Notes: generated by a model not told the origin, from the sequence alone. A DNA stretch of 47,603 nucleotides from an uncultured Candidatus Saccharibacteria bacterium (GCA_964452735.1 CAYVNA010000004.1:1-47603), one strand, 5' to 3'; shown: positions 1 to 47,603, counted from the stretch's first letter. Numbers and translations: made by a program.

Positions 1-52
1 GAGCAAACGGCTGTTAACCGTTCGGTTCCAGGTTCGAATCCTGGTCGCGGAG
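1..52 (+). tRNA. tRNA-Asn (anticodon GUU), 3' portion only; the 5' end is off the window
   Basis: Anticodon stem AACGG/CCGTT with loop CTGTTAA (GTT at positions 34-36). T arm CCAGG-TTCGAAT-CCTGG. Acceptor 3' strand TCGCGGA plus discriminator G. No encoded CCA. Confidence 0.8.
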
Positions 53-74
53 TTTCTAGTATAATTTCCCTATT

Positions 75-500
75 ATGATAGATATTAAACAAAAACTCTC
101 AGAATTATCCCTAAATCCAGGAAATTCAATAGTCATTGGCTCAGGAATACTTAATGCACTTAATATAAGGGAAAGTCATGATATTGATGTTGTCGTTAAC
201 TCTGCAACATATAACAGACTCAAATTGAACCCCCAATTTACAATTGCTCAACCATTAGGCTTAGATGTTCTACAATATGATGTTTATGAAATTAGCAAGT
301 ATTGGAATATGAGAGATATGAATAAAGCCTATACATTTGAAGAGATCTTTGAGAATTCAGTTGTAATAGATGAAGTAAGATATATTTCATTAGAGTTTCT
401 ACTAAAAGTAAAAAGATTCTGGATTACGGGTAAAAATCCAAGAGGGAAAGACATAAAGGATATAGAGATTATTGAGAATTATATCAAATCTAATAGATAA
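75..500 (+). CDS. Small nucleotidyltransferase-fold protein (minimal NTase, Pol-beta superfamily)
   Basis: 141-aa ORF. N-terminal GSGILNALNIRESHDIDVVV fits the G[SG]-x9-13-[DE]h[DE]h NTase signature. TATAAT at 60-65 lies just upstream. Confidence 0.6.
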   Translation: MIDIKQKLSELSLNPGNSIVIGSGILNALNIRESHDIDVVVNSATYNRLKLNPQFTIAQPLGLDVLQYDVYEISKYWNMRDMNKAYTFEEIFENSVVIDEVRYISLEFLLKVKRFWITGKNPRGKDIKDIEIIENYIKSNR

Positions 501-558
501 TTGACCTTCCCTGTATCGATTGCTAGAAGATCTAAACTAGAAATTGTATAATCTAGAT

Positions 559-1395
559 ATGCAAACAGACATCTCAGACCCTAGTGAGACAGGAGGAGAG
601 AAAAACCAGAGATTAGAAAAAATCATATCAGAGCTAGAAATCCTTGATTACCAGGGGATAAAGGATAATGCCTTCGATTATTCAAGTGATGAAGGTGTGG
701 GAGAGTTTATTCCCCAGATAAAAGAGTTATCTAAAGAAATCCCTGGAAAGATTAGAACAGCCCTCATTATTGGTGGTGGACCTATATGGAATATACCAAA
801 GACATTAGATAATATAGACTTAATCATCTCTTTAGATATAAATAAAGAACAATTAGAACGGAACAAATTACGCAAACAAGAAATATTGTCTGCAGAATAT
901 ACTCAAGACCTATTTCCAAAACCAAATCAAAATATTGATAATAAGGACATTGTCAGTTTGGCTCAAGAGAGAATGAGACTCAAAGCTCCACATATTGAAA
1001 TAGATTCTTATGGTGATTATCATTATTTATATTCAGAGGAAGAGCTTAGAAGGACAAAGGACTTCCTCAGAACGGCTAAAATAGCCTATGTGTGTGGTGA
1101 TATATCAGATAAAGATTTCACTACCCAATTTGGCAATATATTGAATAAAAATGGAGTTAATATTGTCTTTGCTGATTTCTCCAATGTTGGTGAGTGGGTA
1201 TGTGGATCACATCCAGATATGCTCAAAAGAGATACTTTAATAAGTTCTTTAAATTTGATCCCCATAGACAGTAAGTGCCCAATACTACATTCAGAAAGTA
1301 TTGGAAGGGTCGGAAGATCTCCTATTTATTCACGATTAAGCATTGGTGTTAAACAATATGGAGAAAGCATAATGTCTAAATTGATCCGATATTGA
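559..1395 (+). CDS. Hypothetical protein, possibly Rossmann-like (IIGGGP)
   Basis: The ORF is open from TTG 544. I prefer ATG 559 because TATAAT (547-552) sits 6 nt upstream. I recognise no family. Confidence 0.55.
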   Translation: MQTDISDPSETGGEKNQRLEKIISELEILDYQGIKDNAFDYSSDEGVGEFIPQIKELSKEIPGKIRTALIIGGGPIWNIPKTLDNIDLIISLDINKEQLERNKLRKQEILSAEYTQDLFPKPNQNIDNKDIVSLAQERMRLKAPHIEIDSYGDYHYLYSEEELRRTKDFLRTAKIAYVCGDISDKDFTTQFGNILNKNGVNIVFADFSNVGEWVCGSHPDMLKRDTLISSLNLIPIDSKCPILHSESIGRVGRSPIYSRLSIGVKQYGESIMSKLIRY

Positions 1396-1399
1396 TACC

Positions 1400-1960
1400 A
1401 TGGAAAAAGATATAAAAGAGATTTCAGAAAATTTCTGTAATATATTAAACAAATTCCCAGAGGTAAGATATGCTGGGGACAAAGTACTTAGAGAAGAAAC
1501 AGAGGATGTCACCGTAAAAGAGGGCATAGCTATTGGGAAAAAATTAGGTGGAATATTAATGAGATACAGAAAAGAAGTTGGATATGGAAGAGGCTTTGCA
1601 GCTCCACAAATAGGTATAAACAAGTCTGTGTTTGTAACTTTTACTGATGATAAATTAAATACTTTCATCAACCCAAAGATTGTAGAAAGATCAAGTACTA
1701 CAAATTATTACAAAGAACTATGTCTTAGTTCTGGAATAATGGCTACAGATGTAGAAAGACCCGAATGGATAGTTATGGAATGGATAGATGTTGATGGTAG
1801 CTCTAAAAGAGAAAGATTTGATGGTTTCTTAGCAAGGTTGTATCAACACGAAGAGGATCATCTTAGAGGAATACTCAATTTAGATAAAGCATGTGATGGA
1901 GGTATAGGGTTTGCAACTTTCGATCCTTTAGAGGAAAAGATCAGAGAGAGTAGAGAATAA
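1400..1960 (+). CDS. def: Peptide deformylase
   Basis: Three PDF motifs are present: GFAAPQIG (motif 1), ELCLS (EGCLS variant, motif 2) and QHEEDHL (HExxH, motif 3). Confidence 0.9.
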   Translation: MEKDIKEISENFCNILNKFPEVRYAGDKVLREETEDVTVKEGIAIGKKLGGILMRYRKEVGYGRGFAAPQIGINKSVFVTFTDDKLNTFINPKIVERSSTTNYYKELCLSSGIMATDVERPEWIVMEWIDVDGSSKRERFDGFLARLYQHEEDHLRGILNLDKACDGGIGFATFDPLEEKIRESRE

Positions 1961-2017
1961 GTTGTTTTTAATATTAAACCTCCTGTTTAGTAATGTGTCA
2001 TATATGCGGAGTTTCTC

Positions 2018-2698
2018 TTACTCAATCCTTTTCCCTTCTATCAATAAGGTATCACAGTAAAAATCATATGGAGGATTAGCTTCACTTTCATTAGAATAGA
2101 CCTTCTCTCCATCTACAAATAGTATCTCAAAATTTGGGAATGCTTCCTTCACTATTTGAACAGCCTTCTCCCTATCATACAAAGGCTCCGTACCAAAGAC
2201 TACTGATTCTCCAGTTGGAGAGACTCTTCGAATATTAATAGCCCATTCCAAAGCTATATATCCTCCTACTTTTAATATCCTAGATATTTCTCTTGCAATA
2301 TTCATTAATACTTCCTCGGGAAAAAGGTAGAGAGTTCCAGAACTAAATAAACCATCATAATGATCACTATCTAGAGGAAATGGCTTTACAATATTAAAAG
2401 ATTTGAGTATTAACTTACTCTGGATATCTTTTGGAGTATTATCATATAGCTTTTGTAATGCTCCCTCATCAATATCTACATCTGTTACCTCACTAGCAAT
2501 TTGGGCAATAAGGGTATTATACCTCCCATCTCCTGAAGCAAGGTTTACCCAATTACTATCTTGCTTAACTAATCTTTTCAGCATGTCTTTTGTGGAAGAA
2601 TCTTCTTCTCCCCATATAGAACTCTTAGATGTTTTTGAATAATCTATTCCCTCTGTAAATATGTACTTGCTTTCATCTGCTAATAAAGGTTTTGTCAT
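2018..2698 (-). CDS. Class I SAM-dependent methyltransferase
   Basis: Motif I-like VNLASGDGRY followed by acidic VTDVDID. Later LKVGGYIAL is typical of the Methyltransf_11/25 fold. Confidence 0.75.
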   Translation of the reverse strand: MTKPLLADESKYIFTEGIDYSKTSKSSIWGEEDSSTKDMLKRLVKQDSNWVNLASGDGRYNTLIAQIASEVTDVDIDEGALQKLYDNTPKDIQSKLILKSFNIVKPFPLDSDHYDGLFSSGTLYLFPEEVLMNIAREISRILKVGGYIALEWAINIRRVSPTGESVVFGTEPLYDREKAVQIVKEAFPNFEILFVDGEKVYSNESEANPPYDFYCDTLLIEGKRIE

Positions 2699-2808
2699 AT
2701 AGATAATATATAACTAATTTATAAAAGATTATACAATAAACCACTCATACTAAATTCTCATACTATTTTTATGCTATTATTAATGAATATTTCATTCACA
2801 TTTCATAT

Positions 2809-3375
2809 ATGAAAAAGAAAACCATATCCCTCTGTATGATTACACTTAACGAAGAAAACTTCTTAGATACATCCCTTAAGAATGTAAAAGAGTATGTAGA
2901 TGAAATAATTATTGTTGATGGAGGATCAAAAGATAGTACAGTTGAAATAGCAAATAGGTATGGTGCAAAGGTATATACTCATAAATGGGAAGATGATTTC
3001 GGAAAACAAAGAAACTATTCACTTAAGTATGCAACAAAGGAATGGATATTACTAATAGATGCAGATGAGATATATGAGGAGAGTGTCTTAGAGAACCTAC
3101 AACTATTTGCTAACAATAATATTGGGATAGATATATTTGCCTTCCCAAGAAAGAACTATATAGATGGAAAGCTAACAGATGCATATCCAGATAAACAGTT
3201 TCGGTTTTTCAAAAACAATATTGGTATAAAATATATAAACAAAGTCCATGAAATGCCAGTAGGATATAAGATGGTAGGATACCCAACAGATATGCATATT
3301 ATTCATAAGAAGACATCACAAAGACAGAAATTACAAAATCAGAAATATGATGAAATTATAAATAGAGAGAAGTAA
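2809..3375 (+). CDS. Family 2 glycosyltransferase
   Basis: ISLCMITLNEENFL...IIIVDGGSKDSTVEIA...LLIDADE is the classic GT2 N-terminal pattern with a DxD-like DADE. Confidence 0.85.
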   Translation: MKKKTISLCMITLNEENFLDTSLKNVKEYVDEIIIVDGGSKDSTVEIANRYGAKVYTHKWEDDFGKQRNYSLKYATKEWILLIDADEIYEESVLENLQLFANNNIGIDIFAFPRKNYIDGKLTDAYPDKQFRFFKNNIGIKYINKVHEMPVGYKMVGYPTDMHIIHKKTSQRQKLQNQKYDEIINREK

Positions 3376-3461
3376 TGCTAAGCTAATACCCTACTCTCTT
3401 CCAATACATCTTTTGTGCTTGCAAAATCCGAAAGAATCTCTAGAAAAGAAACACTATACTT

Positions 3462-3851
3462 TTAATTTGGAGACTTTACATTATTAGGAAAGAGAAACTT
3501 TATAATGATCAGGGGCATAAGTAAAATATTTGCAAGACCACCCGTAATTATGATCTTTAGGAACCACTCGTCCTCATAAACAAGATAATTACACCCAACA
3601 AGAATCGTTAAGATGCCCTCAAATGCGACTATCGCACAGAGAATAATTTTGAAAATAGTAGACCAACTAGCTCTCATCTTCAAAACATCCACCTGCTCTT
3701 TCAAAAGGAGTTGATACCTGGCTGATTGGAAAGATCGATCGTCGAAAGCTTCCTCACTTATAGGTCTGGATTCATGAGCAAGGATATTCCTTAATTCTAA
3801 TAACTCTTTATATTCGGCAGTTTTCTTTTTGACAACTGCACGAGACATCAA
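3462..3851 (-). CDS. Small membrane protein: N-terminal helical region with an RNxxAH (Rx4H, HEPN-like) motif plus a C-terminal hydrophobic two-TM block
   Basis: 129-aa ORF. ELRNILAHE lies at residues 19-27. Two long hydrophobic segments: IFKIILCAIVAFEGILTILVG and LKIIITGGLANILLMPLIIIKFLF. Its start (TTG 3851 or ATG 3848) overlaps the TGA stop of the upstream ImmA-like gene. Confidence 0.6.
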   Translation of the reverse strand: MMSRAVVKKKTAEYKELLELRNILAHESRPISEEAFDDRSFQSARYQLLLKEQVDVLKMRASWSTIFKIILCAIVAFEGILTILVGCNYLVYEDEWFLKIIITGGLANILLMPLIIIKFLFPNNVKSPN

Positions 3852-4330
3852 TATTTATTTCTGAAACTTAATAATTTCGTAGGAACACCAAAGATCTTTG
3901 CCTTTATACTATCAGGAACATCCCTGTATGTTTCTAACATTTGACGAGGAGTTAATAAACAAGCTGCAAAGGTATTCGCTTCTCTCTCTTCTGGAGAAGT
4001 ATCATTCAGCTCCTCCGCCCTAAATAGGACTTGATAAAAAGAGGAATCTTTATTGAACTTCTCACTATGTAAAACAAAATGACCCAATTCGTGAGCAATA
4101 GAGAAAGCTTTCTTCCGGCTACTATCTTTAGAATTAATTATTATCTCCCTGTTTTTGAAATCCAAGAAACCGGCCACCTTAGAAAACTTCTCAGGCATTT
4201 CTATTTGTGTAACTGTAACTCCCAAATATTCAGCGATATCTAAAGGATCTACTGGCGGATTTTTTATGTTTAATTGAGAGATCAAAGCATGTGCTTCCTC
4301 AGAAGCTCTAATATAATTAGGTCTTTTCAT
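3848..4330 (-). CDS. ImmA/IrrE-family (DUF955/COG2856) zinc metallopeptidase
   Basis: HELGHFVLH (HExxH) followed by EREANTFAACLLTP, the diagnostic ImmA/IrrE arrangement. Confidence 0.85.
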   Translation of the reverse strand: MKRPNYIRASEEAHALISQLNIKNPPVDPLDIAEYLGVTVTQIEMPEKFSKVAGFLDFKNREIIINSKDSSRKKAFSIAHELGHFVLHSEKFNKDSSFYQVLFRAEELNDTSPEEREANTFAACLLTPRQMLETYRDVPDSIKAKIFGVPTKLLSFRNKY

Positions 4331-4379
4331 TCTTTAGTATCTAACAAAAAAGAAAGAAATTCAAGAAAATAAACTCTAT

Positions 4380-4598
4380 TTATTCCCTTATTTTCCATAA
4401 AACACCTAAAGCAACAACAAAGGAAAGAAGATTAAAAACAGCTAAAATTGTTAAATTACCTAAGAAGCCATCTATAACTAACAATAAAGCTCCTAAAGAA
4501 TAAGATAAGAGGAAACCCTTCTTAATATCCTTTCCCTTAGAAAGGAACTGTATTCCCCAACCAATTATGATAAATGATAGACCAATATAGGTAATCAT
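4380..4598 (-). CDS. Small two/three-TM membrane protein
   Basis: 72-aa ORF, almost entirely hydrophobic, on the same strand as its neighbours. Confidence 0.5.
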   Translation of the reverse strand: MITYIGLSFIIIGWGIQFLSKGKDIKKGFLLSYSLGALLLVIDGFLGNLTILAVFNLLSFVVALGVLWKIRE

Positions 4599-4661
4599 AT
4601 TATTTAAACTTAATTTAATAATTAAGTATTAAATATTTTTTATATAAGGGCAAGAAAACAC

Positions 4662-5723
4662 CTATATTTTAAAAACCTCATTGTATTCATCCTCTGTTAT
4701 AAATGGTTTTATAGCAGACTTAAAGTCTTCTAAGGACAAACCTAGATCACCAACTGCTCTCTTTATAGCATTAGAAACCTTCACCTTCTCAGAATTTGGT
4801 AATATCTTCGCAACTTGAATCATTCTAACAAACCAGCCAGTGGCAGACTTCCCTTCACGGTCAGCCTGACTTCTAATAGCAATAGTGCGATTATCTCTCT
4901 CCATACCCTTCCATTCCTCATCTCCAAACAAAGGACCAACAAAACCATCTTCAGCTTTCAATCCCTCTAAATATTTCTTTGCTTCCTGGAAAGTAAATCC
5001 CTTAGCTATAAATAATAAAGCATAATCCAATTGCTTTGATTCATAGCCATTTCCCTTCTCGATGCTACTCAATGACAAAGCCTGAGTATATGGAAGCTTC
5101 TTCTCATCAACAAGCCTTTGAACCAAAGGATGGATTCCCTCAATATACCTAATAGCATTACTAACTGTATCTACACTCCTTCCAACCTTTCTTGCTAATT
5201 CCACAATTGTCAATTTCTTCCCTTCTTCTTCCCTAAGCTTCTTTAATCTCTCCCAAAAATTATGAATTATATAGGCGTCCTGAGCAGGAGTCATTTTATT
5301 CTGCAAATTTTCAGACATTTGTATTCCAATAATCATTTCTGTGTCTAACATTCTATCCGCAACACTAACTCTAACAGGTAACCTTGTTCCTTCTTCATTT
5401 ATTTGAGTTATAGCTATAGTTCGATGCTGTCCTGCAATTACCCTAACCTTATACAAACCATCTTCATCAACAATAATATCCCCTATACATTCTTGAAGCT
5501 GTCCCTGTTCCTTAATATTCGCCTTTAACACTTCGATAAAGGACTGATCAAAGGGACGAATGTTCTCTGCAAGAACTATTCTATCTACGGGGACGAGGAA
5601 AGTCTCTCTCTTAATAAGTAGAGGATCTGCATTACTAAGAAAAACCTCAAAAGATATTTCGGAAACTGATTTTAATGTTTCATTTTCTACATTCGACATA
5701 CTGTTTCTTTCGGGGAGTGACAA
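4662..5723 (-). CDS. ParB/Srx-family DNA-binding protein (ParB N-terminal domain plus HTH); orphan, no parA nearby
   Basis: VPVDRIVLAENIRP...FIEVLKANIKEQGQLQECIG...YKVIAGQHRTIA matches ParB N-domain grammar, with GQHR in place of GERR. LTIVELARKVGRSVDTVSNAIRYIE is a ParB-type HTH. The start is TTG 5723 or ATG 5699. Confidence 0.75.
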   Translation of the reverse strand: MSLPERNSMSNVENETLKSVSEISFEVFLSNADPLLIKRETFLVPVDRIVLAENIRPFDQSFIEVLKANIKEQGQLQECIGDIIVDEDGLYKVRVIAGQHRTIAITQINEEGTRLPVRVSVADRMLDTEMIIGIQMSENLQNKMTPAQDAYIIHNFWERLKKLREEEGKKLTIVELARKVGRSVDTVSNAIRYIEGIHPLVQRLVDEKKLPYTQALSLSSIEKGNGYESKQLDYALLFIAKGFTFQEAKKYLEGLKAEDGFVGPLFGDEEWKGMERDNRTIAIRSQADREGKSATGWFVRMIQVAKILPNSEKVKVSNAIKRAVGDLGLSLEDFKSAIKPFITEDEYNEVFKI

Positions 5724-5767
5724 ATATCTTATACCAAATTAAAACCACTATCAACTGTATCCTCTCA

Positions 5768-5796
5768 TTGACTCCATATATTATTAGGACTAGAAT
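5768..5796 (+). promoter_or_regulatory. Candidate sigma70-type promoter: TTGACT, 17-nt spacer, TAGAAT
   Basis: TTGACT at 5768-5773, a 17-nt spacer, TAGAAT at 5791-5796. ATG at 5802 is only 5 nt downstream of the -10. Confidence 0.4.
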
Positions 5797-5801
5797 TAAT
5801 T

Positions 5802-6107
5802 ATGACTAAGAATCCCATATACAATGCACTTGCTGCAACAGTATATATTGTTCTGGTTGTTTTCATAATGAACTATACTTCAAATAATACCTCTACAGAG
5901 GACTATTTCTTAATGCCAATTATGATCATATCCCTATTTACACTATCTGCAGCTATCATGGCATACATATTCATGTACCAACCTGTGATAATGTACCTTG
6001 AAGGAAAAAAGAAAGAAGCTATTGACCTATTCTTCAAAACCATAGCTACCTTCTCAATAGTTCCCATCAGTATAGCAATGCTATACATTTTGAATATTTT
6101 AAATTAA
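5802..6107 (+). CDS. Small integral membrane protein (3 TM)
   Basis: 101-aa hydrophobic ORF with the candidate promoter directly upstream. Confidence 0.6.
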   Translation: MTKNPIYNALAATVYIVLVVFIMNYTSNNTSTEDYFLMPIMIISLFTLSAAIMAYIFMYQPVIMYLEGKKKEAIDLFFKTIATFSIVPISIAMLYILNILN

Positions 6108-6117
6108 TAGTAATACT

Positions 6118-6432
6118 ATGAAAAAATTTCTTCATTGGTTACCAAGGATTCTTTCAGTCATATTCATCCTCTTCATTAGCATATTTGCTTTGGACACATT
6201 AGAAGATCCACAATGGTATATTGCTCTTCCCATACACTTGATACCAAGCTTTATTCTTCTAGCAGTAATTATTTTGTCTTGGAAAAACCAAAAATTTGGA
6301 GGGATATCCTTCATCCTCTATGGAATCGGGATCTTTTTCTTTACTAACATGCAAGGATACATATTAGCAATTCCTAGTGTTGTGATAGGTGCACTTTTTC
6401 TTTTGGATAGAGAGAAAAATAATAGGTCTTGA
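6118..6432 (+). CDS. Small integral membrane protein (3-4 TM)
   Basis: 104-aa hydrophobic ORF, 10 nt after the preceding gene. Confidence 0.6.
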   Translation: MKKFLHWLPRILSVIFILFISIFALDTLEDPQWYIALPIHLIPSFILLAVIILSWKNQKFGGISFILYGIGIFFFTNMQGYILAIPSVVIGALFLLDREKNNRS

Positions 6433-6487
6433 AACAATCATCTTCCTCATAGTATAAATACTGATTAAATTACAAACCATCAGCACC

Positions 6488-6934
6488 ATGTACCTATACT
6501 TGAAAGAGAAACTAGAGAAAGTAAATCTCGGAATAAACTGGAGATATCTAGCAAGTGCCCCATTCATATATGCAATGTTCTTCCCTTCTTTAATATTCAA
6601 CATATGCTTAGAAATATATCACCAGGTATGTTTCCGCCTATATGGAATACCCCTTGTTAATAGCAAAGAATATTTCATATATGACAGACAATTCCTTGAA
6701 ATGCTTAACTACTGGGAGAAATTTAATTGCATCTATTGTAGCTATGTAAACAACCTCATAAGGTATGCTGCAGAAATAGCTGGTAGGACGGAGAGATACT
6801 GGTGTCCACTTAAATATCACAAAAAGATAAAAGGATCTCATTCCCAATATCCCAAGTTCATAGAAGAAGAAAACTGCTCTGACATGAGAGAAAAGTGGGA
6901 AGATCTTAAAGACTTCTCCGATATACAGGAATAA
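6488..6934 (+). CDS. Hypothetical protein with an N-terminal hydrophobic hairpin and a Cys cluster (CxxC...C)
   Basis: 148-aa ORF containing NCIYCSYVNNLIRYAAEIAGRTERYWCPLKYH. No family recognised with confidence. Confidence 0.55.
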   Translation: MYLYLKEKLEKVNLGINWRYLASAPFIYAMFFPSLIFNICLEIYHQVCFRLYGIPLVNSKEYFIYDRQFLEMLNYWEKFNCIYCSYVNNLIRYAAEIAGRTERYWCPLKYHKKIKGSHSQYPKFIEEENCSDMREKWEDLKDFSDIQE

Positions 6935-6958
6935 AGAGATCTGCTATCATATTTACTA

Positions 6959-9070
6959 ATGAAAAATGTTAAAAAGATACCCAAGTATTACATATCTCTC
7001 TTAATCGCTTTTCTTCTCCTTACAATTACAACTGTCCTCTATATCAACATTCTCCGAATTACAAAATTAGCAAATGAAAAACCTCAGGATTTGGTATTTG
7101 CAAACATTTCAACTGTAGAGACAAAGATATACTGGAAAAGCAATACGGAAACAATATACAGAATCTCATACAAACCCAAAAGAGATACTGGATTATTTAA
7201 GACAATATATGACTATTCAATATATACAGATAATGTAAAAAAACAAAGGGTATATGAGATTCCGCTATCAGAGTTAATTCCCGAAACAGAATATATCTTA
7301 AGAGTAGAGGATGAGAATTCTAGGTGGAAAGAAGAGTATACCTTTTCCACAAGAAGCATTGCTGAAGAAATAGATATACCAAATATACAAACAGGTACTA
7401 GTTCCATTATGTCCTTCCTGCTTGTTGATATTGATGGTGATATGTATATGCTTGATACACAGTACCATGGGACATGGGCATTTGATTCAAAAGGAAAGGA
7501 ATATACTACAAGAAGATATTCCACATACATTACAAATACTGAACTATCAGCAAGCCTAAATGACCTACTAATCACTCCACTATATGCTGCATCTGGAGCC
7601 AACTGCAAAACAGGAATCAAAGTAAATGATACTTCATACACTCCATCAAAAGACAAGGTTGTAGATATTCTAAAAAGATTTGTTTCTGGATGTCCAGAGG
7701 GTACATACGCTCAACAATGCTATGAAGATGTATATTGCAGATCGATAAAAGCAGGTGTAGATCCAGCATTTGCCATTACAATATGGACCAATGAGTCTGG
7801 AGGAAGTAATTATGCATATCGACCTAGGGTTGGAGATTTCGGTATAGCCAACGAAAGTATTGTTCCATACAGTGATTTTGACAAACAACTCTCCCAGTTT
7901 CTTAAAATAGTATCTGATCCATCATATATACAAAACTGTTCTAAAGATAGTAACTATTCCGCAACTGTAAAATGGGGAGCCAAGTTCTTAACAGGAGACT
8001 GTAATTCAACAGCCAATTTGGAGAAAGGAAGGGAATATATGTCTAGTATATCCAATATATACAAATGGTATAACAGTACAAGGCTCCCACTATGGCCATT
8101 TAACACAACACCTAATTCAAATATATGTGATTACTCCAATGCTAAGACAAATACAACATATAATTCTTGCACAGCACAAGGCTCTTCCAACACATCACCT
8201 TCTAATAGTGAAAGTGATACTCCAAAAGAGAGTAAAACTAATGTACCCACTGGTGGAGATGGTATAAAGGACTATATGATCGTATCTGGTTCTGGAGTTA
8301 CTCCTAAAGATAGGAATTGTAAGGATCCAGATGGTTGTATCTGCCTATACAAATATAACTCTAGTTCAGAATCTACTCTCACAATTAAGAATGGATATAC
8401 TTGCACAACAGATAAGAAAGTAATCGTAACCCCTGTTGATCAAAAGGTTTGTTGTCTAAAAGACGATACAGCTTCATACCAACTATTATCAAAATGCGAT
8501 GGGAAAGTTCTGGAAAGTGTAAAAGAGATTGATTGTAAGGTAGTTAATAAAACCATGGAAATAGGCCAAGGAATCAATTTCATAAAGACAAACTATATAC
8601 TGGATACTTCCCCTACAAAACTAGACACAGCATATTCCATTATAAATAGCTCTGTTAACAATATACTTGCAGTCGGATCATTTAGAAATGATACTTGGGA
8701 GAACATAGTGAAGAATGAAAATGGAACGATAAGTGGAGGAGATTTCCCAATATCCTCAGAGAATGTCTATATGATAGTCTCAAAGGAGTCCTTCTCCCTT
8801 CCAGTGTTGTATGTGAAGATGGAACCAAGTGTTAAAATAGATACATTGGTTGGTTGGAACTTAGTACCATCTGAATCTTTTAGTAATGCTGGTAATAATT
8901 CAAAATCAATATTACAAAGCACTCAGTATACAAATGTAAAACAGGTTGCTGTATGGAATAATGGAACAAGTATATTTGATTACACCATAAAGGATAATTC
9001 GGGAAGCATATATGGAGAACAAACCCCTATTAGCAACATAGATGGTATTTTTGTAAAAGTTTCCCAATAA
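6959..9070 (+). CDS. Large membrane-anchored secreted protein: N-terminal TM, FN3-like domain, lysozyme/transglycosylase-like segment, Cys-rich and Asn/Ser/Thr-rich C-terminal region
   Basis: Signal anchor YYISLLIAFLLLTITTVLYI. FN3-like PQDLVFANISTVETKIYWKS...YILRV. PAFAITIWTNESGGSNYA resembles a lysozyme-like catalytic Glu-Ser segment. Many Cys lie between residues 450 and 530. Confidence 0.7.
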   Translation: MKNVKKIPKYYISLLIAFLLLTITTVLYINILRITKLANEKPQDLVFANISTVETKIYWKSNTETIYRISYKPKRDTGLFKTIYDYSIYTDNVKKQRVYEIPLSELIPETEYILRVEDENSRWKEEYTFSTRSIAEEIDIPNIQTGTSSIMSFLLVDIDGDMYMLDTQYHGTWAFDSKGKEYTTRRYSTYITNTELSASLNDLLITPLYAASGANCKTGIKVNDTSYTPSKDKVVDILKRFVSGCPEGTYAQQCYEDVYCRSIKAGVDPAFAITIWTNESGGSNYAYRPRVGDFGIANESIVPYSDFDKQLSQFLKIVSDPSYIQNCSKDSNYSATVKWGAKFLTGDCNSTANLEKGREYMSSISNIYKWYNSTRLPLWPFNTTPNSNICDYSNAKTNTTYNSCTAQGSSNTSPSNSESDTPKESKTNVPTGGDGIKDYMIVSGSGVTPKDRNCKDPDGCICLYKYNSSSESTLTIKNGYTCTTDKKVIVTPVDQKVCCLKDDTASYQLLSKCDGKVLESVKEIDCKVVNKTMEIGQGINFIKTNYILDTSPTKLDTAYSIINSSVNNILAVGSFRNDTWENIVKNENGTISGGDFPISSENVYMIVSKESFSLPVLYVKMEPSVKIDTLVGWNLVPSESFSNAGNNSKSILQSTQYTNVKQVAVWNNGTSIFDYTIKDNSGSIYGEQTPISNIDGIFVKVSQ

Positions 9071-9086
9071 TCAATTCTATATCCTC

Positions 9087-9123
9087 TTGACACACATTAG
9101 CACTCAGTGGTACTATTTGCTAT
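9087..9123 (+). promoter_or_regulatory. Candidate hsp20 promoter (TTGACA, 18 nt, TACTAT) overlapping a degenerate CIRCE-like inverted repeat
   Basis: TTGACA at 9087-9092. TTAGCACTC at 9097-9105 is a perfect CIRCE left arm. After N9, ATTTGCTAT at 9115-9123 matches the right arm GAGTGCTAA at 5 of 9 positions. The TAGCA-N15-TGCTA core and its spacing are preserved. Confidence 0.4.
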
Positions 9124-9148
9124 ATTTAATTTTTAAAGTTGTAAAACT

Positions 9149-9598
9149 ATGAAAATTATAAAAAGAGATGATGGAAGAAGGATATATCCATCAAACTATG
9201 TCCCTGTAAGGTCAATATTTGATGATTTCTTTGCACCATCACTACTAGATGAATTCTTCACAACACAACCAACTCTTTCCTCCGTATCTGCAGATATCTG
9301 GGAGGAAAAAGATAACATATTCGTCAAGATGGCCTTACCTGGGATAAGGAAGGAGGATATTAAGATAACAATAAACGAAGATAATATCTGCATAACAGGA
9401 CAGAGCAAGATGGAAGAGGAGAATAACAAGGATAGAAAGTACTACTTCAGAAGCATGGAGAATTCATTTGAGCAGTCATTTAATCTTCCAACGAAGGTAA
9501 ATCCTGATTCCGTGGATGCAGAATTCAAAGATGGTGTTTTGACAGTAAAACTACCAAAGGCTGATGAGGTGAAACCTCGAGAGATAGAGATAAAATAG
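9149..9598 (+). CDS. Hsp20/alpha-crystallin family small heat-shock protein
   Basis: DIWEEKDNIFVKMALPGIRKEDIKITINEDNICITG...FEQSFNLP...AEFKDGVLTVKLPK is the canonical ACD pattern. Confidence 0.9.
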   Translation: MKIIKRDDGRRIYPSNYVPVRSIFDDFFAPSLLDEFFTTQPTLSSVSADIWEEKDNIFVKMALPGIRKEDIKITINEDNICITGQSKMEEENNKDRKYYFRSMENSFEQSFNLPTKVNPDSVDAEFKDGVLTVKLPKADEVKPREIEIK

Positions 9599-9620
9599 AT
9601 CCCACCCCATAATATACGAA

Positions 9621-9648
9621 GGAGGGCTTGAAAGATAGCCCCCTTTTT
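9621..9648 (+). terminator. Probable intrinsic terminator after hsp20
   Basis: Stem GGGCT (9624-9628) pairs with AGCCC (9637-9641). It is extendable by GG/CC across a bulge and is followed by TTTTT at 9644-9648. Confidence 0.5.
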
Positions 9649-9663
9649 GTATAATGTAATAAC

Positions 9664-10299
9664 TTGGAACCCTGTAATCTTGAACAAGAAAAACTAGGAA
9701 GAACAATAATAGAAAGAGCTATCCGAATAACAGAAGGTAGAATTCAAACTAGCACTGAAGATAAATATATAAGTTACAAAGGGAAAGAGTTACTTGGATT
9801 AAAACATATCAAGAAGTTTTCACATGTACCAATAAATGGAACTGGAGGGATATTAGGAGAAGCACTTTTCGATCTAATATACTCACGCTTCATATCTCTT
9901 GTTCCTTCTAGTGGAGATGAGGATTATAAAGATGGTATAGATTTCTTTCTAGACGGTTTCCCCATAGATGTAACAACAGATCTTAGAGGAAATAATATAA
10001 ATAAGAAGGTTAAACCAGAGAAATATACGACCATACTGCTCCCCAATAGGATAAATTCCCCTATTGCTTTCCCAAAAGAAGAAGATAACAATAATCCAAA
10101 CGAATATATTACACACTTATTAGAAACTGGAGATATAGATATCCCTCAATACATGGTAGATCTTTATGCAATAAATTTCACCATGCTAGAACACCTTGAA
10201 AGACATATATGGGAGCTAGAATCAAATGGGATTAGGAATGCTGGCTTAAACAATGTAACAAACCTACGAACAATCTTAGAGCTACTACCTACTCCCTAG
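9664..10299 (+). CDS. Hypothetical protein
   Basis: 211-aa ORF in a stop-rich AT genome. The only available start is TTG 9664, 8 nt after TATAAT (9650-9655). No family recognised. Confidence 0.5.
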   Translation: MEPCNLEQEKLGRTIIERAIRITEGRIQTSTEDKYISYKGKELLGLKHIKKFSHVPINGTGGILGEALFDLIYSRFISLVPSSGDEDYKDGIDFFLDGFPIDVTTDLRGNNINKKVKPEKYTTILLPNRINSPIAFPKEEDNNNPNEYITHLLETGDIDIPQYMVDLYAINFTMLEHLERHIWELESNGIRNAGLNNVTNLRTILELLPTP

Positions 10300-11992
10300 C
10301 ATCCTTCAGAAGCTCAAGAAGAAGATCTGCCTGCTCCTTTGTAGCTAACCTAGGTATCAGATCCTTATCCATATATATTGGTACTAAACGTGTCTGTATA
10401 TGCTTCCCGTTATAGAAATAATGAGATAAAACCATACCCTGTCTAGTACCAATCCACATACTCTGATCAAAATATAAGTTCCCAAGACCATAATAAATAA
10501 CACCATCACCATACAATTCATATGTTTGAGGTTGATGAGCCTGAGTACCAATAACAATATCAGCACCAAAATCTACAGCCTTCCTAAATACCCCCTTCTG
10601 ATCAGGATTACTCAGAGGCTTGTAACAAATAGGATAGATAACATCCCCATTTGGATAACAATAACACTCCTGGAACTGGAAAGTTACTATAACTATATCT
10701 GCATTCTCCCTTGCTGTTTGAACATCCCTCTTAACTTTCTCCTCTGAATAGGAGTTCGCCCCAGCCCTACTAACACCAGCCAAAGCAAGACTCTCGTAAA
10801 TTGTATCATAATAATTATAACCAACAAACGCCATCTTAGTTCCATTAACCTCCTCATACAAGATCTTGCTAGCATCCTCACTATCCAAGCCACCCCCGAA
10901 ATATCTCATACCCAAATCTTTGTACATACCAATACTCTCAGTATTGTACTGGCTGCCAAAATCGTTATTATGATTACCCGTAAGCTCGACAATATCAACA
11001 CCAGACCTCTTTAATACCTCAATATACTCAGGACGAGAACAAAACCTCATGCCAGAATAGACTGTACAACCAGAAACAAAGGAAACCTCATTTGAAACAT
11101 GGGTTAGATCAGCATTAGCAAGGAAATCGCCTATCTCGTTTGCAGGATAACCATAATCACCAGACTTATCAATCTTAGATGCTAAAGCTCTAGATATTGC
11201 AACAACACCACCCATATTAACTTTTACAACTCTGTTCAAATCCATCCTATTTTCAGTACCAGAGATATTTCCTTCTAGAACAGATAGAACAAAATCATCA
11301 ACATTTTTCTTCAAAGAAGCATATAAATTAACTGAAATAGAACCAGACTCATCATCCAAGAAATATTTACCTGAATATTGCAAAATCTTCACCCTTATAT
11401 CAACATCCTCTATCGATACCAAACCAATATTATTATCACTATCCTCTAACTTCTTAACTAACTCATCGTATGAATCTACTATTTCGATGGAGATACCATA
11501 CTCTTCCTCTAAGTAATCCTTGAATTGAGAATCCAACATATACAAAGAATATGGTTCTAAAGAATCAATACCCTCAACTAAGGAATACGTATGACCAACT
11601 GGAATCAACCTACTACCAACTAAATCCTTAGCATCATCTCCTTTATCCATAGAGAGATGGATATCCCCTTTCTTCTCTACAACCTTGAATCTCTTCTTTC
11701 CATTGAAATCCAGTTTGTCTAAATTCTCAAGAATTTCGCTTTTGTATGAATCCTTAACAGAGCTATCTATGGATAATGTATATGTTTGGTAATTAACGAT
11801 ATTCTTTCTAGAAAAGACAAAAACTATTGCTGATAAAAAGTCATTCTTTTCAATAACCCACAGTGAAATTGGAAGGATTATGAGGAAAACAATAAAGGAT
11901 AACTTAAAAAGAAGACCGTTGCGCCTCCTCTTCTTCCCCCTTCTCTCTTCTCGCATATAGATATTCTGTCTCATTTGGATACATATTAACAA
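10289..11992 (-). CDS. CapA/PgsA-family (poly-gamma-glutamate capsule synthesis-like metallophosphatase) protein with an N-terminal TM anchor and an extra domain of about 250 aa
   Basis: ANADLTHVSNEVSF...FCSRPEYIEVLKRSGVDIVELTGNHNNDFG...ADIVIVTFQ...GADIVIGTQAHQPQ matches the PGA_cap pattern. The true start is probably an internal Met (MRQNIY or MREERRG) ahead of the TM segment. Confidence 0.85.
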   Translation of the reverse strand: MLICIQMRQNIYMREERRGKKRRRNGLLFKLSFIVFLIILPISLWVIEKNDFLSAIVFVFSRKNIVNYQTYTLSIDSSVKDSYKSEILENLDKLDFNGKKRFKVVEKKGDIHLSMDKGDDAKDLVGSRLIPVGHTYSLVEGIDSLEPYSLYMLDSQFKDYLEEEYGISIEIVDSYDELVKKLEDSDNNIGLVSIEDVDIRVKILQYSGKYFLDDESGSISVNLYASLKKNVDDFVLSVLEGNISGTENRMDLNRVVKVNMGGVVAISRALASKIDKSGDYGYPANEIGDFLANADLTHVSNEVSFVSGCTVYSGMRFCSRPEYIEVLKRSGVDIVELTGNHNNDFGSQYNTESIGMYKDLGMRYFGGGLDSEDASKILYEEVNGTKMAFVGYNYYDTIYESLALAGVSRAGANSYSEEKVKRDVQTARENADIVIVTFQFQECYCYPNGDVIYPICYKPLSNPDQKGVFRKAVDFGADIVIGTQAHQPQTYELYGDGVIYYGLGNLYFDQSMWIGTRQGMVLSHYFYNGKHIQTRLVPIYMDKDLIPRLATKEQADLLLELLKDARE

Positions 11993-12073
11993 GATTGAAA
12001 GATTCCTTCAAACTTTTTACTATGGGATAAATATGGTATAATATATGTACATATTAATTTATTACAAAATAAT

Positions 12074-12664
12074 ATGAATAACCTGCTCTTAAAAACTAAA
12101 AAATCTTTTGCTATAGTTTCAGGAATAATGTTCTCTGCTGTTATACTTAACTCTATATCACAAAGAATACCTGTAAACTATGTAGAAGCTAACCAATCTG
12201 GAAATATAGGGGCCCTATCTATCTCTACAAATACTGAGATAGAAGAGAACTTAATTGTAAAAGAGATAAATCTCAATACAAACCCTACATACATGCCAGA
12301 TAGTCAAAAGATAGAGAATATCAGAACATACTTAGCAAAGAGAAATTCTCCTCTTGCAGAATATGCTGAGGAATTTGTTAAGGCTGCAGACGAATACGGA
12401 ATCGACTACAGAATTGTAGCTGCGATATCTGTTATTGAGTCTGGTGGTGGGAAAAACAACTTCAGACCATATAATGGTTGGGGTTGGGGTAAGATGACTT
12501 TTGAAAGTTGGGAAGATGGTATATGGACTGTATCTAAAGGTATTGCAAAATACTATAGTAGAGGTCTAACCACTCCTAAACTCATTAGTACATACTACTG
12601 TCCACCTAATGCTATCAATTGGGCTAACAAGGTTCAGTATGTGATGAATCAGATCGGTGAATAA
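12074..12664 (+). CDS. Secreted lysozyme-like/transglycosylase-like protein
   Basis: N-terminal signal anchor. AEEFVKAADEYGIDYRIVAAISVIESGGGKN has a Glu-Ser catalytic-type segment, like the one in the 6959..9070 protein. Confidence 0.6.
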   Translation: MNNLLLKTKKSFAIVSGIMFSAVILNSISQRIPVNYVEANQSGNIGALSISTNTEIEENLIVKEINLNTNPTYMPDSQKIENIRTYLAKRNSPLAEYAEEFVKAADEYGIDYRIVAAISVIESGGGKNNFRPYNGWGWGKMTFESWEDGIWTVSKGIAKYYSRGLTTPKLISTYYCPPNAINWANKVQYVMNQIGE

Positions 12665-12670
12665 GTTTTT

Positions 12671-12698
12671 GCCCCAGTATAATATACTGGGGCTTTTT
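12671..12698 (+). terminator. Intrinsic terminator
   Basis: Perfect 10-bp stem: GCCCCAGTAT (12671-12680) with ATACTGGGGC (12684-12693). 3-nt loop, then TTTTT at 12694-12698. Confidence 0.8.
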
Positions 12699-12714
12699 CA
12701 TATATACTCATATC

Positions 12715-13410
12715 ATGTTCCCCAAAATAAGAAATTTTAGAAAATATCATATTACCTACTTCTCTGACTTAGAGTTGGATATCCTACTAAATGAAATCTT
12801 TAAGAAGGAAATATACAATATAGAATTGGAGAGTAAGAAGCCAGTAATATATGATATCGGAGCCCATATAGGGTTAGCTACTATCTATTTCAAATCAAGA
12901 TACCCAGAGAGTACTATCCTATGTTTTGAACCGAATCCAAACGTTATTCCTCTTCTAGAAGAGAATATTTTTCAAAACAATCTTAATAATATAGAGATAC
13001 ATAATGTTGCGATAAGCAATAAAGATGGATATAGAGATTTGTATATGGATTCTTCTGGACTAGGAGCATTTTCAACTGCAAGTTTCATAAAAGATGCTTG
13101 GAATGGAAAACAAGCTAGTAAAGCAATAAATGTAAAAACCGAGAGATTAACATCCTATTTAGACAATGATGTCGATTTAGTCAAGATAGATACCGAGGGA
13201 GAAGAGGAAAAGATATTGGAAGATATTAATAAGGCAAACCTATTTTCAAAGATTAAGAATCTCATTATAGAATTCCACCCAGTAGGAGGAAGGTCTTCAA
13301 AAAGAATCACGAGTATGCTAAGAGAAAATGGATATGATGTATTGGAAGGAGAAAAGGACAGTGATGACCTAGTCCTTATAGTAGCCAAGAAGCGAAGATA
13401 TATACCTTAA
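12715..13410 (+). CDS. FkbM-family methyltransferase
   Basis: VIYDIGAHIGLATIYF...CFEPNP...LVKIDTEGEEEKIL is the FkbM (Methyltransf_21) signature. Confidence 0.85.
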   Translation: MFPKIRNFRKYHITYFSDLELDILLNEIFKKEIYNIELESKKPVIYDIGAHIGLATIYFKSRYPESTILCFEPNPNVIPLLEENIFQNNLNNIEIHNVAISNKDGYRDLYMDSSGLGAFSTASFIKDAWNGKQASKAINVKTERLTSYLDNDVDLVKIDTEGEEEKILEDINKANLFSKIKNLIIEFHPVGGRSSKRITSMLRENGYDVLEGEKDSDDLVLIVAKKRRYIP

Positions 13411-14400
13411 TACACTATTTCTCCTACTATTGAATATCTCGTAAAGAGATTTGGCTAGCTTCCCATTATCATGTCTAATCAAACTTCTTTTAAGAGTATC
13501 TCCTTTATCCTTCTTTATTGGTTCGTTGGCTACGAGATCTTTCCTCAAGACAAATCTCCCACATCCATCTCCTAGGTCATCTTCCAAGATATGCTCACCT
13601 TCTTGGAGGTATCTTACATATGCTTCCTCTGGGAAATTACCGTTATTAACTAAGACATAGTCTAGATCTCTCCCAAGATATTTTTCTAGAATCTCAACAA
13701 TGTCCCTATGTGTCTTATATCTAGTTTGCCCTATTTTACTCATTAGGTTAGCAATGTATATGCATTTTGCATTAGATTTTCTAATTGCATTCTTCATACC
13801 ATCAGCAAGAAGATTGGGTATAATTGTTGTATACAGGTCTCCGGGACCTAGGATGATATAATCAGCCTTACTGACAACTTCCAAAGCCCTGTCTGTTGCC
13901 TTCGCTTTGGAATCTAAATAAAACTTTACTATCTCCTTATGTTTCTTTGGCTCGTCAATATGGTGCTCACCAACTACTTTGGATCCATCATCATACTCAG
14001 CAACCAACCTCACATCATCTAAAGTTACAGGTATTACATCTCCATTTACACTAAACAGCGTTTTAAACATCTCAATAGCCTCTATTTCAGACCCTAAGAT
14101 GTCTGTCATTGCTATCATTAATAGGTTACCCAAAGTATGTCCCTTCATACTATTTCCATCGGGGAATCTGTATGTGAAGAGCTTCCTCAAGACTTCGTTA
14201 TTATGTGAATCTGAAAGAGAGAGGATTGACTTCCTAACATCACTAAGAGGGAGAAGCCCAAACTCATCACGTACAGTAGCATTACTACCTCCATCATCCA
14301 TCATTCCAACAATTACTGAGATGCTTAATTCTTTGTATTTCTTTAGGCCTTCTAGAACTACAGAGGACCCTGTTCCTCCCCCTACTACAACAATATTCAT
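13369..14400 (-). CDS. YvcK/CofD-family protein (UPF0052, gluconeogenesis factor/2-phospho-L-lactate transferase-like)
   Basis: NIVVVGGGTGSSVVLEGLKKY...VIVGMMDDGGS...ILGPGDLYTTIIPNLL is the family hallmark. Confidence 0.85.
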   Translation of the reverse strand: MNIVVVGGGTGSSVVLEGLKKYKELSISVIVGMMDDGGSNATVRDEFGLLPLSDVRKSILSLSDSHNNEVLRKLFTYRFPDGNSMKGHTLGNLLMIAMTDILGSEIEAIEMFKTLFSVNGDVIPVTLDDVRLVAEYDDGSKVVGEHHIDEPKKHKEIVKFYLDSKAKATDRALEVVSKADYIILGPGDLYTTIIPNLLADGMKNAIRKSNAKCIYIANLMSKIGQTRYKTHRDIVEILEKYLGRDLDYVLVNNGNFPEEAYVRYLQEGEHILEDDLGDGCGRFVLRKDLVANEPIKKDKGDTLKRSLIRHDNGKLAKSLYEIFNSRRNSVLRYISSLLGYYKD

Positions 14401-14458
14401 ACGGAAATTATACCATTTTCATGATATAATGAACGATTAAGATTACTATCAAATCTAT

Positions 14459-14980
14459 ATGAATTTCAAAGTAGGATCAAAAGTCTTCTACCCTTCCCAC
14501 GGTGCTGGTGTGATAAAAAGAGAGAAGGATATAGAGTTTGATGGACAGAAGAAAAGATATTTTGAATTTGAGCTAATAACAAATCCTCTAAGTATATCAA
14601 CACCTGTTGAGAATATTGATAATTTGGGAATTAGAGATGTTCTTTCAGTACAAAAGATTAAAGATGCTATAAAGGTGTTAAAGAAAAGCCCTAGTGCAAA
14701 TCCAAAAGTAAAAGATTTCAATGTTATGTTAAATATGTTTAAGGAATTAGAGGAGAGTTCTGATTTAGAATCATCAATCAAGATAATACAGTACTGTAAT
14801 TATGTTAAAAAAAGCAGAGAAAAGGAAGGGAGATTAATTCCAGTTAGTATTGAGAAGCAATTGGAAGGAGCTATAAAGAATATTGTTGGGGAACTTGCAG
14901 TATCTAGTGGTATTTCATTGAAAACAGCTACAAAGAATTTCACAAAGATAACGGGAATAGAAGCAGATATAGAAGAATAA
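14459..14980 (+). CDS. CarD/CdnL-family RNA-polymerase-binding transcription regulator
   Basis: FKVGSKVFYPSHGAGVIKREKDIEFDGQKKRYFEF is the CarD_CdnL_TRCF N-terminal domain pattern. Confidence 0.85.
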   Translation: MNFKVGSKVFYPSHGAGVIKREKDIEFDGQKKRYFEFELITNPLSISTPVENIDNLGIRDVLSVQKIKDAIKVLKKSPSANPKVKDFNVMLNMFKELEESSDLESSIKIIQYCNYVKKSREKEGRLIPVSIEKQLEGAIKNIVGELAVSSGISLKTATKNFTKITGIEADIEE

Positions 14981-14982
14981 AA

Positions 14983-15103
14983 GCAGGATGCCGGACCTAC
15001 ACCGGAATATCGTATACATCAGGTTCTGTAAACAGAAGATGATGTTCAAAAATCCGAGGACTTTTGAAGCGAAAGAAGGTTCTAGTAACCTACAACATCC
15101 TGC
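14983..15103. ncRNA. Candidate structured RNA of unknown class (closing helix plus four hairpins); strand unresolved
   Basis: The stretch looks GC-enriched relative to its flanks. Closing helix GCAGGATG (14983-14990) / CATCCTGC (15096-15103). Hairpin CCGG/CCGG at 14991-15005. Hairpin ACATCA-GG-TTCTG-TAAA-CAGAA-GA-TGATGT at 15016-15045. Hairpin TCAAAA/TTTTGA at 15046-15067. Hairpin AGGTT-CTAGT-AACCT at 15077-15091. All pairs are Watson-Crick. Confidence 0.3.
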
Positions 15104-15184
15104 ATAACGTAATCTCTTATTTATAAGGTACATTAAAACGTACAATATTAGATACCTTGTGTCAATAAGTCCTAGTATTTGTCT

Positions 15185-18085
15185 CTAGGATATTAATTTT
15201 AAGATAACCTTTGTTTCGGCTATCACAAATTCTCCCTCAGGATTCTCCATCTTATCAACTATTTTAAGATCCCCAACCTGCATATCTCCCTTACTTTCCT
15301 CGCAATATGACTTTAATACATCTGCAGCCTCCCCATCGGAAAATGACATTTCCAAATTTATAACATCCTCCATCTTCAGTCCCTTTTTCTTCCTCAAGTC
15401 TCTGTACTTTCTAAGGAAATCACTAACTATACCCTCCTTCTTCAAAACTTCATCCATGACAGTATCCAAAGAAACAAACATATCATACTCTCCAACAGAT
15501 ACAATACCATCCCCTTCAACCTTTTCCTTAGAATAGACAGCCTCCTTAACATTGAGTTCTTCTCTAACAATATCCCTCAAGAAATCCTCCTCGACACCTA
15601 TATAGACCTTAGAAAGTGGCTGTCTCAAACTTATTCTAGCCAATTCTCTTGCCTTCAAACCATTAGAACAAACATTTCTAACAATATCCATCTTGCTTAA
15701 TACCTCCTCATCCATATCGATATCATCAAGAAGGGGATAGCTTTCTAGGTGGACAGATTCTTTGGCTCCCTCCAAACCAAGATTCACAGATAGATTCTGG
15801 TATATTTCTTCCGAGACAAAAGGGATGAAAGGTGCCAACATCTTCGAAAGATTGAGTAGAGCAAAATGCAAAGTACCTATCGCATCAGAATCTCCATCCC
15901 TAAACCTATTTCTTGATCTCCTGATATACCATTGTGACAAATCTTTAACAAATTCCTCAATATCTCTAGAAGACTGGGCCATATTGTATTCATCCATGCA
16001 ATCGCCTACTGAAACTGAGAGTCTTTTCACCTTAGATATCATCCACTTATCCATGTAGTTGCTAAGCTTAGAGGTCTTGTACTCACTAGGATCCCACTTA
16101 TGAAGCTTGGCATATGTAACGAGATAGTTATAGGAGTTCCATAATGGAAGATAGAACCTCCTTCTAACGTCCTCCAAGATATTAAATCCAAATCGCATAT
16201 TCGCACCAACAGAAGATGTCACAAAATTCCATCTAATTATATCCGTACCCACCTTATCTGCAGCTTCATCCAGAGGGATATAGTTATGGGAAGTCTTACT
16301 CATTTTTTGATTATTCTCATCTCTAACCTCAGCAAAACCCAATACCTTCTTGTATGGCACTTTGTTTTCTAGTACAACGCCAAAGACAAGCATAGAGTAG
16401 AACCACAACCTAACCTGCTCTATCATCTCCACTACAAAATCAGCAGGATACCACTTCTTCCAATAATCCATATCGTCTGAGTATTTTAGTGTAGAAAATG
16501 GAACAACACCTGCATCCAACCAACAATCACCAACATCGGTTATTCTCTCTACTACCTCTCCACATTTAGGACATTTGATAGTCACGTCATCTATCCATGG
16601 TCTGTGCATACTGGGTAGTGAATCTACTTTCTCGGGATTAGTAGCTAATTCTTTAAGTTCTTCCTTACTTCCAACAATATGTAGATTCCCACATTTGGGA
16701 CATTCATAGAAAGGTAGGGCTAAACCATAGAATCGTTTTCTACTAATCATCCAGTCACCCATATTATCCAACCAATCTTGCATTCTCTTTCCAGCAAATT
16801 CGGGAACCCATTCAGCGTTCTCGGCTTCCCTTTTTAGATCTTTCTTTATATCTGAGATCTTGATAAACCAGTTATCCTCTAGCCTAAACAAACACTTTGT
16901 TTTACATCTCCAACAATGAGGATATGCATGTTCATAGATCTCTGTCTTATACAACCTACCTTCATCTTCAAGGAACTTGATTACATCATCTGCAACATCA
17001 TGTGCATACCTACCTGTTAGATCTCCATAGCCATCTACAAAATGCCCTGAAGAATCCAATGGGGGAAGTGAAGGGACACCCAAAGTTTGACCTAGCTCGA
17101 AGTCTTCTTGACCACAACCAGGAGCTATATGAACCACCCCAGAACCACTAGAAGCATCTACTAAGTCCCATTCAACAATACGATGAGCTATACCTTCCTG
17201 AGCAGGAATATGATACAAAGACTCATACTCTCTACCAAGAAGATTAGCAACATCAACTTCCTTAAACTCTTCAATACCAAGCCTCCCCGCAGCATCTCTT
17301 CCCATATATACCTTTTTCCCCTCAATCTCTGTTTCAACATATCCCAAAGTAGGATTAATTGCTAAAAGTACATTCGCAGATAGTGTCCAAGGAGTAGTGG
17401 TCCAAGCTAAAACATACTCTTCTCCCTCTCCTAGTAATTTGAACAATACATATACAGACTTATCCTCTATATCCATATATGCTTCTGCTTGTTCATGTTG
17501 AGACAATCCTGTCTCACATCTTGGACACCATGTTGTTGAAGATTTACTCTTGTATATGAGGCCTTTCTCCTTACATTTCTTAAGGAAACCCCATATGGCA
17601 AGATTATTCTCCTCGGACATAGTATAGTAGCTATTATCCCAATCCATAAACATACCTAATCTCTTAGATTGCTCTGTTTGTATCCCTGCATACTTGTTAA
17701 CCCTCGCAACACAAGCATTTGTGAAATTATCCATACCATAGTCCAAAATATCCTTTTTGCTATTAAATCCTAACTCCTTCTCCACCTGTACCTCCACCCA
17801 CAGACCCTGACAGTCAAAACCATTCTGAAACCTCTGCTCAAACCCCTGCGAATTCTTATACCTCTGAACTACATCCTTATATGTCCTACCCCAAGCATGG
17901 TGTACTCCCATTGGATTATTTGCCGTTATTGGTCCATCTATGAACGAGAAGTTCTTCTCAGCACCCCTATTTTTCTCTATGTATTTATTCAAAATTCCAT
18001 TCTTCTCCCAATATTCCATAACGCTCTTCTCCATCTGCACAAAATCTTGAACAGGCTTTACATCTTTAAGATTATTTGAACTCAT
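15185..18085 (-). CDS. ileS: Isoleucyl-tRNA synthetase (type-2-like)
   Basis: 966 aa. GPITANNPMGVHHAWGRTYKD is a class-I HIGH-region variant of the GIHH type. KMSKT loop present. Zn-ribbon-like CPRC/CWRC/CPKC pairs. A T-box leader lies upstream. Confidence 0.93.
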   Translation of the reverse strand: MSSNNLKDVKPVQDFVQMEKSVMEYWEKNGILNKYIEKNRGAEKNFSFIDGPITANNPMGVHHAWGRTYKDVVQRYKNSQGFEQRFQNGFDCQGLWVEVQVEKELGFNSKKDILDYGMDNFTNACVARVNKYAGIQTEQSKRLGMFMDWDNSYYTMSEENNLAIWGFLKKCKEKGLIYKSKSSTTWCPRCETGLSQHEQAEAYMDIEDKSVYVLFKLLGEGEEYVLAWTTTPWTLSANVLLAINPTLGYVETEIEGKKVYMGRDAAGRLGIEEFKEVDVANLLGREYESLYHIPAQEGIAHRIVEWDLVDASSGSGVVHIAPGCGQEDFELGQTLGVPSLPPLDSSGHFVDGYGDLTGRYAHDVADDVIKFLEDEGRLYKTEIYEHAYPHCWRCKTKCLFRLEDNWFIKISDIKKDLKREAENAEWVPEFAGKRMQDWLDNMGDWMISRKRFYGLALPFYECPKCGNLHIVGSKEELKELATNPEKVDSLPSMHRPWIDDVTIKCPKCGEVVERITDVGDCWLDAGVVPFSTLKYSDDMDYWKKWYPADFVVEMIEQVRLWFYSMLVFGVVLENKVPYKKVLGFAEVRDENNQKMSKTSHNYIPLDEAADKVGTDIIRWNFVTSSVGANMRFGFNILEDVRRRFYLPLWNSYNYLVTYAKLHKWDPSEYKTSKLSNYMDKWMISKVKRLSVSVGDCMDEYNMAQSSRDIEEFVKDLSQWYIRRSRNRFRDGDSDAIGTLHFALLNLSKMLAPFIPFVSEEIYQNLSVNLGLEGAKESVHLESYPLLDDIDMDEEVLSKMDIVRNVCSNGLKARELARISLRQPLSKVYIGVEEDFLRDIVREELNVKEAVYSKEKVEGDGIVSVGEYDMFVSLDTVMDEVLKKEGIVSDFLRKYRDLRKKKGLKMEDVINLEMSFSDGEAADVLKSYCEESKGDMQVGDLKIVDKMENPEGEFVIAETKVILKLIS

Positions 18086-18105
18086 AGATATATTTATTTA
18101 ATTTA

Positions 18106-18322
18106 AACAAAAAGCCCCCTTATTAGAATTAATAAATCATATACTAATTCTAACAAAGGGGCGAATATATATCCGCGGTACCACCCTAATTTCTTCTCAA
18201 CCACAGTCCCCTATGGTTTTAGTAATATATCGATTACCAATCGTTGGATTCTACTTGTCATATGACTTTCTTTCCACCACTCACCAGTGATAGCTGGATC
18301 AAAGTGTTGAAGAATTATATCA
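18106..18322 (-). promoter_or_regulatory. T-box riboswitch leader of ileS, with promoter, Stem III, T-box sequence and terminator/antiterminator
   Basis: Read on the minus strand. Extended -10 TGATATAAT at 18322-18314. Stem III CCAUAG-GGGA-CUGUGG. Conserved AAUUAGGGUGGUACCGCGG at 18191-18173. A long terminator hairpin (GCCCCUUUGUUAGAAUUA...UAAUUCUAAUAAGGGGGC) precedes UUUUUGUUU at about 18162-18106. The ileS ATG is at 18085. Confidence 0.85.
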
Positions 18323-18354
18323 CAAAACATCATACTCAGGGTATAATGGTAACT

Positions 18355-20127
18355 ATGAAGAACAAATGGGATCTAAAACAACTATACAAATCACAAAATG
18401 ACCCTCAAATCGAAAGGGATATATACAAGAGTAAGAATATTGTAACGAGGTTTGTAAAGAAATGGACTAAGGACAAAAGCTTCTTGCAGAATGAAACTTC
18501 ACTTAAGAAAGCTCTAGACGAATATGAGAAAATACATCAAGAAATAGGGCTTTGTGATAAACCATTCCTCTACTTCCATCTCCAGTATTCACTTGATCAA
18601 ACAAATACTGAAATAAGGGGAAGACTTAACAAAATAGAGGAGACAGTAACAAAACTATCTAACGATATACAATTCTTTGAGTTGGAGCTATCTAAGCTAG
18701 ACAAGAAAATCCAAAAGGAATTCCTAAATTCCAAGCTTCTCAGAAACTACAAACACTTCCTTGAGACACTGTTCAGGGTATCTCCATATATTCTTTCCGA
18801 GAAAGAGGAACATGTTTTCAATCTCCTCTCAAAAACATCCCTTAGTAACTGGATAAGTATGGTAGAACAACTTCTAGACAAGCAGAACTTCAAGGTTAAG
18901 GATGAAAAGAGCAAATATGTTGAAATAAACTATAACCAGATATCGAAATATTTAGATTCAAAAGAACAAGGTGTCAGAGAATATGCTGCGAAACAGTTCA
19001 ATAAAGTAAATAGTAGATACTTAGAGATTGCAGAATTTGAGATTAATTCTGTACTAGAACAGAAGAAGATCATAGATGAGTATAGAGGATTTGAGAGACC
19101 AGATCTTTCCAGACATATTGGCGATGATATCGAGAGTGAAGTAGTAGATACCTTAGTGAATGTAGTAACAGAGAATTTTGATATCTCTAGAGAATACTAC
19201 AATATAAAGGCAAGGCATCTGGGTAAAAAGAAAATCAAATACTATGAAAAGAATGTCCCTATTGGGCAATTTGATAAGAGTTTCTCATATAGAAAAAGTC
19301 TTGATATTGTAAAAAAGAGTTTCAAGAATTTGGACAATGACTTCTACAACATAATAGATGGATATAATAAAAATGGTCAATATGATGTATTCCCACAACA
19401 GGGGAAAAGTGGAGGAGCAGTATGTATAAGTATGAATAAAACACTCCCCACATTCATACTCCTTAATCATAATAATAGGTTGAATGACCTTCTAACAATA
19501 GCTCATGAAAGTGGACATGGTATTCATAGTGAGTTCTCTAGGGCTCAAAATTCTTTAAATAGTGGACATCCAATATCCCTTGCTGAAATAGCTAGTACAT
19601 TTTTTGAGAATGCGGTAATACAAGATATTTTGGATGAAAGTAAGGAAGAGGAGAAATTCAGTATTCTCTCCCAACAATTAAATGCAGAGGTAGGAACTAT
19701 CTTTAGGCAGGTTGCCTTCTATAATTTCGAGAAGGAATTACACTCATCTTTTAGGAAGAAGGGGTATTTGGATAAGGAATATATTTCAGATCTCTTCTGT
19801 AAACATATGAAAGCATATATGGGAGATTCGGTGGAAGAGGATGATAGTATGCGTAATGGTTGGATATATGTTTCTCACTTTAGATATTTCTTCTATGTAT
19901 ATTCATATGCTAGTGGGCTTTTGATAGGGAAGGCATTATTAGATATGGTTAAAGAGGATAAAAGTAAGATATCGTTAGTTAAGGAATTCTTAAGTTCTGG
20001 GAGTAGCAAATCTCCCATAGTGTTGTTTAGAGAGCTTGGTCTTGATATAATGAAGAAGGATATATGGGAGAGAGGTTTAAGTGATATTAATTCTTCTCTA
20101 ATATCTTTAAATAAGTTTTCTATATAG
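18355..20127 (+). CDS. pepF: Oligoendopeptidase F (M3B metallopeptidase)
   Basis: HESGHGIHS (HExxH) in an M3-sized protein. The N-terminus MKNKWDLKQLY is PepF-like. The track ORF start at 18244 runs through the antisense T-box leader and is very likely an artefact. TATAAT at 18342-18347 lies 7 nt upstream of ATG 18355. Confidence 0.9.
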   Translation: MKNKWDLKQLYKSQNDPQIERDIYKSKNIVTRFVKKWTKDKSFLQNETSLKKALDEYEKIHQEIGLCDKPFLYFHLQYSLDQTNTEIRGRLNKIEETVTKLSNDIQFFELELSKLDKKIQKEFLNSKLLRNYKHFLETLFRVSPYILSEKEEHVFNLLSKTSLSNWISMVEQLLDKQNFKVKDEKSKYVEINYNQISKYLDSKEQGVREYAAKQFNKVNSRYLEIAEFEINSVLEQKKIIDEYRGFERPDLSRHIGDDIESEVVDTLVNVVTENFDISREYYNIKARHLGKKKIKYYEKNVPIGQFDKSFSYRKSLDIVKKSFKNLDNDFYNIIDGYNKNGQYDVFPQQGKSGGAVCISMNKTLPTFILLNHNNRLNDLLTIAHESGHGIHSEFSRAQNSLNSGHPISLAEIASTFFENAVIQDILDESKEEEKFSILSQQLNAEVGTIFRQVAFYNFEKELHSSFRKKGYLDKEYISDLFCKHMKAYMGDSVEEDDSMRNGWIYVSHFRYFFYVYSYASGLLIGKALLDMVKEDKSKISLVKEFLSSGSSKSPIVLFRELGLDIMKKDIWERGLSDINSSLISLNKFSI

Positions 20128-20132
20128 AGAGA

Positions 20133-20534
20133 ATGGAAACAGAGAGAAACGAATTTGGCAAAAAAACAGCAGTAGATATTTGCCTTATGCTAGCACAAGA
20201 TCCTCGAAGCAGAAGAATTGAGAAGTATCCAATTGCTTATTCATATAACAGAATTCTAAATGAAAAAGAAGAGCTTACTATCTTAGGGATAGAAAAAAAA
20301 GGAATGATTCTTTATTATGGGACGATAACAAAAGAGGATCCACAAGGAGATTCTGAGAACATAATTGCATACACAGATATTCCTAATATGGTTCAGGCTC
20401 ACCTTCTTGAAAACGTAACAAAAGTTCATGGGATACAAATTAGCAATCAACATGAGTTAATCGTAGAAACAGAATCTGGTATTGAGATATATCCAGAGAA
20501 TGGAGAGCCATATAGCCCTGCTATATCTTCTTAA
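20133..20534 (+). CDS. Hypothetical protein
   Basis: 133-aa ORF, 5 nt after pepF. No family recognised. Confidence 0.55.
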   Translation: METERNEFGKKTAVDICLMLAQDPRSRRIEKYPIAYSYNRILNEKEELTILGIEKKGMILYYGTITKEDPQGDSENIIAYTDIPNMVQAHLLENVTKVHGIQISNQHELIVETESGIEIYPENGEPYSPAISS

Positions 20535-20535
20535 A

Positions 20536-20606
20536 TTGCCGGACCTAGATTCGAACTAGGATTAACGGTTTCAGAGACCGTCGTCCTACCATTAGACGAT
20601 CCGGCA
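20536..20606 (-). tRNA. tRNA-Gln (anticodon CUG)
   Basis: Minus strand: UGCCGGA acceptor (U1:A72, typical of bacterial tRNA-Gln). Anticodon stem ACGGU/ACCGU with loop CUCUGAA. T arm CCUAG-UUCGAAU-CUAGG. No encoded CCA. Confidence 0.9.
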
Positions 20607-20619
20607 ACAATAACGAATA

Positions 20620-22242
20620 TTATACCATTATATCAATATAATTCTCTAACCTTTCCCTCACCTTCTCATAACCCAAAACCTTCATAACCTGATATAAATC
20701 AGGTGTTCTCGTCCTATGTGTCACCCCAACTCTCAAAACCATAGCAACATCCCCCACCCTTTCAATATTTAAATTCTTCGCAACATCCTTAACAACATCA
20801 AACCACTCATCAGAAGAAGATACATCCAAACTAAAAACTTCCAGATACTTATTCAAAATATCCACCTGTATACCAACTGGTATTTTCTCACTAATATCCT
20901 CTGGAAAATCAAGGAGATTATCAAAAAATATCCTTAACTGATCCTTAACATCTTTAAACTTAACAATATCCTTCCTAATCTTCTCCCCAACCCTCTCAAT
21001 ATTAAGTATTGAGATACAGTACTCTTTATTATTGATTAGTAATTCATAAACCTCTTTATCAAAATCTCTAGACCACTCTAGTGCCATATTGTATACATCC
21101 TCAGCAGACAGAGTTGCTAAATAGTCCTTACAAGTATCATCTAATTTCTGGATATCAAACAATGCGCCTGCTTTATTAAATTTCTCTATCTTTAAATTAA
21201 ATTCCCATGGAGAAACAGTTGGATTCTCTATCCTCCAGTCATAGAAATTTGAATTAGCGATATTAAGAAGATATGCTAAAACACCTTCCTTTGGATAACC
21301 ATTTTCAACATAGTATGAAGCTGCAGCTTCAGGGTCCTTTCTCTTACTCAGCTTTCTCTTATTTCCATTATCCAGCTTCATTATTGGAGACAGATGAGCA
21401 TATGGAATTTGATTAAAACCTAATTTACTAAATAATTCCAAATGAAGAGGTACAGATGCAAACCACTCATCAGCTCTAATCACATGGGTTATGCCCATTA
21501 ACATATCATCGATGGGATGTGCAAAATGATATGTTGGGAAACCATCAGACTTGAGAAGTACAGCATCCATATCATTCTCCCTTAGGGTAACACCTCCCTT
21601 AACCATATCTTTGAAAGAAAATGTCTTTTCAAAATCACCAGTGGAGTATAGTCTGATAACAAATTTCTTACCACTCTCTATTCTCTCCTGAATATCTTCA
21701 ACACTTGCATCCCTCCATTTTGCCCACTTACCATAACACCCTGTTCTTTCACCTAATTCTAATTGTTTAGTTCTAATTTTTTCTAGATCTTCCTCTCTAA
21801 GAAAGCAAGGATATGCACGACCTCTTGAAATCAACTCCTTAGCATATACCCTATATATCTCCAACCTCTTACTCTGAATATATGGTCCATACTCACCCAC
21901 CCATTCATCCTCATTTATCATTCCTTCATCAAATTCAATACCAAAACCCTTCAATCCATCAACAATACCAGTTACACCATTCTCTACTTCCCTTCCCTTG
22001 TCTGTATCCTCTATACGCAATATCGCAACACCGTTTGTTTGCTTAGCAAGTTTGACACAAACTAAACCAGCAAATATATTTCCTAATTGTATGAAACCAG
22101 TAGGGCTAGGAGCAAACCTCAAGATCATTTCTCCATCTTTAGACTCTCTCTTTGGATATCTACTCTCCAAATCCGAAGGAATCTCTCTAACATCTGGGAA
22201 AAGTATCTCCGCTAACTTTGTATTCTCCTCTTTTGTTCTCAT
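20620..22242 (-). CDS. gltX: Glutamyl-tRNA synthetase
   Basis: RFAPSPTGFIQLGN...ILRIEDTD...KLSKRK, the bacterial GluRS pattern. The HIGH position reads QLGN. Confidence 0.92.
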   Translation of the reverse strand: MRTKEENTKLAEILFPDVREIPSDLESRYPKRESKDGEMILRFAPSPTGFIQLGNIFAGLVCVKLAKQTNGVAILRIEDTDKGREVENGVTGIVDGLKGFGIEFDEGMINEDEWVGEYGPYIQSKRLEIYRVYAKELISRGRAYPCFLREEDLEKIRTKQLELGERTGCYGKWAKWRDASVEDIQERIESGKKFVIRLYSTGDFEKTFSFKDMVKGGVTLRENDMDAVLLKSDGFPTYHFAHPIDDMLMGITHVIRADEWFASVPLHLELFSKLGFNQIPYAHLSPIMKLDNGNKRKLSKRKDPEAAASYYVENGYPKEGVLAYLLNIANSNFYDWRIENPTVSPWEFNLKIEKFNKAGALFDIQKLDDTCKDYLATLSAEDVYNMALEWSRDFDKEVYELLINNKEYCISILNIERVGEKIRKDIVKFKDVKDQLRIFFDNLLDFPEDISEKIPVGIQVDILNKYLEVFSLDVSSSDEWFDVVKDVAKNLNIERVGDVAMVLRVGVTHRTRTPDLYQVMKVLGYEKVRERLENYIDIMV

Positions 22243-22299
22243 TATATTACTGGTAATATTATGGTTGATAGTATAGTTAAGTATTGTTAAGATTATACC

Positions 22300-23619
22300 A
22301 TGACTTTAACAGAGGCAGCATTCTGGACTAAAAGATTTGGAGTTATTGCATTGGGGGCTTTTGCCATATTTTTGATAGTAATCCTTTTACTAACTCTTAG
22401 ACAGGAAGATGCTATGCCACCGGAATACCTCACAGCAAATTACGCATGTACAGAAAAAAGAGAAGACTTCTTGAGCGAGAAGTTAGAGATACCTTCATTG
22501 AATCTAGCCGACGGATCAGAAATGGTCTTCGAGATAAATACGGATACTGGGAAGATCGAGTCAATTCCTCAGATTGTTAATGTATATAGGTTCAACAACC
22601 CAACACAGTCATTGAGTGCACAGGCAGATGCAAAAATACTTTCAAAGAAGCTTGGATTTGATCCAGATTCCATAATTAGGAGAGGTACACAAAGCTATGT
22701 ATGGGTTGATAGGGATACTGGGAGAACACTTGAGATCCAAGCAAAGAATCTTAACCTTTCTTTAAAGACAGATCCTGCAGTAATTAGAGAAGCATTAAAT
22801 ACAGGGAATCTTCCATCAGAGCAAGAAGCTAAGACAAGAGCTGCAAATGCATTGCGTACTCTTGGGATATACACAGACGATTATTCCAGTGGGAATCACC
22901 AAACAACATATATAGATATTAATCCTGACGGATCTTTTAGTAAGGCTGCTTCTGCATCCGAAGCTGAGTTGATTAGAGTAGATTTTGTAAGGAAGAAATC
23001 GATGATAACGATATCTTCAAATATAGTAGGTGCTGAGACTATGGTACAAACGCTGTCGAAGAAGCTTCCAGAAGCTCCGGCGGTAGAGTCTAGAATTATC
23101 AATGATGAGAAGATTTCAATATCCACATTTAATACCTTGGTATCTTTTCCACAAACACAAAGGAGTAATATATCAGTATATGTTGGAGCACTATATAAGG
23201 GAACAAAGTTGAATTCCTCAATCAGCACAATATACCAGATAGATTATACATACTGGCCCATCGAAGTAGATGCCTGTGGTACATACGAGCTCATCTCTCC
23301 ACAAACAGCAATAGAAAAAATCCAATCAGGAGAAGGAAGTCTAGCATATCTCTACGAGAAAGGTGGAGATGATGTTGTAGAATATACTCCTCAGAGAGTA
23401 AAGAAGTTTCTAATACTCGATGTTAATCTCGTATATTACGAGTCGTGGAATGAATCTAATTATCTACAGCCAGTATATGTAGTTTCAGGAGAAGCCATAT
23501 TGAGTAATGACACAAAGGCTCTTTTTGATTACTACTATCCAGCTATCAATTATTCCATAGTGCAAGACAAGATTGAATTACCTGAACCAGAGATAGTTGA
23601 AAGCAATTCCCTATTCTAG
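22300..23619 (+). CDS. Hypothetical membrane-anchored extracytoplasmic protein
   Basis: 439-aa ORF with one N-terminal TM (FGVIALGAFAIFLIVILLLTL). No recognised domain. Confidence 0.65.
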   Translation: MTLTEAAFWTKRFGVIALGAFAIFLIVILLLTLRQEDAMPPEYLTANYACTEKREDFLSEKLEIPSLNLADGSEMVFEINTDTGKIESIPQIVNVYRFNNPTQSLSAQADAKILSKKLGFDPDSIIRRGTQSYVWVDRDTGRTLEIQAKNLNLSLKTDPAVIREALNTGNLPSEQEAKTRAANALRTLGIYTDDYSSGNHQTTYIDINPDGSFSKAASASEAELIRVDFVRKKSMITISSNIVGAETMVQTLSKKLPEAPAVESRIINDEKISISTFNTLVSFPQTQRSNISVYVGALYKGTKLNSSISTIYQIDYTYWPIEVDACGTYELISPQTAIEKIQSGEGSLAYLYEKGGDDVVEYTPQRVKKFLILDVNLVYYESWNESNYLQPVYVVSGEAILSNDTKALFDYYYPAINYSIVQDKIELPEPEIVESNSLF

Positions 23620-25358
23620 CCCTTAAGCTGTATCCCCAGCATATCCAAATCCTCTTTAGAAACCTCTCTAGGAGCTCCAGTCATCAACTCTTGGGCATTT
23701 GTCTTAGGAAATGCATATACCTCTCTAATATTCTGTTCATCGAATAACAGCATCATGTATCTATCAAAACCCACTGCAAATCCCCCATGTGGAGGAGCAC
23801 CATATTCAAAAGCAGATATCATATGCTCGAATTTCCTTCGCGTTTCTTCCTCTGTATACCCAACGATCTCGAAGGCTTTGACAAACGTCTTAGGATGGAA
23901 GTTACGGATAGATCCACTGGCTAATTCATATCCATTACAAGCCAAATCATACTGTTCCGCAAGAATATCCTTTGGATCTTTACTCTCTAGAGACTCCAAA
24001 CCTCCCTGAGGCATAGAGAAAGGATTGTGCCCAAAATCCCACTTACCTTTTCTTTCGTCCCATTCAAACATTGGGAAATCAACTATCCATGCAAACGCCA
24101 TTTGATTAGGATCCTTCAAATCTAGAAGGTCTCCCATCTTACTCCTAACTACACCTGTTAATTTACATGCCTTTGCATACTCATCTGCGATTGCAAATAT
24201 TGTTTGATTCCCACTAATGACATATCCTAAATCCACTAGCTTATTCAATATCCTCTCCTGAATACCTTCATCAAAGAATTTACTCATTGTTCCACCTATT
24301 TTTCCTCCTTCTATAGAAAACCAAGCCAGACCCTTAGCACCTTCTTTTTTCATTTCTTCAGTAATATCCTCTATTTCTTTCTTGGAGAATTCTTTATCTA
24401 CTAGAATAGCCTTAACTGTTTCCACATTCTTAAATATATCCATTTCCGAATCCTTAAACTCTGCAGTTAGATCTGTTAGGAACATATCATATCTCAAATC
24501 TGGTTTATCTGATCCATACTTCTCTATTGCCTCTTTGTATGAAATTCGAGGAAAGGGATACTGAAGAATACCCTTCTTTGTCAGATTGCCAACTGTTTCT
24601 TTGAAGTACGGCTCTACAAGCTCAAAAAATTCATCTCTCTCAATGAATGAACACTCCACATCTATTTGATAGAAGTCACCTGAGTGCCTATCAGCACGAG
24701 GATCTTCATCTCTAAAACATGGAGCTATCTGGAAATATCTATGAAGTCCTCCGACCATTAGTAATTGCTTGTATTGCTGAGGAGCCTGAGGAAGAGCATA
24801 GAACTTCCCTTTGTGAATTCTACTAGGTACCAAATAATCTCTGGCTCCTTCAGGAGTACTTACAGTCAAGAGAGGAGTCTGTACCTCTACAAAATCCTGA
24901 GAAGAAAACCACTCCCTAGTTAGCATCATTAATCTATGCCTAGACTCTATTAAATGTCTAACTCTATCTCTCCTGATATCTATATACCTGTATTTCAACC
25001 TAACATTCTCATCTATTTCATCACCTTCCGTATCCAATGGAAAAGGGGGAGTCTTAGATTCATTTAAGATATATATCTGAGACACATCAACCTCTACACT
25101 ACCAGTAGCCATGGATTCGTTAACTAATCCCTCATCCCTCTTTTTTACTGTACCAACTATTCTGAGTACATATTCCAAGCCAATATTCCCAATTTCCCCT
25201 AGCTTGTTATGGTCAAGAACCAACTGAATCTTCCCAGACCAATCTCTCAAATCAATGAACACTAAAGAACCGTGGTCCCTAATTCTACTAGCCCAACCAC
25301 AAATCTCTACTTCGTTCCCTACATTGTTCAAAGTATCTCTTACTAAAATTCTTTGCAT
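23616..25358 (-). CDS. aspS: Aspartyl-tRNA synthetase
   Basis: OB-fold N-terminus. Class II motifs FRDEDPRADR and GGFAVGFDR. Bacterial-type insertion domain. Confidence 0.95.
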   Translation of the reverse strand: MQRILVRDTLNNVGNEVEICGWASRIRDHGSLVFIDLRDWSGKIQLVLDHNKLGEIGNIGLEYVLRIVGTVKKRDEGLVNESMATGSVEVDVSQIYILNESKTPPFPLDTEGDEIDENVRLKYRYIDIRRDRVRHLIESRHRLMMLTREWFSSQDFVEVQTPLLTVSTPEGARDYLVPSRIHKGKFYALPQAPQQYKQLLMVGGLHRYFQIAPCFRDEDPRADRHSGDFYQIDVECSFIERDEFFELVEPYFKETVGNLTKKGILQYPFPRISYKEAIEKYGSDKPDLRYDMFLTDLTAEFKDSEMDIFKNVETVKAILVDKEFSKKEIEDITEEMKKEGAKGLAWFSIEGGKIGGTMSKFFDEGIQERILNKLVDLGYVISGNQTIFAIADEYAKACKLTGVVRSKMGDLLDLKDPNQMAFAWIVDFPMFEWDERKGKWDFGHNPFSMPQGGLESLESKDPKDILAEQYDLACNGYELASGSIRNFHPKTFVKAFEIVGYTEEETRRKFEHMISAFEYGAPPHGGFAVGFDRYMMLLFDEQNIREVYAFPKTNAQELMTGAPREVSKEDLDMLGIQLKG

Positions 25359-25397
25359 ATGTTTAATACTACAGATTACTAGATAGATTTTATCAAT

Positions 25398-27080
25398 TTA
25401 ATTAACAGATCTCCACTCCTTTACATTGAATTGTACACTTTCAACACCATTCCATACATTAATATCTGGATATCCCACAGCATCTATCCTGCTACCATCA
25501 GTAATTTCATCAATATCTTCCTTGCAATTAAAGAGCAGGAGAGAGAGGTAGTCAGATCCACTACCTTTCACATATATCTTCATGTGGCTCTGATCTTTAC
25601 CCATAATCTGCTTCCTTTTTACTTCTAGGTTGGTCAAACATACATACGGCTTTGGATTACCATATCCTAATGGTTCAAGTTTTTTTAACTCTGCAACTAA
25701 TTCCGAGGTTATATCATTTGAATCTAATAATAGCTCCACTTTCAATTCAGGAATAAGGTCTTCCTCTCTAATATTTCTTTCTGCATAATCAGTAATTGAT
25801 TCAACAAATTCATCGATACTATCTAATTTTGCGGTAAATCCAGCAGCCAGTTCGTGTCCTCCATATCTTTCTAAATATTTACTATGTGCTTCCAAGGCTT
25901 TTGTAATATGAAAACCTTTTATACTCCTAGCAGAACCTTTGATAATGTTGTTGTTTTTTGTAGCTATGATGACTGGTTTGTAAAATTCTTCCTGAAGCTT
26001 ACCTGCAACAAGCCCTATGATACCCTCGTGCCAATCTTCTCCAAGGACAAACAGTAAATTACTTGATACATTAGAAATAGAGTCCCTTGCCTGCTGGAGG
26101 ATATCTTCTGTCATCTTCTGTCTTTCCCAGTTAGTGTTCTCGAGCAAATTGGCAATCTCCTTACATTGTTCTTCCCTTCTACTTACTAATAGCCTAACGG
26201 CATCCATCGGAGATGCTATTCTCCCAACTGCATTTATTCTAGGTCCGATAACATAGCCTAAGTGGTATACATCAATATCTTCGGGATCTAGACCTGCTCT
26301 AAGACTTAGCATTCTAAAACCTAGTCTCTCTCCTTTCCTTATCTCTTCCAAGCCATATTTAACAAATACCCTGTTTACATCTCGGAGGGGCATAATGTCT
26401 GTTATTGTTGTTAGAGCAACTAGATCTAATCCATATAGTGGGTTAACCTCCATATTGAAATGCTCCCTTAATCCCTGAACTAGAAGATAGGCAACAGAGG
26501 TACCACATATCTCTTTAAAAGGATATTCTTTTTCCTGAAACATTTGATGAAGAATGGGATAATCAAGATCATCAAAAACACCATCTGGTGGTTGATGATG
26601 ATCTGTCACTACAAAGTCTAACCTATCCTTGAACTCTGCTATTATATCCTTATCCCTAATGCCACAATCAACTGTTATGACTAGATTGGCACCTAGGCTA
26701 ACAACATCTTCCAATGAATCTTTTGTTAATCCATATCCCTGCTCTATCCTATTGGGGATATATGGTACCACATCTATTTTTTTAGATATGTGCTTTGAAA
26801 GATCCCTATACAGGAATTCCCAAAGAAGTGCAGTTGCACAGATACCATCAGCATCATAGTCTCCATGAATTAATATCTTACTACCCTTCTCGATATGTTC
26901 AGATATTTTCGAGATTGCAGAATTAACATCATTTATTTTTTCCCAGCTATATATGTTATCTAAAGAAGGATGGAGGAAAGACTCCCTATCCTCAATTCCC
27001 CTTATCTGAATAATGTGTTCTATGATATCTTCTACTTTCTTTTCAGGAAGTATCCACTTCCTCCTACTCTTCAGACTCAT
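25398..27080 (-). CDS. recJ: Single-stranded-DNA-specific exonuclease RecJ
   Basis: DHH-family motifs: IHGDYDADGICA, ITVDCG and VTDHHQP, followed by a DHHA1 region (GGHELAAG). Confidence 0.9.
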   Translation of the reverse strand: MSLKSRRKWILPEKKVEDIIEHIIQIRGIEDRESFLHPSLDNIYSWEKINDVNSAISKISEHIEKGSKILIHGDYDADGICATALLWEFLYRDLSKHISKKIDVVPYIPNRIEQGYGLTKDSLEDVVSLGANLVITVDCGIRDKDIIAEFKDRLDFVVTDHHQPPDGVFDDLDYPILHQMFQEKEYPFKEICGTSVAYLLVQGLREHFNMEVNPLYGLDLVALTTITDIMPLRDVNRVFVKYGLEEIRKGERLGFRMLSLRAGLDPEDIDVYHLGYVIGPRINAVGRIASPMDAVRLLVSRREEQCKEIANLLENTNWERQKMTEDILQQARDSISNVSSNLLFVLGEDWHEGIIGLVAGKLQEEFYKPVIIATKNNNIIKGSARSIKGFHITKALEAHSKYLERYGGHELAAGFTAKLDSIDEFVESITDYAERNIREEDLIPELKVELLLDSNDITSELVAELKKLEPLGYGNPKPYVCLTNLEVKRKQIMGKDQSHMKIYVKGSGSDYLSLLLFNCKEDIDEITDGSRIDAVGYPDINVWNGVESVQFNVKEWRSVN

Positions 27081-27717
27081 TGTTTATTAATTTCTCAATT
27101 AAGTCCCAACTAAAACCTTTTCTAAACAGGTATGATATCTTCTTGTTATCCATACTTGTTATCTTCTGATCCTTATATTTCTTCTCATATACCCTGCAGA
27201 GAAGGGCATATTCGTCTTGAACTAACTCCTTAACTTTGTCTTCTGCAATATCTCTAGAGACTCCCTTAGAGATCAGTTCCGACATTATCACGCCACTACC
27301 TCGCGGTCTACTTTTTAATCTGGATTGTATGAACTGTTCAGCAAAATGTGAATCATCAATGTATCCATATTTCTTTAATTTGGAGATAACATGCTCTAGG
27401 ATCTTTTCCTCCTCCTCTTTCGAAAGCTCAGAATACCAAACCCCTTTCTTCTTCATTATGATGTTCTTAATATATCTAGATATTTGTAATTCTGTTCTAG
27501 GTAATCTAGAGATATATTCAGAAGATCTTTGAAGGAACCTTTTCTTTAATTCGTGAAGAAACACCTTTGAAAGGAAATCTTCCTCCAGTTCCATCCCCAC
27601 ATATATGTTGTACTTAGCCAAAGAATCAAGAGAGATTCCAAAAGAGAATTCCCCATCAATATACATATTAACTCTAGAAGGATCTCTTTTTTGAGATACT
27701 AGTTTTGTTACTTTCAT
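27064..27717 (-). CDS. recX: RecX-family recombination regulator
   Basis: Immediately downstream of recA and overlapping it. The N-terminus (RVNMYIDGEFSFGISLDSLAKYNI) and helical repeats (ISRYIKN..., EQFIQSRLKS...) are RecX-like. Confidence 0.75.
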   Translation of the reverse strand: MKVTKLVSQKRDPSRVNMYIDGEFSFGISLDSLAKYNIYVGMELEEDFLSKVFLHELKKRFLQRSSEYISRLPRTELQISRYIKNIIMKKKGVWYSELSKEEEEKILEHVISKLKKYGYIDDSHFAEQFIQSRLKSRPRGSGVIMSELISKGVSRDIAEDKVKELVQDEYALLCRVYEKKYKDQKITSMDNKKISYLFRKGFSWDLIEKLINNESEE

Positions 27718-28742
27718 TATTTAATCTTTGCCTTAACTTCCTTCACAATCTTCTCTGAGAGTTTCTTGTCCTCCCTCAAAGCATCGGATGTTGCTTCTCT
27801 TCCCTGCCCTAATTGAATATCTCCATATTTAAACCAAGCACCGGCCTTCTGCACAACACCTAGCTCTAGAGCTGCATCTAATATACTGCTCTCCTTATCT
27901 ATACCGAGAGGATATATCATATTGAATGTTGCTTCTTTAAATGGCGGAGCCATCTTATTCTTAACTATCTTTACCTTTCTAGAATGACCTATTAATTTCC
28001 CATCCTTGAGAATTTTATCCTTTTGTCTAATATCCATTCTAACAGAGGAGTAGAACTTGAGAGCATTGCCACCTGTTGTTGTTTCAGGATTACCAAACAT
28101 AACGCCAATCTTCATTCTCAACTGGTTAAGGAAAATTATTGTTGTACCTGTCTTATTGGATATTGCAGTTATCTTTCTTAAGGCTTGAGACATTAATCTA
28201 GCCTGAAGACCCATATGGCTATCTCCCATATCTCCCTCAATCTCAGCTCTTGGAGTAAGTGCTGCTACAGAGTCGATTACTATGACTCCAAATGCAGCCG
28301 ATCGAACAAGCGTTTCAAGAATTTCTAGGGCCTGCTCTCCGAAGTCTGGTTGAGAAATGTATAGTTCCTCTATGTTCAACCCTATGTTTTTAGCATATCC
28401 TGGATCAAAAGCATGCTCAGCATCAATGAATGCAACTGCCTCACCTCTCTTTTGAGCTTCCGTTAAGATGTGAATAGCCAAAGTTGTTTTACCTGAGGAT
28501 TCTGGACCATATATTTCAATAATTCTTCCCTTTGGAATACCACCTACACCAAGTGCTATATCCAAAGAAAGTGCACCTGTGGGTATGACATCAATATCAA
28601 CTTTCTTCTCATCTCCAAGCTTCATGATCGAGCCCTTACCAAACTGCTTTTCTATTTGAGAGATTGCCATCTCAATGGCTTTTTTCTTATTATTATCTAC
28701 ACCCTGAATATCCCCTATATTCTTTTTATTTACATCTGTCAT
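27717..28742 (-). CDS. recA: Recombinase RecA
   Basis: FGKGSIM, Walker [19 protein letters not shown] and the L1/L2 regions are all canonical. Confidence 0.97.
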
Positions 28743-28837
28743 AGATAGTGGTCATAAATTTATTACATATCTAGAATAACAAAGTAGAGGTTACCCGTCA
28801 AAAATTTCTGAGTATCGTTAATGAACCGATAATAATT

Positions 28838-29428
28838 TTATACAAACAATTCACAAAGAGATCTTGAAAGATTAGCAACAAGCTCCTCTCTAAGGATATC
28901 GTCCTCCCTAATATATCTGGCTATTTCGATCTGAACAGATGGAACTCTTAGCTTAGAGGCAACATATTCACCAAGAGTTTCCTGGCTATTATCGAGGAAT
29001 CTAAATATTGCGATACTTACGCCCGAGAGTCTTCCCCTTCCTAGATCTTCCTGAAGCTTTAAGGCTAGATTTTTCGATCTTGAGAACTTTGTTGGGTAGT
29101 ATATAGCAATATCATACATATTACCGTCTTTCAGACCGTGGATATCGACGAAATATTTAATTTTTTTCTCCCTAACGATGCCTCTAACCATCACCTTATA
29201 TGGATTACGTCTTTCAGTATGATAGTTTGGATCGAAATCTACATCACCACGAAGAACGATACCCATCGCATCAATATCTCTAGTTACAGAAATTACAAGA
29301 TCATCAGTATATGGCTCTGGAACTTTCCATGCAGTGCTTAGCCTTGGTCTCTTGTGCAGAAAGGCATGTGGAGCAGAGAGGAGAATTTTCTTTTCACCGG
29401 ATATTATGTTAATTGGGAATTCTTTCAT
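28838..29428 (-). CDS. Hypothetical protein, possibly N-formylglutamate amidohydrolase-like
   Basis: LLSAPHAF...VDIHG...VQIEIARY loosely resembles the FGase family grammar. The assignment is weak. Confidence 0.4.
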   Translation of the reverse strand: MKEFPINIISGEKKILLSAPHAFLHKRPRLSTAWKVPEPYTDDLVISVTRDIDAMGIVLRGDVDFDPNYHTERRNPYKVMVRGIVREKKIKYFVDIHGLKDGNMYDIAIYYPTKFSRSKNLALKLQEDLGRGRLSGVSIAIFRFLDNSQETLGEYVASKLRVPSVQIEIARYIREDDILREELVANLSRSLCELFV

Positions 29429-29507
29429 TAATATAAATTAACATATATTGTAGTTCTTTTACAAATGTGTAAAAATTTAAAAGTATATAAATTTTAATAT
29501 CCCAATT

Positions 29508-30125
29508 ATGAGGAAATTATTTAATATTACTCTTGGAGTCGTACTAGGATTAGCATCCTATGCTCTAGTGGCATTCCCAACAATGGCTCAGGATGTTGCA
29601 GAAGATCTACCGATTGATGATGATTATACAACAACTTCGTACGACGATTACGACTGGGAATATGATTGGGATTATGATGATTGGGACTATGACTGGAGTA
29701 CAGATACTTCGGAAAGTTCCCTAGACCTTGAGGAGGGACTAGCAACCATCCTTGGTGGCATGACTTTGTTATTTGGGGGAGTTGCTCTCATATTTGGAAT
29801 AACTGTATCTCTTGCTACGTATATATATTCATCTCTAGCATTGATGACCATAGCGAATAAGTTAGGAAATGAGAACGGCTGGTTCGCTTGGGTTCCAATT
29901 CTAAACACAATATTGTTATTCCAATTGGGCGACAAAAATCCTTGGCTTTTGTTGATAGCTTTCATACCTGGTATCGGAGCATTGGTCATAGCTATCTTGT
30001 GCATCATTATAATAATGACAATCTGTGAGAAGAGAGGATATGACAAGCTCTTGGGATTACTATCACTAGTACCTATTGCAAATCTAGTATTAATTGGAGT
30101 ACTAGCATGGGGAAAGAAAGAGTAG
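29508..30125 (+). CDS. Secreted/membrane protein with an acidic aromatic D-Y-D-W repeat and a C-terminal multi-TM block (DUF5684-like)
   Basis: Signal peptide. DDDYTTTSYDDYDWEYDWDYDDWDYDWS. Then GWFAWVPILNTILLFQLGDKNPWLLLIAFIPGIGALV-type TM segments. Confidence 0.7.
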   Translation: MRKLFNITLGVVLGLASYALVAFPTMAQDVAEDLPIDDDYTTTSYDDYDWEYDWDYDDWDYDWSTDTSESSLDLEEGLATILGGMTLLFGGVALIFGITVSLATYIYSSLALMTIANKLGNENGWFAWVPILNTILLFQLGDKNPWLLLIAFIPGIGALVIAILCIIIIMTICEKRGYDKLLGLLSLVPIANLVLIGVLAWGKKE

Positions 30126-30146
30126 TATTCTGACTTTCAATATATC

Positions 30147-30174
30147 AAAGGGAGTATTTATACTCCCTTTTTTA
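30147..30174. terminator. Bidirectional intrinsic terminator between convergent genes
   Basis: AAGGGAGTA (30148-30156), loop TTTA, TACTCCCTT (30161-30169), then a T-run. An A-run on the other side could serve the minus-strand rmuC. Confidence 0.75.
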
Positions 30175-31302
30175 TTCCTCTTTATTATTCATCTCTATTA
30201 AGAAAGATTGTTCACTATCATCCTCTATGAGCCCTTCCTGCTTAACCCTATCGACTCTTCTTACCAATTGGTTGAATCTTGTAGTGCTAACATTATCATA
30301 CTGCTTCTGCAAGGATCCTATCCTATCACCGATCTTATAGAACTCTCCAGAGAAATTATCAAACTCTTTCTCGAATGCTTTAACATGACCAATAATGTTG
30401 TAGATATTTTTTTGAACTCTGAAGTTCTCATATGACTGCTTAATCATCCTAAGTATTGCTGTAAAACTAAATGGACCAGCTAAAACAACCTTGCTAGCTA
30501 TCGCCTCTTGGGATATCTCTGGAAGCTTGTCATATATATATGAAAATATCATTTCATTTGGAATAAACAAGATAACAAAATCAACAGTCCTGTCCTCTGG
30601 ATTGATATAGTCCCTTGTTGTAACCTGCTTAATCTTATCCTTCACATCTCTCTCGAACATCTTCATATACTTCTCCTTCATTTCCTTATCTTCTGTCTCA
30701 GCCATTCTCTGTAGGTTAGCATACGGAAATTTGGAATCCACATTTATTCTCGTTCTATCTGGGAGAAATATTGAGAAATCAGGACGCGTTTCGGAACCTG
30801 CCTGTTCCTTGTTGAACTCATAATCCTCACCTCTAACAAACCCTGCCATCTTCAAAAGATCATCTGCAACCTGCTCTCCAAACTGCCCTCTTAACTGATT
30901 ATTTGAAAGAACCTTCCTCAAACTTTCAGTACTTACTGAAAGCTGCTCCGTTATCTTCCTACTCTCCTCTACAGAGCTTTTCAACATCGCAAAAGAATCT
31001 ATTCTTTCCTTCTCCGCTCCCTTCAGATATTCCTCAAGCCCCTTCACCATTCTTGTTATCTCCTCTCTCTTATTATCCAAATCTACCCTGTTCTGCTTTG
31101 TTTCCGAACTAAGAGACTCTCTTGCTGTCCTTACCAAATACTCATTAGCCTCCATCAGAGCCTTCGGAACAAGCTCCTCTAGTTTCTCCTCTATGCTTTC
31201 CTTAAGCTCTTCACTATTACCTGACTGCCCTTTTCTTAAGAAATAGAAGATACCAAACCCTAAGCATACACCACCTATTAACGCTAGAATTACCTCTGTC
31301 AT
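30172..31302 (-). CDS. rmuC: DNA recombination protein RmuC
   Basis: N-terminal TM, a long coiled coil, and a C-terminal RmuC nuclease-like region (RPDFSIFLPD...INVDSKFP...FVILFIPNE). Confidence 0.88.
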   Translation of the reverse strand: MTEVILALIGGVCLGFGIFYFLRKGQSGNSEELKESIEEKLEELVPKALMEANEYLVRTARESLSSETKQNRVDLDNKREEITRMVKGLEEYLKGAEKERIDSFAMLKSSVEESRKITEQLSVSTESLRKVLSNNQLRGQFGEQVADDLLKMAGFVRGEDYEFNKEQAGSETRPDFSIFLPDRTRINVDSKFPYANLQRMAETEDKEMKEKYMKMFERDVKDKIKQVTTRDYINPEDRTVDFVILFIPNEMIFSYIYDKLPEISQEAIASKVVLAGPFSFTAILRMIKQSYENFRVQKNIYNIIGHVKAFEKEFDNFSGEFYKIGDRIGSLQKQYDNVSTTRFNQLVRRVDRVKQEGLIEDDSEQSFLIEMNNKEE

Positions 31303-31347
31303 ACTGGTAGAGAATGTAAATTTATCGTATGCTATTATAGACTAAAT

Positions 31348-32592
31348 ATGATGAAGAAACTATCAAAAAAAGATCTTGTATTTGTTAAAAACCTCTTTCT
31401 AACAACTATATTAGGAGGAATAATAGGTGTATTGAACTATTATTTTAATGTTTTCATAGCTAGGTATACAGATCAAAATATATTTGGGATATTCAGTTCT
31501 ACCTTAGGAGTAATATATCTACTTCAGATACCAGCATCTTCTATACAAGCATTGATAACTAAGCAGATAGCACAAAATAGAAGTAAAAACCTCTACCATT
31601 ACAAGTGGTATTCATTATTACTTTTCTCCCTAATGGGAGTTATCTTCTCAATATTATTCTTCTTGAATAAGGATGTTATATCAACAGTTGCAACAATCCC
31701 TTCAGAAACAATAATATATCTCGCTATAACATTCCTTTTTGCATTTGTAAGCCCAATAGCAAAGGGTTTACTTCTAGGACTAGAGAAAATAGGTACCGTT
31801 AATATTGTTTTGCTATTAGAAACAATTCTCAAGTTTGTAATAGGGGGTATAGCAATAAGGATGGGAGGATCCCTATCTTTACTAATTCTGGCAAATTCCA
31901 TTCCATCAATAATTTCCTCCATTATAATAATCCCACTTATTAAACTAGAGAGGGGTAATCATGAGAAGGTTAAGATAAGCTACAAAGAATTGCTTCTAAT
32001 TGCAGTATCTTTCCTTTTATTAACTGCTCCATTCACGATTGACTTGATACTTGTAAATCCTGAATTTCGTGCAGAGTATGCAGCGATATCATTACTTGGA
32101 AAGCTAGTATATTTCGCATCTATAACAACAGCCTCTGTGATGTTTGCAAGGTTAACAAATGAGAACATTGAGAAGGATCAGAAAAAGAGTTTAGCAATTT
32201 CATTAGCACTTTCACTTCTCATTGGGCTTTTTATCTCCTTAGTATATTTTCTATTTAGTGGCTATGTTGTTGACCTTACAGTAGGAAATACATATAACAT
32301 CATACAGAAATATATAGGGATGTTTGGATTGTGCATGACAGGTTTTGCTTTTGTATATATGGTTGCTAACTATTTCATTTCAAGAGGTTTCTTCCGATAT
32401 CTATACATCCTTTGTATTACAACTGCACTACAAATTTCTCTTTTTGTTTTGAGGAATGATTCTTTGGATGAGGTTATACAGAATCAGGCTATTGTATATT
32501 TGTTTCTTACTTCTGTTACCTTAGTCTATTTATTATCTAAGTTGGGTATTTTTTCAAATGGAATTAGAGAAAAGAATAGAGAAGAGAGCTAA
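31348..32592 (+). CDS. Polysaccharide/oligosaccharide flippase (Wzx/MOP superfamily)
   Basis: 414 aa, about 12 TM segments, with size and layout typical of Polysacc_synt proteins. Confidence 0.7.
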   Translation: MMKKLSKKDLVFVKNLFLTTILGGIIGVLNYYFNVFIARYTDQNIFGIFSSTLGVIYLLQIPASSIQALITKQIAQNRSKNLYHYKWYSLLLFSLMGVIFSILFFLNKDVISTVATIPSETIIYLAITFLFAFVSPIAKGLLLGLEKIGTVNIVLLLETILKFVIGGIAIRMGGSLSLLILANSIPSIISSIIIIPLIKLERGNHEKVKISYKELLLIAVSFLLLTAPFTIDLILVNPEFRAEYAAISLLGKLVYFASITTASVMFARLTNENIEKDQKKSLAISLALSLLIGLFISLVYFLFSGYVVDLTVGNTYNIIQKYIGMFGLCMTGFAFVYMVANYFISRGFFRYLYILCITTALQISLFVLRNDSLDEVIQNQAIVYLFLTSVTLVYLLSKLGIFSNGIREKNREES

Positions 32593-33040
32593 GAAAGTGA
32601 GTTCTGATTTTAAGAATTTTGCATTTAAGGAAGCCACATTAGGTGCTGCTATTGGTATCATGATGGGTGCTGCTTTCAGAGATGTAGTTAATTCATTTGT
32701 TAAGGATATCCTGACTCCTCCTATTGCTTTCTTAACATCGGGGATAGATTTTACAAAGCTCTTTTGGGTCATTGGCGAAGAGAAGTTTGAGGATATTGAG
32801 GAGGCATTAGAGAGTAACGCTACAGTTATCTATTATGGTAATTTCATAAACGAGTTTATATCTTTCATCATAACAGCATTAATACTGTTCATACTTGCAT
32901 TTCAAATAACAAAAGTTATTAATAGGTCCAAGAAGAAAGAAGAGGAAAAACAGGATAGGAAGGAAAAAGTATGTCCATATTGCCTATCGGAGATAAATAT
33001 CAAAGCTACTAGATGTCCTTTCTGTACATCAAAGGTATAG
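32558..33040 (+). CDS. mscL: Large-conductance mechanosensitive channel MscL with a C-terminal CxxC-x10-CxxC zinc-ribbon tail
   Basis: FKNFAFKEATLGAAIGIMMGAAFRDVVNSFVKDILTPPI is the MscL TM1 signature. The C-terminus reads CPYCLSEINIKATRCPFC. The true start may be GTG near 32597, since the track ORF overlaps the flippase by 35 nt. Confidence 0.85.
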   Translation: MELEKRIEKRAKKVSSDFKNFAFKEATLGAAIGIMMGAAFRDVVNSFVKDILTPPIAFLTSGIDFTKLFWVIGEEKFEDIEEALESNATVIYYGNFINEFISFIITALILFILAFQITKVINRSKKKEEEKQDRKEKVCPYCLSEINIKATRCPFCTSKV

Positions 33041-33045
33041 TCCAC

Positions 33046-33119
33046 TGGACGATACAAGATTCGAACTTGTGACCTCCGCAATGTGAATGCGATGCTCTAA
33101 CCAGCTGAGCTAATCATCC
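33046..33119 (-). tRNA. tRNA-Val (anticodon CAC)
   Basis: Minus strand: GGAUGAU acceptor, GCUCAGCUGGUUAGAGC D arm, anticodon loop UUCACAU, T arm ACAAG-UUCGAAU-CUUGU. No encoded CCA. Confidence 0.9.
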
Positions 33120-33332
33120 TTAACTAGTTTTATCCTCTTCTTCAGGAGCAATTACCTCACTATCCTTTTCCTTCTTCTCTCCTTCCCCTTTTAATTTATT
33201 CCACATCAGAATGAAAACAACTAAAAGAAAAGGAAATGATATACCAACAAATATGTTCTTTGTAATAATTGCAGCAAGCAAACCAAGTAGAAGACAACCG
33301 ATACCAACTAGAACTAACCTCCCTGCAGTCAT
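33120..33332 (-). CDS. Small two-TM membrane protein with an acidic/lysine-rich tail
   Basis: 70-aa ORF, 17 nt downstream of the giant gene and abutting tRNA-Val. Confidence 0.5.
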   Translation of the reverse strand: MTAGRLVLVGIGCLLLGLLAAIITKNIFVGISFPFLLVVFILMWNKLKGEGEKKEKDSEVIAPEEEDKTS

Positions 33333-33349
33333 TATAGTTTAATAATAAA

Positions 33350-36300
33350 TTAATACTTCTTAACAACTATCTTCCTACATAAAATATAGTTGTTTTTATT
33401 AACATTAACAAGAGAACCACCCTTAATATCAGAATCCCCATATCCCTCAGCATCAACAGACATACTATATTTCCCTTTATCCAAGATAAACCTATACCTA
33501 CCCTTACTATCTGTCACACGAACAGCTACTACCTTGTCAAAATCCATCTCCCGAAGAGTTACAGAAACACCTTCCACAGAATCTCCCTTCTGATCTACAA
33601 CCTTCCCATACCTATCTTGGTTATTAAAGATTGATCTCAGGATTACAACTAGAGGAATAATATACATGATTAAGAGAATCAAATTCTCTATATTAGGAAA
33701 TATACTGTATGTATACATTGATATTGAAATACCTGTTAAGAAGATTAAAACATTAAAAACAAGAATGATTCTCTTGAAGATATTTCGTAAGGAAGAGAAA
33801 TGTTTAGATACACCAGAGATCTCTTTACTATCAATAGGTATGGCTAATTGTATATCCCCACTATCTTTACCTATTACAAGATTCCCCTGATATATGTTTT
33901 GGATTGGATAGTCTTCTAAGCCCTTAACTATACTACTAGGGAAAATATATCCTGACTTCGAGACTGTGAGATTATATTTCCCATTCTTCAAGAATCCAAA
34001 GAATCTCCCATTAATATCTGTTACCAAAGTTTCAACAAGCTTCCCCTTAGAATCAAAGACCCTAACCATTGCCATATGAACAGGATTTTTAGTTACAGAA
34101 TCATATACAAAACCATACCCCAATCTCTTTCTTATAAAACCTAGAGAGCTCAAGAATATACTAATTAATTGAATCATACCATACCATGTCTGAGATAGTC
34201 CGCCAAGAAGGAGAGTTACACTCACTGTTGCAGTAACGACATTCCCTGCTACAGAAACTCTCTTAAGATCTTTTTCCTCTAGCTTATCTATACCCAAACT
34301 ACTAGCGATATCAACTATCCGATTCTTTAGAACATCAAGGATCTGCGGAGAAGATGAAACTTCTTTATCTGGAACTTCCTTATCTGGGCTTTCTCCAACA
34401 TAATTCTTGTCTTCATGTATATAGCCAAGACCGCCAGTCCCTGTTATACCGTCCACAACCCAATACTCTACACCTCCTATTATAGCCTGAGAAACTGATA
34501 GCTTGCCTTCTTTGTAGTCCACACTTTGAGGAAAATTCCCTGTGAACCTTATTCCCTCGGGACAATCAAGAGTCACTTCTTCCAGAGTCTTTGCCAATGG
34601 ACATATTAGAAATGCATTTGTAGAATCCTTATATACATACATTGTATATGGCTTAACAACACCATGAGATTCAGAAAGTTTAACAACAGTCTTTCTCTCA
34701 TCTACAGAACTAAGAACAACAGCATCTCCCCAATCCCTATCCTGATCAAAAAGAGTTGGGATATCAGCAACTAAATACTCCTCCATCTTCAGTCTAACAA
34801 TCTTTTCCCCATACTGCCCATTTTGAGGTAGAGTAACATCTATGTCCTCACTTGAAGCAAGAGTAACTTTCAATGATGGAGCAACATTCTTTATGATAGC
34901 TGAAGTCCCTACATACACAGGATCACTCCAGTCAGTATTGTTCATATTGAAATTTCTAGCTCTAGCAGAAAAAGAATACTGTTTCCCTACTTCCAAACCA
35001 TTCACTACAATACCATTTGTATTCCCTAACTGAGATATTGTTGCCCACTTCTGACTTTGTGATAGGGAGTTTGACTGATAATCTAGGAACAATCCACTGT
35101 TATTCTCCCTAATTAAATACTCTGTTGTAGAAGGATTGGTCAATGAATCTACGAATATTCTCGCAGAATTACTAGAAATAGATTCTATCTTAGCGATACC
35201 TGGTTTATTAGCAAAAGTATATGAAGAAACAGAAGGAGACCAACCTGTAACTACACCAACAGAATTGTTACTTCTAACCTTAAACTCATATTTTGTATTA
35301 GGCAACAACCCAACAACATCTATAGAGGAAACATATGAAAAAACTTTCTGAGTAGAAGATAGGACACCAAAAGTACTGTCTAGATGTTTTCCACTTAGAT
35401 TCTCAAATACCTCTATACTATCCCTATTATTCCCTACAATACTGATTCTCAGAGTTTCCGAATTAACTGGTGCAATACTAGAGATACTAGAAGACCCTGG
35501 AGATGTTGTGAAGAGGAAGACGTTTGAGAAATCACTCTCAGTATTATTATTGAATACCTTAGCCTTCCTTTGATATGTAGTATTTGAAAAAAGATTCTCC
35601 TCTAGGCAGTTTGTCATCTGATCAATTAAGCATGTTTTAAGAAGAGTTCCTGTTTGATCGTAAATCCTATACCCAATCTTATATATATTACCATCCACTA
35701 TCTTCCAGAGTATCTTCTTATCTGTAATCTCCAATGTTTGGATATCACTTGGGGGATCTAGTTTAGTTACAGCATCTAGAGATCCTGAGTATTCAGTCTC
35801 AATACCACTACCGTTTTTTGATTTTACATAGAATGAATACTTAACACCTTTCTCAAAGTCATTTATCAAGACTCCTTCACTTCCTCCAAACTCTTCGTAT
35901 GTACCCCATACGGCATCTTCTACTAAGAGATTTGTTTGGAAATCAACATATTTATCTGTGGATTCCTCATAGAGGATATATGGAGCATCTGCAGAGTTCA
36001 TCTCATCTAAAGCTATCTTCAATGATGTACTTCCTCTTTCCAAAAGTATTGGTGCGTTAGGGGCTGATAGTAGAGTATATGTTGTAGCAGTCCCAGAGGG
36101 AACGCTTGTTCCTATTTCATTGTATGCCTGGATCTTCCTTGTATAGGGGGTATTTTCATCCAAACTTGATTCATCGCAATATGTAAGGTTCTCTCCTAGA
36201 CAATACTTTACGAAGTTCTCATTTTCGTCTAAAAGGATAAAGCCATCTTCATTCTTTGCATTATCAGTAAAATACCATCTTATTGTGTTTATAGATAGAG

Positions 36301-37444
36301 CCTCAGGTTCCCCTATTGTTGGAGAAATTGGTGGGGTATCCATGGTGAAAGACGCAGTTAAAGACCATGCACTTACCCCTTCTGAACTATCCCAGAACCT
36401 TATTCTCCAGTAGTATGTACTTCCATCGTGTGATAGTGGGGTCCCAGCATATGAGATATCTGATGATCTACTTCCATTGGTGATTGCTGATATATCTTGT
36501 TTTTCACTATCCCACATCAAAGTGCCTGTAAAATCCGATTTGGTATTTACTTGTATTTGATAATATACTCCTACATCTTCAGTATCTGGATCACTAAATA
36601 TTGCACTAAATTCTGGTGTAAGATCTCTCACTTCAGTTGGTGTTACTTGTCCCTCTATTAAAAGTTCATCAGGAGCGTCAGGCAAGGTATTTGCTGTCAT
36701 TTCACTTTCAACTGTTGTTGGTATCGATATTTTTCTCTCTATGAATACAGTAGTTACATATTCTGGAAGATTACTAGCTTCAGGCGTTGTATATGAATAC
36801 GTTCCACAACTTGTTCTTCCACCTGAACTCGTATCATATCCATCAGCGGTACTAGAAGCAGATCCTACTGTCATACTCCCAGTATGAGTATGGGTGGCAG
36901 ATCCACCTGTAGTACCAGCAACCTCAGATCCCATAGGGAATTTCTCATTTAATTGATCGAAGTTATTCCAACCCAAAGGAGGTAGAGAATCTGCCATACT
37001 AACGAAATCGGGTAAATAACTATTATTTAATTCTGCTTGTAGATAATTTACAGTATAGTACGGAGGAAGATTATCAGAAGCACTAGAAGTTGATGAACCC
37101 AATGCATGTGTGTGTGCAGGTCTAGCGAAATTCGGTTGTCCAGCATCGGCATCTGAGTTTGAAGTAGCCGAGTTAGATCCAACACTGGTTTGCCCCGCTG
37201 GAGTAGTGTGATAATGAGAGGAACTACCACCAGAAGTACCATATGTACTAGAACCTCTTGGGAACTTATTATCTAATTCCGAGGTATGATCCCAACCCTC
37301 TGGTATCTCTGAAGATGTAGACATTGCAATTGAATATTGAAAATACGTTATTTTATTGTTTTTACAAAAAATCGTACTTAAATATGGTGGAATAATTGAT
37401 TCTGTTGAAGTAGTTATATCGATGCTATGCGTATGTGTATACAA
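33350..37444 (-). CDS. Giant cell-surface protein, major (C-terminal) part: tail-collar-like repeat modules 2-3, a rhamnosidase-N-like/FN3 array, and a C-terminal TM block with two CarboxypepD_reg-like domains
   Basis: 1364-aa ORF whose listed start is TTG with no signal peptide. Its first 27 residues (YTHTHSIDITTSTESIIPPYLSTIF) are the tail of a repeat module that begins in the upstream ORF. See findings. Confidence 0.85.
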   Translation of the reverse strand: MYTHTHSIDITTSTESIIPPYLSTIFCKNNKITYFQYSIAMSTSSEIPEGWDHTSELDNKFPRGSSTYGTSGGSSSHYHTTPAGQTSVGSNSATSNSDADAGQPNFARPAHTHALGSSTSSASDNLPPYYTVNYLQAELNNSYLPDFVSMADSLPPLGWNNFDQLNEKFPMGSEVAGTTGGSATHTHTGSMTVGSASSTADGYDTSSGGRTSCGTYSYTTPEASNLPEYVTTVFIERKISIPTTVESEMTANTLPDAPDELLIEGQVTPTEVRDLTPEFSAIFSDPDTEDVGVYYQIQVNTKSDFTGTLMWDSEKQDISAITNGSRSSDISYAGTPLSHDGSTYYWRIRFWDSSEGVSAWSLTASFTMDTPPISPTIGEPEALSINTIRWYFTDNAKNEDGFILLDENENFVKYCLGENLTYCDESSLDENTPYTRKIQAYNEIGTSVPSGTATTYTLLSAPNAPILLERGSTSLKIALDEMNSADAPYILYEESTDKYVDFQTNLLVEDAVWGTYEEFGGSEGVLINDFEKGVKYSFYVKSKNGSGIETEYSGSLDAVTKLDPPSDIQTLEITDKKILWKIVDGNIYKIGYRIYDQTGTLLKTCLIDQMTNCLEENLFSNTTYQRKAKVFNNNTESDFSNVFLFTTSPGSSSISSIAPVNSETLRISIVGNNRDSIEVFENLSGKHLDSTFGVLSSTQKVFSYVSSIDVVGLLPNTKYEFKVRSNNSVGVVTGWSPSVSSYTFANKPGIAKIESISSNSARIFVDSLTNPSTTEYLIRENNSGLFLDYQSNSLSQSQKWATISQLGNTNGIVVNGLEVGKQYSFSARARNFNMNNTDWSDPVYVGTSAIIKNVAPSLKVTLASSEDIDVTLPQNGQYGEKIVRLKMEEYLVADIPTLFDQDRDWGDAVVLSSVDERKTVVKLSESHGVVKPYTMYVYKDSTNAFLICPLAKTLEEVTLDCPEGIRFTGNFPQSVDYKEGKLSVSQAIIGGVEYWVVDGITGTGGLGYIHEDKNYVGESPDKEVPDKEVSSSPQILDVLKNRIVDIASSLGIDKLEEKDLKRVSVAGNVVTATVSVTLLLGGLSQTWYGMIQLISIFLSSLGFIRKRLGYGFVYDSVTKNPVHMAMVRVFDSKGKLVETLVTDINGRFFGFLKNGKYNLTVSKSGYIFPSSIVKGLEDYPIQNIYQGNLVIGKDSGDIQLAIPIDSKEISGVSKHFSSLRNIFKRIILVFNVLIFLTGISISMYTYSIFPNIENLILLIMYIIPLVVILRSIFNNQDRYGKVVDQKGDSVEGVSVTLREMDFDKVVAVRVTDSKGRYRFILDKGKYSMSVDAEGYGDSDIKGGSLVNVNKNNYILCRKIVVKKY

Positions 37445-37608
37445 AGAGAAAGAACGGTCCCCGTTTCCAATATCTACTCTATACTAGCTCCAGTAATAGT
37501 ATCTGTTATATTATGAGAATGCGAAGAGGATCCCCCAGTAGTCCCATATGTATTAGATCCAAATGGGAATCTGTCATCATATTCACTAGCTCTAGTCCAA
37601 CCTTCTGG
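36731..37608 (-). repeat. Three tandem protein-level repeat modules of about 95-105 aa: PxGW...FPxGS...GxxGGSxxHxH...HxH...N-L-P-x-Y
   Basis: Module starts: PEGWTRASEYDDRFPFGSNTYGTTGGSSSHSH, PEGWDHTSELDNKFPRGSSTYGTSGGSSSHYH, PLGWNNFDQLNEKFPMGSEVAGTTGGSATHTH. Module ends: IIPPYLSTIF, NLPPYYTVNYL, NLPEYVTTVFI. Confidence 0.8.
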
Positions 37609-38115
37609 ACATAATACTGTAGACATAACTATAAAGTTGCCATCCCAAACTTCTTCTCCTGAAGTTGCACTACTATTTCCGTAGTATGAATATATTGTAT
37701 ATTCCCCTATAGGCATCGATGGTATCTTTACCCATATCTGTGTATTATCTGTATTACATTCTCCTTCTATCCAATATTCTAGTAGAGTTGTATCATCTTT
37801 ATCTACAAATCTTAAGTCTGAACAATCGGAATTAAGTTTACTATTTGATATCAATATAGAGGTATCCATTACAACTAATACCTCTTCATCTATCAATGTC
37901 GCACTAGTACCATTCTCCATGCTTATTGCTTTTCTATATCCCCAATTGGAATCATACCAAGCTATACTGGTTATTGACTTGGATAGATAGAGATAGACAG
38001 CTACAGGAAGAAGTATGATTATTATGAATACACTACATATTACAAGAATCTTTCTCCAGTTTTTGTACTTTGATCTTTTTGTCATGACGGCAGTATATGT
38101 ACAGTTTATATACAT
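37474..38115 (-). CDS. N-terminal part of the same giant surface protein: TM anchor, DUF2341 domain, start of repeat module 1
   Basis: WGYRKAISMENG...DLRFVDKDDTTLLEYWIEG...IWVKIPSMP...IYSYYGN is the DUF2341 pattern. The probable start is Met11 (MTKRSKYKNW, nt 38085) ahead of the TM. The ORF ends at TAG 37476-37474, in the middle of a repeat module. Confidence 0.8.
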   Translation of the reverse strand: MYINCTYTAVMTKRSKYKNWRKILVICSVFIIIILLPVAVYLYLSKSITSIAWYDSNWGYRKAISMENGTSATLIDEEVLVVMDTSILISNSKLNSDCSDLRFVDKDDTTLLEYWIEGECNTDNTQIWVKIPSMPIGEYTIYSYYGNSSATSGEEVWDGNFIVMSTVLCPEGWTRASEYDDRFPFGSNTYGTTGGSSSHSHNITDTITGASIE

Positions 38116-38169
38116 ACAAGATCATTGTCAAAACCACATAGTCTTTTCCCTACTGTTGAAATATGAAAA

Positions 38170-38243
38170 TGGGCGATATAGGATTCGAACCTATGACCCT
38201 CTCGGTGTAAACGAGATGCTCTGACCAGCTGAGCTAATCGCCC
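38170..38243 (-). tRNA. tRNA-Val (anticodon UAC)
   Basis: Minus strand: GGGCGAU acceptor, GCUCAGCUGGUCAGAGC D arm, anticodon loop UUUACAC, T arm AUAGG-UUCGAAU-CCUAU. Confidence 0.9.
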
Positions 38244-38280
38244 TTGTAATTAGACCTCGTATTATACTACAAAAGATCTG

Positions 38281-38367
38281 CCGGGGACAGGAGTTGAACC
38301 TGCACGGGAGTATAAATCCCACTACCACCTCAAGGTAGCGTGTCTGCCAATTCCACCACCTCGGCTT
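38281..38367 (-). tRNA. tRNA-Leu (anticodon GAG), class II with a long variable arm
   Basis: Minus strand: GCCGAGG acceptor. Anticodon stem CUACC/GGUAG with loop UUGAGGU. Long variable arm GGGAUUUAUACUCCC. T loop UUCAACU. Confidence 0.88.
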
Positions 38368-38479
38368 ACATGTAGAGAAGATTTTACCAAACAAATACTC
38401 TAAAAACAATTGGTATATTGCTACTCAAACTTTAATAAATCTAATACTTTTAATACTAAATCCAAAATATCAGGAACAA

Positions 38480-39235
38480 CTAATCTGTAATATATGGAGA
38501 CAAACTAATTGTCCCTAAATCTGTTACTTGGTTTTCCTTAATCGTAAAAGTTACTAAATTCCCTCCATATTCTGAAGAATTAACCAACTGATCTGGCACA
38601 TTCCCAGACCCTCCTAGCTTCGTAAGATAATCCTTAAATAGGCTCCTAATACTGGAGCAATATTTAGCGACATTCGCAGCATTATCCTCTCCACCATCAG
38701 CATAATAGACGCATTGCCTTAACGAATATACCTGATATGCATTTTTCCCGTCCTGATATACAGTATAGTCTACGGAATAAGTTCCAACAGGAAGAGTATC
38801 TTGTCCATTTTCTAAATCATTAGAATAGTTTGTTTTATCGCTATCTCCTTTTCTCCAAAAACAATACTGCTCAGATATCTCTTTCGTATTAGTAAAACAT
38901 AATCTGACAGCAGGTGTTCCTTCACTAGGGAAAGCAAAAGCTACTTTGAAATTTCCTGTCTTTACAGTATCTTTGCTTTCATCTTCTTTCACTTGTGTAT
39001 CGGTATCTGTCGTAGTATCTGTTTTGTCACTTGCAGTATCTGTTTTAATTATCCCTGAGAGTAAATCTATCCCGTTATCCTTCAATACATAATATGTTAA
39101 TCCACCAATTAAACAGATGATTAGAAATATCATTATCCCTACAAAACCTCTCTTACTTGGTTTAGATATCTCTACCTTAGGCTCCAAAGCAACTGGAGCT
39201 GGACTCTCCATACTGTTTTCTATCTGAGTTTCCAT
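38480..39235 (-). CDS. Hypothetical membrane-anchored extracytoplasmic protein with a Thr/Asp-rich linker
   Basis: 251-aa ORF. TM FVGIMIFLIICLIGGLTYYVL. TDTASDKTDTTTDTDT linker. Cys-containing C-terminal domain. Confidence 0.65.
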   Translation of the reverse strand: METQIENSMESPAPVALEPKVEISKPSKRGFVGIMIFLIICLIGGLTYYVLKDNGIDLLSGIIKTDTASDKTDTTTDTDTQVKEDESKDTVKTGNFKVAFAFPSEGTPAVRLCFTNTKEISEQYCFWRKGDSDKTNYSNDLENGQDTLPVGTYSVDYTVYQDGKNAYQVYSLRQCVYYADGGEDNAANVAKYCSSIRSLFKDYLTKLGGSGNVPDQLVNSSEYGGNLVTFTIKENQVTDLGTISLSPYITD

Positions 39236-39358
39236 TATATTTGTCGATTAAATTATCTCGCTTAAAACATTAACACTCTCCTTAACCAAATTCAACTCAT
39301 TGTAAAAATATGAAATATACGGCACAATATACTCACTAACATACACAGAAAAAGATAT

Positions 39359-40621
39359 ATGAAAATTAAAAACATACAAGCAAGAGAAATCCTAGACTCC
39401 AATGGTAAACCAACCCTATCTACAGAAATTGAACTCCTTGGTGGAGACAAAGGAACTGGAGATGTACCAAGTGGAGCATCCACTGGTACAACTGAAGTAC
39501 TAGAACTTCGAGACAAAGATGGACTAGGAGTAACAGACGCAGTAAATATCATAAATAGCAAAATTAAAGATTCCATCATTGAAAAAGAATTTAAAGGTCA
39601 AGAAGAATTCGACAACTACCTAATAGAACTAGACGGAACAGAACAAAAAAGTAAACTAGGTGGAAACAGCATCCTCTCATGCTCCATGGCATTCTGTAGA
39701 GCAACAGCTAATTCCCTTGGGCTAGAGCTGTACGAATATATCTCCATGATATATTCCAAAGAGGGCTACAATCCCAAAACTCTTGCTATGCCTACTCCAC
39801 TTGTACTAGTAATGGAAGGTGGAAAACACGGAGACTGGGCAACAGATATTCAAGAATTCATGATAGTACCAAACAAGGAGAAATTTAAAACCTTTGAAGA
39901 TGGTTTTAGACAAAGTATTAAGGTATTCCAAGGTATAAGGGACATACTTAAACAAAAGAGATATTCTACAAACGTAGGATTTGAAGGAGCATTTGCACCA
40001 AGTGAGATTAAAGGAAACAAAGAAGCACTAGATATAATACTTCAAGGGATACAGGAGAGTGGATATATACCAGGAGAAGACTTCAGTATAGCTTTGGATA
40101 TTGCAGCATCCGAAATGTATGACAAAACAAAATCTAAATATATTCTTAAGAAAGAAAAGAAAGAATTTGACACTTCCAAATGGATAGCATTCCAAAAAGA
40201 ACTTTTTGCTGACTACCCACTAATCTCCATAGAAGATCCACTTATTGAAGATGACTGGAGTGGATGGAGTACTGTAACTAAAGAGATGGGAGAGAAATAC
40301 AATATTGTAGGAGACGATCTTCTAACAACAAACACACAGAGGATACAAAAGGGAATTGATACCAAAGCAATGAACAGTGTACTCATAAAGTTAAACCAGA
40401 TCGGAAGTGTAACAGAGACACTCAATGCCATACGACTTACAGTTGATAATGGAATGACCGCTATAATCTCACACAGAAGCGGAGAAACAAACGACTCCTT
40501 CATAGCAGATTTGGTCGTTGGAACTCCTGCTACACAGTGTAAATTTGGAGGTCCAACTAGAGGAGAGAGACTTGTTAAATACAATAGGTTGCTTGAGATA
40601 GAAAAGAAACTACTTCTTTAA
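39359..40621 (+). CDS. eno: Enolase
   Basis: MKIKNIQAREILDSNGKPTLSTEI...SHRSGETNDSFIADL, canonical enolase N- and C-terminal motifs. Confidence 0.95.
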   Translation: MKIKNIQAREILDSNGKPTLSTEIELLGGDKGTGDVPSGASTGTTEVLELRDKDGLGVTDAVNIINSKIKDSIIEKEFKGQEEFDNYLIELDGTEQKSKLGGNSILSCSMAFCRATANSLGLELYEYISMIYSKEGYNPKTLAMPTPLVLVMEGGKHGDWATDIQEFMIVPNKEKFKTFEDGFRQSIKVFQGIRDILKQKRYSTNVGFEGAFAPSEIKGNKEALDIILQGIQESGYIPGEDFSIALDIAASEMYDKTKSKYILKKEKKEFDTSKWIAFQKELFADYPLISIEDPLIEDDWSGWSTVTKEMGEKYNIVGDDLLTTNTQRIQKGIDTKAMNSVLIKLNQIGSVTETLNAIRLTVDNGMTAIISHRSGETNDSFIADLVVGTPATQCKFGGPTRGERLVKYNRLLEIEKKLLL

Positions 40622-42889
40622 TCCCATCCGTTCAAACATATTTAGAGATACTTTCTTCGTTCTTTTTTCATTTTGTCCTCTGTAAATTGGTAATGTAAAT
40701 ATAAATTTACTCCCTTTTCCTAACTTGCTTTCTACCCAAATCTTTCCCTTCATCAGTTTCACTAAACTAAAGGTAACATACAACCCCAATCCCGTTCCTC
40801 CTGGTCTTACAATATCTACAGGATCTAAATTTCTTCCTTCGATATAATTATCTACCCTGTAGAACTTTGTCCCAAGTTTAGATAGTTCATCTTTTGGAAT
40901 CCCTTGGCCTGTGTCTTCTATCGAGACAGTAACACCGTGTTTGTCATACTCTGTTTTTACAATTACACTACCCTTCTCTGTATATTTAATAGCGTTATCC
41001 AGAAGATTGTTTAAAATCTCAATGACCCTTGCTTTATCTGCATATATCGTTGGAGTTCTTTTCTTCGCCTTGTTTACAATCTTCAATTTTTTGTACTTTG
41101 CCTCCCTCTCATGGCCATGGATACACATGTCTATTTCCATTAATACATCTACTTCTTCACTATTTATCTCTACCTTGTCTCCTTCTAATTTCGCAGATGA
41201 AAGTAATGTGTTAATTAATTTTATTTCATTATCTATAGCGTCCCTTATCCTACCTAAATGCCTTTTGAATTCTTCAGGGTTACTATCTACATATTTCTGA
41301 AGTAGTTCAACGTTTAATTTAACAACCGTAGCTGGTGTTCTAAGTTCATGTCCCATAATGTCTATCATGTCCCTTTCTTTCTTTCTTGCCTCTTCCAATT
41401 CAACCACCTTTATCTGTAACTCCTTGGTCTGTTCATTTACCTTCTCTTGAAGTGTTTTGTTGAAAGATTCTAACTGTTGATACAAAGTAGCTCTTACTAA
41501 AGCCATGTGGGTACTTTGCATAACACTTTCGAGAAAATCTATATCTCCAACAGTATATGAATCCTGGTTATATTTCTCCCCGATGATTACTGCTCCATTA
41601 AACTTCTCCGCTTCTTTAAGGGAGAATATTATCTCAATACCGTTCTCTTTCATGAAAGAAAGTATTGCCTCTCTCTTACTATCTATGATTCTCTTACCTG
41701 CACGTTTGTCTTTAATTAACTCAGAATATATTAATACTCTGTTACTATTTAATTTCCTCCAAACCTTTAGAGTATTAACAATATCTTCAATTCCAGCATC
41801 CCACTTTCCCTTCACCTGCTTAACCAATACATTATCTCTTCTGTCAAGAAGTATTACCGAAACTAGGTTCGTATCAAAGGATTTTGAAATTAATGTAAGA
41901 AGATTCTCGGAGATATCTTCCATCTTTACAGTCTCAGCATTCTTAGTTTGAAAGGTTTTTAGACTAGATATTGGGTGATACCTTGTATATACAATCTTCT
42001 CAGAAAGAAACTCATCTATCCATTTGAATATTCTGCCAAGTATTACGGTAATTGCGAACGAAACGATTGAAAGTTTGATAACACCAACCAAAGAAAAATT
42101 AATACCCCAAAAAGGTATAACTAAAAATATAACCAACAGGAAACATATTAATATTGCTATCGCCTTAAGAATCATCTGGGCAAAAGAACCGACTAAGACT
42201 CTTGTATCTAGAAATCTTGTTGTCAAGATAGAATATCCAACAATTATTGTCCAAATTGAATTACCAATTGTTCCGTATTTGTAGAAACTAGTATCACCAA
42301 ATATTAGAGGGAAGATGAAATCAAAGAGAAAAACAGGTAGGAGCATTACTATTCCACCGACAACATACAGCTGTACCTGTCTTTTTTCTATCCCTTTTAA
42401 AATTTTTGCCTGTTTAATGTAGTATCCAACTATGTAGATTGCAGTTATGAATTCTGGTAAACCGTAGAAGAAATACAGAGGACCCATTGTAGCTATACTG
42501 TTAAAATCTCCAGCCACATTATACGTGTCTATTACAACTAGGTTGGTAAACCACATGATAATAGTCATAACCAACATATATAATCCAATCAGTAGGAAGA
42601 AAGTTTTAAATTTGTTCTTTAATTCTTCAGGATAAACTCTAGCAAAAAGAATTAATCCCAAAGTCATACAGTATGCAGCTGTATATACAATTTTAAGCCA
42701 TATTGTTGTATCAAAGAGAATTGGGTTAGAGTAAAAGAATATGCACAATGACCATATTCCTAAGAAAAATACAGAGAAGAAATAATATCTTTTTACTCTG
42801 TTTCTAAAATCTGAAAATAGCACAAAAAAACCAAGCCCCATCTGAGTTATCCCGGAAAGTAGATTTATTAATCCTATGGTATCTGTCAT
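40610..42889 (-). CDS. Sensor histidine kinase with an N-terminal multi-TM (about 8 TM) sensor module, a central GAF-like region, a coiled coil, HisKA and HATPase_c
   Basis: H-box GHELRTPATVV. N/G boxes LNNLLDNAIKYT, DTGQGIP and GGTGLGL. Confidence 0.9.
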   Translation of the reverse strand: MTDTIGLINLLSGITQMGLGFFVLFSDFRNRVKRYYFFSVFFLGIWSLCIFFYSNPILFDTTIWLKIVYTAAYCMTLGLILFARVYPEELKNKFKTFFLLIGLYMLVMTIIMWFTNLVVIDTYNVAGDFNSIATMGPLYFFYGLPEFITAIYIVGYYIKQAKILKGIEKRQVQLYVVGGIVMLLPVFLFDFIFPLIFGDTSFYKYGTIGNSIWTIIVGYSILTTRFLDTRVLVGSFAQMILKAIAILICFLLVIFLVIPFWGINFSLVGVIKLSIVSFAITVILGRIFKWIDEFLSEKIVYTRYHPISSLKTFQTKNAETVKMEDISENLLTLISKSFDTNLVSVILLDRRDNVLVKQVKGKWDAGIEDIVNTLKVWRKLNSNRVLIYSELIKDKRAGKRIIDSKREAILSFMKENGIEIIFSLKEAEKFNGAVIIGEKYNQDSYTVGDIDFLESVMQSTHMALVRATLYQQLESFNKTLQEKVNEQTKELQIKVVELEEARKKERDMIDIMGHELRTPATVVKLNVELLQKYVDSNPEEFKRHLGRIRDAIDNEIKLINTLLSSAKLEGDKVEINSEEVDVLMEIDMCIHGHEREAKYKKLKIVNKAKKRTPTIYADKARVIEILNNLLDNAIKYTEKGSVIVKTEYDKHGVTVSIEDTGQGIPKDELSKLGTKFYRVDNYIEGRNLDPVDIVRPGGTGLGLYVTFSLVKLMKGKIWVESKLGKGSKFIFTLPIYRGQNEKRTKKVSLNMFERMGLKK

Positions 42890-42891
42890 TG

Positions 42892-44022
42892 CTATTTGTC
42901 TAACCTAAGAGCACAATTACATATATATAGAGGACACTTAGGAGGATTTCCAATCTCCCTCCATGAGCTTAATTCCTCTCGTTTTATTAACTTGTTTACA
43001 AGATATGAAGGATACACATCCTCTCTGTACTCCTCTATTACATCTGTCGTTATCCTCATAGACTTAAGCATTTGTACTATGTAAAGAAGTTTGAATCTCG
43101 AAAGTAAGTAGTGATTCCATCTGTAGAAGAGCAATGACTCTTCGTTGTTTACCTTTATTAACTTCTTCACAATCTCTCCTCTTGGGAAATATTTAGAATT
43201 ACTGTACAGCTCTTTACCATATACATACTCACGCATATTCTTAGTTGCAGAAGGAAAGAGAGAACAGAAAAGTAGGTGTAAGGTATCCAACTTAACAGTG
43301 TATAGAGGATCAAGGGAATCTGCTACAAGCACACTTCCTTTTTTCCCTCTCAGTATCATTTCCTCTAGAAGAGATGCATATTCATCTTCAGAAAGATACG
43401 CAGTACCATGGCTAGAGAAAAAACCATCAAAATAGTTACTAGGTTGTTTCTTTGTAAATTCAACAAAATCATCCAATACAATTGTAATATTTTCTTCTTT
43501 TGTTGAATAATTTTTTACACTTTCTCCTTTAAGATATGTCTGCCAAGGTATTTGGTAATAGTCTAGTGTGTTTTGAGTAGCAACAATTGAGTGAGGAGAG
43601 ATATCTACAGATACGAGTTCAATCTTTTTATCTGGGAATTTCTTTTTCAATTGGTTATTAAGCATCAAGGTTGACCATCCTGCACCTGGACCGTATTCTA
43701 AAACTCGAACGGTATCACCTTCGACTTTAATATTCTCAACAAGGAAATCAATATTGTTTAATGCTGTTTTTAGAGATGTAGGATTTAATCCTTTACCAAA
43801 CATTCTCATAATTTCAAACTCATCCCATCTTTCTGCTATCTTTATACCCGATTTCTTACTAAGCAAGAAAAGATAATACTCACCACACTTTCTTAAAAAA
43901 AGATTCTTTAAGGATACATTTACTAATGGGATGTCGGGAGCAATTTTGCTATACACTTCTTCAAGTTTAAGGTCTCTCTTCTTTAGCCAATACTTTTGTT
44001 TTCGTTCATCGCTTTGAATCAT
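42892..44022 (-). CDS. Putative SAM-dependent methyltransferase-like protein
   Basis: VLEYGPGAGWSTLML (motif I-like) followed by VSVDIS. Its stop lies 2 nt before the kinase start codon. Confidence 0.6.
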   Translation of the reverse strand: MIQSDERKQKYWLKKRDLKLEEVYSKIAPDIPLVNVSLKNLFLRKCGEYYLFLLSKKSGIKIAERWDEFEIMRMFGKGLNPTSLKTALNNIDFLVENIKVEGDTVRVLEYGPGAGWSTLMLNNQLKKKFPDKKIELVSVDISPHSIVATQNTLDYYQIPWQTYLKGESVKNYSTKEENITIVLDDFVEFTKKQPSNYFDGFFSSHGTAYLSEDEYASLLEEMILRGKKGSVLVADSLDPLYTVKLDTLHLLFCSLFPSATKNMREYVYGKELYSNSKYFPRGEIVKKLIKVNNEESLLFYRWNHYLLSRFKLLYIVQMLKSMRITTDVIEEYREDVYPSYLVNKLIKREELSSWREIGNPPKCPLYICNCALRLDK

Positions 44023-44065
44023 ATGAGGCAGATTAAGATTATGAATTCATTATATATACCTATCA

Positions 44066-45136
44066 CTACAAACTCAATCTAGGTTCCCTATCTATCTTCT
44101 GTATATCTTCTTTTTTAGTAATATATTCTCCATTTTGTATCTTGTAATACCCCGCTATACCTACCATACCCGCGTTATCTCCTCTGTACTCTCCCTTTGG
44201 ATATATATATCCCAAGCCATACTTCTTTGCTACAAATCCAATCTTTCTTACAATCTCCTCACTGTTAAACACACCTCCACCAACAAACAAACTCTTAATA
44301 TCTGTATTCTGTTCAATTGCCAATTCCAATTTAATAACCAAAGACTCAATAATACTGTCTAGAAATCCTCTACAGAAATCGTAAACCCATACACTGTCCT
44401 TAACACCACTCTCTCTTAGTTCATTGCTCTTGTAGAGAGCTGCTGTCTTTATACCAGAATAGCTAAAGTTCAAATCTTTTGAATTCTTCATCGGTACTGT
44501 AAAAGGGATAGCTCCACTCTTTCCCTTTTTGGCAAGCTCACCAATTATTGCTCCACCTGGATATCCGAAGTTTAACATCCTAGCTACTTTGTCAAACGCT
44601 TCACCTACTGCATCGTCTAGAGTTTCTCCCAACTTCTTGTATTGTCCAATACCAGAGGAATATATTAGTTCTGTGTGTTTACCAGAAATTAACAAACCAA
44701 GGGCTGGAAAAAGGTTCTCCTCATTAGATATTCCAACACCATTGGAATTAAGAAGTAATCCTGAGAGCAGATGTCCTTCCATATGGTTAACAGGTACAAA
44801 TGGTTTGTTATATTTAATTGCTAAATCTTTTGCAAATTGAAGACCTATTTCTAAATCTATAGCTAATCCCGGACCGTATGTAGCTACAACATAGTCAATA
44901 TCTTCCATTGTAAGCTTAGACTTCCTTAATGCTTCCTCATACACCAAGGGAATATTCTTCTCATGCTCACGCCTTGCAATATCTGGGACTACTCCACCCC
45001 ACTGTGAGTGTATTTCTACTTGAGAAGATACCTCGCTTGAAAGTATCTTTCTCCCTTGTAGTACGGCTACGGATGTATCGTCACAGCTTGTGTCAAATGC
45101 AATTATGTTTGGTTGGTTATCCTTCATAGATTTCAA
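44066..45136 (-). CDS. tsaD: tRNA N6-adenosine threonylcarbamoyltransferase TsaD
   Basis: IIAFDTSCDDTSVAV...VPVNHMEGHL...GGVFNSE, Kae1/TsaD ASKHA-fold motifs. Confidence 0.92.
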   Translation of the reverse strand: MKSMKDNQPNIIAFDTSCDDTSVAVLQGRKILSSEVSSQVEIHSQWGGVVPDIARREHEKNIPLVYEEALRKSKLTMEDIDYVVATYGPGLAIDLEIGLQFAKDLAIKYNKPFVPVNHMEGHLLSGLLLNSNGVGISNEENLFPALGLLISGKHTELIYSSGIGQYKKLGETLDDAVGEAFDKVARMLNFGYPGGAIIGELAKKGKSGAIPFTVPMKNSKDLNFSYSGIKTAALYKSNELRESGVKDSVWVYDFCRGFLDSIIESLVIKLELAIEQNTDIKSLFVGGGVFNSEEIVRKIGFVAKKYGLGYIYPKGEYRGDNAGMVGIAGYYKIQNGEYITKKEDIQKIDREPRLSL

Positions 45137-46196
45137 TACTCCTCTCTTGTTCAGATATGTGTTTAATTACTACTTTGTACATTGGTATATCCATATTGTC
45201 ACACAGTGCAGATATCTCCTCAAAGAATTTGTCTGCCCATTCAATTACTACAATATTTCTAGCTTCTAAGTTTTCAATTAATCCAGATTTTTCTAGTTCT
45301 CCCTTCTCCAATCTCCATGTATCCATATGTGCGAGTATCTTTCCATCGTACTTGTACTCATTAATTATGGTGTATGTTGGAGAATTAATTATCCCTTCTA
45401 CACCAAGGCTTTGTCCAATACCTTTGGTAAATTGTGTTTTTCCTGCACCTAACTCTCCACTTAGAGCTACAACAGAGGGTATACCGTTTTTAAGATATTT
45501 GTCTGAGAATTCTTTAGCTAGAGATATGGTTTCCTCAGGACTTTTGGTTTCTCTAACAAAGACCTTTTTGTTTTTAACAAGAGCATTTTCAAACTGTACA
45601 GAGCCCTGTCTTAGAACAGAGAGTTCATTCATGGTGGTATCTAGGACTGTAGAGGGAGGATTCTGAGGTAGTTGTCCTGCATCTAAAAACAGGTCAATTA
45701 ATTCCAAACTTTTCTTTGGAAGATCTTTCACTAACTTCTCAATACTGTATGGTGTAGATCTGTAGGATACATTGGCGGATGTTGCGGTTATTGGTTTGCC
45801 ATATCTTGCAATTAGCTCCTGTGTAAAGGTATATGCCGGTATTCTTACTCCTACTGCTCCACGAGAGGAAACAACAGGGCTAGTGAGAACTCCCTTGCTC
45901 ATGGATATGACTGTTATGGGGCCTGGGAGGTAGTTTTCGTAAAGGTTGTTTGCCATTTCGTTGATTTCTACATATTCGTTTGCCATTTGTTTGTTAGATA
46001 CGGCTATGGATATGGGTTTGGAGCCTCTATATTTCTTGTAGGAAAGTAGTTTGGCAAGGGCCTTAGGATTGGTTGCATCTCCACCAAGGCCGTAGCATGT
46101 TTCAGTTGGGTATATGATGAGTCCACCATTTTGAAGTGTGTCAATGGCTTTAAGTATTGCTTGTTCTTTGTTTTGGTTAACATCTATTTTTAGCAT
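45117..46196 (-). CDS. Fusion protein: YrdC/TsaC (L-threonylcarbamoyladenylate synthase) domain N-terminal, TsaE (YjeE) P-loop ATPase C-terminal
   Basis: YrdC part: IIYPTETCYGLGGDA, LPGPITVI, TATSANVS, PSTVLDTT. TsaE part: LSGELGAGKTQFTKGIGQSLG...INSPTYTIINEY...HMDTWRL...IEWADK. Confidence 0.85.
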   Translation of the reverse strand: MLKIDVNQNKEQAILKAIDTLQNGGLIIYPTETCYGLGGDATNPKALAKLLSYKKYRGSKPISIAVSNKQMANEYVEINEMANNLYENYLPGPITVISMSKGVLTSPVVSSRGAVGVRIPAYTFTQELIARYGKPITATSANVSYRSTPYSIEKLVKDLPKKSLELIDLFLDAGQLPQNPPSTVLDTTMNELSVLRQGSVQFENALVKNKKVFVRETKSPEETISLAKEFSDKYLKNGIPSVVALSGELGAGKTQFTKGIGQSLGVEGIINSPTYTIINEYKYDGKILAHMDTWRLEKGELEKSGLIENLEARNIVVIEWADKFFEEISALCDNMDIPMYKVVIKHISEQERSIEIYEG

Positions 46197-46266
46197 GGTA
46201 TAATTATACTAGGAATATATTGAAATGCCCATATTCCAATACTTTTAAATTAACAGCATACAAATT

Positions 46267-46590
46267 ATGTCAGTAGTACAAACAACAGGAGAAAATTTTG
46301 AGAATGAAGTTCTTAAGAGTGAAGGTTTAGTTCTTGTAGATTTCTGGGCTTCATGGTGTGGCCCATGTAGAATGTTGGGGCCAATACTTGAGGAGTTAGA
46401 GAAGGAGATGGGAGAGAAGGTAAAGGTTTGTAAGGTGAATGTAGATGAGGAGGGTGGACTAGCACAGCAGTATGGGATTATGAGTATACCAGCTGTATTT
46501 CTTTTCAAGGGTGGTGAGGTTGTAGAGACTATGATTGGATTACAACCAAAAGAATCTTTTGAGGAAGTACTTAAGAAACACTCAGATTAG
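46267..46590 (+). CDS. trxA: Thioredoxin
   Basis: VDFWASWCGPCRM active site in a 107-aa protein. Confidence 0.93.
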   Translation: MSVVQTTGENFENEVLKSEGLVLVDFWASWCGPCRMLGPILEELEKEMGEKVKVCKVNVDEEGGLAQQYGIMSIPAVFLFKGGEVVETMIGLQPKESFEEVLKKHSD

Positions 46591-47483
46591 TAATATTTAG
46601 CGTATTGGCTAGATACAGATACACGGTTACCCCCGGCTTTCTTTGATACATACATTGCCGTGTCTGCCTGTTTAACCGCTTTTTCCCATTCATTTTTAAG
46701 TTTTGTTTCGTTTTTGAAGTATTTGGAAAATTCTTTTACCTTAGTAACATGTACACCAACAGATATTGTTGTAGCGGTTCTTCCTTTTTTCTCTGCAATA
46801 TCTTTGAGCAATCTCTTGGCCAGTCCGTATGCCGTACTTCTTTTACCAGAGAGTTCTTCAACTACTATTACAAATTCATCTCCACCAACCCTAGTAACGA
46901 TATCCCTGTCTCGTAGAGAGCCATGCATGGTTTGAGATATTTCAAGTATGGCTATATCTCCTACGTCATGTCCATGTGTATCGTTAATTTCTTTTAGTCC
47001 ATCTATATCTACATAGACAATTCCAATTCTTTTGTCAGGATCTGAAAACATGAGGATCCTTTTTACATATTGCCAAAATCCATTTCTGTTTAATACGTGG
47101 GTAAGAGGGTCTCGCTCAGAGAGGTTGGCAAGTTTGTCTATGTATCTGTCAAAGGCCACTTCTTTGTCTCTGTTAGATTCAAAGAATTGTATGTACATGT
47201 AGAGTTTGCTTCCTGACCAATCTACAGCTACGTCTACAAATTCTCCCTTGGAATATGTTTTGTTTAGTTCCATGTACTTCTTTCTTTCTGCACATCCAAG
47301 TTCCAAGACTCTTTTTACCCTAAAGAATTCTTCTTTGCTAAAGATGTCATAGACTGTTTTGGGTTTCTTTGTGCGAAGACAGTTTCTAGTATCTAGAACA
47401 ATGTTGTTAACTTTCCCAGAGGGTTCAATTTCTAGTACGGTAAGGCCTATGAATGTAGAGAGGATGTTGTTGAAAAGATTCAT
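46587..47483 (-). CDS. GGDEF-domain diguanylate cyclase with an N-terminal sensor (PAS-like) region
   Basis: RVGGDEFVIV active site. An RxxD I-site (RDRD) sits at the canonical spacing upstream. DIDGLKEINDTHGHDVGD is also present. Confidence 0.88.
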   Translation of the reverse strand: MNLFNNILSTFIGLTVLEIEPSGKVNNIVLDTRNCLRTKKPKTVYDIFSKEEFFRVKRVLELGCAERKKYMELNKTYSKGEFVDVAVDWSGSKLYMYIQFFESNRDKEVAFDRYIDKLANLSERDPLTHVLNRNGFWQYVKRILMFSDPDKRIGIVYVDIDGLKEINDTHGHDVGDIAILEISQTMHGSLRDRDIVTRVGGDEFVIVVEELSGKRSTAYGLAKRLLKDIAEKKGRTATTISVGVHVTKVKEFSKYFKNETKLKNEWEKAVKQADTAMYVSKKAGGNRVSVSSQYAKYY

Positions 47484-47530
47484 AGGATAAATATATCACA
47501 TATGGGTATATTTACTCAATTAATATTGTT

Positions 47531-47539
47531 TGATATACT
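47531..47539 (+). promoter_or_regulatory. Candidate extended -10 promoter element (TGaTATACT) for tRNA-Asp
   Basis: TG at 47531-47532, TATACT at 47534-47539. The tRNA 5' end is 13 nt downstream. Confidence 0.35.
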
Positions 47540-47551
47540 TCTATCTGTATT

Positions 47552-47603
47552 GGAGTGGTAGCTCAATTGGTTAGAGCATCTCACTGTCACTGAGAAGGTT
47601 GCG
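47552..47603 (+). tRNA. tRNA-Asp (anticodon GUC), 5' portion only; the 3' end is off the window
   Basis: GGAGUGG acceptor, GCUCAAUUGGUUAGAGC D arm, anticodon stem UCUCA/UGAGA with loop CUGUCAC. Confidence 0.85.

What the first reader, a model, noticed from the sequence alone, without database searches (positions are those of the whole stretch)
33350..38115. Two adjacent ORFs appear to encode one surface giant of about 1,580 aa, membrane-anchored at both ends
Read together, the 213-aa and 1364-aa minus-strand ORFs give one coherent architecture. It starts with an N-terminal TM anchor and a DUF2341 domain (WGYRKAI...LRFVD...YWIE...IWVKIP...YYGN). Three tandem HxH modules follow. Next comes a domain with the grammar seen at rhamnosidase N-termini (PEFSAIFSDPD...YYQIQV...MWDSEK...YAGTPL...YYWRIRFWD...SAWS...FTMD). 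After that are roughly six FN3-like repeats (recurring ...Y.F.V.S.N..G....S pattern). The protein ends in a block of about 330 aa, where hydrophobic helices alternate with two CarboxypepD_reg/transthyretin-like domains (GFVYDSVTKNPVHMAMVRVFDSKGKLVETLVTDINGRFFGFLKNGKYNLTVSKSGY and GKVVDQKGDSVEGVSVTLREMDFDKVVAVRVTDSKGRYRFILDKGKYSMSVDAEGY). The second ORF alone has no signal peptide or TM at its N-terminus, so the domain logic only works if the two are joined. I do not recognise this combination as a described protein family. In a small-genome organism it is a plausible host- or partner-cell contact structure.
Basis: partly seen in the sequence, partly recalled or inferred. Interest (0 to 1): 0.7.

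Follow-up and report, generated by a model that had tools for sequence, protein, structure and literature searches.

The report
Broken Dojkabacteria surface-protein gene
The two neighbouring reading frames are one gene for a roughly 1,595-residue cell-surface protein of a tiny candidate-phylum bacterium, broken here by a 4-base deletion; its conserved tip resembles histidine-rich units in the suspected host-recognition proteins of one phage.

Summary
ORF1 (37474-38115, minus strand) and ORF2 (33350-37444, minus strand) are fragments of one gene. Three near-identical relatives (98% aa) carry an uninterrupted 1,595-aa ORF. The window differs from them by a 4-nt deletion at about 37485, which causes the frameshift, and by an 18-nt in-frame deletion at about 36808, which removes one HxH motif. 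Two positional orthologues are also single ORFs. Pfam supports DUF2341, Ig_Rha78A_N, fn3 (five repeats, not six) and two CarboxypepD_reg domains, all above the curated cut-offs. The three HxH modules match no Pfam, NCBIfam or PHROG family and no PDB sequence. They are the conserved core of a large family (2,726 cluster representatives), nearly always in sets of three after a DUF2341, with all 12 histidines conserved. A confident AlphaFold2 model matches only Pas28 and Pas29 of Actinoplanes phage phiAsp2; Pas29 is annotated as a possible receptor-recognising protein. The host is a Dojkabacteria (CPR) bacterium. The most likely function is a fast-evolving surface adhesin or host-recognition protein, recently inactivated in this strain. 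"Anchored at both ends" is uncertain: the N-terminal helix looks like a cleavable signal peptide. Function, metal binding and topology are inferred, not shown.

The parts
37474..38115 (-). ORF1: N-terminal fragment of the gene (213 aa), holding the signal/anchor segment, DUF2341 and the first half of HxH module 1
   Evidence: identical in register to residues 1-211 of the intact P0001
33350..37483 (-). ORF2 frame: C-terminal 1,376 codons of the same gene. NCBI annotates only 1,324 aa, starting at an internal Met.
37484..37485 (-). Site of the 4-nt deletion (CTAT in relatives: GGA GCT ACT ATG TAT -> GGA GCT A|GT ATA GAG TAG) that causes the -1 frame break
36808..36809 (-). Site of the 18-nt in-frame deletion that removes 'RAHNHG', the second HxH of module 3
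37984..38085 (-). Basic n-region plus a 22-residue hydrophobic segment: a signal peptide or signal-anchor
37621..37959 (-). DUF2341 beta-sandwich domain
   Evidence: 58.1 bits; AF2 pLDDT above 90
37349..37644 (-). HxH module 1 (HSH...HTH), interrupted by the frameshift
37025..37348 (-). HxH module 2 (HYH...HTH), intact
36719..37024 (-). HxH module 3 (HTH; second HxH deleted)
36338..36661 (-). Ig_Rha78A_N-type Ig-like domain
   Evidence: 62.4 bits
34892..36337 (-). Five FN3-like repeats of two alternating subtypes
34403..34891 (-). Conserved 163-aa domain with no family in Pfam
33353..34258 (-). C-terminal membrane block: 40-aa hydrophobic stretch + RRKR, CarboxypepD_reg 1, two TM helices, CarboxypepD_reg 2
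33120..33332 (-). 70-aa two-TM protein 17 nt downstream, conserved in position in orthologous loci; a possible operon partner
33046..33119 (-). tRNA-Val(cac), conserved directly after the small TM gene in orthologous loci

Best explanation
The two ORFs are one gene of a Candidatus Dojkabacteria (Patescibacteria/CPR) chromosome. It encodes a roughly 1,595-aa exported, membrane-tethered surface protein. SHOWN: the gene is split by a 4-nt deletion and carries a second, 18-nt deletion, while relatives and positional orthologues have it intact. SHOWN: the architecture, in order, is a Sec-type N-terminal hydrophobic segment; a 'head' made of a DUF2341 beta-sandwich plus three tandem ~105-aa HxH modules; one Ig_Rha78A_N domain; five FN3-like spacers; an unclassified beta domain; and a conserved multi-pass C-terminal membrane block with two transthyretin-like (CarboxypepD_reg) domains. 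INFERRED: the DUF2341 + 3xHxH head is the ligand-recognition unit. The three modules fold together as a single-chain pseudo-trimer. Their six HxH motifs would form two His6 metal sites, like those on the three-fold axis of trimeric phage tail fibres. The head sits at the far end of the FN3 stalk, which is rooted in the membrane by the C-terminal block, and binds a surface structure (probably a glycan) of the partner or host cell. INFERRED: in this strain the gene is a recently inactivated pseudogene. ORF1 would give an exported stump, and ORF2 lacks any export signal.
For: One gene:
- Three intact 1,595-aa alleles exist at 98% aa and 98.9% nt identity.
- Syntenic orthologues P0010 (1,829 aa) and P0016 (2,134 aa) are single ORFs. 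They share the downstream small TM gene, tRNA-Val(cac), MscL, a flippase-like gene and RmuC.

Domains.

Head unit:
- DUF2341 is followed by three modules in essentially all homologues.
- In the top 150 of 2,726 representative hits, the number of module stretches is 3 in 110 proteins, 6 in 20 and 4 in 14. Where checked among the first-search homologues, proteins with four stretches carry a Gly_rich_2 (PF21722) hit and an insert splitting one module.
- All 12 histidines are invariant or at least 90% conserved across 26 cassettes that are only 30-42% identical.
- The AF2 cassette model has pLDDT 85 and pTM 0.79, which fits a compact unit rather than beads on a string.
- Foldseek BFVD hits Pas29 (E 1.8e-17) and Pas28 (E 3.9e-13) of phage phiAsp2.
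- hhalign of the module profile against Pas29 gives 96.6% probability, E 5e-10.
- The GenBank record calls Pas29 a 'possible receptor recognizing protein; contains HXHY motifs; similar to phage TuIa tail fiber'.
- HxH motifs coordinate iron in the trimeric T4 gp37 tip (cited in PMC11705849).

Surface or host-interaction role:
- This is the fastest-evolving gene in a conserved neighbourhood. It is 31-40% identical to its orthologue where RmuC is 80% identical.
- Against L001, dN/dS is 0.23 compared with 0.064 in the flanking genes, at equal dS.
- Several 0.7-Mb genomes carry multiple paralogues.
- DUF2341 has been proposed in the literature as an adhesin domain (PMC4858521, PMC11809585).

Taxon: the window's enolase is 90% identical to a Dojkabacteria enolase.

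Pseudogene:
- The only two indels in 8.2 kb of alignment both hit the HxH region, and neither lies in a homopolymer.
- No hydrophobic segment occurs in the first ~1,070 residues of ORF2.
Against: - No experiment or characterised homologue supports adhesion. No ligand is known.
Foldseek against the PDB found nothing (best E 1.5e-3, TM 0.2). Sequence hits to T4 gp37 and a phage structural protein are not significant (E 2.4 and 1.1).
- The HxH modules match no phage-fibre Pfam or PHROG family.
- The C-terminal topology is unresolved. The AF2 model of that block is poor (pLDDT 64, pTM 0.37), and the positive-inside rule would place both transthyretin-like domains in the cytoplasm, which is unusual.
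- The broken state rests on a single assembly (a MAG contig), so an assembly artefact is not excluded.
- A dN/dS of 0.23 shows the gene was under purifying selection for most of the divergence, so any inactivation must be recent.
Confidence: 0.7

Rival explanations
1. The frameshift, and perhaps the 18-nt gap, is an assembly or sequencing artefact of this MAG contig. The organism really has an intact 1,595-aa gene.
For: The only interrupted copy among four cluster members is the one on this 47,603-bp NCBI contig. The rest of the reading frame is fully open. dN/dS is 0.23.
Against: The deletions are 4 nt and 18 nt in non-repetitive, non-homopolymer sequence. No other indel occurs in 8.2 kb of alignment, which contains 71 substitutions and thus marks a distinct strain. 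Two separate lesions in one 0.95-kb stretch is not the pattern of random sequencing error.
Confidence: 0.2
2. The split is functional. ORF1 and ORF2 are expressed as two separate proteins that act together.
For: NCBI annotates a 1,324-aa product from an internal Met.
Against: The break lies inside HxH module 1, between its two invariant HxH motifs. ORF2 has no signal peptide or TM before residue ~1,070. No convincing ribosome-binding site precedes the TTG or the internal ATG (direct reading). All relatives and orthologues are single ORFs.
Confidence: 0.04
3. Programmed -1 ribosomal frameshifting joins the two ORFs during translation.
For: The frames differ by -1, and a small hairpin (37453-37465) lies downstream of the ORF1 stop.
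Against: There is no X XXY YYZ slippery heptamer in the 8-nt window where the shift would have to occur (A GCT AGT ATA GAG TAG). Close relatives encode the junction in frame with 4 extra nucleotides. The hairpin has only 5 bp, and such sites are found at about the chance rate (5 found against 3.0 expected).
Confidence: 0.02
4. The gene is a prophage or phage tail-fibre gene rather than a cellular surface protein.
For: The HxH modules are homologous to those of phage phiAsp2 Pas28 and Pas29.
Against: The neighbours are housekeeping genes: aminoacyl-tRNA synthetases, RecJ, enolase, RmuC and MscL. This order is conserved across species, and none of the neighbouring genes scanned matched a phage-type family. 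The protein has an N-terminal export signal and a C-terminal multi-pass membrane block. No PHROG family matches.
Confidence: 0.03

Closest known systems
Pas29 and Pas28 of Actinoplanes phage phiAsp2 (AY576796). Pas29 is annotated as a possible receptor-recognising protein with HxH motifs, similar to the T-even (TuIa/gp37) tail fibre.
   Same: Three tandem modules share the same grammar (P.GW..LD..FP.G...GG..THxH ... HTH ... PPY). The predicted structures are similar (Foldseek E 1.8e-17 and 3.9e-13, TMq 0.47-0.48). Profile homology is supported (hhalign 96.6%).
   Different: The phage proteins lack a Pfam DUF2341 hit, the TM segments, the FN3 stalk and the CarboxypepD_reg block. They sit next to the major tail protein in a phage genome. 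Their modules carry extra HxH motifs. Their function is itself only predicted.
HxH metal sites of trimeric phage fibres (T4 gp37 receptor-binding tip, PDB 2XGF; T4 gp12)
   Same: Conserved paired His-x-His motifs sit in a Ser/Thr/Gly-rich beta structure. Three motifs per site would be available here because the modules come in threes.
   Different: Here the three motif-bearing units are in one chain, not three. There is no significant sequence similarity (E 2.4), no PDB fold match, and no hit to phage-fibre Pfam families. Metal binding is untested.
Large DUF2341-containing proteins of Patescibacteria and archaeal type IV pilus loci, proposed to be adhesins (PMC11809585, PMC4858521)
   Same: A DUF2341 domain above the Pfam threshold, a large multi-domain extracellular protein in an ultrasmall-genome organism, and a proposed adhesion or host-interaction role.
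   Different: The literature does not describe the triple HxH cassette or the C-terminal TM/CarboxypepD_reg block. No type IV pilus genes were found among the window's ten longest ORFs, and no prepilin-type signal was seen.
Gram-positive stalked adhesins (signal peptide, ligand-binding head, repeat stalk, C-terminal anchor; e.g. MSCRAMM/SdrD type)
   Same: The same overall logic of head, repeat stalk and anchor. The transthyretin-like domains give weak SdrD_B and SpaA hits.
   Different: There is no LPxTG sortase motif. Anchoring is by a multi-pass membrane block, and the head domains are unrelated.
GH78 alpha-L-rhamnosidases (Rha78A)
   Same: They share the N-terminal Ig-like domain PF25788 (62.4 bits).
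   Different: There is no catalytic domain. The NCBIfam rhamnosidase equivalogs score 31.5 and 17.6 bits against cut-offs of 1,800 and 1,720.

Membership tests
DUF2341 (PF10102) domain-containing proteins | Match to the Pfam HMM above the gathering score | tested here: met
   58.1 bits against a cut-off of 23.4, residues 97-154. The same family is precomputed for most of the listed homologues, 58 of 64.
Fibronectin type III (PF00041) | Whole-protein score above the gathering score; individual repeats recognisable | tested here: met
   The whole protein scores 50.6 bits against 25. Single repeats score 14.6, 15.3, 22.9 and 17.7 bits, and one gives no hit. That makes five FN3-like repeats, each weak on its own.
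CarboxypepD_reg / transthyretin-like (PF13620) | HMM match above the gathering score | tested here: met
   Two copies score 36.2 and 43.9 bits individually against a cut-off of 32.3.
GH78 alpha-L-rhamnosidase | Catalytic (alpha/alpha)6 domain; NCBIfam equivalog score | tested here: not met
   Only the N-terminal Ig domain matches. The scores are 31.5 bits against 1,800 and 17.6 bits against 1,720.
Phage tail-fibre HxH metal-binding fibres (T4 gp37 / gp12 type) | Conserved HxH motifs | tested here: met
   Six HxH per cassette, with all 12 His invariant or at least 90% conserved in 26 diverged cassettes.
Phage tail-fibre HxH metal-binding fibres (T4 gp37 / gp12 type) | Significant sequence or fold match to a solved fibre or a curated phage-fibre family | tested here: not met
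   No Pfam hit at E<=10 and no PHROG hit. PDB sequence hits have E 1.1 and 2.4. Foldseek against the PDB gives a best E of 1.5e-3 and TM 0.2.
Phage tail-fibre HxH metal-binding fibres (T4 gp37 / gp12 type) | Three HxH motifs converge on an axis and bind Fe or Zn octahedrally | not testable with these tools
   Model coordinates are not returned. The only support is indirect: modules occur in threes and the cassette model has pTM 0.79.
phiAsp2 Pas28/Pas29-type triple-module proteins | Homologous tandem HxH modules, three per protein | tested here: met
   Foldseek E 1.8e-17 and 3.9e-13. hhalign 96.6%. Three modules are visible in both translations.
Programmed -1 ribosomal frameshift | Slippery heptamer at the shift site, with the frameshift conserved in relatives | tested here: not met
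   There is no X XXY YYZ motif in the permitted 8-nt window. Relatives are in frame with 4 more nucleotides.
Sortase-anchored (LPxTG) adhesins | LPxTG motif followed by a hydrophobic segment and a basic tail at the C-terminus | tested here: not met
   No LP.[TSA]G occurs anywhere in the protein.
Type IV pilus tip adhesins (PilY1-like, DUF2341-bearing) | Location in a T4P gene cluster; prepilin-like (class III) signal | tested here: inconclusive
   None of the ten longest ORFs of the window is a T4P component, and the neighbours are RmuC, MscL, a flippase-like gene and enolase. The N-termini look Sec-type. Smaller ORFs and the rest of the genome were not examined.
Protein anchored in the membrane at both ends | An uncleaved N-terminal TM together with C-terminal TM segments | tested here: inconclusive
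   The C-terminal hydrophobic segments are conserved in 13 homologues. The N-terminal segment is followed by an A/G/S at -1 (48/51) and a small or aliphatic residue at -3 (43/51) just before the domain starts, consistent with signal-peptidase I cleavage. No dedicated signal-peptide or topology predictor was available.

The most novel reading that the evidence does not exclude
The DUF2341 + triple-HxH cassette is an undescribed, widespread receptor-binding 'head'. In it, three tandem modules in one chain would reproduce the three-fold, metal-stapled tip of a trimeric phage tail fibre. The module is shared between phages (phiAsp2 Pas28/29) and the surface proteins of ultrasmall episymbiotic bacteria. 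On this reading, CPR bacteria recognise their host cells with the same molecular device that phages use.
Probability: 0.3. Interest if true: 0.7.

Novelty: new variant of a known kind. Interest (0 to 1): 0.45.

Why it matters
How CPR/Patescibacteria episymbionts recognise and attach to their hosts is largely unknown. This gene belongs to a large, fast-evolving, multi-paralogue family that takes up a notable share of ~0.7-Mb genomes. Its conserved head has no curated domain model, but it is homologous to suspected receptor-binding proteins of a phage. That gives a concrete, expressible ~430-residue unit to test for metal content, structure and glycan or host binding. It also suggests exchange of recognition modules between phages and host-dependent bacteria. 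For annotation, the case shows that the 1,324-aa database entry is a fragment of a disrupted gene.

Tried and rejected
- Pfam (E<=10), PHROGs and a PDB sequence search on the HxH region gave no significant family.
- tblastn of the cassette against 50,697 phage genomes returned only one DUF2341-only hit, in an archaeal virus. phiAsp2 was not recovered at sequence level.
- Foldseek against the PDB found nothing meaningful.
- The AF2 model of the C-terminal membrane block was too poor (pLDDT 64) to decide topology, so the third fold search was not spent on it.
- tRNA-Val/Leu synteny looked absent in 29 loci from the genome scan. These turned out to be paralogous or distant loci. True positional orthologues, found through the look-up of encoding contigs, do keep the synteny.
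- I checked whether the window is a circular element, because both ends lie in tRNA genes. There is no terminal overlap and the two tRNAs differ.
- I considered phase variation by repeat slippage. Neither deletion lies in a simple repeat.
- I considered a glycosidase function and rejected it because there is no catalytic domain.

Full report
**The observation**

The window holds a 213-aa ORF (37474-38115) and a 1364-aa ORF (33350-37444, TTG start), both on the minus strand.
- Their frames differ by -1.
- ORF1 ends at TAG 37474-37476.
- The ORF2 frame is open upstream only as far as a TAG at 37484-37486, so the two frames overlap in an open state for about 8 nt.
- The break falls inside a repeated module: ORF1 ends '...GGSSSHSHNITDTITGASIE*' and the ORF2 frame continues '...RVDIGNGDRSFSLYTHTHSIDITTSTESIIPPYLSTIF'. 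Together these reproduce the pattern of the next two modules.

Joined, the protein is 1,588 aa.

**Are the two ORFs one gene?**

Yes.

A search of 5.8 billion proteins with the joined sequence returned P0001, a 1,595-aa uninterrupted protein that is 98% identical over 100% of the query.
- Its 90% cluster has four members: three intact 1,595-aa proteins from independent Logan assemblies, and one 1,324-aa NCBI protein on a 47,603-bp contig. That contig is this window, with the protein annotated from an internal Met.
- The P0001 contig (L001) aligns to the window at 98.9% identity over 8.2 kb, with 71 substitutions and only two gaps.
- The first gap is a 4-nt deletion in the window: GGA GCT ACT ATG TAT AGA in the relative becomes GGA GCT A|GT ATA GAG TAG. 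This creates the frameshift.
- The second gap is an 18-nt in-frame deletion that removes 'RAHNHG', the second HxH motif of module 3.
- Neither deletion lies in a homopolymer or simple repeat.

Two more distant proteins are true positional orthologues, and both are single ORFs: P0010 (1,829 aa) and P0016 (2,134 aa).
- P0016 is followed by a 63-aa two-TM ORF, tRNA-Val(cac), MscL, a ~410-aa flippase-like gene and RmuC, as in the window.
- P0010 has the same neighbours except that no MscL gene is called there.

There is no slippery heptamer in the window where a shift would have to occur, and relatives are simply in frame. Programmed frameshifting is therefore rejected.

**Domains**

Pfam on the joined protein gives four families above their curated cut-offs:

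| Family | Score (bits) | Cut-off (bits) |
|---|---|---|
| DUF2341 | 58.1 | 23.4 |
| Ig_Rha78A_N | 62.4 | 27.4 |
| fn3 | 50.6 | 25 |
| CarboxypepD_reg (two stretches) | 68.1 | 32.3 |

- Scanned piece by piece, four of five FN3-like segments give weak fn3 hits and one gives none.
- Each CarboxypepD_reg passes on its own.
- The 163-aa domain before the membrane block has no family.
- NCBIfam shows only the Ig-domain overlap with rhamnosidases, far below the equivalog cut-offs, so this is not an enzyme of that kind.
- There is no LPxTG motif.

**The HxH modules**

This ~310-aa region has no Pfam hit even at E<=10, no PHROG hit, and no PDB sequence hit. Yet it is the most conserved part of the family.
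- Essentially every DUF2341 in the 64 homologues is followed, about 70 residues later, by three ~105-aa modules. Some proteins carry two or three such cassettes.
- In an alignment of 26 cassettes that are only 30-42% identical to the window's type, all twelve histidines of the six HxH motifs are invariant or at least 90% conserved.
- A profile of the single module, searched against 1.84 billion cluster representatives, found 2,726 proteins at E<=1e-3 and 351 at E<=1e-30.
- Among the best 150 hits, the number of matched stretches is 3 in 110 proteins, 6 in 20 and 4 in 14.
- Where checked among the first-search homologues, proteins with four stretches carry a Gly_rich_2 (PF21722) hit and an insert that splits one module.
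- Modules therefore come in threes.

An AlphaFold2 model of DUF2341 plus the three modules is confident: pLDDT 85.2 and pTM 0.79, low only in the three variable loops between the paired HxH motifs.
- Foldseek finds nothing in the PDB (best E 1.5e-3, TM 0.2).
- In the viral predicted-structure library it hits Pas29 (E 1.8e-17) and Pas28 (E 3.9e-13) of Actinoplanes phage phiAsp2.
- Both phage proteins contain three tandem modules of the same grammar.
- They sit next to the major tail protein. Pas29 is annotated as a 'possible receptor recognizing protein; contains HXHY motifs; similar to phage TuIa tail fiber'.
- Profile-sequence comparison confirms homology (hhalign 96.6%, E 5e-10).
- The only PDB sequences with any resemblance are a phage structural protein and the T4 gp37 tip, and neither hit is significant (E 1.1 and 2.4).

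In T4 gp37, HxH motifs from three chains coordinate iron on the three-fold axis (established knowledge, as summarised in PMC11705849).

My inference is that here three modules in one chain form a pseudo-trimer with two His6 metal sites. This is not shown. It rests on the rule of three, the invariant histidines and the compact model. I could not inspect coordinates.

**Ends of the protein**

The C-terminal ~330 residues are well conserved in 13 homologues. In order they contain:
- a 40-aa Thr/Ala/Val-rich hydrophobic stretch ending in RRKR;
- CarboxypepD_reg 1;
- a basic stretch;
- two TM helices joined by a short Y-x-x-x-P loop;
- a basic stretch;
- CarboxypepD_reg 2.

If the first stretch crosses the membrane once, the positive-inside rule puts both transthyretin-like domains in the cytoplasm. 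If it is a hairpin, both lie outside. The AF2 model of this block is poor (pLDDT 64, pTM 0.37). It draws the stretch as one long helix, but I do not rely on that.

At the N-terminus, a basic n-region and a ~22-residue hydrophobic segment are followed 8-10 residues later by the first Trp of DUF2341.
- The residue before that Trp is A, G or S in 48 of 51 homologues.
- Position -3 is T, V, S, G, A or L in 43 of 51.
- This fits a signal-peptidase I site.

So 'anchored at both ends' is not secure. I think a head-stalk-anchor arrangement, with a cleaved signal peptide, is at least as likely. It also makes better mechanical sense for a recognition protein.

**Organism and context**

- The window's enolase is 90% identical to one named Candidatus Dojkabacteria.
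- The genome scan puts most cassette-bearing loci in Dojkabacteria/WS6 and other Patescibacteria. A few MAGs carry other labels, and DUF2341-only matches occur in DPANN archaea.
- Several genomes have two or three paralogues, for example two on one 724-kb contig.
- The neighbours in the window are housekeeping genes, and none of those scanned matched a phage or pilus family.

**Evolutionary rate**

- Between the window and L001, synonymous divergence is the same in the big gene and its neighbours (0.026). dN/dS is 0.23 in the big gene against 0.064 in the neighbours.
- In the syntenic locus L083, RmuC is 80% identical and the flippase-like gene 54%. The big gene is only 40% identical in its C-terminal part and 31% in its N-terminal part.
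- No relative between 47% and 98% identity was found.

This is the pattern expected of an exposed interaction protein.

**State of the gene in this window**

Both indels in 8.2 kb fall within the ~0.95-kb HxH region. One breaks the frame and the other deletes an otherwise nearly invariant motif. ORF2 has no export signal.

I read this as recent inactivation in this strain. I put about 0.2 on the alternative that one or both deletions are assembly artefacts. Only read mapping can settle this.

**Comparison with known systems**

It works like a stalked surface adhesin or receptor-binding protein. Membership tests give the following.
- It is a member of the DUF2341, fn3, Ig_Rha78A_N and CarboxypepD_reg domain families.
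- It is not a rhamnosidase, not a sortase substrate, and not a recoding site.
- Its HxH modules are homologous to those of phiAsp2 Pas28 and Pas29.
- They could not be shown to belong to the solved T4-type fibre families.

The literature mentions large DUF2341 proteins of Patescibacteria, and archaeal pilus loci, as likely adhesins (PMC11809585, PMC4858521). The papers I read that mention DUF2341 in this context do not describe the triple-HxH cassette.

**Verdict**

- The gene is an ordinary member of a large, uncharacterised CPR surface-protein family, and it is broken in this strain.
- The part worth following up is the family's conserved head: a DUF2341 + 3xHxH unit with a phage connection.
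- Novelty: a new variant of a known kind.
- Interest: 0.45.

Noticed in passing
window 36808-36809 (minus strand): Besides the frameshift, the window's allele has an 18-nt in-frame deletion that removes 'RAHNHG', the sixth HxH motif. That motif is at least 90% conserved across the family.
   Followed up: yes
window 38279-38366; L001 1-722: Homology between the window and the 98.9%-identical contig L001 stops at the 5' end of tRNA-Leu(gag). The 719 nt upstream in L001, which include a 168-aa ORF, match nothing in the window. This marks a strain-level rearrangement or insertion boundary at a tRNA gene.
   Followed up: partly
window 33120-33332 (minus) and 33046-33119 (minus): A 70-aa two-TM protein with an acidic tail lies 17 nt downstream of the big gene, followed by tRNA-Val(cac). 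Both are conserved in position in the orthologous loci L083 and L085 (63-aa homologues, 22-37% identical). The small protein may be an operon partner of the C-terminal membrane block.
   Followed up: partly
window 32558-33040 (plus): The MscL homologue carries a C-terminal CxxC...CxxC tail (KVCPYCLSEINIKATRCPFCTSKV) with weak zinc-ribbon Pfam hits. Its start overlaps the end of the flippase-like gene (31348-32592) by 35 nt.
   Followed up: no
P0002, P0003, P0019, P0021, P0027, P0028 and others (homologues, not in the window): In many paralogues a glycine-rich domain (Pfam PF21722) is inserted inside HxH module 2, between its two HxH motifs. In P0013, P0014, P0016 and P0024 each module is ~145 aa long with four or five HxH motifs. 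The head unit therefore tolerates large insertions in its variable loop.
   Followed up: partly
window 34403-34891 (minus): A conserved 163-aa domain with a Cys pair lies between the last FN3-like repeat and the membrane block. It has no Pfam family.
   Followed up: no
window 1-52 and 47552-47603: The window is a whole NCBI contig of 47,603 bp. Both ends are cut inside two different tRNA genes. There is no terminal overlap, so the contig is not circular.
   Followed up: yes
window 38480-39235 (minus): A 251-aa protein with one TM segment and a Thr/Asp-rich linker lies upstream of the tRNA pair. It has no Pfam family and is absent from the corresponding position in L001.
   Followed up: no
window 6959-9070 (+), 22300-23619 (+), 42892-44022 (-): Three long ORFs (703, 439 and 376 aa) have no Pfam family at E<=1e-5, in an otherwise housekeeping neighbourhood.
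   Followed up: no
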